A stretch of DNA of 64,000 nucleotides from IMG/VR virus record IMGVR_UViG_3300017700_000469, positions 64,001-128,000 of that record. One strand, given 5' to 3'. The position numbers were made by a program, and so were the translations under genes. Below the pieces are notes generated by a model. The model was given only the letters and a program-made list of their open reading frames with translations. It was not told the DNA's origin and made no database searches. The DNA is from a virus (lineage: Duplodnaviria > Heunggongvirae > Uroviricota > Caudoviricetes). Of this stretch, positions 1-64,000 are shown one piece after another. Positions within the stretch are counted from its first letter, which is position 1. Each line of letters opens with the position of its first letter.

Positions 1-18
1 CCTGCGGGCTTCCCTCAG

Positions 19-48
19 AACACGACAGACGCGGCGGTCCGGTTTTCA
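19..48 (-). promoter_or_regulatory. Class 2 (ECF-type) promoter motif TGAAAACC-N16-CGTGTT, pointing out of the window
   Basis: Plus strand aacacg(19-24)-16 nt-ggttttca(41-48), same geometry as 8 other copies. Confidence 0.6.
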
Positions 49-130
49 CTTTTCGCGCAGAACAAAATGCGCGATCGGGAATAGGGAGAGCGAGAGAAGC
101 TCGCGGAAGACGGGATTTGACCCACACCCA

Positions 131-162
131 CCCCTGTTGCTCCCGATCGGGAACAACAGGGG
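131..162. repeat. 32-bp near-perfect palindrome
   Basis: CCCCTGTTGCTCCCGATCGGGAACAACAGGGG; self-complementary except one pair. Confidence 0.9.
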
Positions 163-1030
163 CGGTGTTAGATCACCCGAGAAGATCGGCGTCACGAACG
201 CCGCAGTCGTCATCATCGACACGACCCGCTCGAACCTTGAACGCTAGCGTCAGAAGAACGTGCTCAGTCTTCTGACGTGCTCGGCTCTCGATCCGCGCGG
301 CAGAGATACCTGCGGGTTGTAAGAAATGCTGGTGCTCTTTCCTTACGCGCCCTCGACAGATCGTGCCGCGTCAGTGGTTGAGTCCGCTGCGCTGAGCCGG
401 CGGAAAGGGCTGCAACCGACGTGCCACCCCTACATTCGTTGCAATCCGCAAATTTGACCCCACCCCTACGTTCGGAACAATCGGTGTCGTCGGCACGACC
501 GGCACCCTCGCTACAATCGTTATTACGTTTGCTTTGTTGTTCGTCGAAGTCTACGTTATGCTAGCGGGTTGAACGTCTGCGGCTCGTGCTCGTGCTCGTG
601 CGATGCGATCGCAGACCACGAGCCGCAACCCGCTAGCGTTTGTCGACATACGATCGCACGAGCACGAGCCGCAGACGTCGGCCGACGTCGCGAGCCACGC
701 CACGAGCACGAGCCGCAGACGTCCGGCGCACCCCTGCCGGCGCTCGTGCGCCACGCCGGCAGCCGATCGTGCCGATCGTGCCGATCAGGTGGGTGGTAGG
801 GGATATGCCCCTAGGGGTAGGGATTGTGCGGGTTAGCACGAATGGGTGGGTTGTATCGACTGTGCCGAATGTGATGGTCGCATCGGCTGGGCTAATGCGG
901 GGTGATTTTGCGGGTTGTAACCGCGCGAGTGAGAGGCCGGACAATCGTCAATTCGATACTGAATGTTACCGCTGATTCAATCGCTGTACTATGCGCAACC
1001 CGTTGCCACGCCACGCTATAACCGCTATTC

Positions 1031-1086
1031 TAGTATTTAGTATTGTAGTACATACTACTACTACTTCTATAATACATAATACAATT
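1031..1086. other. AT-rich tract (candidate unwinding element)
   Basis: 12 G/C in 56 nt (about 21% GC, hand count) in an otherwise GC-rich window. Confidence 0.5.
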
Positions 1087-1473
1087 AGCGCATATAGAGG
1101 GAAATGTAGGAACGTCAAAATCGGGTAAACTGTACTAAGCCCTAAAATCGTCATAACCCGCAACATGCTCGTGGCTTGCGTCGATTTTGCCTAGCGTTTG
1201 CCGATACTGCGGCCGGATTCAAGCCACGAGCCACGCCGGCACGAGCCGCAACCCGCCGGACGTCTGCGGCCGGACGTCTGCGGCCGGCACCGATCGCACG
1301 AGCCGCAGACCACGCAACCCGCCGGACGTCCGAACGTCGGCACGAGCCGCAACCCGCCGGACGTCGCCGGCCGCAGACCACGAGCACGAGCGCAAACGCA
1401 AGCAACCCGCTAGCGCGTTAGGCGCTAGCGGGTTGCGGGTTGCTCGTGCTCGTGCTCGTGCTCGTGGCGTGGC

Positions 1474-1758
1474 TTAGTAGCCGGCCGATTCTCGCCGGCG
1501 TGGCGATGCGCCTACGCGCGAAACGAGCGCCCATTTTTGCGGGTTGCGATATTCGCGCCGCGCTCCGATCGTTTCCAGAATCGTTATCGTTTCCGATTCA
1601 TTCAAGCCGGCCGCGCTCGTTAGTGCGCCGATCGTGCGGAACGTAAAGCGCGAATCGGAAAGCGCGAGCCGCAGACGTTCGGCCGGCGTGGCGATCGGTG
1701 CCGGCGTGGCGTGGCTCGTGAAACTACCGAACAAACGCGCGAAAAACTTGCGAATCAT
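1474..1758 (-). CDS. Small hypothetical protein, paralog of 12132-12545
   Basis: SD-like AAGGGGA before ATG; shares blocks RFTFRT/RYHFRS, GARREYRN/GAREEYRN and SRVG with the paralog. Confidence 0.75.
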   Translation of the reverse strand: MIRKFFARLFGSFTSHATPAPIATPAERLRLALSDSRFTFRTIGALTSAAGLNESETITILETIGARREYRNPQKWALVSRVGASPRRRESAGY

Positions 1759-1854
1759 AAAATCCCCTTTAATCGGAAGAATCGGAAAATCGGTAATCGG
1801 TTCGGACGTCTGCGGCCGGACGTCTGCGGCTCGTGGCGTGGCGTGGCTTGTGGC

Positions 1855-2049
1855 TTAGCGGCCGGCGTGGCTCGTGGCTCGTGCCGACGTCGGCCGGACG
1901 TCTGCGGCCGGCTTAGCGGCTCGTTTTGCACGGATCGCACGAGCGCGGATGTCATCCCAAACGATTGCGACGTATCCCGTTCCGAGCGCGGCCGCGCCAA
2001 TGAGAATCGATTCAACCGCGCCACCGCACATTCCACATGCAATCAGCAT
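1855..2049 (-). CDS. Small putative membrane protein
   Basis: SD-like AAGGG 8 nt upstream; CxxC followed by a hydrophobic stretch; the C-terminus runs into repeats. Confidence 0.45.
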   Translation of the reverse strand: MLIACGMCGGAVESILIGAAALGTGYVAIVWDDIRARAIRAKRAAKPAADVRPTSARATSHAGR

Positions 2050-2207
2050 AATCGTTACCCTTGTCCTAAGCCGAAACGTCGGCAGAATCGGATCGATCGA
2101 TACTTAGCGTAATAAGCGCGGCGCGCTTCCGTTGCAAAACGTCGCCGGCGTTTGTTTCCGTCTATTGTGGCGTTTTGCATTGTTGCGGCTCGTGCTCGTG
2201 CTCGTGC

Positions 2208-2869
2208 TCGTTTCCGTTACATCTCAACATTACACTAGCTTTGACGTCTAAGCAAATGAAACGAGAAAAATTCTTGCGACGTCCGGCCGCAGACCACGAG
2301 CACGAGCCGCAACCCGCCGGACGTCTGCGGCTCGTGGCGTGGCTCGTGGCGCTCGCGGCCGACGTCTGCGGCTCGCGAGCGATCGCAACCCGCCGGCGAC
2401 GTCTACAAACGACGCAACCCGCAAACGCTAGGCGCTTGCGGGTTGCTCGTGACTATCGGCCGCGAGCCGATTACCTAGCGGGGCGCGCCGGACGTCGGGC
2501 GCTTTCCCGTTGTTAGCGTTTGGATTGTCTGCGCAAGTTTGCGCTCGGCGCTTTCCGAAACAAGCCGGCCGACGTCGGCCGCAGATTGTGGCGCGTAGTT
2601 TCGCATTGTTTGGCTCGTTGTTATTTGGCTAGCGTGGCATTCAACCGATTGACGCCGGCCGACATTTTCTTAGCTGCCGGCGACGTCGTGCCGACGTTCA
2701 AAGCAAGCAAAACGACGCAAACCACGAGAATCGATACTGCGGCATTTTGTAACATTGTTGCGGCTCGTGGCTTGCTTGCTTGTCGTTTCCGTTACATCTC
2801 AACATTACACTAGCTTTGACGTCTAAGCAAATGAAACGAGAAAAATTCTTGCGACGTCCGGCCGCAGAC
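2208..2869 (+). repeat. 87-bp exact direct repeat (2208-2294 and 2783-2869)
   Basis: TCGTTTCCGTTACATCTCAACATTACACTAGCTTTGACGTCTAAGCAAATGAAACGAGAAAAATTCTTGCGACGTCCGGCCGCAGAC occurs twice; partial inverted pieces at about 3183-3252. Confidence 0.9.
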
Positions 2870-3298
2870 GTCGCGCGGCTCGTGCTCGTGGCGATGCGAT
2901 CGCAACCCGCCGGACGTCGGCCGCAGTAGATAGGGAAACGAGCACGAGCCACGCCACGAGCAACCCGCCGGACGTTCGGACGTCTGCGGCTCGCGAGCGA
3001 TCGCAACCCGCCGGACGTTCGGACGTCTGCGGCTCGTGCCGACGTCGCCGGCCGCAGACCACGAGCACGAGCACGAGCACGAGCGCGGCCGACGTCTGCG
3101 GCTCGTGGCTCGTGCTCGTGGCGATGCGATCGCACGAGCAACCCGCCGGACGTTCGGACGTCTGCGGCCGGATTGTCGATAGTCAAAGCCGGCGTAATAA
3201 TTCCGCGCTCGTTTCGTTTGCTTATCTGCGCCTATGGTCTAAGCTAGTGTTATGCGACTGACTATCGCAGACAACCAAGCAACCCGCGAGCCTACATC

Positions 3299-4732
3299 AT
3301 GTGCCAAAATTGCAACGAAACGAGCCACGCAACCCGGACAATCGGACAATTGACGTTCGGTGACATCGTAGGATTAGAGCCGATTGTGCCGATTGAAACG
3401 CCGGCTATCCTGCCGCGCTTGCCGGACGTCACCGATTGTGACGATTGTGAGGATGAAGCCGAAGTTATCGAATGTGAGAATTGTTCCTGCGATGTCGGTG
3501 ACGATAGCTATACCGATGATAGCGGTGACGTCTATTGTGAGGAATGTTATCACGAGATGTATAGCTCGTGCGAATCGTGCGGTGACGTCGTGCCGGCCGA
3601 TGACATCAAGCAAGTATCGGTGCGCGTATGGCGCAACGGTCGCCGGCAATCGATCGATTCTTGCTTGTGCGAATCGTGTTTCGATCGCGATTATTTCACA
3701 TGCGCCGATTGTAACGGCACGTCGCCGGACGATGTCGGTGGTACCAATTGTGACGGCGATCGCGTTTGTGAGAGTTGCAGCGAAGATTACAGTTATTGCG
3801 AATCGTGCAGTTCTACGATTCACAACGATAATTCCAACTATAACGAGCGCACCGGCTGCACCGAATGTGACGATTGTTACAGTCCGGGCGGCGATGGCGA
3901 TAAAACCGAATTTGACGCTAAGCGTTTCCGCCGGCCGAATGACATCGCCACGCGCTGCGGCTCGTTGCGATCGTATGGCGTGGAATTAGAGACGTCCGTT
4001 TGTGACGGTCACACCGATTTAGAGGGTCGTGTCTACTTTGGCGCTTGTGAGGATGGCTCCATTGATGGCATGGAGTTCGTTTCTTCCGTTCTTTCCGGTG
4101 ATGCCGGATTAAAGGCTATTGACGATTTTTGCGATCAAGCCGATGGTTTCGAGACTGACAATAAATGCGGTTTTCACGCTCACATCGGAATTGCCGATCT
4201 TACGGATTCGCAACGGCTTTCCGTTTGTATGGCTTACGCGCTAAGCGCCGACGTCTGGCGCTCGTTTGTATCGGAAACACGCCGGCGGAATACCTACTGC
4301 GGCGCGAATAAATGGAGCGCCGACGACGTCGCGAGCGCCGGCAGTTTTGAGGCGCTCGCGGCCGCGCAAACAGACCGTTATCAATGGGTTAACTTGCAAG
4401 CCTATTCGCGCCATAAAACCGTCGAAATCCGTCTACATGGCGCAACCCTTGAATCCGACAAAATCTGCAATTGGGTTGTAGCGCATGTGCGGTTTATCGA
4501 CGTCGTATCGAAAATGACGTTCGCACAATTGCGCAAGCTATTCGCCGGCACCGATTCGGATAAGTTTGCGGCGCTTGCTGCAATGTGGCCGGCCGACGTC
4601 GCGACGTTCTATCACGAGCGCGCCGCTAAGTTTGGAACGGAATACGCCACGCCGGCCGCAGACGTCGCGAGCCGCAAGCCACGAGCACGAGCCGCGCGGC
4701 GCTTGCGTGGCGTGGCTCGTGCGATCGCATAA
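3299..4732 (+). CDS. Putative amidoligase (Amidoligase_2 / COOH-NH2 ligase, glutamine-synthetase-like fold) with N-terminal Cys-rich repeats
   Basis: Motifs YGVELET, DGSIDGMEFVS, CGFHAHIG, RYQWVN and TVEIRLH; ten CxxC pairs in the first 200 aa. Confidence 0.85.
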   Translation: MCQNCNETSHATRTIGQLTFGDIVGLEPIVPIETPAILPRLPDVTDCDDCEDEAEVIECENCSCDVGDDSYTDDSGDVYCEECYHEMYSSCESCGDVVPADDIKQVSVRVWRNGRRQSIDSCLCESCFDRDYFTCADCNGTSPDDVGGTNCDGDRVCESCSEDYSYCESCSSTIHNDNSNYNERTGCTECDDCYSPGGDGDKTEFDAKRFRRPNDIATRCGSLRSYGVELETSVCDGHTDLEGRVYFGACEDGSIDGMEFVSSVLSGDAGLKAIDDFCDQADGFETDNKCGFHAHIGIADLTDSQRLSVCMAYALSADVWRSFVSETRRRNTYCGANKWSADDVASAGSFEALAAAQTDRYQWVNLQAYSRHKTVEIRLHGATLESDKICNWVVAHVRFIDVVSKMTFAQLRKLFAGTDSDKFAALAAMWPADVATFYHERAAKFGTEYATPAADVASRKPRARAARRLRGVARAIA

Positions 4733-4879
4733 CGCCGGCCGACGTCTGCGGCCGAACGTCCGGCCGCAGACCACGAGCCACGAGCACGAGCCAAGCGCGA
4801 GCCGCAGACGTCGGCCGCAGACCACGAGCCAAGCGCCGGACGTCGGCAACCCTACACTATCACAACCGGAACAATCATC

Positions 4880-5872
4880 ATGTGCGGAATCTTCGGCGGA
4901 ATCGGAACGAACGTCAACATGGGCACAATCCGTGCTCTAGCGCTTATCAATCGCGAGCGCGGAACCGATTCAATCGGCATCTTCGATAATAGCGGTAAAG
5001 CCATCAAGCGCGCTTGCGATCCGTTGTCGGCGCTCGCGGCCGACGACGTCGGCGCGTGGCTCGCGACGTCTGCGGCTCGCGCTTGGTTCATTGCTGGCCA
5101 TACGCGCCACGCCACGCGCGGCCGGATTACCGAAAATAACGCGCATCCGTTCCGTTACGGTAATGTCATCGGTTCGCATAATGGCATGTGCGCCGCGCCT
5201 ATCAAATATGCCGTAGATTCCGAATTTCTCATCGATCGGCTCGCGAGCCACGCCGGCGATTATCAAACCGCGCTTGCCGATATTGACGGTTATTGGGGAT
5301 TGACGTGGTTTGACGGTGCTGCGTTTTGGATCAGCACGCACGGTAATTCCGTTGCGATGGCTCGTGCGGCCGATGGCAATTATTACTATTCGTCCGACGC
5401 TAAGCATCTTGCGGCTTGTATCGGTCCTTCCGAGCCGGTGACGATTCTGCGGGATGGCGCGACTGTAAAGTTTGAACTGAATACTCTAGCGCCGCAGATT
5501 ATGCCGGCGTTTGTTTCTAAGGTGCCGGCGCTCGTTTGGGATACGCGCAAAACGTCCGGCGGCCGGACGTCTGCGGCTCGCGATTTATTCGACGTCGGCA
5601 CGAGCCACGCCACGAGCAAGCGCCGCAAGCGCAAAGCGCGACGTGCCGAACGTGCCGATCGTATCAGCTATGACGAACAATGCTACGGTGACACCCTTGC
5701 CGATGAAGCCGGATACGGCGATCTCGCTGGCTTTATGGCTTGTGAGAGTATTTTCAGTGAACGGGTTGCTATCGAATGGCTCGAAGCTGAGGCTTATGGC
5801 GTTCCTGTCAAGAATGACGTTTGGAAGGACATCGACGATAAAACCGATTTTACCGATGGCATTCCGTTCTAA
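4880..5872 (+). CDS. Stand-alone class II glutamine amidotransferase (Ntn hydrolase)
   Basis: N-terminal MCGIFG (catalytic Cys2), RGTDSIG, GHTRHAT, HPF, HNG, DSE. Confidence 0.9.
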   Translation: MCGIFGGIGTNVNMGTIRALALINRERGTDSIGIFDNSGKAIKRACDPLSALAADDVGAWLATSAARAWFIAGHTRHATRGRITENNAHPFRYGNVIGSHNGMCAAPIKYAVDSEFLIDRLASHAGDYQTALADIDGYWGLTWFDGAAFWISTHGNSVAMARAADGNYYYSSDAKHLAACIGPSEPVTILRDGATVKFELNTLAPQIMPAFVSKVPALVWDTRKTSGGRTSAARDLFDVGTSHATSKRRKRKARRAERADRISYDEQCYGDTLADEAGYGDLAGFMACESIFSERVAIEWLEAEAYGVPVKNDVWKDIDDKTDFTDGIPF

Positions 5873-7091
5873 GCCGGCCGACGTCGCGAGCGATCGCAAC
5901 CCGCCGGACGTCTGCGGCTCGCGAGCACGAGCACGAGCCACGCCGGCGAACGTCCGGCCGCAGACCACGAGCGCCACGAGCCACGCCACGAGCACGAGCC
6001 ACGCCGGCCGCGCTCGTGCTCGTGGCGATGCGATCGCACGAGCCGCAAGCGCACGAGCCACGCCACGAGCAAGCGCGGCCGCAGACCACGAGCAACCCGC
6101 CGGACGTTCGGACGTCCGGCCGCAGACCACGAGCACGAGCAACCCGCAAGCGCGGCCGACGGCGCGAGCCACGCCACAAGCGCGGCCGCAGACCACGAGC
6201 CGCAGACCACGAGCCACGAGCAAGCGCCGGCCTATGATCGCACGAGCCACGAGCCACGAGCACGAGCAACCCGCCGGACGTCCGGCCGCGCTCGTGGCGT
6301 GGCTCGTGCTCGTGCTCGTGGCGTGGCTCGCGAGCGATCGCAACCCGCCGGACGTTCGGACGTCGGCCGCAGACGTCCGGCCGCAGACCACGAGCCACGA
6401 GCAAGCGCCGGCCGACGTCGCGACGTCTGCGGCTCGTGCTCGTGCCGACGTCCGGCCGCAAGCGCCACGAGCCACGCCGGCCGCAGACGTCGCAAGCGCT
6501 CGAATCGCGACGAGCCCGACAACCCGGACAAGCGCCACGATCGGTGCATCCGGCAATATCGGCACAACCCTCGCCACCGGACCCGCCCGTACAATCGCTA
6601 CAACCGGCCACACCGCGCCGGGCCATATCGAGTAACAGGCGCGATTTTCGATATGAAGTAACAGGGCCGACGTTCGGTATGAAAACGGCCTCGTGCATCT
6701 CTCAGCTTGAACTCGGTTCGAGCTTCTCCCGCCGGATTGTCGCGGGCTACAATCGGCTCGCCACGCATTGAAATTTCGGACCTGAAATTTCAATACACGT
6801 CTGTCCACTACCCGGTGGGTCGCCGACGACGTGCGAAGCCGGCTCGGCGCTGCGGCCCGACGTCTCGCGCTGCGGCGGCGCTGCTCCGCGCGGCTCGGCG
6901 CTGCGGGTTCGCCAGCTTTGGCGAATGAACGCCATCCGATCGGCACAAGTCGTCAAAGCTGCCGAAATGGCACCCGCAGGCTGTGACGTCGTAGGACGCG
7001 ATCTGCGGGCCTAGTGCCTCGGGACGACTGGGAAGACGTCGGAAGGGCTCGTCAGCGGCGAGCGTAGAGGCCAGCCGCCTCGGCCGCAGGG

Positions 7092-7268
7092 TTGTCGCCG
7101 ATCGGTCGCGGCCGTTTGCCGGTCAGCTTGCCGCGTGGTTCATCAATGAACGACGCGGCCACCCGCAGGCGTCGGTGCCGCGCGGCGGCTCGCGGCCGGG
7201 CTCGGGCTCGGTTGCCGCCGGCGGCAAGCTGCCGAGCTTGTCTGGCGTCGGCGGCCGATCGGCGACAA
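7092..7268. other. Nested inverted-repeat structure (candidate structured RNA)
   Basis: 18-bp arms 7092-7109/7251-7268 (one non-Watson-Crick pair), perfect 11-bp arms 7124-7134/7221-7231, plus an internal hairpin at 7131-7158. Confidence 0.55.
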
Positions 7269-7390
7269 GCAAACTCTGCCGTGCAGGTACAAGCCGATCC
7301 TGCAAAAGTCGCAAGCGCTCGAAGGGGATACCCTAAGCGCGCGGTGCCGTTACCCTCTAAGCGCCTCGCGTGGGCACCCGCGCATAAAGC

Positions 7391-7420
7391 GGCCCGGCCG
7401 GGTTGGAGTCCGGCCGGGCC
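7391..7420 (-). terminator. Intrinsic terminator-like hairpin ending the early gene block
   Basis: GGCCCGGCCGG-N8-CCGGCCGGGCC, 19 nt past the stop at 7439, followed by GCTTTAT on the minus strand. Confidence 0.6.
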
Positions 7421-8800
7421 TCGGCGCGTACCAGGCGCTTAGTTCTTTCGCGCTCCGTCGAAGTGGAAGACGTGGCTAGGGTCGATGCTCGCGGCCTCGG
7501 TGTAGGCAGTCACCATCGGATGACCTGCGGCATTGAGCCACACGGACAGCGGAGCTTCACCTTGCCGCCGGCCGTAGCCGTCGAACTCGATGCGGATGCC
7601 GTCCGGGGTCGCAGTGACGTTGCCCGTGACATGCCGATTGGCGCGGAACAGATCGAAGGCCAGCTTGCCGCCGGCCGCAGGCGGCTCGTCGCCGAGCACT
7701 TCCACATAGCTATCGGGATGCAGGGCCACGAGGTTATTGTCGGTGTCTACTGCGAAGCTGCCCTTGTCGAAGGCCAGCATACGCAAGCGCCGCTTGTCGG
7801 TAGGCATCGTGAACAGTTGGCCGGGCTTCAGTTGGCTTACGTTCCTCGTCGCGATCGCTCCCATTTGAATTGCCCGGCCGGCGTTTGCTCGAACACTTCG
7901 GCAGTGGCGTAGACGGTTTCGGAATGTTTCGATAGGCCGAGCAAGGCCGTGAAGATGTCGTGCTTTCGATATTCGAGTTTCTCGTGGAACTCGATGGCCT
8001 CGGCGAGCGTTGCGAAGGGGTACTTCCCGTGCAGTTCCGTCTCGCCGCTGCCGAACGTGCTGCGGTCGATGCTGTAAACGTGAACGTAGAAACCTACTGC
8101 CGGAACCTCGACCGGGGTGCGCTTCCAGTCTTGCTCTTGAAACTTCGGCGAGGAAGAATAGCCCGGCGGCCAGGGTACTTTAGCAACCGCTTTGTCGCCG
8201 TCGATGGTGATGTCAATCATGTCGGGTCCGGTGCGATGGCTTTCAGGGCGGCGAGGTATTCGAGCTTGCCCGCGTGGTCGTTCATCGCGGCTCGAATCAG
8301 AATCGTTTGGCAGACGTCAATCAGGGCTCGCATGTCGATAGCGACCTGCGACAAGTCGTCGGCCGGCGGTTGGTGTTCGTCTAAGGCGATCATTAGCGGT
8401 ACAAGTCGTAAGCGTTCAGGTCATAGCCGCGATTCGAGATGAGAACTTTGTTGCCGACGTTGCTGACGATCTCGACTTTCTCGCCGATGATGCCGTGGGT
8501 GTCGGTGCCGTCGCTGAAGTTGAACTCGATGCAACAGTTGTGCTTGACCATCAGCGCGTGCAGGTCTCGGCGCAACTCATCGGCATCGATCGGCACGACG
8601 AACGTCGGCGTATTATCTTTCGTCGTGCTGACAAGCTCGATGCCCTCTTTACCCGTGACGAGAATCATCGGGCCGGTGCCAGCGGCGATCAGGGCTTGCT
8701 CTTGCGTGTCGCGATTCACACGCAACGTGTGGACAGTGGTCTCGCGGCGGTCGATGATGAACTCGGGCATGGTTGGCTCGCGGTGTTGAGTAGTTCCGTC

Positions 8801-8835
8801 AACTCAACAATACATCAAAGCTGACGTAATGCAAA
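8801..8835 (-). promoter_or_regulatory. Class 1 sigma70-type promoter
   Basis: TTTGCA-TTACGTCAGCTTTGATG(17)-TATTGT. Confidence 0.85.
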
Positions 8836-10199
8836 TTTATTCGCAGTGATACCCGAAGTCTTTCAGTTCGTACATATTGAACGGCGCAAGCTCGGCGAGC
8901 GTGGCCAGTTCCTTCGCGGCCTCGTCGAGCGTTCCGCATTCTTTGACCATGAGCCCGTCGTCGCAGTCGTGAACCATCACGCCCGTGACGCTAAGATCGG
9001 CAGACCGATAATCGATCGTCGCCCAAACGTAGCCGCCGGGAATCGGACCGTGCGAACCGTTGCCGGGAACTATGAGCAACCGCCCCGCAGGCCGGCGTCC
9101 GGCGCTCGTGATCCAAGTGCGGAATCGTTCGCCCTCGGGGTTGGCCGCAACGTACTCGTCGAACGTGCTGTAGCAGGGCCTAATCGTCGGGTCCATGTCG
9201 ATCGATACACGCACTGCGGCATCGAGCCGAATGCCGCCGGTCCCGTCCGTGAACGTCAAGCCCGCCTCGTCTCGCCGATACTGTTTGCCGGCACACCATG
9301 CGTCGAGAATGTACCCGGTCGCACCTAGTGGAATGGCATCGAGCGGACCGGAATAGCTGCGGGTTATCATCGCTTGTGCTCATCGCAGTAATAGAAGATG
9401 GTGCGAGGGTCGACGTTGCCGGTTTCGTCTCGCCGGGCGACCGCTAACGAATAGTTGACGGCAGGCTTGTCGCACTTCGGATCGTGCCGGCCGGTGCCGG
9501 TCCCGTGGCAACAAAGCTGGCCGGCGGGAATGCGATCGGCGACTCGATTCTGTAAGAGCGCCTCGGCGTGTACGATGTCAATCCGATCGCGGTTCATGTT
9601 CGCTCCAAATAGGCGTCGAGTGACTTATAGCGGTGCTCGATGCCGAGCGCCTTGAATGTGGCTTTGAATGTGCGGCCGTGCTTGCTGTAGGCTCGTCGTG
9701 CGACCGCATCTAGCATTGTGTCGCAGGCTTTCTCGATCGCCTCGACACTGAGGTTGCGGCGGCCGTCTACCGTAAGCGTGAATTGCCGGCGGTACTCGGC
9801 GGCGAACGTGTCGAACTTGGCTTGGTTCATCACTTGCCGCTCTTAATCCGGCCGATCATTTCATCGATCGCCTTGCGTGTGGCTTTCAAGCTGCGGCGAT
9901 AGCCGGCCGCACTGAAGACCATGAAACGCTGGCCGGGGCCGGAGTACGTGCCGAGCAGGTAGTGAATCCGACCCATCCGCCATCGGAGATGCAACGGCAT
10001 CCGGCTATTCGCGTACATGCACGACAACCGGAACAGTTCATCTTCGAGACGCTTGCGATACGTCGGCACGTATGCGAGCGCCATCTGCGTCAGTTGGTTG
10101 CGGGCTCGATTTTTCCAGACGCCGAAAGCCCACACCACACGCCATGCCAATTGCTTGATCTTGTTCACGTTGCTTCTCAGTGTTGAAGTCGGGTGCTAC

Positions 10200-10233
10200 T
10201 TCAACAATACATCAAAGCTGGTGAAATGCAAAT
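10200..10233 (-). promoter_or_regulatory. Class 1 sigma70-type promoter
   Basis: TTTGCA-TTTCACCAGCTTTGATG-TATTGT. Confidence 0.85.
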
Positions 10234-11136
10234 TCTAACTGCCGAGAATCCGCTTTCGCAAGATGAGCCGGTTGTATCCGGGCTCGCTCCGCGCGACGAT
10301 GCCGCCGGCGGTAAGCAGTTCGGCGACGTCTTCCTCGGCGAGCTTCGCTAAGATCGCATCGCAGCGCGTGAGAAGCTCGGCGGCCGTGGCCGCAGGTTGC
10401 GTGTCGGTCGGGCTCGATTCGTACAATGATTGCGTCACTTGATGAGCCCTTCCGCGCGTTGTCGTTCCATAAGTTTGGCGAGACGTTCATTCATCGCGTG
10501 GTCATCCGGTTGCAGGAGCTTCGCGGCCTTGGCTCGCTCGGCATCGCTGGCGAACTTATTGCCGTCCACTTCCCACCCGGTGCGACACGCGCGGCACACG
10601 CCTATGCTCGCATCTTGGAATAGCGGTGTGTTGCAAGCCTCGGTGACGACGTGCTCGGTGCCGTCGCTCTTCATCTCGCCCGATACCATGTTGAACGTCG
10701 CCGGCCGTAGCACGACGATTCGCAGAATCGAACAGCAACCCTTCGAGTGTTTGCGTGGTTCCATTATTCGTCTTTCGCCCCTTCGATTTCCAGCATGTCG
10801 AGAATGAGCTTATCGAGCGTGCCGCAATCCAGCCGGCCGCAGTCGCCGTTGAGCAGCACGCGCACGGCCTTGACGATGCCGACCCAGTGCTCGCCGAGAA
10901 CCCCGTCTTCACCGACGCCCATCTCGAACCGCTTGCGGTGATTGTCGGCGTACACTGCGGCGGCTTTGAGCAAGTTGACGACGCCTTCCTCGTTGGGCTG
11001 CGGCTCACGCCATGCGGCACAATGCCGAGCGCCCCAGTTGTTCTCTTGGAACTTCTTACCGGCGGTCGAGACGAGCATGTTGGCGATCAGGCTATCGTGA
11101 GTCATCGTTGTCTTTCGTAGGAGTGATCTGGCGATA

Positions 11137-11170
11137 ACTCAACTGTACATCAAAGCTGGTGAAATGCAAA
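11137..11170 (-). promoter_or_regulatory. Class 1 sigma70-type promoter
   Basis: TTTGCA-TTTCACCAGCTTTGATG-TACAGT. Confidence 0.85.
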
Positions 11171-12032
11171 CGCTATTCGTGCGATTTAATCCAGCGGTCG
11201 ATGACTTGCTGAATGCGGAACTTGATCGCCTTGGCCGGCGAGCTATCCCACTTGGCCTTAACTTCCTCGCGTGATTCGCTCGCCAAGCAGAGCTTCCGCC
11301 TGTCTTCGGAATGGAACACTCGGCTATAGCCGCCGTCCGATAAGTAGTGAAGCTCGCCGAGCGCGAACCGCTCCAAGTCGATCTGCAAGTCGGGGTTGCC
11401 TCGACCGCTTCGCGGGTCTTCTCCCGTGAGCACGGCATCGAGTAGCCATAGGTCTACGGTCAGTTGCTCTTGGTCGGTCACAGCGGCATCTCCACGCCTA
11501 GCTTGCGCAGCAACCGCGTGGCGTAGGCTGCCCGCAGTTCCGGGTCAATCACGGTGCCGGGATGGATTGCGATGCGCTTCAGGTTCGGTAGCAGTTCGCC
11601 TCGTTTCATGTACGAGCGAATCAGATTGTTCGTGTTCGACTTGGCCATGTCGGCGGAAGTCGGCCGGCCTTGGCCCGCGTGCTTGTTCACGCATTCGTGA
11701 ATAGACACCGCCGGTTGCAGACGTTGCGTGAGAGGCTTAGCCCACGCCGGCAGCGGCCGTCGCGATTGGAAGTAGTGCAGGTGGCTCGTGGTCAGAATCA
11801 TCGTCGTTGCTCGTGCTGAAGTACGTGGAACCCGACGCCAGATTTATAACCCGCAGGCGGCCAGGAAGCGAGCCTTGTCGAAGTGGTGATTCAAGTCGGC
11901 GGCGACCGCACACACGGCCTCGGCGGCTTGCTTGCGGGCATCGACGTTGCGGATAGCGGCGAAGGCGGCGGCCAAGGCGATGAAGTGTTTCTTGCTCATG
12001 GTAGTTGCTCGTGGTGATCGGTGTTGTTCGGA

Positions 12033-12068
12033 CAACTCAATACTACGTCAAAGCTGTTGAAATGCAAA
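12033..12068 (-). promoter_or_regulatory. Class 1 sigma70-type promoter
   Basis: TTTGCA-TTTCAACAGCTTTGACG-TAGTAT. Confidence 0.85.
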
Positions 12069-12131
12069 CAACAAAATGTGAGCCGAGCGACTTTCCGTAG
12101 CCGCTCGGCTCACACCCCCTTCGTGATCGGA

Positions 12132-12545
12132 CTATTCGTCGCTGCCGAGATCGTCGTCGGCGTCGCCCTCGTAATCGTCTTCGTCTTCGACGTCGCCATT
12201 CCTTGAGGCGTCGTCGGCGTGGCGGCGGCTCGTGGCACGTTCGCCGACGCGAGACTTGAGACCGAACAGCCGATCGTTGCGGTACTCTTCGCGAGCGCCG
12301 ACTTCCTTGAGCAAGTCGCGGGCGTACCGTGCATCGGTGGTGCCGATGGCTCGCATCAGCGTTTCGAGGCTGCGGAAGTGGTAGCGGTCGTCTTCGAGCA
12401 TTTCCCGGATCGTGGCCAAGTTCTCGCGGTCGCGGATCGTGGCGGCGTTTTCAAGCGGCACGGTGATCGGAGCAAGCAAGGCGGGTCCGGCAGGGGCCGC
12501 ACCGAAGACGAGCGAAAGAGCGTTGCGGAGCAGTCGGCGAATCAT
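12132..12545 (-). CDS. Hypothetical protein with acidic tail, paralog of 1474-1758
   Basis: Starts MIRRLLRN directly after a class 1 promoter; shared motif blocks with 1474-1758. Confidence 0.75.
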   Translation of the reverse strand: MIRRLLRNALSLVFGAAPAGPALLAPITVPLENAATIRDRENLATIREMLEDDRYHFRSLETLMRAIGTTDARYARDLLKEVGAREEYRNDRLFGLKSRVGERATSRRHADDASRNGDVEDEDDYEGDADDDLGSDE

Positions 12546-12581
12546 GGTGTTTCTCTCAGAGCGAAGGGTGGGTGTTTCGGA

Positions 12582-12617
12582 CAACTCAATACTACGTCGA
12601 AGCTGGCGAAATGCAAA
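12582..12617 (-). promoter_or_regulatory. Class 1 sigma70-type promoter
   Basis: TTTGCA-TTTCGCCAGCTTCGACG-TAGTAT. Confidence 0.85.
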
Positions 12618-12912
12618 TTAGTTTCGGGAATACTTCGAGAGCCAATACGCTTGGAACTCGTTGTCGTTCATGCCGCGCGTCCATTCCGGCCGTTGCCAGT
12701 CGCCGGTCGTGATCCACTTATCAACGGTTTGCGTTACCGTTTGATCGGCACCGATCGGAACCGTGCGGCAGTCTTTCACATCGGCGTCGATCAGTCGGTA
12801 GCCGCCGTTCAGCGTGAAGCCTCGGAGCGTGGCCTTGTGGACGACGATGACGTAGGGCTTGACGATCTCAGCGGTGGTAGGCATGGCTTACTCGCGGTTG
12901 CAGTTGCTTGGA

Positions 12913-12948
12913 CAACTCAATACTACGTCAAAGCTGGTGAAATGCAAA
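12913..12948 (-). promoter_or_regulatory. Class 1 sigma70-type promoter
   Basis: TTTGCA-TTTCACCAGCTTTGACG-TAGTAT. Confidence 0.85.
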
Positions 12949-13710
12949 CGGCAAATAAGAGATTAGTTGCGGCCGTCCAGGTAGTCATCGAGCGTACCCG
13001 GCGGAATCGACATCGCGAGCTTGCGATCGGCGGCGAGAATCGGCTTGACGGTTTGCTCGAAGAAAATCTTGGCACCCTTCCAGGCCGCGCCGCCCTTCGT
13101 GCGGTGGTAGAGGCCGGCCATGCGCATCTTGACGAACAGAGTCGGGTGGTTCAGGAAGAACTCTTCGGCCATCTCGACACCGCCGAGGCGGGTCACGAGG
13201 CAGGCGCGGAACTTATCGGCGTAGGTCATCGTCATCGGCTTAGAGTCCTTTAGATCGGCAGTCTTCACGCATGGCACGTTGTTGCGCTGCGTTGACCGGC
13301 GGGGCGTTGAATGATTGAACGGCATGGATAACGGCTTGGATCGTACCGAGCGCCAAGCCCAGGTAGATCGCGGCTTGCACTCCCATTATTCGTCTACCTC
13401 GCCGCTGTCGTCGAAGGGAACCCAGACGGTTGCATCTCGCAACGTCCGGCCGGACATATCCGGCGCGGCCGGCAGAAGGTAGGTGATCGGGAGCTTGCCC
13501 TTGACGTTCGTGCCCGACACGGAGTAGGCACCGCCGTTGAGGGTCGATGACTTGATCTTGATGCGGCGGATCGTCCGCTCGCCGCTGCCGTCGTACACAC
13601 TGACGTCGATGATCTTGCCCGGCTTCAGGAACTCCCCGTTACGGGCGAACTCTTTGACGTCTGCGGTGAAGTTGCTCATGGTGGTCTCGTCGTGTGCGTT
13701 GTTGTCTCTA

Positions 13711-13746
13711 CAACTCAATAGTACATCAAAGCTGGTGAAATGCAAA
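13711..13746 (-). promoter_or_regulatory. Class 1 sigma70-type promoter
   Basis: TTTGCA-TTTCACCAGCTTTGATG-TACTAT. Confidence 0.85.
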
Positions 13747-14460
13747 TCATCTCGCCGAGAAAATCTTCTCGATGGCGTCGATCTCTTTCGCTCGGGCTTC
13801 CGGCAAGCCGGTCTGCGCGATGATGTCGTGAACCGATTGGCACTCCAAGACGTCGTGCAGCGCGTCGGTAAGATGGCGGACCATAAAGGCCAAGTCGTAC
13901 ACGAGGCGGTGCGGCTTATCGAGCCATTCGGCCGCGAGCGGTCCCGTGTTCGACGGGGCGTTGCGGTAGTCTTCAGTGTTCACGTTCATCTCGCGAAGTC
14001 GGTCTAGGTCAATCATGGTGTTACTCTTTCAGGTAGACGTTAGCGCCGATCATGTCGTTGATCTTCGAGTCGCCGAACATTTTGGCGAGAGTGAGCTTCA
14101 GCTTGCCGTTGCGGCCGATCGTGCCATAGCACAGATTGCCGTTGAACCATTTCCGCACGTCGTTCCGCAACGTGACCCAGAGCTTCGTGCCCATCATCTC
14201 TTGTTTCTCGATGACGGTTGCATCGCCGAACAGTTCCACGAGCTTCGCGAGCCGCCGAGCTTGTGTCGTGCTCGGCTTGTCGCTAGGCTTCGCGATCCGG
14301 CGAGGCATCTCGCACCCACAGTTGCGGCATTCCCATTGCGGCTTGCCGTCGATGTCGGTCGTGCGATCGCAGATCGCCCCGCCGTCCGGGCAGCAACGTG
14401 TGCATTTTCGGATGGCGTACTTGGTTGGCATCGCGGGCTCGCTAGGTGAGATGTCTCAGA

Positions 14461-14495
14461 CACTCAATCCTATATCAAAGCTGCTGTAATGCAAA
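14461..14495 (-). promoter_or_regulatory. Class 1 sigma70-type promoter
   Basis: TTTGCA-TTACAGCAGCTTTGATA-TAGGAT. Confidence 0.85.
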
Positions 14496-14748
14496 CGGAT
14501 TCGACATGCTTACGGTGACGACACGTATGCCGAATATGTCGATGATTCTGAATAATCTCGACATGACGGAGACGGCGATCGCAGCGGTCGTGGCGATCAA
14601 GCCGGTAGAAGTGGTCATCGGGGTTATGCCGACGCCGGGCCAGAGGCCGATTTAGGTAACAAGGGCGGAAGCCGGTATAAAACCGGGTCGCAGGATTCCA
14701 GGCCCAGGCCGGCGGGCAACTGTGGGCCACCCGCCGGACGCCCGACGC

Positions 14749-15237
14749 TTAGGCCGTGGCTCGACGTGACGCCAGGGTGTGATCGAACGGCACGAGCTTC
14801 TCAGGGCTCTCGAAGATGTTGCCGACCACGGTCTGCTTGTTGACACCTTCCAGGTTCAACGTGCCCCAGCCGCCGCCACCGATGTACCGACCTTCGCGGA
14901 TGAAGGCGGCGTAGTCCGGGAACCATTTGACCACCGACGTCGCCCCGCCCTCGCCGATGTCGTCTTGGACGATGTCGCCCTCGAACACGGGCGTACCCGT
15001 CTTGTCCTTGGCACCGGTGTTGCGGCGACGCTTGACGAGGGCCTTCTGGAACTCTTCACGAGCCCATTGCTGAATGATGCCGTCGTCCAGTTCGCCGCCG
15101 TTGCCACGGAGAGTGAAGCGGGCCTCTTGGCCGCCTGCGGTCTTGACCTGCAAGTTGAAGACGGTGCCTACGCGAACCAGTTCGATGCCGACCTGCACGC
15201 TGAGGATCGCTACGTTGTCGGTCTTGATGGTGGCCAT
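14749..15237 (-). CDS. YopX-family phage protein
   Basis: C-terminal TGAKDKTGTPVFEGDIV ... VVGNIFESPEKL, typical of YopX. Confidence 0.75.
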   Translation of the reverse strand: MATIKTDNVAILSVQVGIELVRVGTVFNLQVKTAGGQEARFTLRGNGGELDDGIIQQWAREEFQKALVKRRRNTGAKDKTGTPVFEGDIVQDDIGEGGATSVVKWFPDYAAFIREGRYIGGGGWGTLNLEGVNKQTVVGNIFESPEKLVPFDHTLASRRATA

Positions 15238-15365
15238 ACTGTTTTCTACTCTTGGAGTGTTACCACGGTGGCGGCCGGAACACGTCGATTGTTAGGTCGC
15301 CGCAAGTCCGGCCGCCGCCAGTGTTCGGAAATGTTGTAAGCGCCTAAGCGCGTCGGGTGGGCACC

Positions 15366-18300
15366 CTAGTTGTGGGCGGTCGGCTCGACGATGACGTCGG
15401 GCACCGGCTCGGGCCGGATCGAGTCTTCACCGTCGATCAGGTGTTCGTTGTTACGAGCCCAGTCGTGCTGAGCTTCGGTCGCGTGGCGATACGGGTAGAG
15501 CGTGGCGTACTGGCCGGGCACCTTCATCCAGCCCGAGCGCTCCAGCGCGTTGGTGCTTTGCTTCAGGACCAACTCGGCGTAGGAGTCGTGCTCCATGTAG
15601 CGGCAGCCGTGGAACTTTCCTTCCGGCGAGAGCCAGCCGGACTTCGACTCGGGCCGGACGTAGCCGGTCTTCGTGTAGTCCAGGTCGCGGAAGTCGTCGG
15701 CCTCGATCGATTCGATGACCTTGGTCGATCGCGACTTATCGCAGCGTCCGCCGGCGATGTTGCGGTAGAACTTCCCGCAGTCTTCCCACCAGTAGGGTTC
15801 GTCGGTACGGCCGCCGATGAGGATCAGATCAAACTTAGGCATCGTGGGTCTCTTAGAAGTTAGGGTCCAAGCGCTCGACATCGGGGTGCCGATCGGCATC
15901 GGCCATGTATCGACCATAGGCACGGGCCAGTGCGATCTCCGTCCCCGTCATGGACGACGCAGCGGCGCTGAGACGTCGATGCTCGCGACGCATCTTGGCG
16001 AGCATTTGGAGTAGGAAGAATTGATCGACGATCGCCTTGATCGTCTCACGCACCTTGTCGGTGGCGTGAAGCATGACGTAGCAGTGCATCGGACGGACGC
16101 CTTCGCGGAACCCGATTTCCAGGTGCCTCGGGTCGGGATCGTCACGCAGGGATTCGAGAAGCTGATCCAGTTTCTCGCACCGAGACTCGCCGTCCGGGAG
16201 GAAGACGATCTGCACCCAACGTGTGCCGAGGGGCGCATAGTCGAGAAGCTGTTCGATCGCGTGGCCTTGGCGGTTGCCGTCGTAGAAGAATCGGATCGTG
16301 CGTTCGCTCATAGAACCTTCCCGCACGAGCAGACCGTGCGCTTCCAGTTGTCTTCGGTGAGTTTGGTGATGAGGCCGCAATCGCATCGCTTACCGCAGGC
16401 CATCGGACAGTTCGGCAGCAGCTTGTCGGTGCTCGGGAGGACGCCGACCTTCCCACAGCGGACGCAGGCGACGATGCCCTGAAGGTCATCGCTGAGCACG
16501 ACGAAGTTCTCGCGGTGGCCTTGACCGCACGTCGAGCAGAAGGCTTCGTTGGTGAGCGTCTCTTCGAGGTTCATGTGAAATCGTGCGGCCACGACTGCCC
16601 CACCCGGAAGCCGACGACGTTGCCCACGCCGATCTGCGAGGATGTGCATTGGTGCGTCAGTTGACGGAGCGCGAGCCGCGAGCCTACGGATGTGTACTCG
16701 GAGTGATGGTGATCGTCCGGTTGGGACCGCACAGCGTGCTCGAACCGCACGCCGCAATGCGAGCAGCGGTAGACGAAGAACTCTTCGCGAATAGTCGAGG
16801 GCGTCGTCAGCCATTTCCAGATTCGTTTGAGCATGGTTATCGGCCGAGTCGCGAGTCATAAGAGAACGTCTTGGTCTTGGAACACCGCAGGCAGGTGCGG
16901 TCGCATTCCTTCGGCGGACCGAGGAATAGGAACATGAAGAACAGCGGCGTGAGCATGGCCGCACCGCTGTCCATCTTCTGGTCGCGGATGTTGGTCTGGC
17001 GGCCCCATAGGTGGAAGCCGAAGAAGCAACGGATCATTTGTAAATCTCGGTGAGAGCTTCGATCAGGATTTGCCGGCCTTCGTCATTCAGCGGCACCAGC
17101 CGCAGGCCGTTGGCGATCTTGTGGACTTCGTCCTTGATCTCTTGCAGCGCCTTCTCAGCGCGTTTGTTCTCGGCGTCGTCGGCATGTGCGATCACGACAT
17201 CGGCCGGCGTCATCGGCTTCGAGATCAAACCACCGGTGACATGGTCGTAGACCTTCGCCAGATTGGTGAGCACGAAGCTCAGGTCGGTAAGGTCGCCACA
17301 CCAAAGGCAGTGCGGCTCGTCATTCTCGTGGACCTTCCCGACGCAGTTGATCGGGTGCGAGCACGTCGGCTTCTCACCGGAGAAGACCTTACCGGTGGCC
17401 ACGTCGAGCAGGGCTCGAAGCTGGTCGTGCGTGTCGATCTCCAAGTCGTCGGCCGAGACGAGAATTTGGCCACCACGACTGGCGACCGTGAACGGCGTCT
17501 GGTCGTAGCCAAGCGCGGCGACGGCCTCGTCGAACGTCACCCTCGGTCGTAGCGTCTTCAGGTACTCGGCCGTGGTGAGGTAGTTGCCGGCGCGGTACTC
17601 GGCCATCGCCTCGGCGGCGAGCTTCGGATCGAACGCGGGCTCCGAGGCGGCGATGTGTCGCTTCAGGAACCGACATGGCTCGGTGTTGCCCGGCCGACCG
17701 CAGTAGTCGCAGACGTGCGAGGCGTGAGCCTCGGCGCGGCGACGAAGCTCGGCTTCCAGGTGCTCGATGCTGATTTCGTCCAGGTGGGCACTCATGGTTC
17801 AACCTTCGATAACGGCGTTGATCGGTTGGCCCGGCGGCCGAGGGATGCTGAATGGTTTGAGGACGGCGTCCATCGCCAAATGAAGCTGAGCCTCGACGTC
17901 CATCGCTTGTGCGTCGGTGAGTCGGCACAGGTCGCTCATGTGGATGTTGACTTCAACCTTGCCGTGGTAGGTCGAGACGTTGATCGAGTACAGCGGGGAA
18001 TGCAGCGGACCATCGCGATGAATCAGCACTATGAGATTTTCACTCCGACGTATCTGGCGAGTCGTTGACGTGACTCTTGGAACTCGCGACGCAGGCGGTG
18101 GAACTCAGGGTCATCGACCGTCTGGAACGACGAGTAGGTGCCTAGCATCGCGGGGTCGAAGCGGTATTGATCGATGACGTGCTGCACGTAGTACCGCTCA
18201 TCGCCGGCAGGCATCGTCGGTTCGGGATCAGGCATACGTGTTCCCTTCCGGCCGGTTGAAGTGGATGATGCACTCGTAGCTCCACAGTTGCATGTAGAGG

Positions 18301-19551
18301 CGAGCCGCCTCGCGGCGTCCCCACTCTTCGAGATAGAACTTCGTTAGGTCTCGCCACGACTGAGCGATGTCTGGATCAGGCATTGAGGAAGTCGCTTTCC
18401 GAGTATCGAGGCGGCTCGCCCATGATCTCGCACTCGCGGTTGGCAACCTGCATCCCGGCGATGCTGCATTGCTTGTTGACCGCTCGTGTGAACTCCCGCA
18501 CGGCTTCCTCGAAGTTGCCGGTGCCGAAGTTGTCGAGTGAACGCTTCAGCGCGTAGGCGGCGTTCTCGAAACTATCGGATTGAAGGACGGGGTTGCTCAT
18601 GGCTTGCTCTGTTGCTGGTAAGTACCCTCACCGATCTCACAGGTGATCGTGGTTACACCTTTGATCGTGTCGGCTTGGATGTTGAAGTACGTCGGGCCGT
18701 TCATGTTGACTTCGGCCGGTCGGTTCTTCGCGACCCATTGGGCGCACGCTTCACCGATCTGCTGTGCGTTGAGAACTGTAGCGGCCATGTCGTGTCTTTC
18801 TAAATGCGATGTGGGTGGAATCGAGCCACCCCGTTCCAGACCGAGTCGAACGGTCGCCGGTATCCCGGACGGCACCACTGCTCCATCGATAATTCGTTAC
18901 CAGTCGAGACCCTGTTGGCGAATCTCTTCCAGCGTCTCTTCCATTGACTTGGCACGGGCCAAGAGGCGCTTCCAGTTCTCGTGGTAGAAGTCGAACAGGT
19001 CCGCCTTGTCCCGGCTCACGGCCTCGCGTTGCTCTTCGAGCAACTCCAAGTCCAGGTCTTCGTCGCCGGCCATTACTCCACCTGCTTGTAGATGCGAGGA
19101 CACTTCGACTCAGAGACCATCTTCCGAGCTTCCAGCAGATCACGCTCATCGCAGTCAGCGTCGAGCAGGACGAAGTCGGCAAGGTTCAGCCGAGCAACCA
19201 CGAACCGGCTCGGCGTTGTCGTCGAGCCGCACTCATGGAACACACGAGCGCCTGCGGTATCGACGTCGCGGCCCTTGACCGCGATCCCGATGACGTCTTT
19301 TCTGCAATGTTTACAGGCCATGTCTAACCCTTCTCTGCGATCGCTTGGGACCAGGAAAGTGTGTCTAGCTCACCGACGCAGGGATCGACGTCACCGTTCG
19401 GATCGGTGTGCTTGCCTTGCTTGTCGAAGGCCATCGCCTTACGGATGGCGTCAGCCATCGACGTGGCGTTATCGACTTGGTACGTCTGGTGGCCGCGAGC
19501 GGGCACGGTGACGATGTAGCTGTCGCCGGCCATCAGCCACCGCCCGGACAC
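15366..19551 (-). other. Block of small hypothetical genes, several with Zn-ribbon Cys motifs
   Basis: ORFs 15366-15842, 15853-16311, 16308-16574, 16571-16834, 16837-17037, 17034-17795, 17799-18029, 18029-18235, 18376-18600, 18897-19103, 19073-19321, 19324-19551, head-to-tail. Confidence 0.7.
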
Positions 19552-19680
19552 CGCCGTGCGGTCCAGTCGTGAGCACGCTGCAACCAGCGAGGCTCATACG
19601 GGAAGCCGAGGAACGGATGGATGAGCGTGTTATGAACGAACTTCCAGAAGTACCAACTCATAAGAACCTCGTAAGGAAAC

Positions 19681-19784
19681 CCCAGACCGGCGGCCAGCGG
19701 GATCGCAATTGAACGCGAGCGACTCCGACCCTATTTCATGCCGGGGCATCACGTATGCGGATGTCATGCAACCGCCGGTCTGGG
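19681..19784 (-). ncRNA. Candidate structured RNA immediately 3' of rtcB
   Basis: Perfect 13-bp closing stem CCCAGACCGGCGG/CCGCCGGTCTGGG enclosing 78 nt with internal hairpins, one with a TTCAATT loop. Confidence 0.4.
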
Positions 19785-19785
19785 C

Positions 19786-20958
19786 TTAGTCTTCGGCCCG
19801 ATCGTTCGAGCCACACATCTTCACGATGAGTGGCTCGAACTTCGCCACGACCTCGACCAGATCGCTCTGTGCGGCCATGACTTGTTCGATGTCCTTGTAG
19901 ACGCCGACGACTTCGTCAGCGCCGGCGGACAGCACCGTGATGTTGCGAGCCGAGAGCTTCGCGATCTCGTCCCGGTAGTTGAAGACCTTCTTAGCGGCGG
20001 TCCGCGACATGCAGCGCCCGGCACCGTGCGACGCCGAGTTGAGGGACTCAGCGTTGCCCTTGCCGCGAACGATGTACGCCGGCGTCCCCATCGAGCCGGG
20101 GATGACGCCGAGCACACCGGCACCGGCGGGCGTCGCACCCTTACGGTGGACGATCACTTCCTTACCGCCGTGCGTTTCCTTCCACGCGAAGTTGTGGTGG
20201 TTCTGTACGGTGAAGATCGGTTGCAGATCGGCGGCCTTAGCGATCTCGCGATGGATGACGTCGTGGTTCGCGGCCGAGTATTCACCCATGAGGTTCATGG
20301 CGGCGAAATACTCGTCGCCTTCCGGCGTACCGAGATCGAGCCACGCAAGGTCGCCGTATTCCGGCCGCTTGGCCTTGGCGATCTTCGAGTAGTGGTTGCA
20401 GACCGCAGCGCCAGTCCCACGCGAGCCACTGTGCGACATCAGCGCGATCAGCGGGCCGGCGAGCGACAGCGATTGGTTGTTCTTGTCGAGCGTCTTTTCG
20501 TCGAAGGTGACGACGCCCCATTCGACGAAGTGGTTGCCGGACCCGCTCGTACCGAGTTGACGGCGAGCCTTGGCTTGGTTCTCTAACGTCACCGGCGACA
20601 CGCCCCAGTCGCGGGTCAGCACTTCGTGGCCGTTGTTGCCACGGTGCTCGACGCCGACGCCAAAGTAGGTGTTCCGTTCCAGCAGATCGCAGTAGCGTGC
20701 CCGGTAGCTGTCCAACTCAAAGGGACGGCCGCCGAAGACGGTGAGCTTCATCCGGCAGGCGATGTCCACGCCGACCGCATACGGGCAGACGGCGTTGTCG
20801 AGGGCGAGCACGCCGCCGATCGGCAGGCCGTAGCCTTGGTGAGCGTCAGCCATGAGAGCGCCGCCGACCGCGACCGGAAGACGACAGGCGGCTTCCATCT
20901 GCGTGATTGCGCCTTGCTCGATGCCTTCAGCGCCCCAGGTGCGATACGGAGTGGTCAT
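19786..20958 (-). CDS. rtcB: RtcB RNA 3'-phosphate/5'-OH ligase
   Basis: ADAHQGYGLPIGGV, AVGVDIACRM, LGTSGSGNHFVE, MSHSGSRG, HHNFAW, HRKGATPA, IPGSMG, SASHGAGR, KDIEQVM. Confidence 0.97.
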   Translation of the reverse strand: MTTPYRTWGAEGIEQGAITQMEAACRLPVAVGGALMADAHQGYGLPIGGVLALDNAVCPYAVGVDIACRMKLTVFGGRPFELDSYRARYCDLLERNTYFGVGVEHRGNNGHEVLTRDWGVSPVTLENQAKARRQLGTSGSGNHFVEWGVVTFDEKTLDKNNQSLSLAGPLIALMSHSGSRGTGAAVCNHYSKIAKAKRPEYGDLAWLDLGTPEGDEYFAAMNLMGEYSAANHDVIHREIAKAADLQPIFTVQNHHNFAWKETHGGKEVIVHRKGATPAGAGVLGVIPGSMGTPAYIVRGKGNAESLNSASHGAGRCMSRTAAKKVFNYRDEIAKLSARNITVLSAGADEVVGVYKDIEQVMAAQSDLVEVVAKFEPLIVKMCGSNDRAED

Positions 20959-21097
20959 TTGAACTGCCCGAGAACGATGATGAGAACGACGAGGATGACG
21001 AAGAGAACGGCCGCCTTGATCGGGTCGACCTTCTCATAGGCGAACCCGCACATCGGACAGTGCGGGTCCATTCGGTAGACTTTGCAGACGGGGCAGA

Positions 21098-21541
21098 TCA
21101 TGCGATGCGGACCTGCGGCCAAGTGATCTTGATCGTGACAAACTCGCGAGGCGTCCACTGACGACCGGTCTCGTAGCCACCCTCGTCGCGGAAGACGTGG
21201 TCGTAACCGGCGTCCTCGATCTCCAATGAGTAGATGTACTCGGCGTCGTGAGGCAGCCGACGAATGGCAGCCTCGGCGAGCATCATGTTCTCAGGGCTCC
21301 ACCCGCGACCGCGAGTCTCTTCGATGCGGACGTAGCAGAAGTTGGCGAGCCCGTATTCCAGCGTGCGGCGGACGTCTCCCTCGGCCTGGGCGACCAGCTT
21401 GACGATTTTTGCTTCCCAGGCGGCGGCATCTTCGGCCGCCTTCTTAGTGGCGGCTGCGGCGGCCTCTTCAGCCTCTCGCTGTTGCTTAGCGGCGAAGGCG
21501 GTGGCGGCTGCGGTACGTTCGGCGATGGTGGGCAGTGTCAT
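21098..21541 (-). CDS. Hypothetical protein
   Basis: Ala-rich coiled N-terminus; head-to-tail with neighbours. Confidence 0.65.
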   Translation of the reverse strand: MTLPTIAERTAAATAFAAKQQREAEEAAAAATKKAAEDAAAWEAKIVKLVAQAEGDVRRTLEYGLANFCYVRIEETRGRGWSPENMMLAEAAIRRLPHDAEYIYSLEIEDAGYDHVFRDEGGYETGRQWTPREFVTIKITWPQVRIA

Positions 21542-22068
21542 GCGAGCACCGAGTATTCAGGAGACTGTCCACGATGCCCGTAGCGAATGGCTTCGGGATT
21601 CAGGATCGGGATGTTCAGAGGGTCGAGCACTTCCTGCCACTTCGCGATCTTGTACTTGGCATTGCCCTCGACCTTTATGCTGTCGCAGTAGCCATAGAAC
21701 CCAACGCATTTTGCGTTCGGCGTCCGGTACGCGGTGCCGTGATAGTTGCCGCCCGTATAAGCGTTCATCGCCGCTACGGCGTCAACGATCGCTTGGACGG
21801 TTCCGCCCTTCTCGATGAAGTCGTCGATGATGATCCACTTACCGATGACACGGCCGACTGCGTTGCTGAAGTGGTGGCAGTCTTCGCCCGGCTTGCGGAT
21901 CACGGCCAGTTCTTTGCCCAGCAGGTGGGCGACGATCGGCGAGATGTACATGCCGGACACGCCACGGCACACGATCGTCTGGAAGTCAGCACGACCGATG
22001 TCGGCGACGATACGATTGACGATGGCAGTCCGCTCGTTGACCGCTTCACGGAAGTAGTTGGCCATTAG
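21538..22068 (-). CDS. Type I phosphoribosyltransferase-like protein
   Basis: CRGVSG, AVIRK and PRPP-binding loop IIIDDFIEKGGT. Confidence 0.8.
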   Translation of the reverse strand, partial: LMANYFREAVNERTAIVNRIVADIGRADFQTIVCRGVSGMYISPIVAHLLGKELAVIRKPGEDCHHFSNAVGRVIGKWIIIDDFIEKGGTVQAIVDAVAAMNAYTGGNYHGTAYRTPNAKCVGFYGYCDSIKVEGNAKYKIAKWQEVLDPLNIPILNPEAIRYGHRGQSPEYSVLA

Positions 22069-22466
22069 CCCACCCATTCCCGCGACGGATCGCTGATGAG
22101 TGTGCCGTTGAGATGGTCAAGCTCGTGCTGGATGACGTAGGCATAGTCGCCGCCGAACACCGAGCCGTCCAACAGTTCGATCCAGCGATGACGCTTCACG
22201 AAGAACGTCTCGCCCGGTAGGCTCAGGCAGCCTTCGCGAGAGCAGGCGATCTCTTCGGACCGCTTGGCGATCTTCGGGTTGATGAAGATGTCGCCCCAGT
22301 GCGTGATGAACAGACGAGCCGGGATGCCGACCTGCGGAGCCGCAAGGCCGAGAGCCTGCGACCGACGCATCAACGCGAACATCTTCGTGATCTGGTCGTA
22401 GGTGACTCGAAAGTCATCCCGGCAGATCGTCGAGAGCATCGTGTGCGGTGCAGTGAGAATGTCCAT
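22065..22466 (-). CDS. def: Peptide deformylase
   Basis: Three signature motifs GLAAPQVG, EGCLS, HELDHLNG. Confidence 0.95.
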   Translation of the reverse strand: MDILTAPHTMLSTICRDDFRVTYDQITKMFALMRRSQALGLAAPQVGIPARLFITHWGDIFINPKIAKRSEEIACSREGCLSLPGETFFVKRHRWIELLDGSVFGGDYAYVIQHELDHLNGTLISDPSREWVG

Positions 22467-22471
22467 GCCAC

Positions 22472-22502
22472 TACCACGACTGGTAGGGCTCTTCGGTTTT
22501 CA
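22472..22502 (-). promoter_or_regulatory. Class 2 (ECF-type) promoter of def
   Basis: TGAAAACC-N16-CGTGGTA, 5 nt before the ATG. Confidence 0.75.
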
Positions 22503-22925
22503 GAATCCGAAGATTAGGATGCCGCCGAGGACCATGCCGAGCACGAGACCCAGGTCATAGAGCCACCGGTTGTTCGGCGGGTTCTCGGTCACGACACGGC
22601 GGGTCCGAATCGGAATGAAGGTGACGAGGTTCTCGCCCTCGGCGTCAAGCAAGGGGAACTCTTCGACGGTCTCGACCACCCGCTGCACGGGCTTGGGCTT
22701 GCGGACGATCGGCTTGTCGTAGCCCAGCGCCAGCAGCCATTCGTTGGGCATGTCCTTCAGCGGCACGGGTTTCAGCTTCCGCAGGGCGCTGATCTCGTAG
22801 ACCTGCTCGGTGATCGATCCCAGCGTCCCGCCTCGGCCGACGAAAAGCACGCCTTTGAACTCTTTCGGCGATTCGTCCGTGACGGCGAAGTAGTCGGAAC
22901 CCGTGCGGTAGTAGGTTGTCTTCAT
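22500..22925 (-). CDS. Hypothetical protein with C-terminal membrane anchor
   Basis: C-terminal LGLVLGMVLGGILIFGF; ATG 6 nt after a class 1 -10 box. Confidence 0.75.
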   Translation of the reverse strand: MKTTYYRTGSDYFAVTDESPKEFKGVLFVGRGGTLGSITEQVYEISALRKLKPVPLKDMPNEWLLALGYDKPIVRKPKPVQRVVETVEEFPLLDAEGENLVTFIPIRTRRVVTENPPNNRWLYDLGLVLGMVLGGILIFGF

Positions 22926-22927
22926 AC

Positions 22928-22961
22928 CTCAACAATACGTCAAAGCTGACGTAATGTCAAT
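22928..22961 (-). promoter_or_regulatory. Class 1 sigma70-type promoter (consensus -35)
   Basis: TTGACA-TTACGTCAGCTTTGACG(17)-TATTGT. Confidence 0.9.
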
Positions 22962-23005
22962 TCGTGAGCTATGATTAGAATAACCACTTCAACCGGAGAA
23001 TCATC

Positions 23006-23227
23006 ATGGGGAAGATCGCTGTATTCGGCGGCATGGCCATCGGACTCTCGATGTGCATCGCCGCAATGAACAAGCCGGACGAGGGGAACTACACGTCGCC
23101 TCTCACGCAATACAACGCCGAGACGCTGGCCGAATCCAATCGAACTGGCGTGCCGCTCGAAGACGTCCGGGCCAAGCGATCCGACGAGCGTCGCATCGCG
23201 ATCGAGAGAACGCTGAGCGGCCGTTAG
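23006..23227 (+). CDS. Small secreted/membrane hypothetical protein
   Basis: GGAGA SD; N-terminal hydrophobic segment. Confidence 0.6.
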   Translation: MGKIAVFGGMAIGLSMCIAAMNKPDEGNYTSPLTQYNAETLAESNRTGVPLEDVRAKRSDERRIAIERTLSGR

Positions 23228-23691
23228 TCCAGGCCGTGCTCTTTGAGCAGCGCTTGGTACCGCTTGAAGATGGCGTCCATCGCCTTCTCGTCTTGCTCGT
23301 ACCAGTCGATCGCCTCGGCCTCAGCGACCATGCCGTTCACGAGCGACTTGAGTGGCTCGGGACCAATGAGCATCGGCTGCGGGTCACAGACGGCGGCGTT
23401 GCCTTGATACAGAATCAAGTCAGTGGGCCACTTAGCGTTCGCGACTTTCAACGCCTCGGCCAGCGCGTCTTCACGATCGAAGAACCGATTGCACGTCGAG
23501 CCAACCTTGTAGCGATACGGATCGTCGGACTCTTTGTTCTGCTGATTCAGCTTCTTAGCATCACGCTTGGTGATCGTGTACACGACATCGATCTCTTCTC
23601 GGTCCGGCCCACGAAGCCGGGCCATGTGATGGCTCGCACCAGCAACTAAGCCGGCGTAGGTCGAGAGCGTTAGGTAGGCGACGGTGGGCAT
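23224..23691 (-). CDS. Hypothetical protein
   Basis: GC3-rich coding pattern, in array. Confidence 0.7.
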   Translation of the reverse strand: MPTVAYLTLSTYAGLVAGASHHMARLRGPDREEIDVVYTITKRDAKKLNQQNKESDDPYRYKVGSTCNRFFDREDALAEALKVANAKWPTDLILYQGNAAVCDPQPMLIGPEPLKSLVNGMVAEAEAIDWYEQDEKAMDAIFKRYQALLKEHGLD

Positions 23692-23948
23692 GGTTCAAGT
23701 AGCTCGATGTAGTTGTCGCCGTGGCACGGCAACGGATGGCAATGGCAGCCTAGTCGCTTGCCCTTCAGTTCGACCTGCGCACGACGTCGCAGGTCCGGCC
23801 GTCGCATCAGGTTGATCTTGTGCATAGCAATGACCTGCTCGCGTGTGCCGTCGATGCCTATGACGAACGGGTTGCCCCAGTCCGTCGAGCGATCGATCAT
23901 TACGTCGCAGGGCTCGTCGTGGATGTTGACGACACGGGTTCTCGGCAT
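23670..23948 (-). CDS. DUF4326-family phage protein
   Basis: IDRSTDWGNPF ... GTREQVI ... LKGKRLGCHCHPLPCHGD. Confidence 0.8.
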   Translation of the reverse strand: MPRTRVVNIHDEPCDVMIDRSTDWGNPFVIGIDGTREQVIAMHKINLMRRPDLRRRAQVELKGKRLGCHCHPLPCHGDNYIELLEPCPPSPT

Positions 23949-25519
23949 CGCTGAGACTCGCGGAACTTATGAATGGCAGAGGCGAGTCGGCGACGGCCAG
24001 CTTCGCTGAGTTGGAAGCCGGGCTCGGAGAAGTGAAGCTCGAACGAATAGCGTTCGGGCAGTTCTAAGAGTCGATTCCCAAGGTGGTCGAAGTGACGTGA
24101 TTCAGGTCCGAGGTACCGATACTCGTAGTACGTCTTCACGATGCGGCCGAAGAGCCGCTCGCGGTCGTCGAGCAGCACGGTGAACCAGATGTTCCACGGG
24201 CCGGCGTAGACAACCTCGAACTGCAACGTGAGATATGGCGTCACCATAGGTCGTAGCCCGTCGTGTCTAGCGGTGGCGGCACGGGGAGCGGCGGCAAGTC
24301 CTTGACGAGTTCAAGCAACGTGTCCAAGTCGTCGATGACGAGCCGCACGCCGAAGTCAGACGAGACCCGACCTTTGAGCTTGGTCAGAATCGCTTCGGCC
24401 TTGATCTTGTCGGTGCGGTTCCGCTCGGCGACCGCAGCGTTAGCTGCGTCTACCTTCGCCTTCGCTTCGGGATTGCACGGGCGACCGTTGTGAAAGTCGT
24501 TCGCGTGGCAGTCCTCGCAGAACTCGTGATTGCCCATAAAGTTTGACGACCCATCCACAGAAGAGTTCGATGACGGCGATGCCTAGTTCGGCGACCATGC
24601 CGACTGCCAAGACGCCGACCATCAGAAGTAGGAACGTACCGATGCAGAGCGCGATGTGAGCCATATAGAATTGAAAGAAGTCGGTCATTCCCAGGCCCAC
24701 ACGAGAGAAGTGAAGGCAGCCACCACGACGATGACCCAGATCAGGAAGCCACGCAGGTCTTCACCCATCACGTAGGCGAGGTAGCGATCGTCGCCGGGCA
24801 TCGGGCCGATGGCGAAGAACCCGCAGAAGAACATGCTGAAGTAGTCCCGGCAGCGGTAGCACGCCCGGATGAGGAAGCCGAGCGAGATGATCGCCCAGGC
24901 GGCGAGGACACAGAGGAAGGTGGTGTTCATAGTGGGTTCGAGCAGAAAGCGATGTAGGCGGCGTCGCACGCCGGCGTGCAACAGAAGCGTCCGTCGTAAC
25001 AGTGGTCGCCGCAGTTCGGGCACATGCCCGTGGGCTCGGGCTGCGTCTCGTCCCACTCTTCGTAGTGACCGAGGCCCTTCGAGCCGAACTGCGAGGCGGT
25101 CGGATCGACCACATCGCCGTTCTCGTCGTAGAGCCACCAGTGAGGACGCTCGCCGCCGACCCAGCAGTAGTAGTGCCCACGTACCCGCTTGAGTTCCGGG
25201 AAGGCGATCTGCATCGCCTCGGTGGTCTCGCGACAGGTGCCGTGCGGATCGGGCACGTTGGCCGCGATCCACTCCGCGTACTCAGGTCTCATGGAATGAA
25301 CGGGCTCTCGACTTGCGGAAGCTGCGGCTGAAGACGGCCGCCGCACGTCAGTTGGCGCAGCCAGAGTGTGCCAGTGAACAGGATCGCAAGCCGCTCGGGC
25401 CATGAGAGCTTCCAGCACGAGATGATCTCGTCGGGCTCAACGCAGACCGGGAGTGTTTGATACTGCGGCTGATCTTCAGCGAGGATGGCGTTCTGCTGTG
25501 GGAACGATGTGGGCTTCAT
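23900..25519 (-). other. Block of small hypothetical and membrane genes
   Basis: ORFs 23900-24247, 24241-24558, two hydrophobic ORFs ending at 24440 and 24685, 24927-about 25291, 25289-25519. Confidence 0.6.
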
Positions 25520-25902
25520 TGAGCGACGATTCCTGTGCCATACCAGATGCCATCGGTGCCTCGCGACATCGCGTAGCCCCAGAAGACGCACGTACCATTC
25601 ACCGTGGACCAGTGCCCAGGAGAGGCACGCCACGACTTGAAAATCTCATCGGCGGCATCTTGCTCGCCTTGGTTGCGCCACGACATGGCGCACACTTCGG
25701 CGAACCGATAGCCCGGCATCTTCCCGACCAGTTCTTGGAACCGGGCGTCCCAGTTCTGATGGCCAATCTGATGCACACGAGCTTGGTAGCCGGCGTGCCG
25801 CTGAGCCATTGATTGCAGGATCGCGTGCCACCTACCGCTCGTGATGCTCTTCACCCCGAGGCTTCGACCTGTGACCATCAGGCGTTGGTTCGGCGTCATC
25901 AC
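25516..25902 (-). CDS. CAP/SCP-like domain protein
   Basis: EVCA...IFKSWRASPGHW...GYA...GIWY pattern of the CAP superfamily. Confidence 0.65.
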   Translation of the reverse strand: MMTPNQRLMVTGRSLGVKSITSGRWHAILQSMAQRHAGYQARVHQIGHQNWDARFQELVGKMPGYRFAEVCAMSWRNQGEQDAADEIFKSWRASPGHWSTVNGTCVFWGYAMSRGTDGIWYGTGIVAQ

Positions 25903-26681
25903 ACGATGCCGGCGTCTTCGGCCATGCGTTGGGCCATCGCGGCGACCTGCACAAGCTCGTCACGCATCTGCTTGAGATCGCGTTTCGAGGTTCGCAGCTT
26001 GACGATGTCCCAGACTTCATCAACCTCTTCCCACAGGACGGCGAAGCCCTCGTGGAAGCTGTTCTGCTTGCCGGGGTGGCACTCGCGGGCATAGGCGAGT
26101 TCCTTAGCGACCCGCTCGGCGAAAGTCTTCTTAGACTTCGGCACCAAGTCGGGCGGTACCCGCGAGGTACGCCATGCTTCCAGATCGGCTTCGGTCGGAA
26201 GCTGTTTGATTAGCGAAGGGTGGTACTTCGGCGCGTTCGGGTCGGTGTAACCCATCGTGCCCGGTCCGGGCGGCGACGGTTCGGGTGCCTCTTGAACGGT
26301 GTGGACGTTGACCGGGTTGTAGGCCCATTGTGCAGGCACGGTGATCTCGTCGGGTGCGATCTCCCGAGGGCCGCCCTCTTCGTAGCAGCGGACGTCGAGC
26401 CCTTGTGCGGCAAGCGCCCGACCGATGACGCCCATCACGGTGGTCTTACCTACCGAGCCCGAGATCGTGACGGTTACGGCGTCGTTGGTGGTCGGCGGAA
26501 CCGGCCGCACGCGAACCGACATGAACGCCTCGGCCTGGATCGCGATCTTCACGTCCATCGCGGTCACGGGCTCGATGCCACCTTCGAGCTTCGGGATGCC
26601 GAGCACGCCGCCGAGGCCCCACGAGAGGCGGTGGTCCTTACAGACCTTGACGATCGCTTCGAGAAACTCTTGCTTACCCAC
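25899..26681 (-). CDS. Hypothetical protein with C-terminal MazG-like all-alpha NTP-pyrophosphatase domain
   Basis: HEGFAVLWEEVDEVWD ... RDELVQVAAMA. Confidence 0.6.
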   Translation of the reverse strand: MGKQEFLEAIVKVCKDHRLSWGLGGVLGIPKLEGGIEPVTAMDVKIAIQAEAFMSVRVRPVPPTTNDAVTVTISGSVGKTTVMGVIGRALAAQGLDVRCYEEGGPREIAPDEITVPAQWAYNPVNVHTVQEAPEPSPPGPGTMGYTDPNAPKYHPSLIKQLPTEADLEAWRTSRVPPDLVPKSKKTFAERVAKELAYARECHPGKQNSFHEGFAVLWEEVDEVWDIVKLRTSKRDLKQMRDELVQVAAMAQRMAEDAGIV

Positions 26682-26700
26682 AGGAACCTCGTATGAAAAC

Positions 26701-26735
26701 GCCCACGGCCTGGGAGAGACGAACAGGCCGTGGGC
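26701..26735 (-). terminator. Intrinsic terminator of the Ro60 operon
   Basis: 12-bp stem GCCCACGGCCTG/CAGGCCGTGGGC followed by GTTTTC on the minus strand, just after the Ro60 stop. Confidence 0.75.
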
Positions 26736-26756
26736 GGGGCGATGACTTTGGTAGGC

Positions 26757-28409
26757 TTAGGCGGCGTCCGCGTGGGCCGGTTTCTTGGCGTAGCCGGTGA
26801 ACTCGGCGAGGATCGACGGCGTGTCACCGTCGAAGCCGGCGATGTCCAACGTCCCGGCATCTTTCGGGTCCGCGATGCTGTGCCCGTTCGCGGCCATCGA
26901 CACGACCGCGAGCTTGGCGTTGATGCCCATCTGTTGGCGGTAGCGATCGAGAGCTTGGATCGGGTGCTCGGTCTGAGCCGAGTTCGTGTCGCTGTCCGTG
27001 TAGATCACGAACGTATCGACCGGCATGTTCTTGGCGAGTGCGTCGAGGATCGGCGCGGCACAGTTCGTCCCGGCGGCCGGCGTGTTGCTGCATCGGTTGA
27101 CGACGTCGTCGAGCCGCGAGTAGCCGCTGATGCCCAGGTCCACCATCCCATTCGAGAAGGCTGCACAGTAGCTCTGTCGCTCCGTGCGAAGCGTGACCAT
27201 CGCCATGCAGGCCGCGCCTTCACGGGCGTGGATGTGCGTGTCAGCGATCCGGCTCTGTGCCCACGACATCGACGCCGAGACGTCGATCGCGAGGTAGTGC
27301 CGCTTGTTCGTCGGCTCGACGTGGGCGAACGAGTTGTAGAAGGCGTCTTGCAACGCATCCGTGATCTGAGCCACCGGAGTCCAGGTGAGATCGCCCTTCA
27401 CACCGTGGCCGGCGGCGTAGGTGGTCTGAGCGAGCAGGAACTTGAACGGATGGACGCGAGACTTCTGCAAGGCTTTGACGTCGTGGAGGGCGTCGTTCAC
27501 CTTACGGGCTGCCAGCGACATCGGAGCGATCAAACCGATCGACGTCATCTTGTTGACGTTGCGGATCATCGCCCACATCGGCATGTGTTCGAGCAGCGCG
27601 TTCCACACCGCCGGTGAGTTGAGGAACTGCGTCGGGATGTGCTCCCGCACGAGGCGGTAGTCTCGGATGAGCTTGACGACTTGCTTCTCAGTCGTGGCCA
27701 CCTTCACTTGCTCGAAGCCTTCGATCGTCTTCAGCGACTCACCCAACGCGAAGTCGGGCTCAGCCTTCCCGACCGCGTAGCGGTACAGGTAGTTGCGATC
27801 GTGCTCGGTGGTCTTCGGGTGCGATAGCCGCAGCACGTCACGTTGCGTGAAGCCGTTACGGTTCTGGTACTTCGTCATCTGGTACGCCAGATCGGCGACC
27901 GGCTTGTCGTTGTACCAGCGGGCGATGGCGTTGCGGAGAGCACGGCCCCAGCCACGGAACTCTTGGACGTTCTTGATGAAGTCCGCGAGATCGGTGTAGT
28001 AGGTGCAGACGCGCGGCAACACGCGGAGAGCCATCTGCGACGGCGTCTCACCGGCGAAGGTGCGGGTCTCTTTGCTGCCGGCCACGAGAGCCAGCGCGAA
28101 GACGGCGGACGCATTCTTCGGAGCGCGACCGCTCTCGCTGATCTCGACGATCGCGGCGACGGTGCGGGCCGGGTCTTCGGCGACGCACTCAAAGATCGAC
28201 GTGGCATTGTCCACGGTCATCTTGGCTTCGCCGACTTGGAAGTGGCCGCCTTCGCAACCTTGGATCAGGAAGCGGTTGAGCCGGGTCCACTTGTCCACAG
28301 CGAAGCTGAAGCCGCCGCCGTCGTTCTTGACCATGTTAGTGCGGCCGGGAATGGCCTTGGTCTGCGGCGTGGAGCGGATCGACCCTAAATGCTTCGCGTA
28401 GTTGGACAC
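26757..28409 (-). CDS. rsr: Ro60 / Rsr TROVE-domain RNA-binding protein with C-terminal vWA
   Basis: KNDGGGFSF, RLNRFLI, KYQNRNGFTQRDVLRLSHPK, MPMWAMIRN, SRVHPF, AIDVSASM, FVIYTDSDT, DIAGFD; GTG start at 28409 with GGAG SD. Confidence 0.95.
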   Translation of the reverse strand: MSNYAKHLGSIRSTPQTKAIPGRTNMVKNDGGGFSFAVDKWTRLNRFLIQGCEGGHFQVGEAKMTVDNATSIFECVAEDPARTVAAIVEISESGRAPKNASAVFALALVAGSKETRTFAGETPSQMALRVLPRVCTYYTDLADFIKNVQEFRGWGRALRNAIARWYNDKPVADLAYQMTKYQNRNGFTQRDVLRLSHPKTTEHDRNYLYRYAVGKAEPDFALGESLKTIEGFEQVKVATTEKQVVKLIRDYRLVREHIPTQFLNSPAVWNALLEHMPMWAMIRNVNKMTSIGLIAPMSLAARKVNDALHDVKALQKSRVHPFKFLLAQTTYAAGHGVKGDLTWTPVAQITDALQDAFYNSFAHVEPTNKRHYLAIDVSASMSWAQSRIADTHIHAREGAACMAMVTLRTERQSYCAAFSNGMVDLGISGYSRLDDVVNRCSNTPAAGTNCAAPILDALAKNMPVDTFVIYTDSDTNSAQTEHPIQALDRYRQQMGINAKLAVVSMAANGHSIADPKDAGTLDIAGFDGDTPSILAEFTGYAKKPAHADAA

Positions 28410-28433
28410 TGATGAAACTCCGAGGAAAGAAAC

Positions 28434-28569
28434 ATGCGGGCAAAAAGCGAAGTGGGGAAATTTATACCGATGCTCTACCAAGCTGAGCTAACCGACGATG
28501 TTCGCCGGTGGAGGATTTGAACCTCCGACCCTCGGTTCCCGTGAATAACCCACGTCTACGGCCCGCAAT
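28434..28569 (-). ncRNA. yrlA: YrlA-type Y RNA (circularly permuted tRNA mimic)
   Basis: Order: GCGGGC-CGTAG Ro stem, T arm GGAGG-TTCAAAT-CCTCC, acceptor-like stem ACCGGCGA/TCGTCGGT closed by an ACA loop, D arm GCTC-AGCTTGGTA-GAGC, then TTGCCCGC pairing back to the 5' end; directly upstream of Ro60. Confidence 0.9.
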
Positions 28570-28573
28570 ACGG

Positions 28574-28810
28574 TTAGGTGATGTCGATCTTGTCGATCAA
28601 CGTCACCGAGCGAACGACGATGTCTTTGAGGCTGAGATCAGCTTCACACGGGTCTTCCGGCGGCTTTGGCCCGCCTTCCACGACATGGTCGCGGACTCGG
28701 CGGATCGCCACTTCGGCGTCAACGGCGATGACGTTCAGACCGGTGTAGGTCTTTGACGTCCCGGCGATTGAGCGGAACACGGTGTAATACTCAACGCGAT
28801 ACAGACTCAT
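28574..28810 (-). CDS. 79-aa hypothetical protein embedded in the Y RNA array
   Basis: GGAG SD; ATG at 28810; normal coding composition. Confidence 0.7.
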   Translation of the reverse strand: MSLYRVEYYTVFRSIAGTSKTYTGLNVIAVDAEVAIRRVRDHVVEGGPKPPEDPCEADLSLKDIVVRSVTLIDKIDIT

Positions 28811-28828
28811 CAAACACTCCAAGACAAA

Positions 28829-28890
28829 GCGAGCAAGGGATTAGCCGAGGGAAGGGATCGTGGAAGGATAACCCTCAGCAAGCGGCTCGC
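28829..28890 (-). ncRNA. Minimal Y RNA-like hairpin (no tRNA domain)
   Basis: GCGAGC-CG...GCTGAGGG-TTAT...CCCTCGGC...TT-GCTCGC; same architecture as the other Y elements. Confidence 0.7.
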
Positions 28891-28908
28891 AGTTTTACGA
28901 ATAGGAAG

Positions 28909-29044
28909 GGTGGCCGGTGGGACTCGAACCCACGACAGGCGGCTTAAAAGGCAATAAGAGTGATCGTCGGCCCGCGATAACAAAGCACCTGGACTAAGAT
29001 TGAGCACCCAAAAACGCTGCTCTACCAACTGAGCTACAGCCACC
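28909..29044 (-). tRNA. tRNA-Lys(UUU) interrupted by a 62-nt Y-RNA-like insertion (28953-29014); tRNA/Y-RNA hybrid
   Basis: Joining 29044-29015 to 28952-28909 gives (G)GTGGCTG-TA-GCTC-AGTTGGTA-GAGC-A-GCGGC-CTTTTAA-GCCGC-CTGTC-GTGGG-TTCGAGT-CCCAC-CGGCCAC-C; no encoded CCA. Confidence 0.75.
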
Positions 29045-29057
29045 ACACAAACAAACG

Positions 29058-29119
29058 ACAACGGGCAAGTTTGTGACTGAGGGACATATACCAATAACCC
29101 TCGGTCTTCGGCCCATCGT
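29058..29119 (-). ncRNA. Minimal Y RNA (YrlB-like)
   Basis: ACGATGGGC-C-GAAGACCGAGGG-TTATT...CCCTCAGTC...TT-GCCCGTTGT; contains the bacterial Ro-binding motif GCCGAAG. Confidence 0.8.
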
Positions 29120-29124
29120 TTACG

Positions 29125-29502
29125 TTACGCAGCCAACAAGACGCTGGCGTCTCGCGGAGCGAATACTTTCATCTTCGTGATTCGTACATGACCGATCTTG
29201 CAACCGGCCACACGAACCTCGGTGTGCGATTCCGACCGGCCTTCGCTGATCGGTTGAAGCCCGGCAAGGTAGCCGACGACTTCCTTCAACAGACGCAGTT
29301 CACGATTGCCGTCGTGTTGACCGACGCCACCTGCGGTGTCTTCGTCTTCCTCGGCAACCGGAAGAATCGCGGATTCGATCGCTGCGGCGAGTTCCACCGA
29401 CGTCGGCAGTTCGAGGAAGTAACCCTCGAAGTTGGACCGGGTCGAGCATCCCGAGACGCTGATATGAAGTAGTGGAATCTCTCGCATCGTCATGTCTCGC
29501 AT
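29125..29502 (-). CDS. Hypothetical protein, first gene of the Ro60/Y RNA operon
   Basis: Lies between a class 2 promoter and the Y RNA array. Confidence 0.65.
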   Translation of the reverse strand: MRDMTMREIPLLHISVSGCSTRSNFEGYFLELPTSVELAAAIESAILPVAEEDEDTAGGVGQHDGNRELRLLKEVVGYLAGLQPISEGRSESHTEVRVAGCKIGHVRITKMKVFAPRDASVLLAA

Positions 29503-29519
29503 TGTGTTGTTGACAGAAC

Positions 29520-29550
29520 TAACACGTCGGCGAGCATCAAACGGTTTTTA
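29520..29550 (-). promoter_or_regulatory. Class 2 (ECF-type) promoter heading the Ro60/Y RNA operon
   Basis: TAAAAACC-N16-CGTGTTA. Confidence 0.75.
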
Positions 29551-29847
29551 GATTTCCAAGTTCTTCTGAGTCGCGAACTCTTCGATCAGTGCGTAGTCCG
29601 TCAGACCGAAGAACGCATTGATCTCTTGAGGGGTGGCGGGGCCGAGCGGGCCGAAGCGCTCTAAGAGATTGACGCCGGCACGTTCGGCGGCGTCGATGAG
29701 CGGCATTACGCGGAACATCTCGCCGAGGAACCAGCGATTGCCCTTGGCCTTAGCCCGGATGCACATCTTCTCGATGCGGGTCCGCCACTTCTTAGCGCGG
29801 CGTCGGCTTGGCGTCTTGAAACGACGACGGTTGAGTGCTTTGTTCAT
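29548..29847 (-). CDS. Basic hypothetical protein
   Basis: ATG 5 nt after a class 2 -10 box. Confidence 0.65.
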   Translation of the reverse strand: MNKALNRRRFKTPSRRRAKKWRTRIEKMCIRAKAKGNRWFLGEMFRVMPLIDAAERAGVNLLERFGPLGPATPQEINAFFGLTDYALIEEFATQKNLEI

Positions 29848-29852
29848 GGGAT

Positions 29853-29883
29853 TAACACGAACAAAGCACTCAACCGGTTTTCA
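29853..29883 (-). promoter_or_regulatory. Class 2 (ECF-type) promoter overlapping a 17-bp inverted repeat
   Basis: TGAAAACC-N16-CGTGTTA. Confidence 0.75.
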
Positions 29884-29888
29884 GATTC

Positions 29889-30512
29889 TTAACCTGCTCG
29901 CAGGCGTTGAACTGTACGATCGGCCTCGGCGAGCCGACACCGCAAGAACTTCAGGGCTCGGTGGACTCGCGTCTTCAGTGAGCCGATCGGGATATTGATC
30001 TGACTCGCGGCGTCGGCGAACGACAGCCCCTTGAAGTAGACGGCGTCAAGCGCCGTGCGATCGTCATCAGGCAGTAGGTCCATCACCTGTCGAAGCTCTT
30101 CGTTCCGTTCGTTGGTCGTGACCGCCGCTAGCGGGTTGATGTCCTTCGTATCCGGGAAGTCGAAGGTATGCAGATTCGTGTCTTCGACCAAGTTGTTGAA
30201 GCTCATCGTCGGACGCCTTGCGAGCGCCCGCTTGGAGTCAACCGCTTCGTTGGAAGCGATGAAGAACAGCCACGGTCGGATCGGCCTCGTTAGGTCGATC
30301 GTCGGGGCGGCCTCGGCGAGCTTCAGGAAGGCAACCTGAGTAGCGTCTTCAGCGAGCATCCGGTCGCCGTTGAAGTACCGAAGCGCGAGGTAGTTCGTGA
30401 TCTCGTCACCTAGTCGGTCGTTGATCGCGGTAAAGGCGGCTTGGTCGCCTTGGTTGTAACGCATAAGCAACTGTTCATCGGATTCTCTCTGTGGAGCGCC
30501 GGTCGGCAACAT
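29889..30512 (-). CDS. ECF (group 4) sigma factor
   Basis: Region 2: GDQAAF...AEDATQVAFLKL...RPWLFFIASNEAVD; region 4: LPDDDRTAL...GLSFADAASQINIPIGSLKTRVHRA. Confidence 0.92.
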   Translation of the reverse strand: MLPTGAPQRESDEQLLMRYNQGDQAAFTAINDRLGDEITNYLALRYFNGDRMLAEDATQVAFLKLAEAAPTIDLTRPIRPWLFFIASNEAVDSKRALARRPTMSFNNLVEDTNLHTFDFPDTKDINPLAAVTTNERNEELRQVMDLLPDDDRTALDAVYFKGLSFADAASQINIPIGSLKTRVHRALKFLRCRLAEADRTVQRLRAG

Positions 30513-30582
30513 AGAAGGCCCTGCTGGTGAGATATGGGCAAGCGTCGAAGCGCTCGCGAGATGAGCCGAGGGTTGGCTGTGT

Positions 30583-30770
30583 CACCAGCTTTGATGCTGG
30601 TTTCAACATTTCAACTATAGACTACGGAGTCGGAGACGCTCTTACAAATTTCACCAGCTTTGCACGATTTGTGACCGCAGTGTGTGAAACACGTTCAACC
30701 GTACCGGTTAATCCGAATACAGTTCGGTCATTCGTCAAAGCTGATGTTACGATGATCGAAGCTGGCGACA
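30583..30770. promoter_or_regulatory. Cluster of isolated CAGCTTTG operator-like cores upstream of the ECF sigma gene
   Basis: CACCAGCTTTGATG 30583, TTTCACCAGCTTTG 30649, CGTCAAAGCTG 30733 (inverted), CGAAGCTGGCG about 30757; no flanking -35/-10. Confidence 0.55.
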
Positions 30771-30828
30771 TGGCCGGGAAGGTCGCGGGCGTCGCGACGC
30801 CCGTAAGCAGTGAAATCCGGGGTCAAAC

Positions 30829-31115
30829 CGGGTGTCAGATCGAGGCCGTCGAGAGGCCAAAATCATGGTGAAATCGCTTGCTACAAGCGTTTTCATGCTG
30901 TTTTGCTGGGAGCCTGAATCTCGCTTTACGAAAGCGGTGCTCTACCAATTGAAGCTACAGCGGCGACACCAAAATCAGGGCACTTCGTTGCATTCGGGAG
31001 TGACGGGTGTCATGCTGGACGCCTGGGACGACGCCTTGACACCCGTTTGACACCCGATCTGACACCCGCCGGCTGACACCACTGACACCCGCGCAGGCGT
31101 CGGCTCTGACACCCG
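30829..31115. mobile_element. attP-like site: tRNA core plus integrase arm-type repeats TGACACCCG
   Basis: Direct copies at 31037, 31048, 31060, 31074 (TGACACCA), 31083, 31107; inverted copies at 30829 and 31004; phage-like DNA on both sides. Confidence 0.8.
30921..30964 (-). pseudogene. 5' half of tRNA-Thr(CGT) (att core)
   Basis: GCCGCTG-TA-GCTTCAATTGGTAGAGC-A-CCGCT-TTCGTAA-AGCGA, then no T arm or 3' acceptor strand. Confidence 0.85.
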
Positions 31116-31132
31116 CTGAGCTACAGTAATAT

Positions 31133-32500
31133 ATGACGACGAGCAAACCATCTAAACCGACTCCCGACTTCCCGCTCTTCCCTCACGCCACCAAGCGATG
31201 GGCAAAGAAGATCAAAGGGAAGATGACGTACTTCGGACCGTGGGACGACCCGGCAGGCGCTCTCGCGCGATACCTGGGAACAACAACAGAACCTCAGAAA
31301 TTACCATCTCCCGAGCCTCGCGCCAAGCGGGAGGCCCCGGCCCGTCCGGCGGGGTTCCCGCTGTACGCCCATAGCAACGGCAACTGGGCTAAGAAGGTCC
31401 GGGGAAAGGTGCGGTATTTCGGACTCTGGGAAGACCCGCAGGCGGCCTTGAATAAGTGGCTCGACGAGAAGGACTCCCTACTCGCCGGCCGGGAGCCCCG
31501 GACGACGGCGAACACCGGCCTCACTGTGCTGGGGATGGTCAACGGGTTCCTTGAGGCGTGCTGGCAGCGGGTGATCGCGCCTAATCCCACCCTAAAGGAA
31601 ATGCGGAAGCGGACCTACTCGGACTACAAGATCATTGGGCAGCGGATACTCGACGTGCTCGGCCGCGAGCGGCTGGTCGAAGACCTGCGGCCGGACGACT
31701 TCGCCAAGCTGCGGGCTTCGTTCGCCGAGACGCATGGGGCGGTGGCACTCACGGTGGACATCCAGAAGTCCCGGACGTTCTTCGCCTGGGCCATCGACAA
31801 GCACGAGATTCGGGTGCGGTACGGCAGTAGCTTTAAGAAGCCGAGCAAGGGTGTGATTCGGACTGCTAAGAGTGCCAAGCAGAAGCGGTTCTTCAAGGCG
31901 GCCGAAGTACGGCAAATGCTCGGGGCGGCGTCGGTGCCGTTGAAGGCCATGATCCTGCTCGGGATCAACTGCGGATTCGGGAACGACGACTGCGCCCAGA
32001 TCACCATCGACAAGCTCGACCTGGACGGCGGCTGGCATCACTTCGCGAGACCGAAGACCGGCGTCGAACGTCGATGCCCGCTCTGGCCTGAGACGGTCGA
32101 GGCCCTTCGGGCGGCGATCGAGCAGCGGCCGAAGGCTCGCGATCCCAAGAACGCCAACCGAGTATTCATCACCCGTCGTGGATCGACGTGGGAGAAGACA
32201 GAGGACGACAACCCGATCTCCAAAGAGATCGGCAAGGTGATGAACGGCCTGGGCCTCGTGCGAGACGGGCGGAACTTCTATGCGTTCCGGCACACGTATC
32301 AGACGGTCGGCGACGCCAGCCTTCAGTCGGTGGCCGTCCGCTACGTCATGGGTCACGTCGCGACGACGGAGGACATGGCGGCGAGATACCGCGAAGAGAC
32401 GTTCGAGACCAACCTGCTCGCGGCCTCGGACTTCGTGCGGGCGTGGGTCTTCAAGTCAGATGAACCCGATAGTCCGGGCTCGACTGCTCCGGGCAAGTAA
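31133..32500 (+). CDS. int: Tyrosine integrase with duplicated N-terminal arm-binding domain
   Basis: RPKTG, FYAFRHTY, VMGHV, ARYRE; two FPLxxH..xWAKK.xGK.xYFG repeats; adjacent to att and xis. Confidence 0.92.
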   Translation: MTTSKPSKPTPDFPLFPHATKRWAKKIKGKMTYFGPWDDPAGALARYLGTTTEPQKLPSPEPRAKREAPARPAGFPLYAHSNGNWAKKVRGKVRYFGLWEDPQAALNKWLDEKDSLLAGREPRTTANTGLTVLGMVNGFLEACWQRVIAPNPTLKEMRKRTYSDYKIIGQRILDVLGRERLVEDLRPDDFAKLRASFAETHGAVALTVDIQKSRTFFAWAIDKHEIRVRYGSSFKKPSKGVIRTAKSAKQKRFFKAAEVRQMLGAASVPLKAMILLGINCGFGNDDCAQITIDKLDLDGGWHHFARPKTGVERRCPLWPETVEALRAAIEQRPKARDPKNANRVFITRRGSTWEKTEDDNPISKEIGKVMNGLGLVRDGRNFYAFRHTYQTVGDASLQSVAVRYVMGHVATTEDMAARYREETFETNLLAASDFVRAWVFKSDEPDSPGSTAPGK

Positions 32501-32708
32501 CTTTCTTTCGCGGCACCTTGTGTGTCGTCACGGCTCGTCGCTGCTTGAACTCTTGCAGGGCCTCGTCCGACACCCGGTATCGCGGCTTGAGCGCGTGCGG
32601 GCTCGTAGCGACGTTGATCGCCGATAGCTCGCCGGCATGAATCCAGGCCAACACCTTGTCGTTGTTGACGCCGAGTTCCTTCGCGATTTGTGGCGGGGTG
32701 TAGTGCAT
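32451..32708 (-). CDS. xis: Excisionase-like HTH protein
   Basis: YTPPQIAKELGVNNDKVLAWIHAGELSAINV...RYRVSDEALQEF; convergent with int. Confidence 0.8.
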   Translation of the reverse strand: MHYTPPQIAKELGVNNDKVLAWIHAGELSAINVATSPHALKPRYRVSDEALQEFKQRRAVTTHKVPRKKVTCPEQSSPDYRVHLT

Positions 32709-33415
32709 TACTCTTTCAGTGCGGCCTTGGCTTCTCGAATCTTCGCCCGGAGCGTTCCGCGAAGGTCTTCGCGAAGCTCGGTGTTGCACATGATCTGCTT
32801 GACGTCGGTGCCGAGTTCCTTGGCCATGTTGCCGATGATCGTGTCGGCGATTCGTTCCTCGACTTTGCCGAGCACGAGGGCCTTCACGCGATCCATATCG
32901 ACGGCGTTGAAGATGCCCCGCAGGTCAGCTTGGCTGACCGGCACGCGGTCGGCGTATTCGAGCTTCAGCCATTCGCCCTTCGACAACAAAGCGACGACGG
33001 CATTCTGTGCGGCTTGGACGACGAGTTCTTCAAACGAGAGTTTCGACATAGGAGTCTTTTACTGAGTGATGGCGGTGAGATCGTCGAGCGTGAGATAGAA
33101 CCATTCGGTGTGATCGGCCAGCTTGACGATGCGCTGGCAACGGGCGTAGCGGTCGGCTTCGTACCGGGCCGGGTGAAACATCGGGTAGTAGCCGAAGGTA
33201 GTCTTGAGCAGCTTCATAGCGACGGCTTTGGCCTGCTCGTGTGTCAGCGGCTTCAACCAACGCAGCCATGTGCGCTCAAACTCGCGGTCCATCTTGATGT
33301 CGAAGACGATCTTCTCGAACCGACGTTCGCGTTCATCCATGATCTCGTGCATGACCTTCAGGGCCGATGCTCGGGCTTCGTGGGAGTAGACCTTCGCGAG
33401 TGACTGGTTCATCAT
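32708..33415 (-). other. Two hypothetical genes (32708-33049, 33059-33415)
   Basis: Head-to-tail ORFs. Confidence 0.7.
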
Positions 33416-33428
33416 GTGCCTACAAAGA

Positions 33429-33456
33429 GAGCCCGCCGTCCGAAGACGGCGGGCTC
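33429..33456 (-). terminator. Intrinsic terminator after the SPFH gene
   Basis: 12-bp stem with cUUCGg loop on the minus strand, followed by TCTCTTT. Confidence 0.8.
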
Positions 33457-33474
33457 GTGGGGAGAGGACTGGTA

Positions 33475-34803
33475 TTACTTGGCGGCGGTTGCGGGGAGAA
33501 TCCCCAGAGACCGGAGCAGCGTCATGTTGATGAGACTGCTGGTTAAATCGCTGCCGCCCTTGTCGGTGTTTCCACCCGAGATGACGACGCCCGGCACACC
33601 GATACCAGCCAGTGCCTTGGCGACGTTCGTGTCTCGCTCCGCAGCGATTTGAGCGAGCACACGTTTCTCTTCGGAGATTCCACCGCCGAGTTCGATCGAC
33701 TTCTGGGTGGCTTCAGCGGCAGAGATGACCGCTTTCTTATCGAGTTCCGCCGTCTCGGCCTTGATGCTCGCGATGTCCTTGAGCTTCATGGCTTCGAGCC
33801 GGGTTTGCTCGGCAACTTCCGTCTTCTGTAGAGCTTCCGTGACCTTCTGTGCCTTCGTCGTGACCGCGACTTCCGCGAGTTGCGACGCTTGGATCAGGGC
33901 GCGTTCTTTCTTCTGGTTCTCTTCGGCTTGGACTTCCGCGACTTGGCGGCGGCCCTTCTCTTCGATCATCAGCCGTTGTTGAACTTCCTCTTGCCGTTGG
34001 GCCTTGGCACGCTCGGCGGCGAGGAACGATTCCTTCTTAGCCGAGAACTGTGCCAGGGTTTGCGGGTCGTATTCGATCTCGGTGATCGAGAACTGCGAGA
34101 TGCCGAGAGCATACTGAGCGAGCGGCGACGTCTGGATGACGACCGGTAGGCCGTCCTTACCCTTGACGATCTCGGTGGCCATCACGCGGGCCTTCTTTTC
34201 GACCGTCTTCTTATTGCCTTGGGCATCGACGCCGGCGTCTTCGATCGTGGCAAGATCGTTCAGTTCGATCTCGGTGCGACGCATCTCGAACAAGCCGCGC
34301 GTCAACTGCTCTTCGACGATCTGATTGAACTCGCCCTTGCGGGACGCTTGGTTTTCACTCGCTGACATCACAGGGCCGGATGCCTTGACGCAGTTCGCCA
34401 AGTGGGCTCTGACCGAGTCGGAGATCGATTCCAGGTTGCCGCCGAACTGTTGATGCAACTTCAGGCGATGCTCGGTGTCAGTCGGCATCGACACACGAAC
34501 GTAGGCCGAGACCTTCGCGGTGCCGCTGTCGTTGAACGTGGCGCGGATCGAGTCGTCGGTCGGGCTGAGCTTCGTGACTTGCTGCGTGTATTCGTCTTCC
34601 ATCGCACGCGGGTACGTGGTGGCCGTGCCGAACAGCTTGCCGTAGTATCCCGGCGTGTCGATGACTTCGACACGGCCGAACGCGGACTGGTAGACCTGAT
34701 AGGAGTGGAAGTCGTTGTACCCGACCAACCCTTGCCATAACGATGCGACCGCGATGAGAGCGACCGCGATGGCCGCACCGGCGGCGATCAACTTGGGCTT
34801 CAT
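33475..34803 (-). CDS. SPFH / band 7 (prohibitin/flotillin-like) membrane protein
   Basis: N-terminal TM helix, SPFH-like core, long AEA/coiled-coil C-terminal half. Confidence 0.8.
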   Translation of the reverse strand: MKPKLIAAGAAIAVALIAVASLWQGLVGYNDFHSYQVYQSAFGRVEVIDTPGYYGKLFGTATTYPRAMEDEYTQQVTKLSPTDDSIRATFNDSGTAKVSAYVRVSMPTDTEHRLKLHQQFGGNLESISDSVRAHLANCVKASGPVMSASENQASRKGEFNQIVEEQLTRGLFEMRRTEIELNDLATIEDAGVDAQGNKKTVEKKARVMATEIVKGKDGLPVVIQTSPLAQYALGISQFSITEIEYDPQTLAQFSAKKESFLAAERAKAQRQEEVQQRLMIEEKGRRQVAEVQAEENQKKERALIQASQLAEVAVTTKAQKVTEALQKTEVAEQTRLEAMKLKDIASIKAETAELDKKAVISAAEATQKSIELGGGISEEKRVLAQIAAERDTNVAKALAGIGVPGVVISGGNTDKGGSDLTSSLINMTLLRSLGILPATAAK

Positions 34804-34857
34804 AGAACCTCTTGAGACAGGGAAACAGAAAATAGAGACGTGATCCGTGGCGGGCTA

Positions 34858-35315
34858 TTAGCCGCCGTATTCCTTGCGTAGACGGTCGTTCTTGTTGATG
34901 CGACGTCGCAGTTCGGCATCGCTCTCACCGACTCGTCGCTCAAGGCGCTTTTTGGCGCGAGCGATGTCATCGATCGCGGCGTCGTCACTGTCGATCTCGG
35001 GATGCGTGACCTGCTCGATGACCTTGTCGAGTTTGCGGCCGTTCAACAGCCGCAGGAACAGCTTGAACAGCAGGCCGGCGATGACGAGGACCAGCAGGAT
35101 TTCGAGAGGCACGAACTTCATTGCTTCTTTCGCTTTCGTGGAACGGGTTTGATGTCGAAGACCATGTAGCCTTCGGGAATGTTTTCGAGTTGGCAGTCGT
35201 TGCGGAGCAGGTTCGGATCGAGACGGACGCCGCGATGACCGACACTTCGGTGATGGGCTTCGGTCTCCATGTACGCGAACAGGTCGCCTTCGATCCTCTG
35301 GATGATGAGCTTCAT
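34858..35315 (-). other. Two small hypothetical genes (34858-35121 membrane, 35118-35315)
   Basis: Head-to-tail ORFs. Confidence 0.65.
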
Positions 35316-35977
35316 GCGCCCCTCTTCACGAAGCAGGCGTCGAACGCACGGACTTCGTCGAGGATGTAGTTCGGTTCGAGCAGGCGTTCGAGCTTGTCGA
35401 GCGTCATGCGGTCGTAGAGGAACTCGACGGTCAGCAGCGTCGGAAGGATCAGACGCCGACCCGGAGTGTTGAAGAATGTTTCGAGGATCGCGTACTCCGC
35501 ACCCTCGACATCGACACTCATGTAGTCGATGCGCGTGTTAGGCACGAAGTGCTTCGCGATCAGCGTGTAGAGCGACGTCGTACTGACGTGCGTGATCTCG
35601 CTCCGGTGCAATTCGTGAGCTTCGAGCCACTGGGCCGGCATGTGCCGGGTCAGCCCGTTGTATGAATCACTGCCGCCGAACTCTCGCTTCGCCATCGCGA
35701 AGGGTTCGCTGTCGGAATTGTGAGGACCGACGACTGCTTGGACGCAGGTGGCTTCGGGCCGGTTGACCTGAAGCTCCGCGAACCGAGCCGGGTTGGCTTC
35801 GATCAGCAGGCCGGACCAGCCGAACTGCCCTTCGAGCGTGAGCGTGTTGCTGTGACGCACGCCGTCGTGGGCACCGACTTCCACGAAGTAGCCGTGGCGT
35901 TGGTACCGGAGCTTCTCAAGCACCCACTGATCTTGTCGGGTCGCAGGCTGCGAGTGATATTCGATGGCAGTGCTCAT
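35312..35977 (-). CDS. FkbM-family SAM-dependent methyltransferase
   Basis: QDQWV, YFVEVGAHDG..HSNT, WSGLLIEANP, IDYMSVDVEGAEY. Confidence 0.9.
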   Translation of the reverse strand: MSTAIEYHSQPATRQDQWVLEKLRYQRHGYFVEVGAHDGVRHSNTLTLEGQFGWSGLLIEANPARFAELQVNRPEATCVQAVVGPHNSDSEPFAMAKREFGGSDSYNGLTRHMPAQWLEAHELHRSEITHVSTTSLYTLIAKHFVPNTRIDYMSVDVEGAEYAILETFFNTPGRRLILPTLLTVEFLYDRMTLDKLERLLEPNYILDEVRAFDACFVKRGA

Positions 35978-35982
35978 GCAAC

Positions 35983-36013
35983 TACCACGACGAACACGCT
36001 CAACCGGTTTTCA
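35983..36013 (-). promoter_or_regulatory. Class 2 (ECF-type) promoter of the FkbM gene
   Basis: TGAAAACC-N16-CGTGGTA, 5 nt before the ATG. Confidence 0.75.
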
Positions 36014-36376
36014 GAATCTCGCCAGGATGGTCTTCACGAGATGACCGACTGTGTAGGCCATTGTCTCGTCGTTGCGGGCCTCGATCGGCACGCCGGCGAA
36101 ATCCAGCACGGCTACGGCGGCATGGCAGCACTCATGCGCCAAGCTGCCGATCGCTGCCGGTGTGGTGGGCGGCTCTCTCAGCCAGATGATCGAAGGTCCG
36201 CCGTTCCACCGAGTACAGCAGGCCGCAGCAGGCTGCTCATCGTCCCAGTGTTCGGGTGCCTTCCAATTCGCGTCCTGCATCTGCACGAAGCTGGTGAAGC
36301 GTTCGAGCGACGGCGTTAAGACGGCCATCACATCGTAGGGAAAGATGCCCAGATCGATCTTTGTGTAGCGAAGCAT
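36011..36376 (-). CDS. Putative zinc metallopeptidase-like protein
   Basis: HExxH (AHECCH) plus downstream NDETMAY. Confidence 0.6.
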   Translation of the reverse strand: MLRYTKIDLGIFPYDVMAVLTPSLERFTSFVQMQDANWKAPEHWDDEQPAAACCTRWNGGPSIIWLREPPTTPAAIGSLAHECCHAAVAVLDFAGVPIEARNDETMAYTVGHLVKTILARF

Positions 36377-36656
36377 TAGAAGTACGACAGGGTGGTACGG
36401 CTGGAATGCTCGCGTAGCGTGGCGGCGTCGGCCGACTCACCGGCGGCTCGAATCTCGGCGTTGTGCCGATCGAGCAGGTCGGTCCAGTCGTCCGGTCCGT
36501 GCCATGCACCGCAGGCACAGGGTCCGACGATCATGTCGCAGGGCTCGTTCGACCCGTTGTAGTTCCGTTCATCCCAGCCGCTCGGCCAGCCAAGCAAGCC
36601 GCTGCGAGGGTCGAGGGTTAGAACGGTTGGTTCGGTCGTAGCGATCATAGCATTCC

Positions 36657-37685
36657 TTAGATTACGGCACGTCGCGATTCGCGGCGGATCGCGGTGACGA
36701 CTTGTTGGACGAGTTCCTTCGTCGGCATAGCGTTGGCGACGTTCACGTTGACGTCGCCGACCGAGACCGAGCGAGGGTGTCGAGCGCGGATCAGCTTGAT
36801 GACTTCGATCGCGTCTTCGACGGTCGTGTGCTTCACTTCACCGTCGATACCCGCTCGCTTCTTACACTCTTCGGTGCTCGGCGGCACCTTGTCGATGTCC
36901 GGGTTCCAGTAGCTCATTCCCGGATCGATTGCACGGTGGAAGAACTTCAGGTCGAAGTTCTCGACCCGCTTCAGGAACGGCTTGTCGAAGCCGGCGAAGT
37001 TCTTACCGGCGGCGAGGATCGGTTGCTTGACGTCGATGCCATACATCTTCAACCACCGCTTGAACTCGACGACGAGCCAACGCGGGCGGACGTACAGTTC
37101 CAAGTCATCGCCGATTACCTTCGGTGCATCGCCCGGTAGGACGTCCTCGAAGGCACGCTGGACCTTCGCGAGCTTCTTTAGGATCGTGGCGTTCATCGCC
37201 AGGGCGTAGGGCTCGCCGACGATCTGATCGTGGTACACGTAGCAGCGGAAGCTCTTGAGCTTCTCAATCGGCGTGACCCAGTCCTCGATCACGGCACCGA
37301 ACTCGATGACTTGGCAGTACGATTCGTCGATTCCAGTAGTTTCCACGTCGATGCAGACGTAGGGCGTGCGGTCCGGCCGCAGGTCGGGCTGGGCCTGCCG
37401 TTCACCCGGCGTGTAAGCGGCGGCACCGCGACGCTGGGCCTCGATCATCTCGTGCGTAGTGCCGCTGATCTTTCGCAGTGCTTCACTGAACTGGCCGAGC
37501 TTATCCGGCGACAGGGTCGATTCGCCAATGCCAGTCGTCGGGACTTGGTCCCGAGCTTCGGCCAGTGCGGCTTCGAGCTTTGCCCGAGCTTGTGCCTCGC
37601 CTATCGTGTAGTCATCGGGAATCGCGAAGCCCATGTCGGCGATACGGTTCAGGTCTTCAGGCGTCGGCATCTTTAAGCTCATCAA
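36657..37685 (-). CDS. DEDDh 3'-5' exonuclease (DnaQ-like)
   Basis: CIDVETTG, AGKNFAGFDKPFL, HTTVEDA. Confidence 0.85.
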   Translation of the reverse strand: MMSLKMPTPEDLNRIADMGFAIPDDYTIGEAQARAKLEAALAEARDQVPTTGIGESTLSPDKLGQFSEALRKISGTTHEMIEAQRRGAAAYTPGERQAQPDLRPDRTPYVCIDVETTGIDESYCQVIEFGAVIEDWVTPIEKLKSFRCYVYHDQIVGEPYALAMNATILKKLAKVQRAFEDVLPGDAPKVIGDDLELYVRPRWLVVEFKRWLKMYGIDVKQPILAAGKNFAGFDKPFLKRVENFDLKFFHRAIDPGMSYWNPDIDKVPPSTEECKKRAGIDGEVKHTTVEDAIEVIKLIRARHPRSVSVGDVNVNVANAMPTKELVQQVVTAIRRESRRAVI

Positions 37686-38613
37686 TGTTTTGTGGGAGGT
37701 TGCTACCGTTCCGCATGTCTACCGACCGCCAGCCAACGGTGAACCCGAGGGCTTCGACGACTCGGCGTGTATCGAGGGAGTGTCCTTCGGCGGCCAGCTT
37801 GCCGTCGATGTAGAGCCCTTCCCAGTCGCCGTCTTCGGCCGCGACGATGTCGATTCGCTTAGTCATCGTTGTGGCCTTGCGACCACGCTCGGTCGAAGTT
37901 GGAGAACGCGATCTCCGGGGAGTCGCCTTCGGCGGACACGCCGGCGTAGGTCGCGGTGTACGTGATCTTGCCGGCATCGTCTTCGTCCTGCCGGATCAGG
38001 GCACCGAGGATGATCGACGGACGGTTGGCTTGCTTCATCCGGTTGTGGAGAAGCTCGGCGGTCTTCAGTTCGATGCGGGCCTTCTCGGTGCCGAGCTTGG
38101 CGGTCTCAACCTCGTGTGACGCCTTGGTCTCGGCGTGCTGCGCCGCCGCCAGCCAATGGTCGCACTGCTGGCGCTGAATCTGTTCCATGTACTCGGCGAC
38201 GGTGCTCACTTCGCGGGTGCCTCAGCGTACTGGGCCAGTTCAATGAGCAACGCGCGGCCTTGATCGTCAAGGTCGGGCTCCATAGCGGCAAGCTGAAAGC
38301 AGCGGTTCCAGGTGCCGGGCTGCTTGGCACTTCCCCAGTCGCTACTCAGTGCGCCGTACACGTTGAAGAACTTGGCTTGTTCCTCTGATCCCCACTGCTC
38401 GAACACCTTGGCCATCGTCTCAGGCGACGTCCGTTTGGCGTCGATGAGTTCCATCACACGCTTCTGGGCGTCCTTGAGTTGCTCATGCCAAAATGTCGCC
38501 CGTGTATGAGCGTCAACCGACGCCACATGCGCTGCGGCTGCCTGCGCCTGTAGTGCGAAGTTCTCCGTCTTCAAAGACTCGACGGTCGATCTCCAAGCGA
38601 ATGGCCATCTCAT
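37657..38613 (-). other. Three hypothetical genes (ending at 37657, 37859, 38206)
   Basis: Head-to-tail ORFs. Confidence 0.6.
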
Positions 38614-39359
38614 TTGGACTTGGCTTTCTTCTTAGTGGGTTTCTTGGCGGCGGCCTTCTTAGCCGGTTTCTTCTCGGCCTTGGCCGCAGGCTTCTTAGCG
38701 GCGGCCTTGGCGACCGGAGCCGACACGGCGGCAACTGCGGCAGGCTTGGCCGCCGGTGTCGGCTTGGCGGGTTCCTCTTCGTCGTCCTGCTCGTCGATGC
38801 CCGAGTCGTCGCTGCTCGTAGAAAGGTCGGTCATCGCAGTCAACTCGGCATCGTCGATCAGTTCGGCCACTTGACCGGTGGGAAGCTCGACATCGTCCTC
38901 GTCGCGATCGACGTGGGCGTCCATGCGCGGGAACAGTTGGTTCATCAGGATCGTGTTGGCGATCGGTCGCACCCAGGTCGGGAGCGAGTCCATCACTGAG
39001 TTGCAGAGCACGCCGTTGCCGATTCGGGCTCGGTGGACGATCGCACGAAGCCGCTCGTTGCGGCCCTTACGTTCCGTCTCGGACATCTTCATCGCGTATT
39101 GCCACAGTCGCTCGTGCTTCTCGCACGCCTCGACGGCGGTGTGCATCACGCGATAGGTGCCACGCTTACCGGCGAAGTTCCAGAACTCGCGGTCCTCGTG
39201 CGGGCTGTTGTAGCAACGCACGCAGGCGAAGTAGTGCGGCGTAACGGTCACACCTTGCACTTCGGCGACCCACGAGACCCGGTAGTTCCCGCACGGGGAG
39301 TACCAGACCTTCATGGCCTCTTGGCGAACGCCCTTCTGTTTCTTCCGGGTGAAGTCCAT
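38610..39359 (-). CDS. Hypothetical protein with histone H1-like Lys/Ala/Pro tail
   Basis: C-terminal AAKKPAAKAEKKPAKKAAAKKPTKKKAKSK after an acidic linker. Confidence 0.7.
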   Translation of the reverse strand: MDFTRKKQKGVRQEAMKVWYSPCGNYRVSWVAEVQGVTVTPHYFACVRCYNSPHEDREFWNFAGKRGTYRVMHTAVEACEKHERLWQYAMKMSETERKGRNERLRAIVHRARIGNGVLCNSVMDSLPTWVRPIANTILMNQLFPRMDAHVDRDEDDVELPTGQVAELIDDAELTAMTDLSTSSDDSGIDEQDDEEEPAKPTPAAKPAAVAAVSAPVAKAAAKKPAAKAEKKPAKKAAAKKPTKKKAKSK

Positions 39360-39361
39360 GC

Positions 39362-42300
39362 TTAGTGGTGGCAGAAGTGATCGAGAGCGGCGGACACGAA
39401 CTCATCGTCGTCCATCGTGAATCCACCCTTGTCGGCGGCGCTCGCGAGCGCGTCGAAGAACGCTTTACGGTGGGCAGGCTTGAACACCTTGGTGGCTTCG
39501 CGGATCGCCTTGCCTACGCTGTTGAGCGCGTCGCGGACCGGGCCTGCATCGACGTCGGCCGGCTGTTGGATGAACCGTTCGATGTCCGGCTTGAACTTAG
39601 CGACTCGGTTCCACGAGAGTTCTTCGGCGACGGCGAATTTGATCGTGTGGAAGTTGATCGTCCCTACGTTGCCCCGTACCGCCCGGATCGAGGTAACGCG
39701 ACGCATCGCATCATGGTTATCGCGGGTGTACCCGTTCCATGCGTGCTTACCGGCGTTGCTGGCGAGCAGCATCGTCGCGAGGCTCTGCATGTCGTGGACC
39801 CACATCAGCAGTTCCGGCCCTTCGTAGCACATGCTGGCCGAGCGGCCGGCACGGGCGGCATTGTGGATGCGGCGGTAGGGCACCGACGTCGTCTCGTGGT
39901 ACTTCTCGACGGCACGCCCCAGCGAAGCGGGCTCCGCAACGCGGATCGCTGTGTTGCGAACCGCCAAGAGGCTCACCGTGGCGCAACCGCCGATGATCGT
40001 GAGCGTCTTGTCCGGGTTGACGGCAATGAACTGACCGCAAGGCACCTTCCACTTATCAACGTGGATGGACTGGGAGACGAGCAAGCGAGGGTGCATAGTG
40101 TTACTCTTGATGAACTTGATTCCCGCCCGGCGGGACCGTGTTGTCCCGCCGGGCGTCCGACTAACTGTTGAGCTTGTTGCGGATGCGTTCGATGACGCGA
40201 GCGACGACTTCGGGGTCGCTGCTGTCCACGGTGATGTTGAACTGGACCTTGGAGTCCGGGTCCGAGAAGGCCGACTCGGTGAACGGCTCGGCGGGCTTCG
40301 GGCTCGGGTCCATTTCGATCTGCCGGAACTTCTGCGACAGCGCCACGTCTTCCGCCATGCGAGTGGCGGACAGGGCGGCGTCTTCCGCCGCACGGCGGGC
40401 GGCGACGGTCGTGCCATAATTCAATTCAAGCAGGTCGACCAGATCGGAGCGGGTGCGAACCATCGTGGCTCGGAAGCCGTCTTCGATCTCGATGTTGCTC
40501 GCGAGCACGTTGGTCATCGAACTGATGACGTTGCCGATCGCGTTGTCGTCGGCGCGGCTCGCGAGAATCTCCCACGAGTCGTAGCCGCCGGCGGTGTTCA
40601 CCCGCCGGGTCTCGCCCGAGACGATGCCGCCGCCCATATCCACGAGCACGACGGAGTAGTCTTCAACGCTGAGTACGATGTACTCAGTCGTCGGCAGAGT
40701 TCGGTCAAGCGGCCGAGCGGCCACGATGCGGCCGTGTAGTGTTGGGGAAGGTAGCATGGTGGTCTTAGTAGCCTCGGCCCTTGCTTGCACGCGGGTGCAT
40801 CGGGGAGAAGTGGTTGTGGTACGGGGTAGCTTTCTTACTGGCCAAAAGCTCGGACAGCGTGACGCTAGACCCGGCTTCGCGGCACTCTTCGTAACGGGCT
40901 TGGGTGGCGGGATCGTCGCTGAACTTCTCCCACTTGCTCGTGGCAGCGGGTTCGGTAGCGGCAGGCTTCGGTGTGCGGGCTTTCTTAGCCATGTCTGAGA
41001 TGTCTCGGATTGAACGGATGACCGCCTGGGTTGTTAGTCCAGGCGGTCACGGGGAGAGGGTTGAGGTTACGGCGCGGGCGTCGGCAGCGGTTCGACGACG
41101 GTGACGTTGGCCAGCGTGCGCAAGGTGATCTTGCGTCCTTCGCCGTTGAAGCCACCGAGTTGAGGTTCCTTACCGGGCACGATCTGCGTGACCTTGATCT
41201 TTTGCATCCACATCCGCGATCCACGACGGACCGGGTAGATGACTGTGTCTCCGACTTTGATCTCGCGACCCATGAAATCTAAGTTCACGGGCGCTTCAGC
41301 TTTGCTCATAGAGCGACTCCAAGGGTGTGCAGTCGCTCACGCTGAGCGACTCAAAACGGGGCGGGGATGCAATGCTCAGGTGATAGAACGGCCTTGAAAG
41401 CAGTTCCATGATTTCGGTACATGCCGCTTGGTAGCTCACGTCGCTCTTGAGACGTCGTCGGAACTCCGGGCAGGTGATCTCGCCGGCGTCAACCAGATAG
41501 GTGAACTCGGCGTGGTGTGTCTTCGGGATCGCGTGGCGAACGAGGATGTCCAAGATCGCGTCGTCGGTCTCGTTGAAGTGCTGGTGCATCAGACGGCCGG
41601 GGCGTGGATGAACGTGCCCTTGATCTCGCGGACGATGCTGAGGTTCTTCGCCTTGCTTTCGGCGAAGTGGATGTACGGCCGGTAGCCGACCGCCATGTAT
41701 TCGATCGACGTGTACGGCCGCCAGTCGCCGTCCGGGATCGCCGGGTTGGTGCCTGGGTTGTGACCGGCCAAGCGGCGGAACAACTTCTGTTCTTGGTTGA
41801 ACTCGTAGGCCGAGTTCTCTGTGTAGACGAGGACGTTGCCTTGCTCGGCTTCCACGGCCATGACGGGATCGTTCTCGACCGCCGTTACGACGAAGGTCGA
41901 GAGGATGGGACTGCGAAATCCGTCGTTGAAGTCCACGCTGCTCCCGACATAGCAGCCGACGATCTCGTGGAAGTCGATCGTGTTCGTGCTACCATCCGGT
42001 CGAGTCTCGACGGCTTTGCGGGCCTTCAGATCGACATCGAACTCGGAGCCGTTTGAAGTCTTGAATTTCATCAGCCACACCCTGGTACTGGTTCGTCGCC
42101 GCCCTTGCGGTAGTTGTGTTCTCCCGGCGTCCCATACCATCCTTGGCCGTCTCCGCAGCAGTCGCAGACAGCGACGTCGTGAAGCGACATGCAGTAGGAG
42201 CACGGCGGCGCGATGAAGCATGTGCATCCTTCGAGCCGCGACGTCTCGACGTCACGGTCGTCGATCCATTTAAGGACCGCAGCATGGAAGTCGCCGCTGT

Positions 42301-42552
42301 TCTCCATCGCCTTCAGATCGACGTCGCCGATCTGGTCGAGGTTGAGGAACCCGGACCCTTCGCATCGTGTGCAGTTCATATCCAGAACACCTTCAGGTAT
42401 CTGGCCACGTAGATGATCGTGGCGGTCGCCAGTGCGGCCTTGCCCACGACCACGAGCGTGTTGAGAACCAGGGCGATGGACAACTTGACGGCGACTTCGG
42501 GCAGGTTGTTGCAACCCGCAGAGATACAGAAGATTTGGATGAGGTTTCTCAT
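39362..42552 (-). other. Block of hypothetical genes
   Basis: ORFs 39362-40096, 40161-40790, 40765-40992, 41067-41309, 41296-41589, 41589-42071, 42071-42379 (Cys-rich), 42376-42552 (membrane). Confidence 0.65.
40124..40155 (-). terminator. Hairpin, terminator-like
   Basis: 13-bp stem CGCCCGGCGGGAC/GTCCCGCCGGGCG just after the stop at 40161; weak U tract. Confidence 0.5.
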
Positions 42553-42560
42553 GGGCAGGT

Positions 42561-43556
42561 TTAACACGCTCGCCGGGCCGTTCTGGTTTTCACTTTTCCG
42601 TCACTTCCCCACGCCCCGCCTGCGGTTCGCAGGACTTTCAGGTCGTTGGCTTCAGCGATCTTGGCGCAGTAGGTCGGGTCGAACTCGAAGAGCGTGCAGG
42701 GCAGGCCCAGCCGCTTGCAGACCCGCATCGTGGTGCCGGTGCCGCCGAACGGATCGAGCACGCGGTCGCCCTCCGTCGTGGAGAGCTTGATGCAGCGTTC
42801 GACGAGTTCCTCGTGCAACTGCGTCGGGTGCCAGTCGCACCGCTGCTTGGAGTTGCCGGTGACTCGCGGGAAGTCGAGCACGTCGCCCGGCGAGCCATAG
42901 GTGGTATCCAGGGCGGCGACGATCTCGGCGCGGATCGCCAGGATGTTGTCGCGGTCGAGCCGGACCCGCTCTTCGATCTCGTTACCGTCCATCTCGGAGA
43001 CGCCTTCGATCAGGGCAAGCTGCGAGTCGCAGTGCCGCAGGGCGTCGAGCATCGGCGTCGGGTACTCGAAGTCGAGCACGTCGCCCGGCACACGGCCGCC
43101 GGCAGCGGCGCGTGCGTCACCGTGTCGCTGTCGCCACGAAGGCACCTTAATTGCGTCGGGATAAAGTTTCGCGGAATCCCACATGATCCGCCAAAGCGGC
43201 CTGTGGTTATTGCCCAGGTCGTTTTTGTTGTGCTGGCCGAACGTGAAGACTTGGACGCAGCTTTTCCCGACCAGAAACGGCTCTTTGTCCGCAAAAGCGT
43301 TGATGATCTCGTCGAAGATCGCGCCCATCGCGAACGTGTATTTCGCGTTGAAGGAAAACCACGATACGTCAGCTTGTCGCACACAAGCCAGCACGAGATC
43401 GTGGAGAAACTTTACATAGTCCGCTTTCGGACGGTTGTCGGTGTATGTTTCATAACCGAGCCCGATGTTGTCCGGCGGGTCGGCGAAAATGCACTTCACC
43501 CTGTCGTGCGTCGGCAGCAGGGTCAGACAGTCGCCCTTGCGGAGTAAGTATTTCAT
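42561..43556 (-). CDS. DNA N6-adenine/N4-cytosine methyltransferase (beta class)
   Basis: GDCL, FADPPDN (motif IV variant), HPTQ, VLDPFGGTGTT. Confidence 0.85.
   Translation of the reverse strand: MKYLLRKGDCLTLLPTHDRVKCIFADPPDNIGLGYETYTDNRPKADYVKFLHDLVLACVRQADVSWFSFNAKYTFAMGAIFDEIINAFADKEPFLVGKSCVQVFTFGQHNKNDLGNNHRPLWRIMWDSAKLYPDAIKVPSWRQRHGDARAAAGGRVPGDVLDFEYPTPMLDALRHCDSQLALIEGVSEMDGNEIEERVRLDRDNILAIRAEIVAALDTTYGSPGDVLDFPRVTGNSKQRCDWHPTQLHEELVERCIKLSTTEGDRVLDPFGGTGTTMRVCKRLGLPCTLFEFDPTYCAKIAEANDLKVLRTAGGAWGSDGKVKTRTARRAC
42562..42592 (-). promoter_or_regulatory. Class 2 (ECF-type) promoter
   Basis: TGAAAACC-N16-CGTGTTA. Confidence 0.75.
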
Positions 43557-43576
43557 CGAGATTTACAACCTTGGAG

Positions 43577-43605
43577 TTTGCATTACGTCAGCTTTGACGT
43601 AGGAT
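43577..43605 (+). promoter_or_regulatory. Class 1 promoter driving the acyltransferase
   Basis: TTTGCA-TTACGTCAGCTTTGACG-TAGGAT, 6 nt before the ATG. Confidence 0.9.
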
Positions 43606-43611
43606 TAAGCT

Positions 43612-44619
43612 ATGAACAGAATACTTTCACTCGACGTGTTGCGTGGCATCGCCGTACTTCTCGTAATCGTGAGGCACTGCGACGCTGCGTTCGGGACGTG
43701 GCTCGAACCCGTTCGACGTGGCGGCTGGGTCGGCGTTGACTTGTTCTTCGTGCTGAGCGGCTTCCTCGTCTCGGGCCTGCTCTTCCGCGAGCACGCTAAG
43801 ACCGGAGCCATTCGACCGGTGCGATTCCTGATGCGTCGCGGCTGGAAGATTTACCCGGCGTTCTGGGTGCTCATCGCAGTGACGGCTGTCTTGTTCGGCT
43901 TCAACTGGTCGAAGACCATCAACGAGCTAGCGTTCGTGCAGAGCTACACGATGAACCGCTGGTGGGGCCATACGTGGTCGCTCGCGGTCGAAGAGCACTT
44001 CTACATCCTCTTGCCGCTCATGTTCGTGCCGATGTCGAAGGACGGCTTCCGCTCGTTGCCTCGCATCGTGGCGATGATCCTGGTCGGCTTGCTCGTGGCA
44101 AAGTGCATCAACGGCACCCGCCCGTTCACCGAACACGATCACATCTATCCGACCCACCTGCGTCTCGACGGTCTGTTCTTCGGTGTCCTGCTCGCTTACT
44201 GGCACCACTCGTGGCCGGCGTTCAACGACTTCTGCAAGCGTTACTCGATCGGCCTGATCGTTGCCGGCGTCGTGTTGCTCACGCCTGCGTTCGTATTCAA
44301 CGTCGAAACCACGCGAGCCCTCTACACGTACTGGCTCACGGCCCAGATCATCGCTGCGGGCATGATCCTGATGGGCATGGTCTGCGGCGGCGTCCGGGAG
44401 AATCGCTTCACCAAGACGATCGGTTGGATCGGCACCTTCTCGTACAGCATCTACCTCTGGCACAACATGGTGACGCTCGTGATCGCTCCGATGCTCGGCA
44501 TCAACTCGACTTTCCTGTCGGTGCTCGGCAGCGTCGCCCTCGGCATCGCGATGTCTAAGCTGGTCGAGTCACCTTGCTTGTGGCTGCGTGATCGGATGGC
44601 GAAGCCTTCGCTTGCTTAG
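43612..44619 (+). CDS. Acyltransferase family 3 (OafA/GtrC-like O-acyltransferase), multi-TM
   Basis: LDVLRGIAVLLV..H, GVDLFFVLSGFL, RRGWKIYP, HTWSLAVEEHFY, SYSIYLWH. Confidence 0.93.
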   Translation: MNRILSLDVLRGIAVLLVIVRHCDAAFGTWLEPVRRGGWVGVDLFFVLSGFLVSGLLFREHAKTGAIRPVRFLMRRGWKIYPAFWVLIAVTAVLFGFNWSKTINELAFVQSYTMNRWWGHTWSLAVEEHFYILLPLMFVPMSKDGFRSLPRIVAMILVGLLVAKCINGTRPFTEHDHIYPTHLRLDGLFFGVLLAYWHHSWPAFNDFCKRYSIGLIVAGVVLLTPAFVFNVETTRALYTYWLTAQIIAAGMILMGMVCGGVRENRFTKTIGWIGTFSYSIYLWHNMVTLVIAPMLGINSTFLSVLGSVALGIAMSKLVESPCLWLRDRMAKPSLA

Positions 44620-45898
44620 TCGTCTCGCCGGCGTGCTTGATCGCCGTCTCTGGGTCTTCCGAATACTTCGTCAGATGGACTTGGATCGCGGCCATGCTCG
44701 TGTTGTCGAGACTCAACGCTTCGACGAAGCGAAGGTTCTGGCGGCTGGTAGCGTCGGGGTAGAACCGCTCGAACATTCGAGAGGCTTGGCCGGCGTCCGG
44801 CGTGCCGACGTGAATGCGGTGATCGGCTCGACCCGGTCGGATGAGAGCTTCGTCGAGCTTCTCGGGGTGGTTCGTCGTCATAAACATGATGCGTCCTTCG
44901 CCCGAGGCGACGCCGTCGATCGCATTCAGCAGGCCGCTGAACGTGACGGACGAGGCGTTGTCGTCGGTCGCAACCCGCTCGTTGAAGACGCAGTCGATGT
45001 CTTCGACTAGGACGATGGTGTCCTTTGGTACGTCGGCGAGCAGGCGGCAGAGAACGTCATCCGACATCCCTGCCGAGTTCACGTTGACGATGGCGATGTC
45101 ATAGTTGAAGTAGCTCGCGACACCGATCACCAAGCTGCTCTTACCGCTCCCCGGCGGGCCTTCGGTTAGGAAGCCCAGGCGGTGTGGGATGCCGCGCTGG
45201 ATGTACCACTGCTCGCGGGAGCGGAATAGCTTTATCGCCTCGATGATCTCTTCCATGACGCCCGCTCGGAGCACCACGGATTCGAGCGACCGAGGGCGAC
45301 GCTTCGCACTGACGTGCCAGTCGTCGTAGCGTGCCGTGAGGATCGAGATACGCTTCTCGCCCTTCGGATGCACGAGTTCGCGGGCCTCTTCGAGCAACTC
45401 GACGATGTGCTTACGCGACCTGCCGAACATCTGAATGACGAACGATTCCTTTTCTTCACCCATAGACGAGAGGCCGCCGCTCGGCGTGGCTCCCTGATCT
45501 TTCTTCTCCCGTTCGAGCATCACCAACCGGCCCTTGTAGAAGAACCAGTGGTGCCCCGTGGCCGGCGAGAGGATGATTCGCGGTTGACCGTCGTATTCGC
45601 CGCAAGCCTGCGGCCGGTTGCTGGCGTCGGCTCGCTCGGTCTTCACCGTGAGCAGCCGTGCTCGCTTGGCACCGTATGGATGCAGCGCCAGCCACTTGTT
45701 GATCCACTGGAACGCTTCGTCGCGGTCGCGGATTTCGATCTGGATGATGAACCGGGACTTCGTCCAGTCCCAGATGCGTCTAGGAATCTCTTTGCACTGG
45801 TGGACTATCGCCGCGAGCGCACCAAGGACAAACCCACCCGCTAGGAATTGGTTGTTCTGAAGGTTTTGCAGCGCCGTTGTCCAGAGTTGATCGAGCAT
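44555..45898 (-). CDS. BCS1-like AAA ATPase
   Basis: N-terminal TM plus BCS1_N-like region; RGIPHRLG, GPPGSGKS, LVEDID, TFSGLLNAIDG, MTTNHPEKLDEALIRPGR. Confidence 0.88.
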   Translation of the reverse strand: MLDQLWTTALQNLQNNQFLAGGFVLGALAAIVHQCKEIPRRIWDWTKSRFIIQIEIRDRDEAFQWINKWLALHPYGAKRARLLTVKTERADASNRPQACGEYDGQPRIILSPATGHHWFFYKGRLVMLEREKKDQGATPSGGLSSMGEEKESFVIQMFGRSRKHIVELLEEARELVHPKGEKRISILTARYDDWHVSAKRRPRSLESVVLRAGVMEEIIEAIKLFRSREQWYIQRGIPHRLGFLTEGPPGSGKSSLVIGVASYFNYDIAIVNVNSAGMSDDVLCRLLADVPKDTIVLVEDIDCVFNERVATDDNASSVTFSGLLNAIDGVASGEGRIMFMTTNHPEKLDEALIRPGRADHRIHVGTPDAGQASRMFERFYPDATSRQNLRFVEALSLDNTSMAAIQVHLTKYSEDPETAIKHAGETTKQAKASPSDHAATSKVTRPA

Positions 45899-46633
45899 CT
45901 CGACTCCAATGCCAGTAGTTGCGGACGCCGACGCAGATCATCACGACCTCGATCGTCACCCAGTCCGGTCGGCCGAGCTTGATGGCTTCGACCAACCAAC
46001 ACGCGCCGCCTGTCAACGAGATCAGGAAGCCGACCTTATGTTTCTTGGCTAGCTGCCACGCACCGGCGACGAGCAGCACGTTCCCGATCCACCCGAAGGG
46101 AATCATGGAGACACGGGCGGTTTAGGCGGCGGGATCACGGCGGGCCGCAACTGCAAGATGATGACGGGCACCATGTCGCCCTCGGCGACGGGTTCGTCGG
46201 GACTCTGGTAGCCGATCGTGAACTCGGCGCACGTCGGTCCCAACTCCGCGACCATCTTGCCCATGTGCTCGAAGATCGCGGCGATGCCGTCAGCCCTGAA
46301 CTGCCCCGATCGAACACGCTGCAACGCTGGCTCTTGAATCTGCACTTGGAGTGACCCTTACGATGGTGATGTTGGTGGGAAGGCGGGTGTTGATGCCCAG
46401 GTCGGTCTTGATTTGCGACCGGGCTTCACCGCGAGTGTTGGCCAGGACGACGCCGCCGCGATCACCGAGTTCCCAGTGCCACTCGTACTTCGGCGGCTGC
46501 GTGGCGGGGTCGGAAATCATCCCGTCAGCGATGAGGCGGCGCTTCACTTCGCGGCGGAACTTGACCATCACTTCCGCCGTGGTGACTCGGCGGCGGGCGA
46601 TCATGGGAAGGCGTTGGTGTTGGGTCGAACGAC

Positions 46634-47152
46634 TCACGTTGTGCTCCGAAAAGGTGCTGTGAACTTCACCCCGTCCTCGGCGTCGCCGTAGGCGGTGAAG
46701 TGTTTCTTGAGGAAGGGCTTGACCGCTTTGAACCCGGACTTGGCAAGCCACTCGCTGGTGTTGGCCGGGCCGGGGTAGATCGTGCTCTCGGGCACGATGA
46801 TGAACATGACGGGTGGCTTGTTGGCGAGCTTCACGGACTTGACCGAGACGGCTCGCCCGTATTCGCTGGCCGCGCCGATCAGCATGTTGGCTATGCCGTG
46901 GCGACGGTGCTGCGCCTTGACGGCGATCTTCACGATCTCGACATCGACGCTGTCTTTCGCACGGCGGAAGATGCCGAAGCCGACTGCCGTGCCGTAGTAC
47001 GTCGCAACGGAGATCGCGTACTCGGGACTGTGCCCGATGCGAGCCCATTCTTCGGGTGCCCAAGCGCTCTCGAAGCACTTGATGTCGATGTCGAGCAAGT
47101 CGTTCGCGTCGTCCGACTTGCCGCCCCGCAGGGCAAAGAGTGGTGTTTCCAA
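46634..47152 (-). CDS. GNAT acetyltransferase (RimI-like)
   Basis: IDIKCFESAW, EIVKIAV..QHRRHGIANML; TTG start inferred. Confidence 0.75.
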   Translation of the reverse strand: METPLFALRGGKSDDANDLLDIDIKCFESAWAPEEWARIGHSPEYAISVATYYGTAVGFGIFRRAKDSVDVEIVKIAVKAQHRRHGIANMLIGAASEYGRAVSVKSVKLANKPPVMFIIVPESTIYPGPANTSEWLAKSGFKAVKPFLKKHFTAYGDAEDGVKFTAPFRSTT

Positions 47153-47156
47153 GTGC

Positions 47157-48215
47157 CTAACCTTTGAATTGAGCCCGGACCGCTTCGTTGAACCAGTTCT
47201 CTTCAGCGGACCCGTCCGTCTGAAGACCCACCGCCATGCTGTCGAGAACCTCGCAGCGAGAGTCGTTGTCTTCGCGAGACATCTCAGCAAAGACGTGACC
47301 AGATTGAATTGCATCCCAGCACGCTTTAACTTTGGCGAGCAGCTTGAGTTGGTGGTCGCGGCTCACGCGAGCCCGATGGTTGGCCACACGCAACAACGGC
47401 TTCTGACCTTCACCCATGAACTTCGAGACGATCTCGTCGATCCACACGACGACGTTCTCGTCGCCGGGTGCTTCGCCGAGCATCCACCCGTAGAGCGACA
47501 CCTGATCGGCGTACTCTTCGGTGCAGGACTCCATGTAGCCCTGGTTGATCGTGAGCCCGTGGTGGTCGTAGGCGAGGTAGCGATCGTGTTCCTTGCCGTG
47601 GCTCTGCGACTGCTTGCCGAGCGGAGCCGCCTTCGTGGCACCGACGCCGAGCTTGATCGCGTCGTAGCCGTCGCGACACATCGCGTAGCCCTTGCTCGGG
47701 CTGGCTCCGTGCTTGGAGCAGAAGCCCTTCACCTTCCAGTCGAACACGACGCGAACGACGACGTCGCGAGGCTTGATGAGAAAGCGAAGATCGGGCTTAC
47801 CGGAGACCGGCACACCGTCGATGACGGCGTCGATCTTCGACTCGAAGCGCGGCGGCTCGATCGCGGTCTGCAACAAGTCGAGCAGTTCCTTGTAGGCACC
47901 GCTCTGAATGTAGCTTTCCAGCACATACTCGCTCGCACCGAGAGCCCAGTCGCGGTTGTGAGGCTCGACTTGATCCTCGAACAGCTTGCCGAACTCGTAG
48001 TTCGGATCGGAACCCGCACCGAACAAGGCGCTGTGCAGCCCGGCCTTTACGCGGGCGTCAAACGCCGAGCCGATCGAGGCGTAGTTTTCCTGCGGCACTC
48101 GCGGGGCCTTGTTGCCGGCGAGGTAGCGAAGGTAGAACTCTTCCGAGTCTTTCTCGAAGAGCGAGAAACTGCTGTAGCTGAGAGCTTGCGGGCGGCGCTT
48201 GATGGCGAAGGTCAT
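47157..48215 (-). CDS. PD-(D/E)XK nuclease superfamily protein (RecB/Cas4-like)
   Basis: LSYSSF, GSAFD, GKPDL, FDWK, QVSLY. Confidence 0.75.
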   Translation of the reverse strand: MTFAIKRRPQALSYSSFSLFEKDSEEFYLRYLAGNKAPRVPQENYASIGSAFDARVKAGLHSALFGAGSDPNYEFGKLFEDQVEPHNRDWALGASEYVLESYIQSGAYKELLDLLQTAIEPPRFESKIDAVIDGVPVSGKPDLRFLIKPRDVVVRVVFDWKVKGFCSKHGASPSKGYAMCRDGYDAIKLGVGATKAAPLGKQSQSHGKEHDRYLAYDHHGLTINQGYMESCTEEYADQVSLYGWMLGEAPGDENVVVWIDEIVSKFMGEGQKPLLRVANHRARVSRDHQLKLLAKVKACWDAIQSGHVFAEMSREDNDSRCEVLDSMAVGLQTDGSAEENWFNEAVRAQFKG

Positions 48216-49078
48216 ATCGACTCGGCGGTTGTTGGTTGGTTAGTCTTCGAGAGCAGCGACGAGAGATGCGAACGCATACGCCGCACAAGCAGGAATGACG
48301 CCGTTGCCGAGCAGCTTGAGATAGCGGGCCAGCCCATCAGCCATTCCACAAACTTCGGGTTCAATTGCAGGTATGAGTCCTGCATTGCGGGCGATGATCG
48401 ACCGCCATTCGTCGAACTCTTCTGGGCCAGGAGGCCATAGCGGAAGGTCACGACTTCGTCTTCGAGATTCCCGGAGCGCTTCCGGCCTCGACTTGCACAG
48501 TGCTTTAAGATCGACGAGAGCGGACGCAGCTTCTTTCGGCACATAGCGCTGGCGGCCCTTGCGATCGGCCACAGCAAGAAAGAAGAGTCTCTCCCGGTCA
48601 GTCGTTGCACCCACTTCCGTCGCACTGAAGAGGCCAGCCGCAATGCTGAAGCCCATTCGGTGAAGGTCGGCGAAGACTTCCTCGGCACCGAGGCTGAGAT
48701 GTCCGGCGACGTTCTCACAAAACACGAAGCCGGGTTTAACCTCTTCAACGACGCGAGCGACGTGAGGCCAAAGGTGTCGCGGATCATCTTTGCCAAGTCG
48801 TTTGCCCGTGAGGCTGAACGGTTGGCACGGGTAGCCCGCAGTGATTCCATCCACGAGGCCACGCCACGGGCGGCCGTCGAAGGTTCGTAAATCCGACCAA
48901 ATAGGCGCTTGATGAAGCGATCCTTGGTCCATGCTCGACGCCAGGAACTCGGCGGCGAAGGCTTCCCATTCAACCCAACACACGGTGCGACTTGTCGGCA
49001 GAGCGAGATTGAGTCCTCGATCGAGACCGGCACCGCCCGAGCAGAGGCTAAGGACGTTGAGGGGACGTGTAGCCACAT
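48212..49078 (-). CDS. Alternative-frame C5-MTase beta subunit (motif IX / TRD); true start uncertain
   Basis: 288-codon open frame overlapping the MTase; ends with QLNPKFVEWLMGWP (motif IX), which the main frame lacks. Confidence 0.65.
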   Translation of the reverse strand: MWLHVPSTSLASARAVPVSIEDSISLCRQVAPCVGLNGKPSPPSSWRRAWTKDRFIKRLFGRIYEPSTAARGVASWMESLRATRANRSASRANDLAKMIRDTFGLTSLASLKRLNPASCFVRTSPDISASVPRKSSPTFTEWASALRLASSVRRKWVQRLTGRDSSFLLWPIARAASAMCRKKLRPLSSILKHCASRGRKRSGNLEDEVVTFRYGLLAQKSSTNGGRSSPAMQDSYLQLNPKFVEWLMGWPAISSCSATASFLLVRRMRSHLSSLLSKTNQPTTAESI

Positions 49079-49085
49079 TACTCAC
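48240..49085 (-). CDS. DNA (cytosine-5) methyltransferase, alpha subunit
   Basis: LSLCSGGAG (I), GYPCQPFS (IV), ENV (VI), RERLF (VIII), LGNGV (X). Confidence 0.92.
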   Translation of the reverse strand: MSNVATRPLNVLSLCSGGAGLDRGLNLALPTSRTVCWVEWEAFAAEFLASSMDQGSLHQAPIWSDLRTFDGRPWRGLVDGITAGYPCQPFSLTGKRLGKDDPRHLWPHVARVVEEVKPGFVFCENVAGHLSLGAEEVFADLHRMGFSIAAGLFSATEVGATTDRERLFFLAVADRKGRQRYVPKEAASALVDLKALCKSRPEALRESRRRSRDLPLWPPGPEEFDEWRSIIARNAGLIPAIEPEVCGMADGLARYLKLLGNGVIPACAAYAFASLVAALED

Positions 49086-49554
49086 CTAGCTTCACGACCC
49101 AGGTCGGTTCAGCGCCGGTGCCGTTGATCGACCAGTCGGTGAGACGAGCAAGGCAGAACGGGATGATGATCTTCAGGTTCGGAATCAAACGCGGATCGAC
49201 CATCAACTCACGCCAGGACAGCGAGAGAATCGCACCCTCGTCCGATACCGCCTTGGGCTCTTGCGGAGCGCCGTCGTGCCAGTTGCGGTACGGGCAAAAG
49301 CAGACGTAGACGATGCAGTCGTTGCAGCGCACGGTGCCGAGCACCTTCGTGTCGGCGATGGAGGCGACCAAGCTGGTCTCTTCGCGAAGCTCGCGGACGG
49401 CGGCTTCCACCGGCGTCTCGCCTTCGTTGACGCTGCCGCCCGGCAGGTTGAGCTTGCCGGTTTGCCAATCGATCTTCTTACGCTCGATCACGACGATGTC
49501 CGTCGTGTTGGCGTGCGGGATCGGATGGGCGAAACAGAGGACGTAACTTTTCAT
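49078..49554 (-). CDS. NUDIX hydrolase
   Basis: Nudix box GGSVNEGETPVEAAVRELREET. Confidence 0.92.
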   Translation of the reverse strand: MKSYVLCFAHPIPHANTTDIVVIERKKIDWQTGKLNLPGGSVNEGETPVEAAVRELREETSLVASIADTKVLGTVRCNDCIVYVCFCPYRNWHDGAPQEPKAVSDEGAILSLSWRELMVDPRLIPNLKIIIPFCLARLTDWSINGTGAEPTWVVKLGE

Positions 49555-49655
49555 TTCAGATGCCGAAGAGTTGCTTGAGGATCGAGTCGAGGATCGCGAT
49601 GCGGATGACGCTGAGCAGGACGTAGCCGATCAAGTCCTGCTCAGCGTCGAGATGC

Positions 49656-50018
49656 TTACTCGTCGTCTTCGTCATCGAAGTCGTCGTCATCGTCGAAGTC
49701 TTCTTCTTCGTCGTCATCGTCGAAGTCTTCGTCGTCCTCTTCGTCCTCGTCTTCGTCGTCGAGATCGTCTTCCCAGTCGTCGTCGAAGTCGTCGTCATCG
49801 AGATCGTCTTCGTCGTCGTCGAAGTCCTCGTATTCGTCGTCGTCGTCGTCGTAGTAATCGTCGTCTTCGTCGTCGTCGTCGAAGTCCTCATCGTCTTCAT
49901 CGTCTTGGCTGTAGGCCGAGACGTTCGGGAGCGAGGCACCCGAGAAGCGGCCGGACACGACGCCCAGGACGCTGAAGGGATGCTGGAACGGAGCGAGCGG
50001 CGAGCGGAAGCGAGACAT
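49656..50018 (-). CDS. Extremely acidic low-complexity protein
   Basis: After residue 38 almost only D/E, punctuated by F, Y, L, W. Confidence 0.65.
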   Translation of the reverse strand: MSRFRSPLAPFQHPFSVLGVVSGRFSGASLPNVSAYSQDDEDDEDFDDDDEDDDYYDDDDDEYEDFDDDEDDLDDDDFDDDWEDDLDDEDEDEEDDEDFDDDDEEEDFDDDDDFDDEDDE

Positions 50019-50068
50019 CGCGGTACCTCAGAGACAGGATGGAAAGTTTTGTTGACGGGCAGAGAGGG

Positions 50069-51262
50069 CTAGTTGTCTTGGGCGTTCTTACGGTCCAAGT
50101 AGTCGGCGCTGATCGACTTCACGATCACGCGACCAAGGCCGGGACGACGCTGTTCGACGAGCGGCGTCACCACGATGCCTTCGCGGCCTTTGAACTTGGC
50201 CTTGATCTTCGAGGCGTCGGCGACGGTGGTCGGGCCGTCCGTGTGCTCGCGTAGCACTTCGCGGGTGAACGGGCCGATGTAGAGCGTCGGCACTCGCTCG
50301 ATGTCCCAGCGGTCGCAGATCATCAGCAGGTCTTGGTAGTCGAGGTAGACGCCGTTGACGCTGATGTCGAAGACTCGCAAGCCGAACTCTTCGGCTCCGT
50401 AGTCCATGTCTTGGATGCCGGGGCCGTAAATCTCACCGAAGACGATGACCGAGTTCTCTTCGTTGCAGAGCATCGAGAGCAGGTTCATCACCGGCTCCGT
50501 CATCAACTGCCACCAGATCGGCGTGTTGCCGCACGAGTCCTGCGGCTTCCAGTTCACCTTGTGTGAGCCCGCCATGAACTCGAACTCACCGTCGTCCATA
50601 CGGATCAGTCCGAGGCGGACATTCATCCCGTGGAGCTTCTCGGTGATCCGTACCTGCGTCCCTTCAGGGATCGCGTTCTTGTACTTGTAGAAGTTCTCGA
50701 TGTCGGTGTACTTGTGGAACGCATCGCACGGCGGTGCGGCGTCTGCGTTGAAGCCCTTCGGTCGCGGACCGCACGACAGGCCGGCGGCGGGCGGCTCGTA
50801 CTTGACGGCACCGAAGTAGGAGTCAACATCGAACAAGTCGTGGATGACACCCAGAGTCTCCGTATCGACTCCGAAGTTGCCGGGCACGACCTTGCCGGCC
50901 GAGATCGCCTCGCTGAACGGAAGGTCTAGCTCGATGGCCGCCTTCACGGCGTCTTCCAGCGACGCCACGAACCCGAACGACGAAGCCCCACGAAGCCGAG
51001 TCGCAGCGACACGGCAACGAGTCGAGACGTTGTGGCCAGGGTAGACCGACGTCTTGAGGTATTGCGTGACGCCCAGCTTCTCGCTGACGGCTTCAGGGAT
51101 CAGCAGGTTCGGTGGGAACCAGAGGACGATGTCCCCCGTCGTGAATCGACCCTTCGGCACGCAGCACTCGGCTCCGAGCACTTCCGCGATCTCCAAACGG
51201 TCGGCGTTCGGATGCGGGTGGATCGACCCGAGGGCGACGACTTCGACGTTGATGGTGGACAT
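50069..51262 (-). CDS. ATP-dependent RNA ligase, DRB0094 (Rnl5-like) family
   Basis: N-terminal IHPHPNADRLEIA, motif I TEKLHG, FGEIYG, REGIVV, VKSIS. Confidence 0.85.
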   Translation of the reverse strand: MSTINVEVVALGSIHPHPNADRLEIAEVLGAECCVPKGRFTTGDIVLWFPPNLLIPEAVSEKLGVTQYLKTSVYPGHNVSTRCRVAATRLRGASSFGFVASLEDAVKAAIELDLPFSEAISAGKVVPGNFGVDTETLGVIHDLFDVDSYFGAVKYEPPAAGLSCGPRPKGFNADAAPPCDAFHKYTDIENFYKYKNAIPEGTQVRITEKLHGMNVRLGLIRMDDGEFEFMAGSHKVNWKPQDSCGNTPIWWQLMTEPVMNLLSMLCNEENSVIVFGEIYGPGIQDMDYGAEEFGLRVFDISVNGVYLDYQDLLMICDRWDIERVPTLYIGPFTREVLREHTDGPTTVADASKIKAKFKGREGIVVTPLVEQRRPGLGRVIVKSISADYLDRKNAQDN

Positions 51263-51857
51263 GAGCGCAGACCGGTAGGACAGAGAAGTGGTGGGAGCGG
51301 CTTAGAGCAGCCGGTGGCCGAGGGCGACGAGGACGGCAATGACGGTCACGAGCAGCCAGACGATGAAGTGCCGGAAGTGCCGGACGTCTTGGCGCTCGAA
51401 CTCGTATTCGGCTTTGCCTGCACGACGCATGGCTTGACGCCATTCGTAGAGCAACACGCTGCCGATCAGTGCAAACTTCTTATCAGGACATGCGGGGTTG
51501 ACCCACAGGCCCCGAACGTGAGTCCAGCCCATCTCTTGGACGGCCGTCTCTTGTTCGATTTGATTGATGCGATTCAAATGACCGTGTGGCTATCAGCCGG
51601 TGGTTTCACTCCGATTAGGATGTAACGTCCGCTTGCGGCGCGACGCATGAACTGTTGAAGGTCTTCCGAGGAACCGCCCTCGTACCTAACGGTGTCGGAG
51701 TCCACGACCGCGACGATTCTTGGCGAATCTGTCGGACGCTCTTTGTCGAACCAGATCGTGTAGTCTGCGGGTCCGTCTTCGGTGAAGAACGACGTTTGCA
51801 CAGGCACGTACTTGTGACTCTTGAGCCGCTGCTGCGAGTAGCGTGTGAGCTTGATGC

Positions 51858-53030
51858 TCATTCCACACCGTCCCGACGCCGCCAGTAGCGGCCTTCTTTG
51901 GGGATGCCGTCGTCGGACAGTTCCCGGTACTTGAACGTGATCGTGTCGCCGACCTTGATGTACTTGCCTTGCATGTGGCTGCCGTCGCCATCAGGTCCGC
52001 ACTTCGCGCCAGCGTTCTTGACGGCGAGTTCGGACATGGCGGCCGTGGCGAACTCGCGATCTTGAAACGTGAGGCCCGAGCCAAGCTCGAACTCGACGTT
52101 CTTCTTAAACTTCAGCGTGCGGACACGCAGGGCTCCGATCTTCCCGAGCACGTTGCCTTGCTTGCCTTCTTTGCCGCAGACGTAGCCGATGACCACGGCC
52201 TCGGAGTCTTCGTAAGGCTTGTACTTGAGCAAGCCGCCGTGGCGCTTCGGCGTCCAGATGGACGAGCCATCTCGGATGACGCCGCCCTCGCCGCCCAGGT
52301 CGAGAATCTTTTCGAGCATCTCGGCCGCGACTTTGCGGGCTTCGTCTTCGTTCGCCGGCAGCTTCGTCTGGCGATGTAGGAAGACGCGATCGTTCTGAGT
52401 CTCGATCGCATCGCGAAGGAACAGCAACTCGCGCTCGAACGTCGCACCCTTATTGACGAACTTGAAGTCGCCGGCGAACTTGTCGATCCGCTTGATGATG
52501 AACTTCTCCATAGCGTCGAGATCGACGTCGAGGCGGAAGTTCGGGTTCTTGATCTCACCGGTGGCGAACAAGTGGGGAAGCGCGGGCGTCGAGTAGACGG
52601 CGTACTTGATCTTGTTGAATCGCGGATCGGGCTCGTCGCCGGCACAGATCGAACGACACAGTTGGAAGTTCCCACGGCCCGCCCACAACTCACCGTCGAG
52701 CAGGCACGACGGCAGCGCGTTCAGGAACTCGTCGGGAGCCATGATCGGGTTGCCGTAACGGCTCCACAGACCGGTGGACGTCCCCTTGATCTTCGGCTTG
52801 CGGTTGCCGGTCTTTGGATCGATGACGCTGGCCCACGGCACGTCGGCGGTGGGCATACCGCGAGTGAGGCCGCCGTCCCAGAAGCAACGGGTACCGTCGA
52901 GCTTCTCGGAGAAGTAGAAGCCGGCGATCTTGCTTTTCTTGACGTCGAACGTGTTCGCAAGTTGCAGGAACTCACGGCGTGGAGTCTTGGCGGCCTTAAC
53001 GGCAGCGGGTTTTTTGGGAGCAGTAGCCAT
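51858..53030 (-). CDS. ATP-dependent DNA ligase
   Basis: SEKLDGTR, LDGELW, EGGVIR, LLKYK, C-terminal OB fold with ELGSG and ITFKY. Confidence 0.9.
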   Translation of the reverse strand: MATAPKKPAAVKAAKTPRREFLQLANTFDVKKSKIAGFYFSEKLDGTRCFWDGGLTRGMPTADVPWASVIDPKTGNRKPKIKGTSTGLWSRYGNPIMAPDEFLNALPSCLLDGELWAGRGNFQLCRSICAGDEPDPRFNKIKYAVYSTPALPHLFATGEIKNPNFRLDVDLDAMEKFIIKRIDKFAGDFKFVNKGATFERELLFLRDAIETQNDRVFLHRQTKLPANEDEARKVAAEMLEKILDLGGEGGVIRDGSSIWTPKRHGGLLKYKPYEDSEAVVIGYVCGKEGKQGNVLGKIGALRVRTLKFKKNVEFELGSGLTFQDREFATAAMSELAVKNAGAKCGPDGDGSHMQGKYIKVGDTITFKYRELSDDGIPKEGRYWRRRDGVE

Positions 53031-53310
53031 GAGGGAACCTTGGAAGAGATGCGTCCGGGCCGCAGTGAGAGAACTACGACCCGGACGTCAGTGCGACGGA
53101 CAGGGCAGGACAGGATTAGGCGGCCCGTCGTGAGGCGAGGCGATCACCGGCGGGTTCGACCCGGCGGTCTGGTATCGAGCGACGATCGACCAGTTTGCGG
53201 TAGCTGTAGACGACCATTTGCTCACCGCGAGCAGCGGCGTAGGCGGCCATCTCAACCCAATCAAGCGGAATAAACTGAACTTCGATCATGGTGTCCTCGG
53301 TGTTCAGGAT

Positions 53311-53341
53311 TAACACGTCGGGGACGCCTAAACGGTTTTCA
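53311..53341 (-). promoter_or_regulatory. Class 2 (ECF-type) promoter upstream of the ligase cluster
   Basis: TGAAAACC-N16-CGTGTTA. Confidence 0.75.
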
Positions 53342-53343
53342 GA

Positions 53344-53721
53344 TTAGCCCTCTTTGTCGATTCTGGGTGGGTTGCCGAGCACTCGGTCCCATGACGGTTG
53401 TTCCGGTTGTCCGGTCATGCGACGCTTCAGGTCGGCGTTCTCGCGGAGCAGGTACGTGCCGACCGCCTGCGACTTGTGCAACTGCTCGCGCATCGTGCCG
53501 ATGGTCTCGGTCTGCGCGTCGATCAGGTTGAGGGCTTCGGTGCGGACGGTATCGAGCGCGGCTGACTTGCGGTACTGGTCGTAGCCGATCAGGACGATCA
53601 GGACGAGCAAGAGTGCGAACCCGAAGTATCGGGAGCCTTGCTCACGCTTGACGACGATGGTCTCGCGGGACGGTGCTGGCGCGGCGGTGGCGACTTCGGA
53701 CATGGGAATCGGACCTTTCAT
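53344..53721 (-). CDS. Single-TM coiled-coil protein
   Basis: FGFALLLVLIVLIGY followed by heptad-like sequence. Confidence 0.7.
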   Translation of the reverse strand: MKGPIPMSEVATAAPAPSRETIVVKREQGSRYFGFALLLVLIVLIGYDQYRKSAALDTVRTEALNLIDAQTETIGTMREQLHKSQAVGTYLLRENADLKRRMTGQPEQPSWDRVLGNPPRIDKEG

Positions 53722-54356
53722 AGATAACGTGACGAGGCGGCGGCGATATGCCCGTCTCGCTCGTCATGCAGGTTTTGAAACTGCCTAACGAGGTAGTCGT
53801 GAGTGTTGACACCGTTGAGCGAGTTCCACGGGCGGGGAACCAACAGGCAGCGGCCGAAGCGTGGAGCGGACTCGAACGCTTTCTTGTTGTCGTCGGAGTC
53901 GTCGATCAGCAGCGTGTGCGGGTCGGCACAGAATCGCTTTCGCGGACCGATGAGGTATTGGCGGTGCGCCCACTTCGGCATCACGCGATTGATCCACTCC
54001 AACTTGCCGGCAAGGCAGTCGGGGTCTTTCGTCGGACCGGTGAGTAAGCAGACGTTGTCTACGCCGACGAGCTTGATCGATTCGTCGATGATGAACTGGA
54101 ACTCATCCGACACCGGGACCGAGGCCCAGAAGACGCGAGGGATCATGTTCCAGAAGCTCGGCACGTCGAAGCGCTCGTAGCCGAGAATCTCATTGGCCAC
54201 GTTGACGATGTTGTAGCCGTGCTTGACCGGGTACTTCGCGATGAAGTTCGAGTAGTCGAACGGGATGCCGAGCCACTGAAGCGCGTACTTCGTACACTGG
54301 TTCAGGACGTCGTCGATGTCGAGATTGATCGTGTCGATCGGGAAGCGGTTCAACAT
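53718..54356 (-). CDS. HAD-family 5'(3')-deoxyribonucleotidase-like protein
   Basis: NLDIDDVL (DxD), LLT, KLEWI, LLIDDS. Confidence 0.8.
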   Translation of the reverse strand: MLNRFPIDTINLDIDDVLNQCTKYALQWLGIPFDYSNFIAKYPVKHGYNIVNVANEILGYERFDVPSFWNMIPRVFWASVPVSDEFQFIIDESIKLVGVDNVCLLTGPTKDPDCLAGKLEWINRVMPKWAHRQYLIGPRKRFCADPHTLLIDDSDDNKKAFESAPRFGRCLLVPRPWNSLNGVNTHDYLVRQFQNLHDERDGHIAAASSRYL

Positions 54357-55051
54357 TAGACTTCACCTACCATGCCGGACTTTTCAAGGAACCGGGCGTA
54401 GATCGCACGCCGCAGCATGTAGATGGTTGTGAACGGAACCCCGAGAGCCGCCGAGATTTCGCGATCGACCATGTTGGGATGTTCGGACGGCGGCAGTGCG
54501 GGATCGCCACCACGCATACGGATGATCTGGCGATCCACGTCGGTGAGGCAGCACGAGTCGATTTGGTCCCGCAACTCGGTGAGCGCGGTCGGATCAATCG
54601 AACGCTCGGGCAGGTCGGCCGGTGCCGTGACTTGATGCGGGATGGACTCGCCGCTCTGCTTGTGATTCCATACGGTGCCGGTCGAGGCCGCGTTGGCGTA
54701 CTCGCGATCGACGACGATGCCGATGGACTTCATCACCCACCAACTCATGTAGCCGGTGGGATTCGGGTTCTCGACGGCCGGACCCTTCTTAGCCATCCGA
54801 TTCACGGCTTCGACGACGCCGAGGAATCCTTCGCTGATGAGATCGTCGCGAAGGTGTTCGACGTGCGGGAAGATGCCGATGTAGGAATCGACCTTGTTGA
54901 CCGCGAGCGACATATTGCTCTCGATCATTTCCTTGATCGCGGCCTTGTCGCCGGCCGCGACACGAGGCCAGAGCTTGTCGTTAGACGCTGCCGACGCCGT
55001 GGAGCCGGTGGCTACCATGTCGTTGACGAGCGCGGTGTTGTACTGACTCAT
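54356..55051 (-). CDS. Second sigma70-family factor (region 2 plus region 4-like HTH)
   Basis: GDKAAIKEMIESNMSLA, DDLISEGFLGVVEAV; REISAALGVPFTTI. Confidence 0.8.
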   Translation of the reverse strand: MSQYNTALVNDMVATGSTASAASNDKLWPRVAAGDKAAIKEMIESNMSLAVNKVDSYIGIFPHVEHLRDDLISEGFLGVVEAVNRMAKKGPAVENPNPTGYMSWWVMKSIGIVVDREYANAASTGTVWNHKQSGESIPHQVTAPADLPERSIDPTALTELRDQIDSCCLTDVDRQIIRMRGGDPALPPSEHPNMVDREISAALGVPFTTIYMLRRAIYARFLEKSGMVGEV

Positions 55052-55554
55052 ACGGGGAGTTTCTCGATCCGCCAGAGGCGAAGTGTGTAGAGGCCGCGTG
55101 TTTCACAGGCTTCACGCGAATAGGGGAATGCGGCACCATCGGGGTCGTAGATGTGGCCCTGCTCGAAGGCCACGGCGTGTCCCGCGCCGCTGCGGGTTCT
55201 GATTTCCAGCACGCCACGTTTGTTGTGGATGATGCCTTGGAAGATCGCCCAGTTCTGGTCCTCGTTGGCGAGCGTCCCGTAGTAGGCGCTGACTTCGGGG
55301 TAGCTCCCCTTCGTCGGTGCGATCCTCGGGAACAAGTCGATCGAGGTTGCGGAGAAGCCCAGCAGCATCGCGACGTAGGTGGCTTCGCTTGTGTGGAAGC
55401 CTCGTCGGCAATATGGGTCCGGCAGACCTGGGAAGATGATGTCCGAGCCGTCGTGTCCCGCCGTCTGCTCGAACAGAGACGTCGGGATTTCCATCGCCAT
55501 CGCGAACGAAGTCGCGAGGCAAGACCACTTGTGTGGCTTGAGTTGCAGTTGCAT
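55048..55554 (-). CDS. Papain-like (C39-like) cysteine peptidase fold protein
   Basis: SCLATSFAM (Cys), GHAVA (His), IYDP (Asp). Confidence 0.55.
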   Translation of the reverse strand: MQLQLKPHKWSCLATSFAMAMEIPTSLFEQTAGHDGSDIIFPGLPDPYCRRGFHTSEATYVAMLLGFSATSIDLFPRIAPTKGSYPEVSAYYGTLANEDQNWAIFQGIIHNKRGVLEIRTRSGAGHAVAFEQGHIYDPDGAAFPYSREACETRGLYTLRLWRIEKLPV

Positions 55555-55579
55555 TGGAGAGGCGGGGAGTGGGGCGGGG

Positions 55580-56002
55580 CTACTCGAACTCGTCGAAGTC
55601 TTCGGCTTCCTCTTCAGCGATCAGTTCATCGAGCAAAGCGTCGATGTCCGGTATCTCGCCCCAACTGGATTTCCAGTAGTCACGCCAGTTAGGCGCGTCG
55701 AAGAGCTTGTCGTAAGCGGCTTGGTCGGCGGCGGTAAGAATCCAGATACCGATGCCGGCGGCGTCCCAGACGGGCCACTTACGCTTCTGTTCCTTGGTGA
55801 ACGTGTACTTACCACCAGGGCACTTGACGTCGATCCATCGTTCGCCGAAGCCACGCTTGTATGCGTAGACGTCGGGGATGCCCTTCTGGAAGGCATTGCC
55901 GATCATCCGTTCGACGTGCCATCCTCTGGCACGCATGAAGACCATTAGGTCTCTCTGGATGAACCACTCAGGCCCGTGCTTAGCACGTTTTATGCGGCCC
56001 AT
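55580..56002 (-). CDS. VRR-NUC domain nuclease
   Basis: GIPDV, WIDVK, FTKEQ. Confidence 0.8.
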   Translation of the reverse strand: MGRIKRAKHGPEWFIQRDLMVFMRARGWHVERMIGNAFQKGIPDVYAYKRGFGERWIDVKCPGGKYTFTKEQKRKWPVWDAAGIGIWILTAADQAAYDKLFDAPNWRDYWKSSWGEIPDIDALLDELIAEEEAEDFDEFE

Positions 56003-56011
56003 TGGTTTTCA
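55981..56011 (-). promoter_or_regulatory. Degenerate class 2 promoter
   Basis: TGAAAACC-N16-CGTGCTA; overlaps the called VRR-NUC start. Confidence 0.45.
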
Positions 56012-56016
56012 CTTTC

Positions 56017-58668
56017 TTATGCGGCTGCCACGTAGTTGGCTTCCATCAGGGGTGAACGAACCTTGAGAGTGACCGAGCCACCCTTCTTTTCCGCCCAGTT
56101 GGCCTGGGACTTGTTCCACGTCATGCCGATGAGAGGCACGAGTTCGCGGTAGGACTCGACGCAGGTCTTCACGACGGCGGCGACGGGCTCGACGTAGTCC
56201 GGGTGGGTGACGGTCATCAACTCATCGTGGACGTTCATCGGAGCGACGTAGAGCGGGTGAATGCCGACCGGTTGCAAGTCCCAGATTTTGCGTTGGACCT
56301 TCTTAGTGATCTGACCGCCCGGAGATTGAATCTCGTGGTTGGCTGCGGCACGTTGGTTGCCCGCTTGAATCTGGAACGCCGCACCGTAGAGAGCCGACGA
56401 CACGGCACCGCCGGCGAACTGCACTCGATCGCGGCGAACGACCTTCACCTTGCAATCACGCCATGCCTTCGGCAGCTTGCGGCTCAGGTCGTACAGCGCC
56501 TTGGTGATCGTGTTCTCCAAGGTGAAGTAGCGGCGGAAGCCGAGGAACGATTCGACATAGTCTTCCGGGTCGCCCCAGACGACCTTGCCGCCGATGCCGT
56601 CCGGTTGCTTCATCGAGCAGAACGCTTTGAACGTCCGCTCGCGTGCCTTCGCGGATTGCGGGAACCACTTGTTCCACTGATCGAACGCCGCCTTCGCAAC
56701 TTCAGCAGAGAGGCCGAGATTTCGCACGAGGGTGCCGAAGTCACCGCCGTAGATCATCGCGAACACGCCCTGCTTACCCTTCGTGTACATATCGTTCTGG
56801 GTACCGGCCGACGCCACGATCTGCTCGTAGGTCTTGCCGGGGTACAAGCACTGCGCGAACAGAGCGTGAATCTTCTTTGTCGTCTTGCCGGTGCCGTCGC
56901 ATTCGCCGCACTCCAACGGCTCGACCGCGACGCAGTCACCGCAGCCTTCGGGTAGCGGCTGCTTGAGTTTCTTCTTAGCTGAGCAGCCCTTGCACTTCGG
57001 CTGCACCTTGCCGGTTGCCTTGCACTTATGGCAGTCCACGCGCGTCGTGAGAGCTTTGCGGAGATCGGGGTCTTTGTAGACCGCATCCGCGAGCGTCACT
57101 TCAAACGAGTCAAAGTCTCCACCGCACAGTTCGTAGTCTTCCCACGCGAGTGGGAACATGCAGCGAACTTCCTTGGTGGCCTTGATGCCTTGAGCATTGA
57201 GACCGTCGCCGCCCGACATACGAGTCGAGAGGGTGCCGATGACGTTGAACGAGGCGTGGAACTTGCCGGCCCGGATGAGCTTGCGATAGAGTTCGACTTC
57301 CTTACCGGCGATCTTCACGAGTAGGATGTCTGCTGCGCGGATGGCCGCCGGATGGTTGCCGTGCATGTCGGTGATCTCACCGACCGCGTGCAGCTTGCCC
57401 GAGCCTTCACAGCGAAGGCAATGTCCATCGTCGTGCTTGCCGAGGCCGTCGCACTTCGTGCAGTCCTCTTCCTCTTCGACTTCCCACTTGGCCACCGCTT
57501 GCAGGTTGGCCTTCTTAGTGGAGCCTTCGAGGATGACCTTCTCCATGTCGTCCATGCACGCACCGATGTACGCGCGGACTTCGCTCGGCTTGTTGATGTT
57601 CACCGGTGCCGCTTTCACGATCGCTCGTGCCTTGCGGTACAGTTGCATCATGCCCTTGCCGTCAGTCTTGAATCCTCGCCAACGAATGACGGGGACCATG
57701 CAGGCGAGGATCGAGTCGTCGTCACCGGCGGGCAGCCGCTCGACGCCGGCGAGCTTCGCAAAGTATTTGCACAGGTCGCGGGTGTAGAGAATATCGTCGC
57801 TCGCGTAGTCACGAGCGTCTTCGCGATCGGCCCAGTGGTCGATGAAGTGCTTGATGACGCCGGGCCATGCGTGGCCGATCAGCTTGCGAGTTCGGTTCTC
57901 GACCTTGTAGACTTCCCAGTTCCGCTCGGGCTTCGAGACGGAGAGGGCGGTCGGAGCGAAGCCCAACTCTTTGGGCAGCCACGCGCGATCGGGCTCGACG
58001 TCCTTGTAGTGGTACTTCGGCTTGTAGCCGAGAGCATGTTCGGCGAGGAACTTCAACCCGCCCGCCGGATTGAACCGGAGCACGACGTCTTTGAAGTTGG
58101 GATCGATCTCGCCGTCCCGGCGCTTGATGTCGAAGACCTGCCAGCGCGGCGCATCCTTGTCGTGGCTGCGGGCGAAGTAGATGCCGTCGATCGAGACGCG
58201 CTCTTCCAGTTCCTCGGCCAGCGCATACGAGAGCGCGGTCGGCACACGTCGGATACGAATATCCGAGCGGGCCATGAGGGATTGGTACGGACCTTTGCGA
58301 GAGTGCAAGAGAAGATCGAGCGAGTTGGCCGGTTTGAGGCACGGGCCGCTTTGAGCCTTCGGCTCAAGCATCGCGATCTCGTTGATATGCTCTTCGGGAA
58401 TCCAATCCCGTGGGCATAGAGAGAAGGTCGTGTAAATCTTCACGACGTGGAACCAGTCGAACACGAGGTTGAAGCCAACCACCGTGTGCGTGCAGACCCA
58501 TTCGAGCAGGTCGAGGGTCTCGCCGATCGGCCGCCGCCATACGTCGTAGAGGACGATGGGGCCGTCCTCGACGGCGTACTGAAACAGAACCATCATCGAG
58601 TGAAGCCCGCAGGTTTCACTATCGATGTAGATGTACTTATCCGCGTTGTTGGCTAAGTCGTACTTCAT
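56017..58668 (-). CDS. polA: Family A DNA polymerase with 3'-5' exonuclease and two Cys-rich insertions
   Basis: IDSET (ExoI), FNLVFD (ExoII), YASDD (ExoIII), DFDSFE (A), KQGVFAMIYG (B), VHDEL (C). Confidence 0.92.
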   Translation of the reverse strand: MKYDLANNADKYIYIDSETCGLHSMMVLFQYAVEDGPIVLYDVWRRPIGETLDLLEWVCTHTVVGFNLVFDWFHVVKIYTTFSLCPRDWIPEEHINEIAMLEPKAQSGPCLKPANSLDLLLHSRKGPYQSLMARSDIRIRRVPTALSYALAEELEERVSIDGIYFARSHDKDAPRWQVFDIKRRDGEIDPNFKDVVLRFNPAGGLKFLAEHALGYKPKYHYKDVEPDRAWLPKELGFAPTALSVSKPERNWEVYKVENRTRKLIGHAWPGVIKHFIDHWADREDARDYASDDILYTRDLCKYFAKLAGVERLPAGDDDSILACMVPVIRWRGFKTDGKGMMQLYRKARAIVKAAPVNINKPSEVRAYIGACMDDMEKVILEGSTKKANLQAVAKWEVEEEEDCTKCDGLGKHDDGHCLRCEGSGKLHAVGEITDMHGNHPAAIRAADILLVKIAGKEVELYRKLIRAGKFHASFNVIGTLSTRMSGGDGLNAQGIKATKEVRCMFPLAWEDYELCGGDFDSFEVTLADAVYKDPDLRKALTTRVDCHKCKATGKVQPKCKGCSAKKKLKQPLPEGCGDCVAVEPLECGECDGTGKTTKKIHALFAQCLYPGKTYEQIVASAGTQNDMYTKGKQGVFAMIYGGDFGTLVRNLGLSAEVAKAAFDQWNKWFPQSAKARERTFKAFCSMKQPDGIGGKVVWGDPEDYVESFLGFRRYFTLENTITKALYDLSRKLPKAWRDCKVKVVRRDRVQFAGGAVSSALYGAAFQIQAGNQRAAANHEIQSPGGQITKKVQRKIWDLQPVGIHPLYVAPMNVHDELMTVTHPDYVEPVAAVVKTCVESYRELVPLIGMTWNKSQANWAEKKGGSVTLKVRSPLMEANYVAAA

Positions 58669-58848
58669 GTGCCGCCATTTGCCGAGCGTGCATGTCGGCG
58701 AGGGAGAAGGGGTATTCAGGCAACTTCAACGGGATGCCGAGGGAGGCGGCCCGGAAGTAGGCGTTGAGGATTTCGGATCGGCGGCGCAGTAGGATGCCAC
58801 GCAGGGCGATCTCGTCGCGGATACGTTCGAGTTGGACTTCTAGTCCGG

Positions 58849-60461
58849 TCATACTCGGGTGCCGATCTCGATCCAGCACTTGACCGGATCGACGAAGACG
58901 CCGAGCAGTAGGTCGAACGTGACTTGGGTACAGAGGACGACTTCGTCTTCGGGAATCCCGATCACTTTGTGAGGACCGAACTGGCGAATCTCGCGCAGAC
59001 GCAGGCCGCCTTCCTCGATCTGGTTGCACTCGACGCCGCTGGCCTTGTCGGGCGTCCGCAGGCTAGGTGTGTAGAGTTCGAGCCCGCCGGGCGAGGCGTG
59101 GACATCGGCGTCGTGGAGCAACCCGCCTCGCACGACGTCGTTGATGCCAATGGCCGCATCGAGCGGGCGATCGAGCATCGCGTGGTTGTAGCCAGGACCA
59201 ACTTCGACGGCGTCGATCACCGTGTACCGGATACCGTTGATCGAGATCACGGCACCTTCGCGGACCGGGTCGGCACCAGAGAGGATGAGAATGTTGCCGG
59301 GGAAACCGGCGACGTATGCGGCACCCACGTCGCCTAAGATCGGCGTGAAGTCGGAGTCTTTCGCGAGCACATTGATCGCCGCTGCTCGGAGGACTCGCAA
59401 CACCCCGCGTTCTTGCGACATGAGGGCGGGTGTGCGATACACCTTCGCCTCTTCGGCTTCCTCGCCGTCGCGGAGAAAGTACGTCGAGTAGAACCAGTTG
59501 TGGAGCGGTACCCGGCGGCCATCGGGGAGGACGAGCGTGTTCTTCCAATCGGCGTAGATGTCCGCGCGTATCGGGACCACAGTGCCGCCGATTTCTTTGA
59601 TGGCGGCGAGAAGGGATTCGAGCATGAGAGTCCTTAGAAGATGTGCGAGGCGTCGCTTATGCGGCGGCCGACTCGAAGGATGTGACTCGCAGCTTCTCCG
59701 CGATCTCGATGCGGAGCGCTTCGGGTACGTGAGTCAAGGCTGCGGCGAGCAGCGCCTTGTATGTTCGGTGCTTGCGGCGAGGCGCGATCGTCGGTGTGCG
59801 TCCGGTGAGTCGATAACCGAGCACCTTGCGTTCGGTCCTCGGATCGACTTTCTTGCCGGACTCGGCGATGACGCCGCATTCCAGAAGTTCGACGAAGCGT
59901 GGTCGAATGGCGTCGCACGTCTCGGGGTTCAGATCGAGAGCACGCGAAGCATCGGCCTGCGAGATCAGGCCGCCGTAGCCCTGCTCGTCTTGGTGGTCGA
60001 GGATGAACTTCACCACTTGCAGGCAGAGTTCGTTCAGCAGTCCGCTGTCACGGATCGCGGCGTAGGTATCAACCGAAGTTTCTTGAGTCATGCTAGAAGA
60101 CGTCGTAGTGGAAGCGGTCGCCGTGGACGCTCGCAGAGAGCGTGACCGAGCACGGGAACGTGCAGTTGTTGAAGCGGAGTTGCATCCGCAGAGAGCGGCC
60201 GATCCAGCCCGGCAGTGAGACTCGGCCTGCGACGTCGTAGTGCGACGCCCACAACTGGCCGATGACGGGTTTGCGTAATCGCGGATCGGTGCTCGTGATC
60301 TCGACCAGGGCGAGGCGAGCGGCGATGACCTTCATCTCGTAGACGGCTTGTGTCGTCTCGACCAGCACCCGCTGGTTTACAGACAGCTTGGTGACGTCGA
60401 TCCCCGGCCGCGACCGCAGTTCTCTAACGGTCTCGTCGATGGATTTCGGGTGTGAAGCCAT
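58849..60461 (-). other. Three hypothetical genes (58849-59625, 59657-60091 wHTH-like, 60093-60461)
   Basis: Head-to-tail ORFs. Confidence 0.65.
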
Positions 60462-60469
60462 AGCTCCAC

Positions 60470-61297
60470 TTAACACGTCTCCGGTGGATTCTGGTTTTCA
60501 CTTTCGCGAGTTATGTCGGCGTCCAACTCGTCGTCGCTGATCGCCCCGACGCACCACGCCGCGAACCGAGTCACGAGGCCGGATATGCCGATGTTGAGCA
60601 TTGCAGCGATTTTGCCGTTTATCTCTTCCTTGTTCCGCCGACGCCGGAAGCTCCGCAGCAGCTTCTCGCCGGTGAAGACGGCCTTACGACCACGACCACG
60701 CTTGGAGGCTGCCAGGGCGTTGGCGGCGTCGATCTGGGCCTCGGGCGTCTCTTTACGGCAGACGATCTCCAAGTCCAGCAGCGTCAACCTGCGGGCGGCC
60801 ACAAGCTGTTGGACCGGCTCGGGCACCTTCAGTAGCCGAAGGCGAGCGTGAACCCATTTGGTGTCCCGCTTCAGTTCGTCGGCCGCCTGCCGCAGTGTGA
60901 CTCCGTCCGGGTACAGCGTGCTGATCGCCATCGCCTCTTCGAGCGGGTTCAAGTCCTTACGTTCGAGGTTCTCGGTGAAGTTCAGCAGGTGGGCTTGCCG
61001 CTCGTCGAGTCCGTTGAGGACCGTGGCCGCGATCTCGGGCCACTTCAGGTAGACGGTGTGCGCCTTGTATCGCCGGTGGCCGGCGATCAGTCGCCAGTCG
61101 TATCCCTCGGGAAGTCCAGGTACGTCAACAGCCGGCTGCACCCACACAGGGGTAAGCAGCCGGCCGTTTGATTTGATGCTGTCCGCGAGATCACTGACCG
61201 ATTGAAGTGTGAAGTCGCCTCGGCAGTTGAAGTCTGCGTCGTAGTAGATGCGACCGCACGGAAGTGCGAACACATCGTAGTCTTCAAGTCGCTTCAT
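60470..61297 (-). CDS. parB: ParB/Spo0J-like protein
   Basis: LADSIK, PVWV, LIAGHRRYKA, ENLERKDLNPLEEA, HTH; GGAG SD before ATG 61297. Confidence 0.85.
   Translation of the reverse strand: MKRLEDYDVFALPCGRIYYDADFNCRGDFTLQSVSDLADSIKSNGRLLTPVWVQPAVDVPGLPEGYDWRLIAGHRRYKAHTVYLKWPEIAATVLNGLDERQAHLLNFTENLERKDLNPLEEAMAISTLYPDGVTLRQAADELKRDTKWVHARLRLLKVPEPVQQLVAARRLTLLDLEIVCRKETPEAQIDAANALAASKRGRGRKAVFTGEKLLRSFRRRRNKEEINGKIAAMLNIGISGLVTRFAAWCVGAISDDELDADITRESENQNPPETC
60471..60500 (-). promoter_or_regulatory. Class 2 (ECF-type) promoter
   Basis: TGAAAACC-N15-CGTGTTA. Confidence 0.65.
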
Positions 61298-61311
61298 ACG
61301 TTTCTCCAAAG

Positions 61312-61383
61312 CTGCATCGCCTGGGCTCGAACCAGGAACCTTCGCATTAACAGTGCGCTGCTCTACCATTGAGCTACGATGCA
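61312..61383 (-). tRNA. tRNA-Asn(GTT)
   Basis: TGCATCG/CGATGCA acceptor, GCTC-AATGGTA-GAGC D arm, CTGTTAA loop, CCTGG-TTCGAGC-CCAGG T arm; no CCA. Confidence 0.93.
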
Positions 61384-61387
61384 GTGA

Positions 61388-61726
61388 CTACCGGGCCTTC
61401 GGTGTCGGATCGATTTCGAGAGCCTTGAACGCGATCGTGCGCATGTCGGCCAAGTGCTTCTCGGTGGCGGCGAGCGAACCTGCGCTGCCGCTGCCCTCGG
61501 ACGGGCGGTAGCCGCATATCCAGAGTTGGTCCACCAACTGCTGAGCGGCGTCGTCACGGAGCCAGAACGTCGGTGCTACCTGCTGGCCATCGGCGGGTGC
61601 CTCAGAGAACACGACCGGCTGACCGAGATGCTGGATGCCTTGCTCACCGACGTACTGCATCAGGTAGACGTTTACCCGCTGCGACATAGCGTCATATTGA
61701 GCAGCAACGCGAGCTTGGCCGCTCAT
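61388..61726 (-). CDS. Hypothetical protein
   Basis: Coding composition, in array. Confidence 0.65.
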   Translation of the reverse strand: MSGQARVAAQYDAMSQRVNVYLMQYVGEQGIQHLGQPVVFSEAPADGQQVAPTFWLRDDAAQQLVDQLWICGYRPSEGSGSAGSLAATEKHLADMRTIAFKALEIDPTPKAR

Positions 61727-62004
61727 TACTCGATCCCGATCAGTTCGCCTTCGGTGACGAGCAAGAGAGTCTCGCCGTTGTAATCGTGCTCGACGCCTTT
61801 CGAGTGGTGCATCACGATGTCGCCGGCCTTAGCCTTGAGCGGCCGAGCAGGGATGCTGCCCGTCGCGGCATAGCCTTCGCCGACGAGGACTACTTCACTG
61901 CGGTTGTACTTCGGCTTGGCGGAATCGGGCAGGACGATCCCACCTGCGGTCTTCTGGCTCGGCGGGATCGCGCGGACAAGATAACGATCGTTGAACAGTC
62001 TCAT
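61726..62004 (-). CDS. groES: GroES / Cpn10 co-chaperonin
   Basis: NDRYLV, KTAGGIVLPDSAK, VVLVGEG, GDIV. Confidence 0.92.
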   Translation of the reverse strand: MRLFNDRYLVRAIPPSQKTAGGIVLPDSAKPKYNRSEVVLVGEGYAATGSIPARPLKAKAGDIVMHHSKGVEHDYNGETLLLVTEGELIGIE

Positions 62005-62373
62005 GGTGTCTCGTAACGGGTTTAGATTTGGTAATCGTGCGGTGCCGGGTAAACGCGAAGGTCTTCGTCGAACGCCACGTTGATCGGTTCGGGGAAATGA
62101 ATCACGCCGACCGGGAAGAGCGATGTGACGTGATGCTCCGCTTCGTATCCCTCAGACGGTATTTCCAGCGGCGGGATGACGCACGGGCTGTTGATGAGGA
62201 AGCTGGGTCCGGGAACAAACGTGTTCTCGAACTCAGTGCGTTCAATCACAACGCCGTCGCGGATTCGCTCGACGATGAACCGACCGGGAATCGTTTGCAT
62301 AGGTTTGCAAGAGCCAGCGCCGGCTCGGGCTTACGCCAACGAGACCGGCACCGTGCTCTTGCGGATTCCCTTA

Positions 62374-62874
62374 TTAGCCGGTGGCCGTTCCGGTCTTCAG
62401 GGTATCGACGAACGATGCGGCGCTGCGCGAGCCGGCGACCGGAGCGGCCGGGGCGTCTTGCTTCGCTTGGTCGGCGGCCGAGACGTTGCCGCCGGTCTTA
62501 CCGTAGACGATCGGATTCTTCGGGCCGGTGGCGGACTTTCCGGTCGGCAAGGTGTTGGCCTTGACGACGCCGTCCGGCGTGCGGACTTCGTCGTTCGCGC
62601 GCTTCACGACGAGCGTGTAGCCGAAGACGCCCTTCTGAGCGGTCGTGCTGCGGACGATGTCGAAGGCGGTGCCGCCGGACACCTTGCGGAGATCACGGAG
62701 ACGAGCGGAGACGGAGGCTTCGCTGACGTCTTCTTTCTTCGTCTTGCTCTTGGCTTTCTTGGCGATCTGCTTGAGCGTCAACGCGCCGGTGGCGGTGAGC
62801 ATGATGTCTTGCACGGCTTCGATCAGAGTCGGGAGCTTCTTAGCGGCCTTCGGTTTGTTCTTCAAAGCGGTCAT
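62374..62874 (-). CDS. wHTH-like basic DNA-binding protein
   Basis: LTLKQIA...SEASVSARLRDLRK. Confidence 0.6.
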   Translation of the reverse strand: MTALKNKPKAAKKLPTLIEAVQDIMLTATGALTLKQIAKKAKSKTKKEDVSEASVSARLRDLRKVSGGTAFDIVRSTTAQKGVFGYTLVVKRANDEVRTPDGVVKANTLPTGKSATGPKNPIVYGKTGGNVSAADQAKQDAPAAPVAGSRSAASFVDTLKTGTATG

Positions 62875-62928
62875 GTGGGTCTCGGAAAAGGAAAGAAAAG
62901 TAGGAACGGTGTCGGACTCGGACGGTAT

Positions 62929-63477
62929 CTACTCGCGAAGCGGAGCGCCGTGTTCTTCCATGCAGCGAACGCAGATGGCGGCGAGCTTGCGAATGTTGTT
63001 GAGTGCCTCGGTGTCGCCGGCGGTTAAGCTCCAAGCGTCAATGGCACGGTTTAGATAGGTGTGGAACATGCAGAGATAACCAGGGACCGTCTTGCGGCGT
63101 CCGTTGGTTCGCGACGGTGGGAGCGCGTCTTGGTAGTCACGCTCTTCGTCGATGACCAGCCGGACGATCTCCGTGCTTAGCGGCCCATTGAGAAACGGGC
63201 CGACTCGCTTGGCGGCACCGTTGGCCATCATGCAGGACATGCAGAGCCCAGCGAGCTTCCGCACGACGTCGAGCGCCGGTGCCGAGCCCGCTTTGTGGGC
63301 GGCGGCATCGGCGGCATCTTGGAAGTAGCCGAGGATGAACATCAGCCATTCCTCGACCAGCTTCTCATTGTCGGGCCGGTGTTTGATCCGGGCCTCGGCA
63401 CACGCCGCCTTCCAGCGTCGGTCGGCGTATGCAAACTCGCTGTCGATGGCAGCGTAGACTTCACTTCGCGTCGGCAT
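62929..63477 (-). CDS. Protein with a tandemly duplicated all-alpha phage domain
   Basis: Two copies of IDxExxY...RKLA.LC..CM..xG. Confidence 0.7.
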   Translation of the reverse strand: MPTRSEVYAAIDSEFAYADRRWKAACAEARIKHRPDNEKLVEEWLMFILGYFQDAADAAAHKAGSAPALDVVRKLAGLCMSCMMANGAAKRVGPFLNGPLSTEIVRLVIDEERDYQDALPPSRTNGRRKTVPGYLCMFHTYLNRAIDAWSLTAGDTEALNNIRKLAAICVRCMEEHGAPLRE

Positions 63478-63479
63478 AG

Positions 63480-64000
63480 TTATCCCGGTAGCACCATGTT
63501 GAGTGGTCCGACGTCACGGCCGCCGTCGATCTTGTAACGCTTCGGGCCTTTTGCTTCGGCCTCGTGCTTGAGCTTGACGTTGAGCCGCCAAGTGATGCCG
63601 TGCTTCGGGTTGACGCCGTGGATCAGTTGCACCGGTTCGCGGTAGCCGCTGAACGAGTTGTAGGCGTAGCTGTCGGTGCCGGGCCAAGCACCATTGACGA
63701 TGAGTTCGCCGTTGATGTCGGAGAGGCTGGCCGCAACGTGATGGTGTCCCATGCAGAAGTAGCGGATGTTCGGTCCGCCTTGCACGGCACCCAGGGCGAT
63801 GAGACCCTTCTGGCGTCGCACCATTCCGTAGAACGGGATGCCTGCGTTGCCCTTCACGTCGTCGCCGTGCGACAGGTTGAACCCGACGCCGTTGATGTTG
63901 ATGTTGGCACTGAAGGCGTCCGGGATCAGGAAGTCGATGTTCTCGATGTCCCGACAGTGCATCCGGCACATCTCGGCGATCAGGTAGTCCCAGTTGTCGT
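63480..64000 (-). CDS. Metallophosphoesterase-like protein (5' truncated by the window edge)
   Basis: LSHGD, MGHHH, VNGAWPGTDSY. Confidence 0.7.
   Translation of the reverse strand, partial: DNWDYLIAEMCRMHCRDIENIDFLIPDAFSANININGVGFNLSHGDDVKGNAGIPFYGMVRRQKGLIALGAVQGGPNIRYFCMGHHHVAASLSDINGELIVNGAWPGTDSYAYNSFSGYREPVQLIHGVNPKHGITWRLNVKLKHEAEAKGPKRYKIDGGRDVGPLNMVLPG

Follow-up and report, generated by a model that had tools for sequence, protein, structure and literature searches.

Private arrays of shuffled short words in a syntenic, oppositely oriented gene island of a large uncultured phage: possibly reshuffled cassette punctuation

An island of about 6 kb in the genome of a large phage is written largely in a few short words, and the question is what such words are for: whether they form a binding code for a protein, or whether their position matters and their sequence does not. 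The stretch of DNA analyzed (the window) is 64 kb long and is part of the 136.5-kb, circularly assembled genome of the phage under study (G000). All coordinates are positions in the window, and words were mapped over the whole genome. Relatives were identified via the PolA protein, and the related phages compared are G001, G002, G003, G004, and L160.

Word mapping revealed ten blocks (541–782, 1220–1510, 1660–1720, 1800–1912, 2273–2467, 2848–3172, 4645–4873, 5029–5084, 5551–5625, and 5872–6493), which total 2.2 kb within positions 541–6493. A dictionary of 11 GC-rich words of 6–8 nt, used in both orientations, covers 81% of the blocks versus 4% of the remaining genome. The density of CACGAG, CCGCAGAC, and GCAACCCGC is 13-, 83-, and 104-fold higher in the island than in the other 130 kb; GCAGACCACGAGC and GCAACCCGCCGGACGT each have 12 island copies and none elsewhere in the genome, and the longer words have zero copies outside the island. 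Enrichment of k-mers against the rest of the genome, a check proposed by an earlier sequence-only reading, thus marks the words as island-specific. Similarly, 14-mers with at least three copies cover 31% of the island versus 0.8% of the rest, and the numbers of distinct 6-mers (1340 vs. 1514–1653 in other 6.1-kb windows) and 7-mers (2359 vs. 3239–3576) are the genome minima. The 10-mer redundancy of the bulk was rejected as a special signal, as it matches the prediction of a Markov model, and the impression of a single motif at both island edges did not hold on checking.

TRF analysis detected only micro-arrays of 2–5 copies with periods of 5–14 nt and no fixed period. Forward and reverse words are mixed in every block, GACGTC occurs in more than 15 different sequence contexts, at least eight different words have variable flanks, and strings of several words (29–50 nt) are common to blocks kilobases apart in both orientations. 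The sequence-only reading, which had described words concatenated in both orientations without fixed period, was correct in this respect and in what it excluded: fixed-length repeats alternating with unique spacers, as in a CRISPR, were not found in the G000 island; the words are confined to one 6-kb island and are not dispersed genome-wide as REP/BIME elements are; and runs in G000 reach at most about 5 copies, which is not a simple VNTR. The arrays are 65–77% GC versus 50–55% for the island genes, and array base composition varies from phage to phage. True CRISPR arrays of quite different appearance are present in G001 and L160; CRISPR spacers of the related phages gave no match in the genomes compared here.

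The features of the island are as follows.

541–782, no strand: word block A, 242 nt without genes, to the left of the AT-rich core, with 12-mers seen at least three times; 61% dictionary cover, 11 forward and 7 reverse words.
783–1219, no strand: core without words or coding sequence, 49% GC over its whole length.
1220–1510, no strand: word block B, containing a terminator-like hairpin; fold z = −7.5.
1402–1436, minus: terminator-like hairpin of block B with a 15-bp stem, from the terminator scan.
1474–1758, minus: small ORF, 94 aa, with a good RBS and a word-coded N-terminal third.
1800–1912, no strand: word block C, the 3′ tail of ORF 1855–2049 plus the spacer before ORF 1474–1758.
1855–2049, minus: small ORF, 64 aa, with a hydrophobic helix and then a tail coded by words (PAADVRP.. 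TSH..).
2208–2301, minus: PeSL-like cassette copy 1, with a word-built hairpin (2275–2291), a T-run, and then a leftward candidate promoter.
2273–2467, no strand: word block D, between the terminator of the upstream cassette and cassette copy 1.
2414–2446, minus: terminator of the upstream cassette with a 15-bp stem, from the terminator scan.
2475–2606, minus: small ORF, 43 aa.
2621–2755, minus: small ORF, 44 aa, with a signal/TM-like start.
2783–2876, minus: PeSL-like cassette copy 2, with a hairpin (2851–2874), a T-run, and the same candidate promoter.
2848–3172, no strand: word block E, where the leftward cassettes diverge from the rightward amidoligase operon; 85% dictionary cover, folding over nearly its full length (z = −7.7).
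3299–4732, plus: amidoligase (PF12224, E 3.5e-13; PHROG amidoligase) with an N-terminal CxxC-repeat region.
4645–4873, no strand: word block F, which spans the end of the amidoligase gene, two hairpins, and a C/A-rich leader preceding the GATase; 16 forward and 5 reverse words, T only 7%.
4880–5872, plus: class-II glutamine amidotransferase-like protein (GATase), with PHROG matches and 136 homologues.
5872–6493, no strand: word block H, the largest at 622 nt, where the island converges with the leftward bulk genes; the dictionary, with 58 forward and 19 reverse words, covers 93% of it, and the fold z is −9.1.
6234–6635, plus: hypothetical ORF, 133 aa, a candidate within block H from translation.

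The blocks are located at cassette boundaries: D past a terminator and ahead of the next promoter, E in the divergence zone, F between two cistrons, and H at the convergent junction. Arrays of G004 and L160 are likewise located at cassette boundaries. The arms of the hairpin at 1402–1436 are GCAACCCGC and its complement, extended by inverted CACGAG/CTCGTG runs, and both 15-bp terminator stems as well as the promoter-proximal hairpins consist of words. The 94-nt hairpin-plus-promoter unit is present in two copies, 97% identical, each before different small genes; the candidate sigma70 promoter of copy 1 (TTGCTT, 17 nt, TAATGT) was read by eye and is below the scan threshold. The spacer of the duplicated promoter also contains GACGTC. 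Promoters lie downstream of blocks D and E, which may escape transcription. The region 1000–1130 holds the most AT-rich 100 nt of the genome (69% AT vs. a genome mean of 40%), and an AT-rich core between arrays is also present in G002, G003, and G004. An Rfam search returned nothing close to threshold.

Both large island genes are on the strand opposite to the bulk and favor A/T-ending codons, as the sequence-only reading had noticed: their GC3 is 0.58–0.60 versus 0.72–0.84 in the bulk, and CAA makes up 92% of the Gln codons, a usage that looks foreign. Its claim that words also run inside these genes was borne out. In the amidoligase, with word stretches at 4324–4364 and 4645–4732, the final ~30 residues are word-coded, and the two word-coded stretches of the GATase (5029–5084 and 5551–5625) coincide with regions that are variable among homologues in the alignment. 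The amidoligase/GATase pair was rejected as the cause of the arrays: several homologous GATase loci lack arrays, indicating that the gene pair is cargo.

Comparison with the relatives showed that, in four of them, the same map position is occupied by a gene island that also runs opposite to the bulk; its arrays are placed correspondingly but use different vocabularies. The gene order TerL ... island ... ECF sigma/integrase ... PolA/ParB ... primase ... capsid is held in G000, G002, G003, and G004, and in each of these the island genes are antiparallel to the bulk. The vocabulary of each relative is private, yet core pieces are in common: CGCAGAC in G000, G002, and G003, and GCGGGTTGC in G000 and G002. 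Between G002 and G003, island genes and the AT-rich core are collinear with 67–75% identity whereas the arrays are unalignable. Unlike G000, G004 and L160 contain long heptamer, octamer, and 14-mer runs. The arrays therefore act like satellite DNA under concerted evolution, with position kept and sequence turned over among relatives. Local slippage or conversion, suggested earlier as the means of maintenance, is supported by the micro-tandem runs, the shared 29–50-nt strings, and the unalignable arrays at orthologous positions.

Searches beyond these phages were negative. Neither the amidoligase nor one left-flank protein retrieved relatives, megablast of the island against cultured phages gave no match, and the PolA protein search yielded no cultured relative; no relative exceeding ~70% nucleotide identity was found, and hence no close relative (above 90%). 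Exact-word scans of IMG/VR with one 16-mer and one 15-mer returned single chance matches only, indicating no other viral contig with a shared vocabulary, and multi-copy word matches were seen neither in viral collections nor among the bacterial matches listed. The clade carries integrases and attP, some relatives are classed as proviruses, and the phage is probably temperate. A host search with the 45-nt attP tRNA-Thr fragment found no exact match, and a three-word pattern gave only single chance matches among the matches listed (at least 120 bacterial contigs). Two hints, no more than a lead, point to a cyanobacterial host. RCCGGY and CGATCG are retained in the genome, a pattern that accompanies orphan methylases, and the HIP1 octamer GCGATCGC is one of the island words, with 10 of its 25 genome copies inside the island.

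The sequence-only reading had called the words palindrome-rich. The words do carry palindromes, and perfect palindromes of 10–16 bp reach 4.3 per kb in the island versus 0.67 per kb in the rest; however, the kinds are not island-specific. The entire 130-kb bulk lacks 40 of the 64 possible hexamer palindromes, one of the strongest site purges that we can cite, and the island palindromes are exactly the six hexamers that the bulk also tolerates and over-uses. The arrays of G000 contain no forbidden palindrome, as against a mean of 20–25 and a minimum of 7 in Markov simulations, and the arrays of relatives contain none versus 25, 6, and 5 expected. The seeming palindrome preference of the island thus results from the genome-wide loss. 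A special purge of restriction sites in the island was rejected for hexamer palindromes, since the bulk is purged equally.

Hairpin potential is strong in the arrays of G000 and G003 (z = −6 to −9), whereas folding of the G004 and L160 arrays (z about 0 and −1) does not exceed that of shuffled sequence. Hairpin stacks were therefore rejected as a common function, and a structural RNA or DNA role is not the common denominator of the arrays.

The explanation that we favor, tentatively and at somewhat under even odds, is that the island is an accessory/early cassette module whose own punctuation has been multiplied into restriction-safe arrays. The island would be a syntenic, oppositely oriented module of a large uncultured phage, and a hyperplastic region of self-contained promoter–gene–terminator cassettes of the moron/PeSL type. 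The words coincide with the punctuation of the island, and with tails of its small proteins, and may have three sources: the arms of terminator stems (GCAACCCGC and its complement), the post-stop/leader motif CCGCAGAC followed by C/A-rich runs (CACGAG, CCACGCC), and GACGTC-centered hairpins immediately upstream of promoters. Copied many times over, turned around, and reordered, these pieces would have built up the GC-rich arrays without genes that separate cassettes, presumably by replication slippage, template switching, short-homology recombination, and inversion, and would have spread into permissive gene ends to give low-complexity protein tails. The arrays are subject to the selection that purged 40 of the 64 hexamer palindromes genome-wide, so that only safe words are reused. 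The reverse direction could equally apply, with punctuation built out of array words rather than seeding them.

Relatives have the same block at the same position with different words, and the words are therefore best read as fast-evolving, restriction-safe filler or punctuation, not as a common protein-binding code. Their function would be independent of sequence: GC-rich spacers may insulate the strong AT-rich promoters from one another and from converging bulk transcription. Further roles may include hairpin stacks at cassette ends, unstructured leaders, and homology tracts for cassette shuffling. Against mere filler, the presence of about 2.2 kb of it in a packaged genome argues for some selected role.

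Among the alternatives, it is unlikely, though worth weighing, that the island is a collapsed long direct terminal repeat with a host-takeover module of the SPO1/T5 kind, in which arrays and AT-rich core serve DNA entry, end protection, or concatemer cutting and packaging. The nearest cultured TerL homologues are from Herelleviridae (SPO1, K, and A511 types; ~24% identity over 94–97% of the protein), although packaging mode is poorly predicted by a similarity this low, and Pfam places the TerL in the GpA class. Phages of these types have non-permuted genomes with long terminal repeats, the SPO1 repeat carries the host-takeover module, and the layout is alike, with the gene majority on one strand and the island on the other (PMC7414437). 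Two circular assemblies have end overlaps of 123 and 127 nt (123 nt in G000), compatible with collapsed repeats, and the T5 terminal repeat holds untranslated repeat regions among pre-early genes (10.1101/866236). On the other hand, a clade with integrases, attP, and provirus-classed relatives differs from lytic SPO1 or T5, and the island is 14–37 kb away from TerL. The repeats of T5 have a conserved order and include DnaA boxes (10.1101/866236), whereas the island words are replaced from one relative to the next and the island has no DnaA box; moreover, the equal palindrome purge in island and bulk means that the island is not specially restriction-proofed.

The sequence-only reading had preferred a high-density protein-binding platform. 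That a phage or host DNA-binding protein recognizes the words as iterons, parS-like sites, or operator decoys, in a replication origin, partition centromere, or regulator sponge, appears improbable, even though site density is very high, long perfect palindromes are enriched, the AT-richest 100 nt of the genome lie between blocks A and B like an adjacent unwinding element, GACGTC sits in the duplicated-promoter spacer, and the genome encodes a ParB. A parS field would be expected to repeat a single defined type of site (usually palindromic, ~16 bp) rather than at least eight words with variable flanks, and the TRF periods and copy numbers do not show the direct repeats of one 17–22-bp unit, evenly spaced and in helical phase, expected of an iteron origin. 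The parB gene (60470–61369), close to which parS sites would be expected to cluster, is 54 kb from the island, outside which the long words are absent. ParB proteins of four phages are 47–51% identical with conserved cores, yet their word vocabularies are unrelated. Furthermore, the island lacks a DnaA or IHF consensus, a second AT-rich spot adjoins the primase gene instead, and the palindromes used are only those that the genome tolerates. The GC-skew inflection proposed as a check was not found; cumulative skew is monotonic genome-wide, which is weak evidence because one-strand transcription dominates the skew. As an origin, parS, or operator platform, the proposal was accordingly not supported.

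A comparably low probability is given to arrays that are mainly coding, with words selected as low-complexity, disordered, or membrane-anchored tails and small proteins, as proposed for Borg repeats, which give disordered regions (10.1101/2022.05.18.492195). Five proteins read the words in one consistent frame (PAADV, TSAAR, TSHATS), and early proteins of G003 have acidic tails encoded by words of the G003 island. Block H is open in several frames, with 2 stops versus 14 in shuffles; however, this deficit is a by-product of T-poor words. The hypothetical ORF 6234–6635 reads as a CTCGTG-run helix and then a word tail in the frame used by other island proteins, resembling ORF 1855–2049, but a search with its unique C-terminus found no homologue. 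In addition, orientations are mixed inside each block, blocks A, D, and E lack a plausible start codon or reading frame, and unit lengths of 5, 6, 7, 9, and 14 nt are mostly not multiples of three.

Still less probable is a defense decoy or nuclease attenuator, in which the G/T-rich orientation (GCTCGTGG, GGCGTGG) mimics Chi-like or host recognition sequences and protects entering DNA from RecBCD/AddAB-type nucleases or other defenses. GCTCGTGG differs at one position from E. coli Chi, the exact E. coli Chi octamer occurs three times in L160 arrays, and arrays of relatives are also GTGG- or TGGT-rich in one orientation. Against this, the likeness consists of short G-rich strings, and the Chi sequence of the host may differ from that of E. 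coli; the decoy words are absent from the remaining phage genome, and the three-word pattern gave the chance matches described above. A mis-assembled tangle of short repeats is hardly credible: block H exceeds a short-read insert, so that its exact order and copy number are not vouched for, and the G002 and G004 contigs break within arrays, but unique genes anchor the island internally and on both sides in one 136.5-kb circular contig, words run in frame into conserved proteins, and the architecture recurs at this map position in assemblies made independently from other samples.

The favored reading of reshuffled cassette punctuation has partial counterparts in known systems. The moron concept reportedly goes back to Hendrix and colleagues. 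Like morons and the SPO1 host-takeover module (PMC7414437, PMC6873191), the island has promoter–gene–terminator units with their own candidate promoters and terminators, odd composition (the low GC3 noted above), a fixed position, transcription against the bulk, and small genes, whereas those modules are not described as embedded in word arrays. PeSLs of T4-type phages combine strong sigma70-like promoters with stem-loop terminators in near-identical repeats before small non-essential ORFs of a plastic region (Arbiol et al, 2010; PMC2839356). The duplicated 94-nt unit of the island and the 15-bp-stem hairpin closing each cassette resemble them; however, PeSL units are about 50–60 nt, the island has kilobases of shuffled sub-words, and private vocabularies, words in coding regions, and position-kept sequence turnover are not reported for PeSLs. 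No recombination between cassettes was observed in the island.

The T5 first-step-transfer region has gene-free stretches of 0.2–1.2 kb with direct and inverted repeats and palindromes among small early genes (Davison, 2020; 10.1101/866236), and the island likewise intersperses untranslated repeats, inverted ones included, and palindromes with small early genes. In nearly all T5-like phages the order of the T5 repeats is unchanged, and they include paired DnaA boxes (10.1101/866236), whereas the island arrays are private to each phage. Borg tandem repeats (Schoelmerich et al; 10.1101/2022.05.18.492195) share region- and genome-unique units, rapid turnover, intergenic or gene-end location, an excess of A over T on the sense strand, and the generation of disordered stretches in proteins. 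Borg arrays consist of perfect head-to-tail copies and extend over the whole element, whereas the words of G000 occur shuffled and in either orientation within a single island. Cyanobacterial STRR heptamer arrays are said to have been described by Mazel et al in 1990. STRR and HIP1 (PMC4390886, PMC5861425) resemble the island in their short, intergenic hexamer or heptamer tandem arrays but, unlike the island words, are spread throughout the host genome.

It is possible, though we consider it doubtful, that position-conserved, sequence-private satellite arrays are a general selected component of phage early/accessory modules rather than debris, that is, a sequence-independent spacer or insulator growing only from restriction-safe words under extreme site avoidance. 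Such array DNA is ignored by annotation pipelines and breaks assemblers. If the arrays are selected, they would be a class of phage non-coding DNA that counts through its position and bulk properties and can drift freely in sequence, and they would bear on the insulation and exchange of strong early/accessory cassettes, on the safe gain of DNA by genomes under extreme restriction pressure, and on the origin of low-complexity protein tails.

G000 is a phage, assembled as a single contig of 136,515 bp that is taken as circular because its ends overlap by 123 nt; the window corresponds to positions 64,001–128,000 of this contig. It encodes a GpA-type large terminase, a P22-like coat protein, a family-A DNA polymerase, ParB and an integrase, and the minus strand carries nearly all of its genes. 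The provirus class given by IMG/VR to the related contigs G005, G007 and G009, together with the integrase and the tRNA-Thr attP present in the window, suggests that the clade consists of temperate phages of 100–150 kb.

The sequence-only reading had described an island at 550–6650 written in few words, which were joined in both orientations with no fixed period, and this description held when k-mers were compared with the remaining 130 kb of the genome (the bulk). The density of CACGAG was 13-fold higher in 550–6650 than in the bulk, and those of CCGCAGAC and GCAACCCGC were 83-fold and 104-fold higher, respectively. The two long words of that reading were found in 12 copies each in the island and in none outside. 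The 14-mers with at least 3 copies covered 31% of the island versus 0.8% of the rest; shorter k-mers were uninformative in this biased genome, as indicated by a Markov control. The island also contained fewer distinct 6- and 7-mers than every other window of the same size. Ten word blocks with a summed length of 2,209 nt were identified, and a dictionary of eleven words (6–8 nt, both orientations) covered 81% of the blocks and only 4% of the bulk, reaching 93% in block 5872–6493 (622 nt). Tandem structure was restricted to runs of 2–5 copies with periods of 5–14 nt, and strings of 29–50 nt were repeated, direct and inverted, between blocks kilobases apart. One of the words is GCGATCGC, the cyanobacterial HIP1 octamer, with 10 of its 25 genome copies inside the island (541–6493).

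The elements of the island are listed from left to right (window positions).

541–782: block A, the leftmost element.
Between blocks A and B: non-word stretch of 440 nt, containing the AT-richest 100 nt of the entire genome (1000–1130, 69% AT, non-coding).
1220–1510: block B, right of the 440-nt stretch.
Between blocks B and E, leftward: two cassettes of small ORFs.
2848–3172: block E, between the leftward cassettes and the rightward operon.
Right of block E, rightward: operon in which the gene of a CxxC-repeat amidoligase is followed by that of a class-II amidotransferase (GATase), with block F (4645–4873) between the two genes.
5872–6493: block H, the right end, at a head-on junction with the leftward bulk genes.

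Each leftward cassette is headed by a 94-nt unit (copies 97% identical), in which a word-built hairpin with a T-run is followed by a candidate sigma70 promoter, and is closed by a hairpin with a 15-bp stem whose arms are GCAACCCGC and its complement. C/A-rich stretches with CCGCAGAC are located after stop codons and before start codons. The words therefore coincide with the punctuation of the island, namely terminator arms, promoter-proximal hairpins and C/A-rich stretches at stops and starts. A perfect 11-bp inverted repeat, ATTGAAATTTC ... GAAATTTCAAT with arms 6 nt apart, was observed at about 6768–6795, where non-coding DNA separates the island from the first gene of the bulk; it looks like an operator.

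Words also encode the tails of several proteins, constantly in one frame (PAADV, TSAAR, TSHATS). Their reported presence inside the GATase and amidoligase coding sequences was confirmed, and the word-coded segments of the amidotransferase are regions variable among 136 homologues, not clean insertions. The two large genes are indeed opposite in strand to the rest, forming a rightward operon against nearly all genes on the minus strand, and they are richer in A/T-ending codons than the bulk (GC3 of 0.58–0.60 versus 0.72–0.84), with CAG and CTG rare and GGG, CCC and CCA absent. A candidate unannotated gene of 133 aa (6234–6635, plus strand) lies inside the largest word block. Its predicted product has a hydrophobic helix encoded by runs of CTCGTG, followed by a disordered tail in the word frame common to other island proteins; a search for homologues of this product found none.

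Palindromes of the restriction-site type are purged from the genome to an extreme degree. Of 64 hexamer palindromes, 40 are wholly absent from the 130-kb bulk, including CCCGGG, CCGCGG, GGCGCC and GGGCCC (0 observed versus about 96 expected for each); the number absent is 43 in G003, 42 in G002, 9 in G004 and 17 in G001, all related phage contigs. The island follows the purge with two single exceptions. It was claimed to be rich in palindromes, and six are abundant there, yet these are exactly the six over-used in the bulk (GACGTC, CGGCCG, GCCGGC, CGATCG, TCGCGA and ATCGAT), so that their kind is not specific to the island. Since the purge is equal in both, special restriction-proofing of the island was rejected at the hexamer-palindrome level. 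Real blocks contained 0 forbidden sites, whereas sequences simulated from their 2- to 4-mer statistics contained 20–25 (minimum 7), with the same outcome for the arrays of three relatives, indicating that the choice of words was constrained by the selection under which the entire genome took shape. Re-copying an already safe word is the simplest route to added DNA without a forbidden site. G000 keeps RCCGGY without YCCGGR and over-uses CGATCG, a pattern reminiscent of sites that orphan methylases protect in cyanobacteria (PMC4390886, PMC6105098). Among tetramers, GCGC and CTAG are 2–5-fold richer, and GATC, GTAC, CATG and TCGA poorer, in the islands of G000, G002, G003 and G004 than in their own bulk at nearly equal overall GC, differences that may reflect codon usage rather than site selection.

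A family-A DNA polymerase search gave 13 related viral contigs (50–63% identity), and four large relatives, G001–G004, were examined over their full length. Three of the four have their own word island.

G003: 1–5800.
G002: spanning the contig ends.
G004: 102.9–106.1 kb.

The repeat-rich spot of G001 was rejected as a word island, being a genuine CRISPR array (84,080–85,110, or 4080–5110 of the retrieved stretch L142; 15 repeats, 30–31-nt spacers). Another phage-borne array is present in the more distant phage L160 (1760–2230; 6 repeats, 37–38-nt spacers). A large ORF adjoins each array, and the spacers of both matched no genome of this set.

The genes of G000, G002, G003 and G004 follow one order, TerL ... 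island ... ECF sigma/integrase ... PolA/ParB ... primase ... capsid, with island genes antiparallel to the bulk. The recurring layout in relatives comprises an AT-rich core flanked by gene-free GC-rich arrays (65–77% GC), predicted strong promoters, arrays after a zinc-ribbon gene, and small genes that have a stop codon, GCAGAC-like motifs and tandem C/A-rich words ahead of them. L160 (41% GC) has arrays of words, cassettes with AT-rich promoters, small genes, CxxC-amidoligase and amidotransferase in the order of G000. The vocabularies differ in every relative, and only core pieces are in common (CGCAGAC in G000, G002 and G003; GCGGGTTGC in G000 and G002). The islands of G002 and G003 are collinear at 67–75% nucleotide identity, including the AT-rich core, except for the arrays, which have matching positions, and similar lengths in 3 of 4 cases, but cannot be aligned. 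Such retention of position with turnover of sequence typifies satellite-like DNA under concerted evolution. The AT-rich cores of G003 (150–210) and G002 (500–560) share a 61-nt stretch (90% identity) with an 18-bp perfect palindrome of GATAAT-type hexamers, which resembles a Fur box.

By analogy, the arrays might serve as a packaging or DNA-entry signal: the closest cultured terminases (24% identity) are of the SPO1 type, whose phages have long terminal repeats bearing a host-takeover module (PMC7414437, PMC6873191). However, the clade looks temperate, and the arrays differ from the repeat regions of T5, where order is conserved and DnaA boxes are present (10.1101/866236). A replication origin, also proposed earlier, fits only the AT-rich core between blocks A and B among the features tested; the blocks have no iteron-like period, no DnaA or IHF consensus was found, the suggested GC-skew inflection was not seen, and the second AT-richest spot, near genome position 290, adjoins the primase-helicase gene. 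The proposed parS field for the encoded ParB is unlikely, as ParB is about 50% identical across phages with unrelated words, parB lies 54 kb from the island, and the word types are many with variable flanks. In G000 and G003 the blocks form nested quasi-palindromes, with folds far more stable than those of shuffled sequences (z = −6.2 to −9.1). No excess folding over shuffles was seen for the G004 and L160 arrays, so hairpin stacks are not the shared property, although they may matter locally because they extend both terminators.

The closest described analogues each fit the island only in part: the promoter and stem-loop cassettes (PeSLs) of T4-type phages (PMC2839356), T5 repeat regions (10.1101/866236), morons, Borg tandem repeats (10.1101/2022.05.18.492195) and cyanobacterial STRR/HIP1 (PMC4390886). 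The arrays would grow via slippage, template switching and recombination at short homologies, while cassettes might be shuffled as in PeSL regions (PMC2839356). The role of the arrays would be independent of sequence: they would insulate as GC-rich spacers and punctuate the cassettes. These results show that the island is a real, sharply bounded and clade-syntenic accessory/early module, that a single private set of restriction-safe words makes up its spacers, stems, leaders and protein tails, and that it turns over among relatives with its place retained.

What the first reader, a model, noticed from the sequence alone, without database searches (positions are those of the whole stretch)
26701..29550. 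Self-contained phage Ro60 operon with four different Y-RNA architectures
Seen, in transcription order: class 2 promoter (29550), 125-aa ORF, minimal Y RNA (29058-29119), tRNA/Y hybrid, minimal Y RNA (28829-28890), 79-aa ORF, YrlA (28434-28569), Ro60, terminator (26701). The three free Y elements share a G(G/A)GC-CG start, a GGGTTAT motif and a TT-GC(C/T)CG closing strand. Known: Ro60/Rsr with YrlA/YrlB occurs in bacteria (e.g. the Salmonella rsr-yrlBA-rtcBA locus) and has been noted in a few phages, usually with one or two Y RNAs. Inference: a modular set of Ro60 RNPs with different effector domains, plus two small proteins that may be uncharacterised partners.
Basis: partly seen in the sequence, partly recalled or inferred. 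Interest (0 to 1): 0.85.

Follow-up and report, generated by a model that had tools for sequence, protein, structure and literature searches.

The report
Phage Ro60 gene with Y-RNA array
A complete uncultured phage carries its own Ro60 RNA-binding protein gene behind four small RNA genes of three designs, and one design, a whole tRNA with the Ro60-docking stem grafted into its anticodon stem, was not found in the papers I could search.

Summary
On the minus strand of a complete 136.5-kb phage, one ECF-type promoter is followed by:
- a conserved 120-125-aa gene;
- hairpin Y RNA "Ya";
- a 135-nt tRNA/Y hybrid;
- hairpin Y RNA "Yb";
- a 78-aa gene;
- a YrlA-like permuted tRNA;
- Ro60 (TROVE+vWA, 550 aa);
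- a terminator-like hairpin.

There are three architectures, not four, because the two hairpins belong to one family.

- **Hairpins.** A covariance model built on 16 hairpins hits only these two sites in the phage's own genome. It finds 2-4 copies in many other phage contigs; where a Ro60 gene lies in the fetched DNA it is adjacent.
- **Hybrid.** It recurs in nine phage contigs. In six, removing the 50-66-nt insert restores a 5-bp anticodon stem and a 7-nt anticodon loop. The insert is a Y stem in circularly permuted strand order. Covariation is strong (96% paired, 18 of 27 pairs compensatory).
- **Shared motifs.** All three architectures share GGGCCGA/UUGCCC and UUAU(C), the hallmarks of animal Y RNAs. 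This Ro60 scores closer to frog and human Ro60 than to Deinococcus Rsr.
- **Small proteins.** Nothing links them to Ro60 beyond gene order.

Phage Ro60 with Y RNAs is already published. I could not find the hybrid or the hairpin family described. This scan has met such hybrids before on other phage DNA. No RNA or binding data exist, so function is inferred.

The parts
29520..29547 (-). ECF-sigma-type promoter (AAACC-N16-CGTGTTA) in front of the 125-aa gene
   Evidence: There are five copies on the minus strand of the window against 0.01 expected. The same -35/-10 layout lies upstream of the homologous genes in L003, L005, L006 and L008. An ECF-type sigma gene lies at 29889-30512.
29125..29502 (-). 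Conserved small protein of unknown function. It is 125 aa from the first ATG; homologues align from the third ATG at 29487, giving 120 aa.
   Evidence: Homologues sit at the same position in L003-L006 and L008-L010. The AlphaFold model has pLDDT 80 and no fold match. There are no Pfam or PHROG hits.
29058..29120 (-). Hairpin Y RNA 'Ya': a Ro60-docking lower stem with a bulged C, an upper stem, GGGUUAU and a short apical loop
   Evidence: Model R1 scores 63.1 bits, E 2e-14. Rfam nematode sbRNA family RF01656 scores 32.2 bits, below the gathering score of 38. The fold has z -2.1.
28909..29043 (-). tRNA/Y hybrid: a full cloverleaf with a Lys-type CUUUUAA anticodon loop and a 62-nt insert (28953-29014) between positions 29 and 30 of the anticodon stem. 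The insert is a Y stem in permuted strand order, closed by a 17-nt loop.
   Evidence: Rfam tRNA scores 44.2 bits. Removing the insert gives a 5/5 anticodon stem. The MFE fold of the insert shows the permuted stem. Covariation across six phage contigs: 96.3% of cells paired, 18 of 27 pairs compensatory.
28828..28891 (-). Hairpin Y RNA 'Yb', whose apex is a 3-bp stem with a 7-nt loop (AUC-CUUCCAC-GAU)
   Evidence: Model R1 scores 56.9 bits, E 1e-12. The fold has z -3.0 with the apical mini-hairpin. The apex type is enriched in the family.
28574..28810 (-). 78-aa ORF (ATG start, GGAG 8 nt upstream; 82 aa from an upstream TTG), unknown function
   Evidence: ORF list and sequence. There is no homologue in related loci. 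The Atlas gives only hypothetical phage proteins.
28434..28569 (-). YrlA-like Y RNA. The Y stem with GGGUUAU encloses a circularly permuted tRNA: anticodon-like stem, variable loop, T arm, a 7-bp acceptor stem closed by a 5-nt loop, U8-A9 and a D arm.
   Evidence: Rfam YrlA scores 41.4 bits, E 5e-7, below the gathering score of 69. The consensus structure with five relatives has 33 pairs, 14 of them compensatory.
26757..28409 (-). Ro60 gene (550 aa, GTG start)
   Evidence: Pfam TROVE and vWA_Ro60. PHROG 850, 2e-75. Best solved relatives are Xenopus Ro60 1YVP (365 bits), human 9NEN (355) and D. radiodurans Rsr 2NVO (313).
26696..26736 (-). Terminator-like hairpin (11-bp G+C-rich stem, 15-nt loop) followed by UUUU
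   Evidence: Read directly from the sequence. The consensus scan did not report it.

Best explanation
This is a phage-encoded Ro60 ribonucleoprotein module.

**Transcription and processing (inferred).** A promoter of the phage's own ECF-sigma class probably drives one transcript. It would carry a small conserved protein gene, four Y-type RNAs, a 78-aa gene and Ro60. The RNAs are probably cut out of this precursor. The hybrid and the YrlA-like RNA have 7-bp acceptor stems, so host RNase P and tRNA 3'-end enzymes could cut there. That would also free the neighbouring hairpins, which lie only 14-18 nt away.

**Shared docking site.** All four RNAs carry one conserved site: a G(G/A)GCCG(A) 5' strand with an unpaired C opposite a UUGC(C/U)C 3' strand, then a short upper stem, then UUAU(C/U). 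This matches the Ro60-binding lower stem and the UUAUC motif of animal Y RNAs. Ro60 binding is inferred from this match.

**What differs is the part displayed.**
- Hairpins show a small apex, often shaped like an anticodon loop.
- The YrlA-like RNA shows a circularly permuted tRNA body with a closed acceptor stem.
- The hybrid shows an ordinary-order tRNA with free acceptor ends and an intact Lys(UUU)-type anticodon loop. Its docking stem is permuted and branches from the anticodon stem.

**Likely function (inferred from context).** Ro60 particles carrying tRNA-like handles probably act in tRNA or RNA damage control during infection. They could tether host or phage enzymes such as PNPase or the phage's RtcB and Rnl ligases. 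Alternatively they could compete for tRNA-targeting defence nucleases.
For: **Ro60.** The gene is identified by Pfam.

**Hairpin family.**
- 16 hairpins from the window and six related contigs fit one structure. 89.8% of cells pair, against 32-47% when the partner is slid. There are 24 compensatory cells, and 0 of 500 shuffles reach this.
- Model R1 hits only the two hairpins in the phage's own genome.
- It hits 2-4 sites in many other viral contigs. Where a Ro60 gene lies in the fetched stretch it is adjacent.
- Of five further records checked, both complete ones and one that is 87% complete carry TROVE; the two without it are 18% and 60% complete.

**YrlA-like RNA.** It has 33 consensus pairs, 14 of them compensatory, and the acceptor-like stem covaries at 5 of 6 pairs.

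**Hybrid.**
- Long tRNA hits of 123-138 nt lie in or beside Ro60 loci of the window, L010, L070, L099, L023, L126 and L065. L009 and L233 have them too.
- In all nine the 3'-strand word precedes the 5'-strand word.
- The cloverleaf plus the permuted lower stem is 96.3% paired, against 37-44% slid. 18 of 27 pairs are compensatory and 0 of 500 shuffles reach this.
- Removing the insert leaves a 5-bp stem and a loop with U33 and A37 in all six type-ii hybrids.

**Gene order.** Sigma, ~100-aa gene, ~115-125-aa gene, Y RNAs, Ro60 is conserved in eight related contigs.

**Promoter.**

**Context.**
- RtcB and an Rnl-type ligase lie in the same genome arm.
- The only ordinary tRNAs of the phage are Thr(UGU), Met(CAU) and Asn(GUU).

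**Published precedents.**
- Y RNAs encoded upstream of rsr are processed from one precursor and cut by RNase P when the acceptor stem has 7 bp (PMC4201824).
- Thermus phage phiLo Ro60 binds two upstream Y-like RNAs and host PNPase (PMC12135203).
- A Ro60-like protein of phage Bas63 counters a defence system (10.1101/2024.10.10.617714).
Against: - No expression, RNA-end or binding data exist for this uncultured phage. The host is unknown.
- The YrlA-like RNA is below Rfam's gathering score (41.4 against 69). The hairpin is below the score for the nematode sbRNA family (32.2 against 38). The vertebrate Y_RNA model gave no hit at E up to 10.
- The docking stem inside the window's own hybrid is degenerate. 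It has a C-A mismatch where the other copies have a bulged C, and UUAUU instead of UUAUC.
- The terminator is atypical, and a further promoter of the same class lies upstream. The limits of the transcription unit are therefore not settled.
- The functional reading rests on gene neighbourhood and on analogy with E. coli systems.
Confidence: 0.78

Rival explanations
1. The hybrid is a working tRNA-Lys(UUU) gene interrupted by an intron-like or mobile insert. The insert is removed, perhaps with sealing by the phage RtcB, to give a decoding tRNA. On this reading the Y-like stem is only a processing or stabilising element.
For: - Removing 28953-29014 gives a perfect cloverleaf with a CUUUUAA loop. 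Five other hybrids behave the same way.
- The phage encodes RtcB.
- It has Thr(UGU) and Asn(GUU) tRNAs but no ordinary tRNA-Lys.
- The authors of the YrlA structure raised the idea that permuted tRNA-like Y RNAs might be processed into tRNAs (10.1101/312249).
Against: - The insert is 50-66 nt and shows no group I intron features.
- It lies in the stem (27/28 to 29/30), not at 37/38.
- No bacterial enzyme equivalent to the splicing endonuclease has been reported (10.1101/312249).
- Three hybrids (L010, L009, L070) have the module in place of the anticodon loop. No clean excision product can be drawn from them.
- The discriminator base is C in the window, where bacterial tRNA-Lys normally has A73 (my own knowledge).
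- The insert keeps the same conserved words as the free Y RNAs, which points to selection on the insert itself.
Confidence: 0.1
2. The hybrid is used in translation as it stands, as a nuclease-resistant tRNA-Lys. The extra arm, with or without Ro60, shields the anticodon stem from host tRNA-cutting defence nucleases.
For: - The acceptor, D, T and anticodon elements are intact and covary.
- PARIS AriB cuts tRNA-Lys(UUU), Thr(UGU) and Asn(GUU) in the anticodon stem between positions 40 and 41. Phage T5 escapes with variant copies of exactly these three tRNAs (PMC12409363).
- This phage carries Thr(UGU), Asn(GUU) and the Lys(UUU)-type hybrid.
Against: - A 62-nt helix branching from the anticodon stem should clash with the ribosomal decoding sites (inference).
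- Anticodon and discriminator do not match any one identity set across the hybrids: Lys with C73, Cys-type with C73, Lys-type with U73 (identity rules from my own knowledge).
- The anticodons differ between phages (UUU, GCA, UGU, UCC), and three hybrids have no anticodon loop at all.
- The host and its defences are unknown.
Confidence: 0.07
3. The hairpins are not Ro60 ligands. They are ordinary intergenic stem-loops (terminators, RNase sites or repeat elements) that happen to lie in this locus.
For: - They lie between genes.
- Each z-score is only moderate (-2.1 and -3.0).
- No binding data exist.
Against: - The most conserved positions are unpaired or non-Watson-Crick: GCCGAA, GGGUUAUC and ACUUGCC. 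A terminator needs none of these, and there is no U tract.
- The model finds them nowhere else in the 136.5-kb genome.
- They co-occur with Ro60 genes of only 34-46% identity in unrelated phage contigs.
- The same words occur in the YrlA-like RNA and in the hybrid.
Confidence: 0.04

Closest known systems
Bacterial rsr loci with YrlA/YrlB or Yrn1/Yrn2 (Salmonella, Mycobacterium smegmatis, Deinococcus radiodurans, 22 phages; Chen et al. 2014, PMC4201824; YrlA structure, 10.1101/312249)
   Same: - Two or more Y RNAs lie just upstream of Ro60 on the same strand, and in M. smegmatis they are processed from one precursor.
- One RNA is a circularly permuted tRNA mimic (T arm, closed acceptor stem, D arm) mounted on the Ro60-binding stem.
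[quoted passage not shown]
- The 7-bp acceptor stem of the window's YrlA-like RNA matches the M. smegmatis case that RNase P cuts.
   Different: - Four RNAs are present instead of two.
- The YrlA-like RNA is below the Rfam threshold.
- The docking stem is of the animal type (GGGCCGA/UUGCCC plus UUAUC) rather than only the GNCGAA word.
- The hybrid has the opposite topology to YrlA: free acceptor ends, an intact anticodon loop and a closed docking stem. I did not find this in these papers.
Thermus phage phiLo Ro60 with Yrl1 and Yrl2 (PMC12135203)
   Same: A phage-encoded Ro60 has Y-like RNAs encoded upstream. Binding to the RNAs and to host PNPase was shown in vitro. A counter-defence role was proposed.
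   Different: - The two proteins are only distantly related (32 bits against 365 for Xenopus Ro60).
- phiLo has two stem-bulge-stem RNAs. No tRNA-like RNA and no hybrid are reported.
Animal Y RNAs and nematode stem-bulge RNAs (review PMC4726728; Rfam RF00019, RF01656)
   Same: - The lower stem has a single unpaired C.
- A short upper stem often reads GUG...CAC.
- A UUAUC motif follows directly.
- One window hairpin and one relative give sub-threshold hits to the nematode family.
- This Ro60 scores higher against frog and human Ro60 than against Deinococcus Rsr.
   Different: - The phage RNAs have a much smaller loop.
- No Pol III signals or oligo-U tail are seen.
- They are encoded in a phage operon.
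- There is no hit to the vertebrate Y_RNA model.
- Shared descent is not shown.
Phage tRNA sets and RNA-repair kits that counter tRNA-cutting defences (T5 tRNAs against PARIS, PMC12409363 and PMC11464382; T4 Pnk/Rnl1 against PrrC, as cited there; Bas63 gp130 Ro60-like counter of ppl, 10.1101/2024.10.10.617714)
   Same: - The phage has a small tRNA set of Thr(UGU) and Asn(GUU) plus a Lys(UUU)-type anticodon arm.
- It carries two RNA ligases of complementary end chemistry in the same genome arm.
- A Ro60-type protein has been shown experimentally to act as a defence counter in another phage.
   Different: - The Lys element here is not a plain tRNA variant. It is fused to a Ro60-docking stem.
- No defence system, host or phenotype is known for this phage.

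Membership tests
Ro60 / TROVE proteins | TROVE (HEAT-repeat ring) domain followed by a Ro60-type vWA domain | tested here: met
   Pfam TROVE 1.2e-41 and vWA_Ro60 2.8e-53, both far above their cut-offs. Full-length matches to solved Ro60 structures 1YVP, 9NEN and 2NVO.
Ro60 / TROVE proteins | Binds Y RNA on the outer surface of the ring | not testable with these tools
   This needs a binding assay. Here there is only co-occurrence with RNAs that carry the docking motif.
YrlA (Rfam RF02553) | Score at or above Rfam's gathering score (69 bits) | tested here: not met
   41.4 bits, E 5e-7, at 28434-28552. Relatives score 30-35 bits.
YrlA (Rfam RF02553) | Ro60-binding stem enclosing a T arm, an acceptor-like stem-loop and a D arm in permuted order | tested here: met
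   The consensus structure of six sequences has 33 pairs, 14 compensatory. The T loop reads UUCAAAU and the D arm GCUC/GAGC. The 7-bp acceptor stem is closed by a 5-nt loop.
YrlA (Rfam RF02553) | GNCGAAN0-1G word near the 5' end (PMC4201824) | tested here: inconclusive
   The window's YrlA-like RNA reads GCCGUAG, with one mismatch. Relatives read GCCGACG. The hairpin Ya reads GCCGAAG, an exact match.
YrlA (Rfam RF02553) | Encoded within 4 kb of Ro60 on the same strand | tested here: met
   It ends 25 nt upstream of the Ro60 start codon on the same strand.
Animal Y RNA / nematode sbRNA (RF00019, RF01656) | Score at or above the Rfam gathering score | tested here: not met
   RF01656 scores 32.2 bits against 38 for Ya. 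RF00019 gives no hit at E up to 10.
Animal Y RNA / nematode sbRNA (RF00019, RF01656) | Lower stem with one unpaired C, an upper stem, and UUAUC at the start of the loop (PMC4726728) | tested here: met
   An invariant C lies between the paired blocks. G-U and A-U pairs follow. GGGUUAU is invariant in 16 of 16 seed hairpins, and G/A-UUA-U/C is present in 48 of 49 hits.
Canonical tRNA | Cloverleaf recognised by tRNA models with a 7-nt anticodon loop | tested here: inconclusive
   Rfam tRNA scores 44.2 bits, above its threshold, but only with a 73-nt gap. ARAGORN default finds nothing. With introns allowed it forces inconsistent readings. After removing 28953-29014 all stems pair and the loop is CUUUUAA.
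Canonical tRNA | Acceptor end matching the anticodon's identity (A73 for bacterial Lys; my own knowledge) | tested here: not met
   The discriminator is C at 28909.
Hairpin-type bacterial Y RNAs (YrlB, Yrn2) | [quoted passage not shown] | tested here: inconclusive
   Shape, position and pyrimidine-rich apex fit. No curated model exists to score against, and binding is untested.

The most novel reading that the evidence does not exclude
Phages use Ro60 as a platform that displays tRNA parts as baits or handles. The hybrid would present a complete tRNA with a Lys(UUU)-type anticodon arm. Many hairpins would present a bare anticodon-loop mimic (AUC-N7-GAU; loops such as CUGUUAA, CUUUUAA and CUUCCAC). 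These would either soak up host anticodon-arm nucleases of the PARIS or PrrC kind, or recruit the phage's RtcB and Rnl ligases to cut tRNAs. If so, the conserved UUAUC junction shared with animal Y RNAs belongs to the Ro60 particle itself. It would not be a replication-specific motif.
Probability: 0.2. Interest if true: 0.85.

Novelty: new variant of a known kind. Interest (0 to 1): 0.7.

Why it matters
Ro60 and Y RNAs are studied mostly in animals, where Ro60 is a lupus and Sjogren autoantigen, and in a few bacteria. What the variable part of a Y RNA recruits is still largely open.

This locus and its relatives offer a natural series. One docking stem is joined to a hairpin apex, to a permuted tRNA, and to an ordinary-order tRNA with an intact anticodon loop. 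All three sit in one operon beside a Ro60 that scores closer to the vertebrate protein than to Deinococcus Rsr.

- **Mechanism.** This gives compact, testable substrates for asking how Ro60 reads its site and what the tRNA-like part does.
- **Phage biology.** It links phage Ro60 to the current question of how phages survive tRNA-cutting defence systems.
- **Evolution.** The animal-type lower stem and UUAUC motif in phage RNAs bear on whether bacterial and animal Y RNAs are related, which a 2015 review denies (PMC4726728).

Tried and rejected
- **Close relatives by protein scan.** The viral collection gave one distant locus and the genome collection gave none. Relatives came instead from the protein search and contig look-ups.
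- **Phage DNA similarity.** Only mycobacteriophage Ro-like genes came up, at about 71% identity over 12% of the query.
- **Sigma-70 promoter and terminator scan of the locus.** No promoter was found, and one irrelevant plus-strand terminator.
- **ARAGORN with introns allowed on the hybrids.** It forces canonical-position introns and gives inconsistent anticodons. I rejected it as a description.
- **MAFFT alignment of all eight hybrids.** It misaligned the inserts. The upper stem of the insert could not be put in register automatically, so it was left out of the counted structure.
- **Pattern scan for the permuted stem in viral contigs.** It gave mostly chance hits and one new hybrid, L233.
- **The same hairpin pattern in bacterial genomes.** Of the first 100 of 120 loci, only a Deinococcales MAG and a Candidatus Elarobacter MAG had model hits. 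The last 20 loci were not screened.
- **The 125-aa protein.** No Pfam or PHROG family and no fold match.
- **The 78-aa ORF.** Only hypothetical neighbours in the Atlas.
- **Ro60 with the small proteins as a complex.** I did not send a complex prediction. Neighbourhood alone did not justify one, and I make no binding claim.
- **Two reviews on bacterial Y RNAs (PMC10870794, PMC6047535).** They are not held. My statement that the hybrid is undescribed rests on the papers I could search.

Full report
**Where the window lies.** The window is bases 64001-128000 of a 136,515-bp virus record with direct terminal repeats, rated complete. It carries an integrase, RtcB, an Rnl-type RNA ligase and a family A DNA polymerase. 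All features of the finding lie on the minus strand.

**Ro60.** The ORF ending at 26757 has Pfam TROVE (1.2e-41) and vWA_Ro60 (2.8e-53), and PHROG 850 'RNA-binding protein'.
- The ORF lister extends it to a TTG at 28481. That extension runs through the YrlA-like RNA.
- The database protein identical to it has 550 aa (P0001). This corresponds to a GTG at 28409 with GGAG 9 nt upstream.
- Among solved structures the best matches are Xenopus Ro60 (1YVP, 365 bits) and human Ro60 (9NEN, 355 bits). D. radiodurans Rsr follows (2NVO, 313 bits). The only solved phage Ro60, from Thermus phage phiLo, scores 32 bits.

**The four RNAs in the window.** A permissive Rfam search gives three hits.
- YrlA scores 41.4 bits (E 5e-7, gathering score 69) at 28434-28552.
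- tRNA scores 44.2 bits (gathering score 29) at 28909-29043, with 73 nt skipped in the anticodon region.
- The nematode stem-bulge RNA family RF01656, a Y RNA homologue, scores 32.2 bits (gathering score 38) at 29058-29120.

The two short elements fold as bulged hairpins (z -2.1 and -3.0).

**Relatives.** The protein search found Ro60 proteins of 58-67% identity on metagenomic contigs. I fetched eight of these contigs.
- Six share the gene order: ECF-type sigma factor, a ~100-aa gene, a ~115-125-aa gene, an RNA-rich stretch with or without small ORFs, then Ro60. One more (L010) is cut off just upstream and shows only the sigma C-terminus before the 122-aa gene. The eighth (L007) starts within 200 nt of Ro60, so its upstream genes are not seen.
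- Several have an integrase nearby.

**Hairpin family.** Sixteen hairpins from the window and six of these contigs align with invariant GCCG, GGGTTAT and TTG.
- On the structure I specified, 89.8% of cells form standard pairs, against 32-47% when partners are slid. Seven pairs and 24 cells show changes on both sides. No shuffle of 500 reaches the observed covariation. The structure has a lower stem with one unpaired C followed by G-U and A-U, then an upper stem.
- The position opposite the second base of the lower stem is G-C, A-U or A/C.
- A covariance model of this alignment (R1) hits only the two window hairpins in the whole phage genome.
- In 117 viral loci pulled by a 14-base pattern it finds 34 further hits on about 20 contigs, often 2-4 per contig.
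- tblastn finds Ro60 genes of 34-46% identity beside many of these hits.
- Of five further records checked, both complete ones and one that is 87% complete carry TROVE. The two without it are 18% and 60% complete.
- The same pattern in bacterial species genomes gave model hits only in a Deinococcales MAG and a Candidatus Elarobacter MAG. The latter is a YrlA-like RNA beside a Ro60 gene.

**YrlA-like RNA.** Homologous elements precede Ro60 in L003, L005, L006, L007 and L008.
- The consensus structure has 33 pairs, 14 of them with compensatory changes.
- It reads as a Y stem, an internal loop beginning UUAU, a 5-bp anticodon-like stem, a variable loop, a T arm, an acceptor-like stem-loop, U8-A9 and a D arm.
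- This is the circularly permuted tRNA described for YrlA (PMC4201824; 10.1101/312249).
- The window copy has a 7-bp acceptor stem closed by 5 nt. That is the feature which made M. smegmatis YrlA an RNase P substrate (PMC4201824).
- It fails Rfam's threshold, so I call it YrlA-like.

**The hybrid.** Long tRNA hits of 123-138 nt lie in or beside Ro60 loci of the window, L010, L070, L099, L023, L126 and L065. L009 and L233 have them too. L233's copy lies directly upstream of a TROVE gene.
- In all nine, the word that forms the 3' strand of a free Y stem (UUGCCC type) comes first. A closing loop of 4-30 nt follows, then the 5' strand word (GGGCCGA type), the upper-stem strand and UUAU(C). The docking stem is therefore circularly permuted relative to free Y RNAs.
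- In six hybrids (window, L099, L023, L126, L065, L233) the module sits in the 5' strand of the anticodon stem, between positions 27/28 and 29/30.
- Taking it out leaves a 5-bp stem, 5/5 pairs in five and 4/5 in one. The 7-nt loops are CUUUUAA, AUGCAAA, AUUUUAA, CUUGUAA, UUUCCAA and CUUCCAC. All have U at position 33 and A at 37.
- For the window the insert is 28953-29014.
- In three hybrids (L010, L009, L070) a 5-bp anticodon stem is intact and the module replaces the loop.
- On the six-sequence alignment, the cloverleaf with the split anticodon stem plus the permuted lower stem is 96.3% paired, against 37-44% slid. 18 of 27 pairs have compensatory changes, and 0 of 500 shuffles reach any measure. 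The upper stem of the insert was not counted because the alignment did not put it in register.
- YrlA and the hybrid thus have the same overall connectivity, a tRNA body joined through its anticodon stem to a Ro60-docking stem. They differ in which end is open.

**The shared junction.** UUAU(C/U) follows the upper stem in the hairpins (48 of 49 model hits carry G/A-UUA-U/C), in the YrlA-like RNAs and in the hybrids.
- A review of animal Y RNAs lists a lower stem with a single bulged C, an upper stem with GUG-CAC, and a UUAUC motif shared by nematode sbRNAs and vertebrate Y RNAs. It states that bacterial Y RNAs are not homologous to them (PMC4726728).
- The phage RNAs here carry all three marks but fall below every Rfam threshold for the animal families. 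This is a resemblance, not a shown relationship.

**Apex of the hairpins.** In 19 of 48 hairpins a 3-bp stem with a 7-nt loop starts at the AUC of UUAUC. Shuffled apices give 6.4 +/- 2.3, with a maximum of 14.
- Loops such as CUGUUAA (four contigs) and CUUUUAA have the form of anticodon loops.
- The window's Yb has this apex and Ya does not.
- The feature is heterogeneous, and several carriers are close relatives. I treat it as a lead.

**Promoter and terminator.** AAACC-N16-CGTGTTA occurs five times on the minus strand, against 0.01 expected. Two of the copies are at 29520-29547 and 29853-29880.
- The same layout (A-rich AAC(C) at -35, CGT at -10) precedes the ~100-aa and ~115-125-aa genes in relatives.
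- It fits the ECF class of the adjacent sigma factor (B. subtilis SigW analogy from note e1-5435626).
- No promoter of this class and no sigma-70 match lies inside the RNA array. The RNAs are 5-25 nt from their neighbours, so co-transcription and processing are likely.
- After Ro60 comes an 11-bp G+C-rich stem with a 15-nt loop and UUUU. The next gene starts 15 nt later, so some read-through is plausible.

**Small proteins.**
- The 125-aa protein (more likely 120 aa) belongs to a family present in all seven related contigs whose fetched DNA includes that position. Its confident model shows an alpha/beta fold (pLDDT 80) with no match in the PDB or AlphaFold clusters.
- This family, the ~100-aa protein and the sigma factor are absent from the more distant phage Ro60 loci. 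Their link to Ro60 is lineage synteny only.
- The 78-aa ORF has a good ribosome-binding site but no homologue in any locus. Relatives carry unrelated small ORFs at that position.

**Function.** Shown: sequence, conservation, covariation and co-occurrence with Ro60. Inferred: Ro60 binding, processing and role.
- Thermus phage Ro60 binds two upstream Y-like RNAs and host PNPase (PMC12135203).
- A Ro60-like protein of phage Bas63 counters the ppl defence gene, and its authors guessed that some neighbouring 'tRNA' genes might be Y RNAs (10.1101/2024.10.10.617714).
- In E. coli the PARIS nuclease AriB cuts tRNA-Lys(UUU), Thr(UGU) and Asn(GUU) in the anticodon stem. Phage T5 escapes with its own copies of these three (PMC12409363).
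- The present phage encodes only Thr(UGU), Met(CAU) and Asn(GUU) as ordinary tRNAs. It adds a Lys(UUU)-type anticodon arm on the hybrid, and carries RtcB and an Rnl-type ligase.
- This makes a role in tRNA-damage conflicts the most economical reading. The host is unknown, and the match to an E. coli system may be coincidence.

**Novelty.** Phage Ro60 with Y RNAs is published (PMC4201824, PMC12135203).
- In the papers I could search I found no description of a tRNA carrying a permuted Ro60-docking stem, or of this hairpin family.
- Two reviews were not available.
- This scan has reported tRNA/Y hybrids beside phage Ro60 on other genomes. The kind is therefore recurrent, and this window is one more, well-ordered example.

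Noticed in passing
window 29817-29882 (both strands): A near-perfect ~21-bp inverted repeat with a 7-nt loop contains the spacer and -10 of the second ECF-type promoter (29853-29880), just after the sigma gene's stop codon. It could be the sigma gene's terminator, an operator, or both. It surfaced as spurious microRNA hits in Rfam.
   Followed up: no
whole genome: G000:C1 35069-35142, 35391-35467, 125311-125383 (the last is window 61311-61383): The phage's only ordinary tRNAs are Thr(UGU), Met(CAU) and Asn(GUU). Together with the Lys(UUU)-type hybrid, three of the four match the published target set of the E. coli PARIS nuclease AriB (PMC12409363).
   Followed up: partly
window 19786-20958 (-) and 50069-51262 (-): RtcB (Pfam 2e-85) and an Rnl-type RNA ligase with a PHA02142 OB domain lie in the same genome arm as Ro60. 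The two ligases seal ends of complementary chemistry.
   Followed up: partly
window 26757-28409 (-): This phage Ro60 scores higher against Xenopus and human Ro60 (365 and 355 bits) than against D. radiodurans Rsr (313). It is very far from Thermus phage phiLo Ro60 (32 bits). No tree was built.
   Followed up: no
L004:3905-3980: In one relative the RNA just upstream of Ro60 is a Y stem carrying only a T-arm-like hairpin, not a full permuted tRNA. This recalls M. smegmatis YrlB.
   Followed up: no
L073, L035, L022 (viral contigs of 277-436 kb): In very large phages the same hairpins are scattered inside long tRNA gene arrays. In two complete records they lie far from the Ro60 gene: L069's record, and L022's record, where they are about 300 kb away.
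   Followed up: partly
window 25899-26681 (-): Only the last ~75 residues of the 260-aa protein downstream of Ro60 are conserved. In seven relatives those residues form a separate ~80-100-aa gene at the same position. The window's long N-terminal part is either lineage-specific or an over-called ORF.
   Followed up: no
L008:2730-3077 and 3157-3489: One relative carries two diverged copies of the 125-aa family, with a hairpin Y RNA between them.
   Followed up: no
L279 (Deinococcales MAG) 1179-1250 and 1372-1455; L334 (Ca. Elarobacter MAG) 2190-2325: The GGGUUAUC-type Y stem also occurs in a few bacterial genomes. There are two hairpins in a Deinococcales MAG. A YrlA-like RNA lies next to a Ro60 gene 44% identical to the phage's in an Eremiobacterota MAG.
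   Followed up: partly

What the first reader, a model, noticed from the sequence alone, without database searches (positions are those of the whole stretch)
28909..29044. Canonical tRNA-Lys(UUU) split by a 62-nt Y-RNA-like module in its anticodon stem
Seen: deleting 28953-29014 joins GCG to GC between tRNA positions 29 and 30. That gives a perfect cloverleaf with a 7-bp acceptor, D arm, 5-bp GCGGC/GCCGC stem, CTTTTAA loop, 5-nt variable region and T arm. The insert carries GCGGGCCGA and TTATT, the words conserved in the neighbouring Y RNAs. Known: YrlA RNAs fuse a Ro-binding stem to a circularly permuted tRNA body; RtcB joins 2',3'-cyclic-P/5'-OH ends; tRNA-Lys(UUU) is the target of the anticodon nuclease PrrC. 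Inference, three options: (a) a latent tRNA activated by excision and RtcB ligation; (b) a Ro60-tethered decoy for anticodon nucleases; (c) a non-permuted evolutionary intermediate between tRNA and YrlA. I know of no described Y RNA with open acceptor ends and a reconstitutable anticodon arm, but I could not search for one.
Basis: partly seen in the sequence, partly recalled or inferred. Interest (0 to 1): 0.9.

Follow-up and report, generated by a model that had tools for sequence, protein, structure and literature searches.

The report
tRNA-Lys carrying a Ro60-docking arm
A phage gene that looks like a lysine tRNA split by a 62-base insert is most likely a partner RNA of the phage's Ro60 protein: a complete tRNA body with the Ro60-docking helix grafted into its anticodon stem, a layout I did not find described, although it recurs beside Ro60 genes in many phages and in cyanobacteria.

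Summary
On the minus strand, 28909-29043 is a canonical tRNA body (Rfam tRNA 44.2 bits) with 62 extra bases between positions 29 and 30. Deleting 28953-29014 gives a clean ARAGORN tRNA-Lys(UUU).

The insert folds as a loop-closed copy of the Ro60-binding helix seen in the neighbouring Y RNAs. It sits in a cluster: Y RNA, chimera, Y RNA, small ORF, YrlA-like RNA, Ro60.

A covariance model built only from similar RNAs elsewhere scores it at 79 bits. The window's plain tRNA scores 41. I collected 38 such RNAs in 24 records, and both module helices covary. A TROVE (Ro60) gene is present in 21 records; the other three are fragments.

Most members keep a canonical anticodon loop. However, related cyanobacterial copies carry CUU, GUU or GCC on one scaffold, and some members carry Ser or Leu anticodons on short-variable-arm bodies. 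No splicing endonuclease gene and no BHB motif were found.

Best reading: a tRNA-order Y RNA that keeps its arm and displays a tRNA-Lys anticodon arm while bound to Ro60. Excision with RtcB ligation is not excluded but has no support. The decoy idea is open.

Earlier notes of this scan report the same class in other phages. I found no paper describing it.

The parts
28909..29043 (-). Whole chimera: a tRNA-order Y RNA, with a tRNA-Lys(UUU) body plus a Ro60-docking arm (135 nt; no encoded CCA; discriminator C at 28909)
   Evidence: Rfam tRNA 44.2 bits. Model R1, built from other loci, gives 79.1 bits, E 2.6e-15, full length.
29015..29043 (-). 5' tRNA part: acceptor 5' strand GUGGCUG, U8 A9, D arm, A26, and anticodon-stem nucleotides 27-29 (GCG)
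   Evidence: ARAGORN cloverleaf after deletion of the insert; Rfam alignment.
28953..29014 (-). The 62-nt insert, a loop-closed Y module. In order: J1 UUUUU 29010-29014; H1 5' strand GGGUGCUC 29002-29009; internal-loop strand AAUCUUA 28995-29001; H2 GUCC 28991-28994; 17-nt cap 28974-28990; H2' GGGC 28970-28973; CGAC 28966-28969; H1' GAUCACUC 28958-28965; J2 UUAUU 28953-28957
   Evidence: Descriptor parse. The RNAfold minimum-energy fold of the insert is this fold. The R1 alignment places H1, H2, CCGACGA and UUAU on the family consensus, with the 17-nt cap as an insertion.
28909..28952 (-). 3' tRNA part: anticodon-stem nucleotides 30-31 (GC), loop CUUUUAA (anticodon UUU at 28946-28948), GCCGC, variable CUGUC, T arm, acceptor 3' strand, discriminator C
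29060..29117 (-). Free-standing Y RNA (Y1), 16 nt upstream of the chimera
   Evidence: Model R2, built from 17 Y RNAs of related loci, gives 55.3 bits, E 4e-12. Rfam nematode sbRNA family, 32 bits. Fold z = -2.9.
28828..28891 (-). Free-standing Y RNA (Y2), 17 nt downstream of the chimera
   Evidence: R2 41.4 bits, E 1.6e-8. Fold z = -3.5.
28434..28566 (-). YrlA-like permuted tRNA-mimic Y RNA, just upstream of Ro60
   Evidence: Rfam YrlA 41.4 bits, E 7.6e-7, below the gathering score of 69. The fold shows a Ro stem plus T arm, closed acceptor and D arm, z = -2.3.
26757..28409 (-). Phage Ro60 (TROVE plus Ro60 vWA domains), 550 aa
   Evidence: Pfam PF05731 at 9.5e-42 and PF25045 at 2.5e-53. Homologues named 60 kDa SS-A/Ro.
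19822..20901 (-). RtcB RNA ligase gene (context only; 8 kb from the chimera)
   Evidence: PF01139 at 278 bits, at G000:C1:83822-84901.

Best explanation
The element is a Y RNA built in tRNA order. A complete tRNA-Lys(UUU) body carries, between nucleotides 29 and 30 of its anticodon stem, a hairpin that is a loop-closed copy of the Ro60-binding helix of the flanking Y RNAs. That hairpin has two helices around a CGA / ..CUU internal loop and is followed by UUAU.

Shown here: the anatomy, its membership in a covarying family, and that family's near-obligate co-occurrence with Ro60 genes.

Inferred, step 1: the RNA is made from the same transcript as the Y1, Y2, YrlA and Ro60 cluster.

Inferred, step 2: its tRNA body is trimmed by the host tRNA end-processing enzymes.

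Inferred, step 3: the arm is kept. It docks the phage Ro60 ring, while the three-way junction leaves the 5-bp anticodon stem stacked. The particle therefore displays an intact tRNA-Lys anticodon loop and an open acceptor end.

Inferred, step 4: as with other Y RNAs, the non-Ro module (here a whole tRNA) brings Ro60 together with a tRNA-recognising factor, or competes for that factor. The phage's RtcB points to a tRNA damage and repair setting.
For: 1. Context. The order is Y1, chimera, Y2, ORF, YrlA-like RNA, Ro60 on one strand. The same sigma factor, small ORFs, Y RNAs, Ro60 synteny is present in relatives, and two of them (L126, L127) have a tRNA-order chimera in the same slot between two Y RNAs.

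2. Family membership. Model R1 was built without the window, from three records that look phage-derived (one of them binned in a Kofleriaceae MAG) and from cyanobacteria. It scores the element at 79.1 bits with H1, H2, CCGACGA, UUAU and the anticodon arm aligned. The plain tRNAs of this phage score 41-44 bits.

3. Covariation. There are 38 family members in 24 records. All 9 pairs of H1 and all 5 pairs of H2 show changes on both sides. 95.9% of cells are paired, against 41-51% when partners are slid.

4. Link to Ro60. A TROVE gene is present in 21 of the 24 records. The 3 without one are 5-41% complete fragments.

5. The module also exists as free-standing Y RNAs beside the chimera, so it behaves as a protein handle and not as an intron.

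6. Signs that the arm stays and that the RNA does not decode:
- There is no tRNA splicing endonuclease gene in the phage.
- The junctions do not form a bulge-helix-bulge motif (by inspection).
- Some members have the loop replaced outright (L126, L127, L150).
- Cyanobacteria carry tandem copies beside their chromosomal Ro60.
- Copies that are 82-86% identical outside the anticodon carry CUU, GUU or GCC.
- Ser (GCU, UGA) and Leu (UAG) anticodons sit on short-variable-arm bodies.
- The window's discriminator is C, not the A usual for tRNA-Lys.
Against: - No expression, processing or binding data exist for this RNA.
- The window's module is a weak example. H1 has a C.U mismatch, H2 has a G.U pair, the cap is 17 nt where the family has 3-8, and the fold energy is no better than shuffles (z = -0.16).
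- Its sequence likeness to the Y-RNA strands is not significant on its own.
- The seven closest Ro60 loci with upstream sequence (61-71% identity) have no chimera at all.
- The perfect, canonical anticodon arm (29 of 38 members keep a 7-nt loop with U33 and R37) is also what a spliced, functional tRNA would need.
- This phage has no other tRNA-Lys.
- The alignment used for the covariation counts was fitted to the model's structure.
Confidence: 0.6

Rival explanations
1. Latent tRNA. The 62-nt module is cut out at 29/30 by a host or phage endonuclease and the halves are sealed by the phage RtcB. This releases a decoding tRNA-Lys(UUU), possibly with Ro60 as chaperone or gate.
For: Deleting the insert gives a flawless tRNA-Lys(UUU). 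The phage encodes RtcB and has no other tRNA-Lys. Split but perfect anticodon arms are strongly over-represented in the family (25 of 65 against 0.42). The insertion point is nearly fixed at 28/29 or 29/30.
Against: No tRNA_int_endo gene is present. The junctions form no BHB motif, and the insert is far too small for a group I intron; Rfam finds no intron or ribozyme. The same module is a free-standing Y RNA next door. Family members with a replaced loop cannot yield a tRNA. Anticodons switch on a conserved scaffold, and Ser or Leu anticodons sit on class I bodies. Cyanobacteria, which have full tRNA sets, keep tandem copies at their Ro60 locus.
Confidence: 0.12
2. Processing punctuation only. 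The tRNA body serves mainly as an RNase P / 3'-end processing signal that releases Y1 and Y2 from a polycistronic transcript. The anticodon arm and the arm's Ro60 binding are incidental.
For: The chimera sits 16-17 nt from Y1 and Y2. No sigma-70-like promoter or terminator lies inside the cluster on this strand. YrlA is reported to be a substrate for several enzymes that recognise tRNAs (PMC4201824).
Against: Relatives release the same Y RNAs without any chimera (L120-L125, L129). A processing signal would not need a conserved, covarying Ro60-type helix or a canonical anticodon loop.
Confidence: 0.08
3. Decaying gene. A former tRNA-Lys was disrupted by recombination with a neighbouring Y RNA and now has no function.
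For: The module is the weakest in the family (mismatch in H1, long cap, z = -0.16). The chimera is absent from the seven closest Ro60 loci with upstream sequence.
Against: Every tRNA helix and tertiary-contact position is intact, and the split stem is perfect. The R1 score of 79 bits lies within the range of family members. The same architecture recurs independently with compensatory changes.
Confidence: 0.07

Closest known systems
YrlA (Y RNA-like A, Rfam RF02553; Chen et al. 2014, PMC4201824; structure preprint 10.1101/312249)
   Same: It is encoded next to Ro60. It joins a Ro60-binding bulged helix to a tRNA-like module with canonical D and T arms. The Ro helix is attached where the anticodon arm of a tRNA would be. 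A YrlA-like RNA lies 340 nt downstream in this same cluster.
   Different: YrlA is circularly permuted: its 5' and 3' ends lie at the Ro helix, its acceptor stem is closed by a loop, and it has no anticodon loop. Here the ends are the tRNA's own open acceptor ends, the Ro helix is closed by a loop, and a full 5-bp anticodon stem with a 7-nt loop is kept. Rfam YrlA does not match this RNA or its relatives; they are called tRNA only.
Deinococcus radiodurans Yrn1 (Y RNA; described in PMC4201824)
   Same: It is modelled with D-like and T-like arms in tRNA order and with an 'anticodon arm' of 5 bp. It binds Rsr (Ro60) and tethers it to PNPase.
   Different: In Yrn1 the Ro-binding stem takes the place of the acceptor stem, and the 'anticodon loop' has 6 nt. 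Here the acceptor stem is free, the Ro helix branches from the anticodon stem, and the loop is a canonical CUUUUAA.
Free-standing Y RNAs (metazoan Y RNAs and nematode sbRNAs; phage Yrl1/Yrl2 of Thermus phage phiLo, PMC12135203)
   Same: They share the helix, CGA-type internal loop, helix architecture followed by UUAU. This is the architecture of Y1 and Y2, which flank the chimera.
   Different: In those RNAs the conserved helix is formed by the RNA's two ends. Here the strand order is reversed and the helix is capped, so it can sit inside another RNA.
Intron-containing tRNAs (archaeal BHB introns at non-canonical sites such as 29/30; bacterial group I introns in anticodon loops)
   Same: An intervening sequence whose removal restores a perfect cloverleaf. 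RtcB is the ligase of the archaeal and eukaryal pathway.
   Different: No BHB motif, no endonuclease gene, and a size far below group I introns. The 'intron' is a protein-binding module that also exists as a separate gene.

Membership tests
tRNA (RF00005) | Cloverleaf with acceptor, D and T arms and conserved tertiary positions, scoring above the Rfam gathering score | tested here: met
   44.2 bits against a gathering score of 29; acceptor, D and T arms aligned at high posterior probability.
tRNA (RF00005) | Contiguous 5-bp anticodon stem with a 7-nt loop in the transcript as encoded | tested here: not met
   62 nt interrupt the 5' strand between positions 29 and 30. ARAGORN finds no tRNA unless 28953-29014 is removed.
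tRNA (RF00005) | CCA addition, aminoacylation and use in decoding | not testable with these tools
   CCA is not encoded. The discriminator is C, where A is usual for tRNA-Lys (my own knowledge). No expression data.
YrlA (RF02553) | Scores at or above the family's gathering score | tested here: not met
   No YrlA match to 28909-29043 even at E up to 10. Relatives of the chimera are called tRNA only.
YrlA (RF02553) | Permuted order: Ro stem formed by the 5' and 3' ends, then T arm, closed acceptor hairpin, D arm | tested here: not met
   The order here is acceptor 5' strand, D arm, Ro module, anticodon loop, T arm, acceptor 3' strand.
YrlA (RF02553) | Encoded next to a Ro60/Rsr gene | tested here: met
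   Ro60 at 26757-28409, about 500 nt downstream on the same strand.
Y RNA (functional class: Ro60 partner RNA) | Conserved bulged helix of the Ro60-binding type | tested here: met
   H2 GUCC/GGGC, loop strands AAUCUUA and CGAC, H1 GGGUGCUC/GAUCACUC, then UUAU, matching the flanking Y RNAs in reversed strand order. Both helices covary across 38 relatives. It is a weak example thermodynamically.
Y RNA (functional class: Ro60 partner RNA) | Physical binding to Ro60 | not testable with these tools
   Needs co-immunoprecipitation or a gel-shift assay.
tRNA-order Y RNA / tRNA chimera (family defined here by model R1) | R1 score clearly above plain tRNAs, with the module aligned | tested here: met
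   79.1 bits against 41-44 bits for this phage's own three plain tRNAs; plain tRNAs of the other loci searched reach about 58 bits at most. The model was built without the window.
tRNA-order Y RNA / tRNA chimera (family defined here by model R1) | A TROVE/Ro60 gene in the same record | tested here: met
   Met for the window. Family-wide it holds for 21 of 24 records; the 3 exceptions are 5-41% complete fragments.
Spliced tRNA (archaeal-type BHB intron) | Bulge-helix-bulge motif at the two junctions, and a splicing endonuclease | tested here: not met
   By inspection no 3-4-3 BHB can be drawn at G29|U and U|G30. PF01974 is absent from the complete phage genome. The host is unknown.
Spliced tRNA (group I intron) | Group I intron fold within the anticodon loop | tested here: not met
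   No Rfam intron or ribozyme match. The insert is 62 nt and lies in the stem, not the loop.

The most novel reading that the evidence does not exclude
The anticodon arm is a swappable bait. The Ro60-bound chimera presents a genuine tRNA-Lys(UUU) anticodon stem-loop to a host tRNA-targeting defence nuclease or other anticodon reader. It would act as a tethered decoy, inhibitor or damage sensor that couples the attack to Ro60-linked RNA decay or to RtcB repair. The anticodon would be retargeted quickly in evolution: CUU, GUU and GCC occur on one scaffold, and Asn, Lys, Cys, Thr and Arg loops recur across the family.
Probability: 0.22. Interest if true: 0.85.

Novelty: new variant of a known kind. 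Interest (0 to 1): 0.7.

Why it matters
Bacterial Y RNAs are known as Ro60 tethers whose second module mimics part of a tRNA, but what that mimicry is for remains open. This RNA and its relatives show a second, unpermuted design. It keeps everything a tRNA has: open acceptor end, elbow and a canonical anticodon loop.

That makes some ideas directly testable. Is the RNA given a CCA end or charged? Is it bound by a synthetase or cut by an anticodon nuclease? Does Ro60 ride on it?

The family also turns up beside Ro60 in cyanobacteria and in a Kofleriaceae (Myxococcota) MAG contig that is rich in tRNA genes and may be phage-derived. Cyanobacteria and delta-proteobacteria are the two groups in which the original YrlA survey found few Y RNAs (PMC4201824), so this design may be the missing partner there. 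That link is an inference.

In phages the family sits with RtcB-type repair genes. A Ro60-like phage protein has been reported to counter a defence system (PMC11482910).

Tried and rejected
1. Similarity search against phage GenBank records (blastn, distant mode) with the whole RNA cluster: no match.
2. The search for related loci with the single Ro60 protein in viral contigs: nothing. With an alignment in metagenome contigs: one short locus without a chimera.
3. nhmmer profiles of the two Y-RNA strands: they find Y1 and Y2 but not the insert (0.3 bits), so sequence words alone do not establish homology.
4. Thermodynamics: the whole-element fold and the insert fold are no better than shuffles. 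The minimum-energy fold of the whole RNA even breaks the T arm.
5. The MAFFT alignment that included the window misplaced its H2 because of the 17-nt cap. I therefore built the model without the window and let Infernal align it.
6. My automatic descriptor parse mis-anchored several members. I rely on the covariance-model alignment for the counts.
7. Host identification through the attP-like tRNA-Thr fragment: no exact match in genome contigs.
8. ARAGORN's intron mode gives an implausible tRNA-Gln with a 45-nt intron for the unspliced gene, and two spurious giant-intron calls in the genome. I ignored these.
9. Two reviews of bacterial Y RNAs (PMC10870794, PMC6047535) are not held, so my literature check is incomplete.

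Full report
**What is there**

The window is bases 64001-128000 of a 136.5-kb IMG/VR phage genome with direct terminal repeats. On the minus strand, 28909-29043 matches the Rfam tRNA model at 44.2 bits, with a 73-nt unaligned block in the anticodon arm. ARAGORN does not call it.

Removing window 28953-29014 joins GCG to GC. ARAGORN then reports tRNA-Lys(ttt) with a 7-bp acceptor stem, a D arm, the stem GCGGC/GCCGC, the loop CUUUUAA, the variable region CUGUC and a T arm.

**Surroundings**

All of the following lie on the same strand:
- A covariance model (R2) built from 17 free-standing Y RNAs upstream of related phage Ro60 genes finds Y1 at 29060-29117 (55.3 bits) and Y2 at 28828-28891 (41.4 bits). 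These lie 16 and 17 nt from the two ends of the chimera.
- Further downstream are a small ORF and a YrlA-like RNA (Rfam 41 bits, below the gathering score).
- Then comes a 550-aa Ro60 with TROVE and Ro60-vWA domains.
- An ECF-type sigma factor and two small ORFs lie upstream.
- RtcB lies 8 kb away.
- The rest of the genome holds no other chimera or Y RNA, and only tRNA-Thr, tRNA-Met and tRNA-Asn.

**The insert**

Read 5' to 3', the insert is: UUUUU; H1 GGGUGCUC; AAUCUUA; H2 GUCC; a 17-nt cap; GGGC; CGAC; GAUCACUC; UUAUU. This is also the RNAfold minimum-energy fold of the insert.

This is the helix, internal loop, helix, UUAU architecture of Y1, Y2 and the YrlA-like stem, but with the strand order reversed and the end that is normally open closed by a loop. 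Such a module can sit inside another RNA.

Taken alone the case is weak. A sequence profile of the Y-RNA 5' strand gives the insert 0.3 bits. The fold is no more stable than shuffles (z = -0.16; Y1, Y2 and the YrlA-like RNA give -2.3 to -3.5).

**Comparative evidence**

Two pattern scans (D arm, long gap, T arm; and the same with GCCGA in between) brought in many tRNA-shaped genes with 45-75-nt inserts from viral contigs and from bacterial genomes.

From seven of these that clearly share the Y-type module, I built model R1 with a hand-set structure (tRNA plus H1 plus H2 plus split anticodon stem). The seven are L197 and L165 from viral contigs, L288 from a Kofleriaceae MAG contig that is rich in tRNA genes, and four copies from a Leptolyngbyaceae and a Nostoc genome. 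The window was not included.

R1 scores the window's element at 79.1 bits (E 2.6e-15) over its full length. H1, the CUU-type strand, H2, CCGACGA, UUAU and the anticodon arm all lie on the consensus, and the 17-nt cap is treated as an insertion. The window's plain tRNA-Asn gets 41.4 bits and the phage's other two tRNAs 41-44 bits.

Across 43 sources, plain tRNAs reach 58 bits at most. Thirty-eight RNAs of 113-137 nt score 61-137 bits. In their alignment:
- all nine H1 pairs and all five H2 pairs show changes on both sides;
- 95.9% of cells are paired, against 41-51% when partners are slid by one to three columns;
- no shuffle reaches the observed values.

The caveat is that this alignment was fitted to the model.

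**Link to Ro60**

Of the 24 records that hold these 38 RNAs, 21 encode a TROVE protein, in the fetched locus or elsewhere in the record. The three without one are contigs estimated at 5-41% complete.

In the genome-contig scan, the only six loci with a Ro60 hit were exactly the six that contain chimeras. The remaining matches, the six tandem-tRNA look-alikes among them, had no Ro60 hit. Rfam calls these RNAs tRNA, never YrlA.

Among the window's nearest Ro60 relatives, L126 and L127 have a tRNA-order chimera in the same slot between two Y RNAs, although with the module in the loop and not in the stem. L124 is cut off about 200 nt upstream of its Ro60, so it is uninformative. The seven others with upstream sequence (61-71% Ro60 identity) have Y RNAs and YrlA only.

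**Is the arm removed?**

I found nothing that would remove it:
- no tRNA splicing endonuclease gene in the complete phage genome;
- no BHB motif that can be drawn at the junctions;
- no intron or ribozyme family match.

The module is also a free-standing gene next door.

The anticodon arm is nevertheless clearly under selection in the family. Perfect split arms occur in 25 of 65 acceptor-paired candidates, against 0.42 expected from shuffles and 6.3 from swapping the 5' heads. Of the 38 R1 members, 29 have a 7-nt loop with U33 and a purine at 37. The insertion point is almost always 28/29 or 29/30.

The loops do not behave like those of decoding tRNAs:
- Cyanobacterial copies that are 82-86% identical elsewhere carry CUU, GUU or GCC.
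- GCU, UGA and UAG anticodons sit on bodies with 5-nt variable regions.
- Some members have no anticodon loop at all.
- Cells with full tRNA sets keep tandem arrays of these RNAs at their Ro60 locus.

**Best reading**

I therefore read the element as a Y RNA in tRNA order that keeps its arm. The three-way junction has nothing between the two stem halves on the 3' strand, and 5-nt U-rich linkers on the other strand. This lets the 5-bp anticodon stem stack while the Ro60 handle branches off. Ro60 would then be carried on an RNA that looks, to a tRNA-binding factor, like tRNA-Lys(UUU).

What that factor is remains inference. Hughes et al. suggested that YrlA's tRNA-like domain might inhibit an anticodon nuclease (PMC7790460). 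A Ro60-like protein of phage Bas63, which sits next to 'tRNA' genes, was reported to counter a defence system (PMC11482910). This phage carries RtcB.

**Known or new**

- Chen et al. 2014 (PMC4201824) describe the permuted YrlA. They also describe Yrn1, whose arms are in tRNA order but whose Ro stem replaces the acceptor stem.
- I found no paper describing a tRNA with open acceptor ends, a loop-closed Ro helix in the anticodon stem and an intact anticodon loop. Two reviews were not available.
- Earlier notes of this scan report the same class, and an 'ACAGCAA' sister class, in other phages. I saw that sister class too.

I rate this a new variant of a known kind.

Noticed in passing
window 30931-31110 (-) and 31133-32500 (+): A likely attP region. 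The 5' part of a tRNA-Thr(CGU), from acceptor to anticodon arm, diverges after the anticodon stem. About six GGGTGTCA repeats follow (arm-type sites?), then a tyrosine integrase gene. The 43-nt tRNA fragment has no exact match in the genome collection, so the host stays unknown.
   Followed up: partly
window 29817-29883, both strands: A near-perfect inverted repeat of about 24 bp between the sigma-factor gene and the next ORF. It shows up only as spurious microRNA-family matches. It could be an operator or a terminator.
   Followed up: no
window 58315-58368 (-): A weak match to the free-standing Y-RNA model (14.8 bits, E 0.13). It has the GAGCCGAAG ... CCAACUCGCUC ends but no upper stem.
   Followed up: no
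L029 vs L088 (IMG/VR contigs): Two nearly identical tRNA-shaped genes of the sister class (hairpin plus ACAGCAA insert at 28/29) differ at about five positions. Two of these are in the anticodon: UCU against GUU. This is another case of anticodon switching on a fixed scaffold.
   Followed up: partly
L275:3999-4531 (Leptolyngbyaceae MAG); L311, L330, L345, L348 (L311 is a Nostoc MAG; I did not look up the organisms of the other three): Two to four tandem tRNA-order chimeras lie directly beside a chromosomal Ro60 gene. Cyanobacteria are a group in which the 2014 YrlA survey reported few Y RNAs.
   Followed up: partly
L120-L125, L129 upstream of Ro60; window 28574-28822 (-): Small ORFs of 50-110 aa are interleaved with the Y RNAs in all related loci. 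Several look hydrophobic when translated by eye. The window's 82-aa ORF has no Pfam match.
   Followed up: no
L288 (Kofleriaceae MAG contig): The Ro60 gene and its chimera sit inside an array of about ten plain tRNA genes, so this 'bacterial' contig may be a phage or prophage.
   Followed up: no
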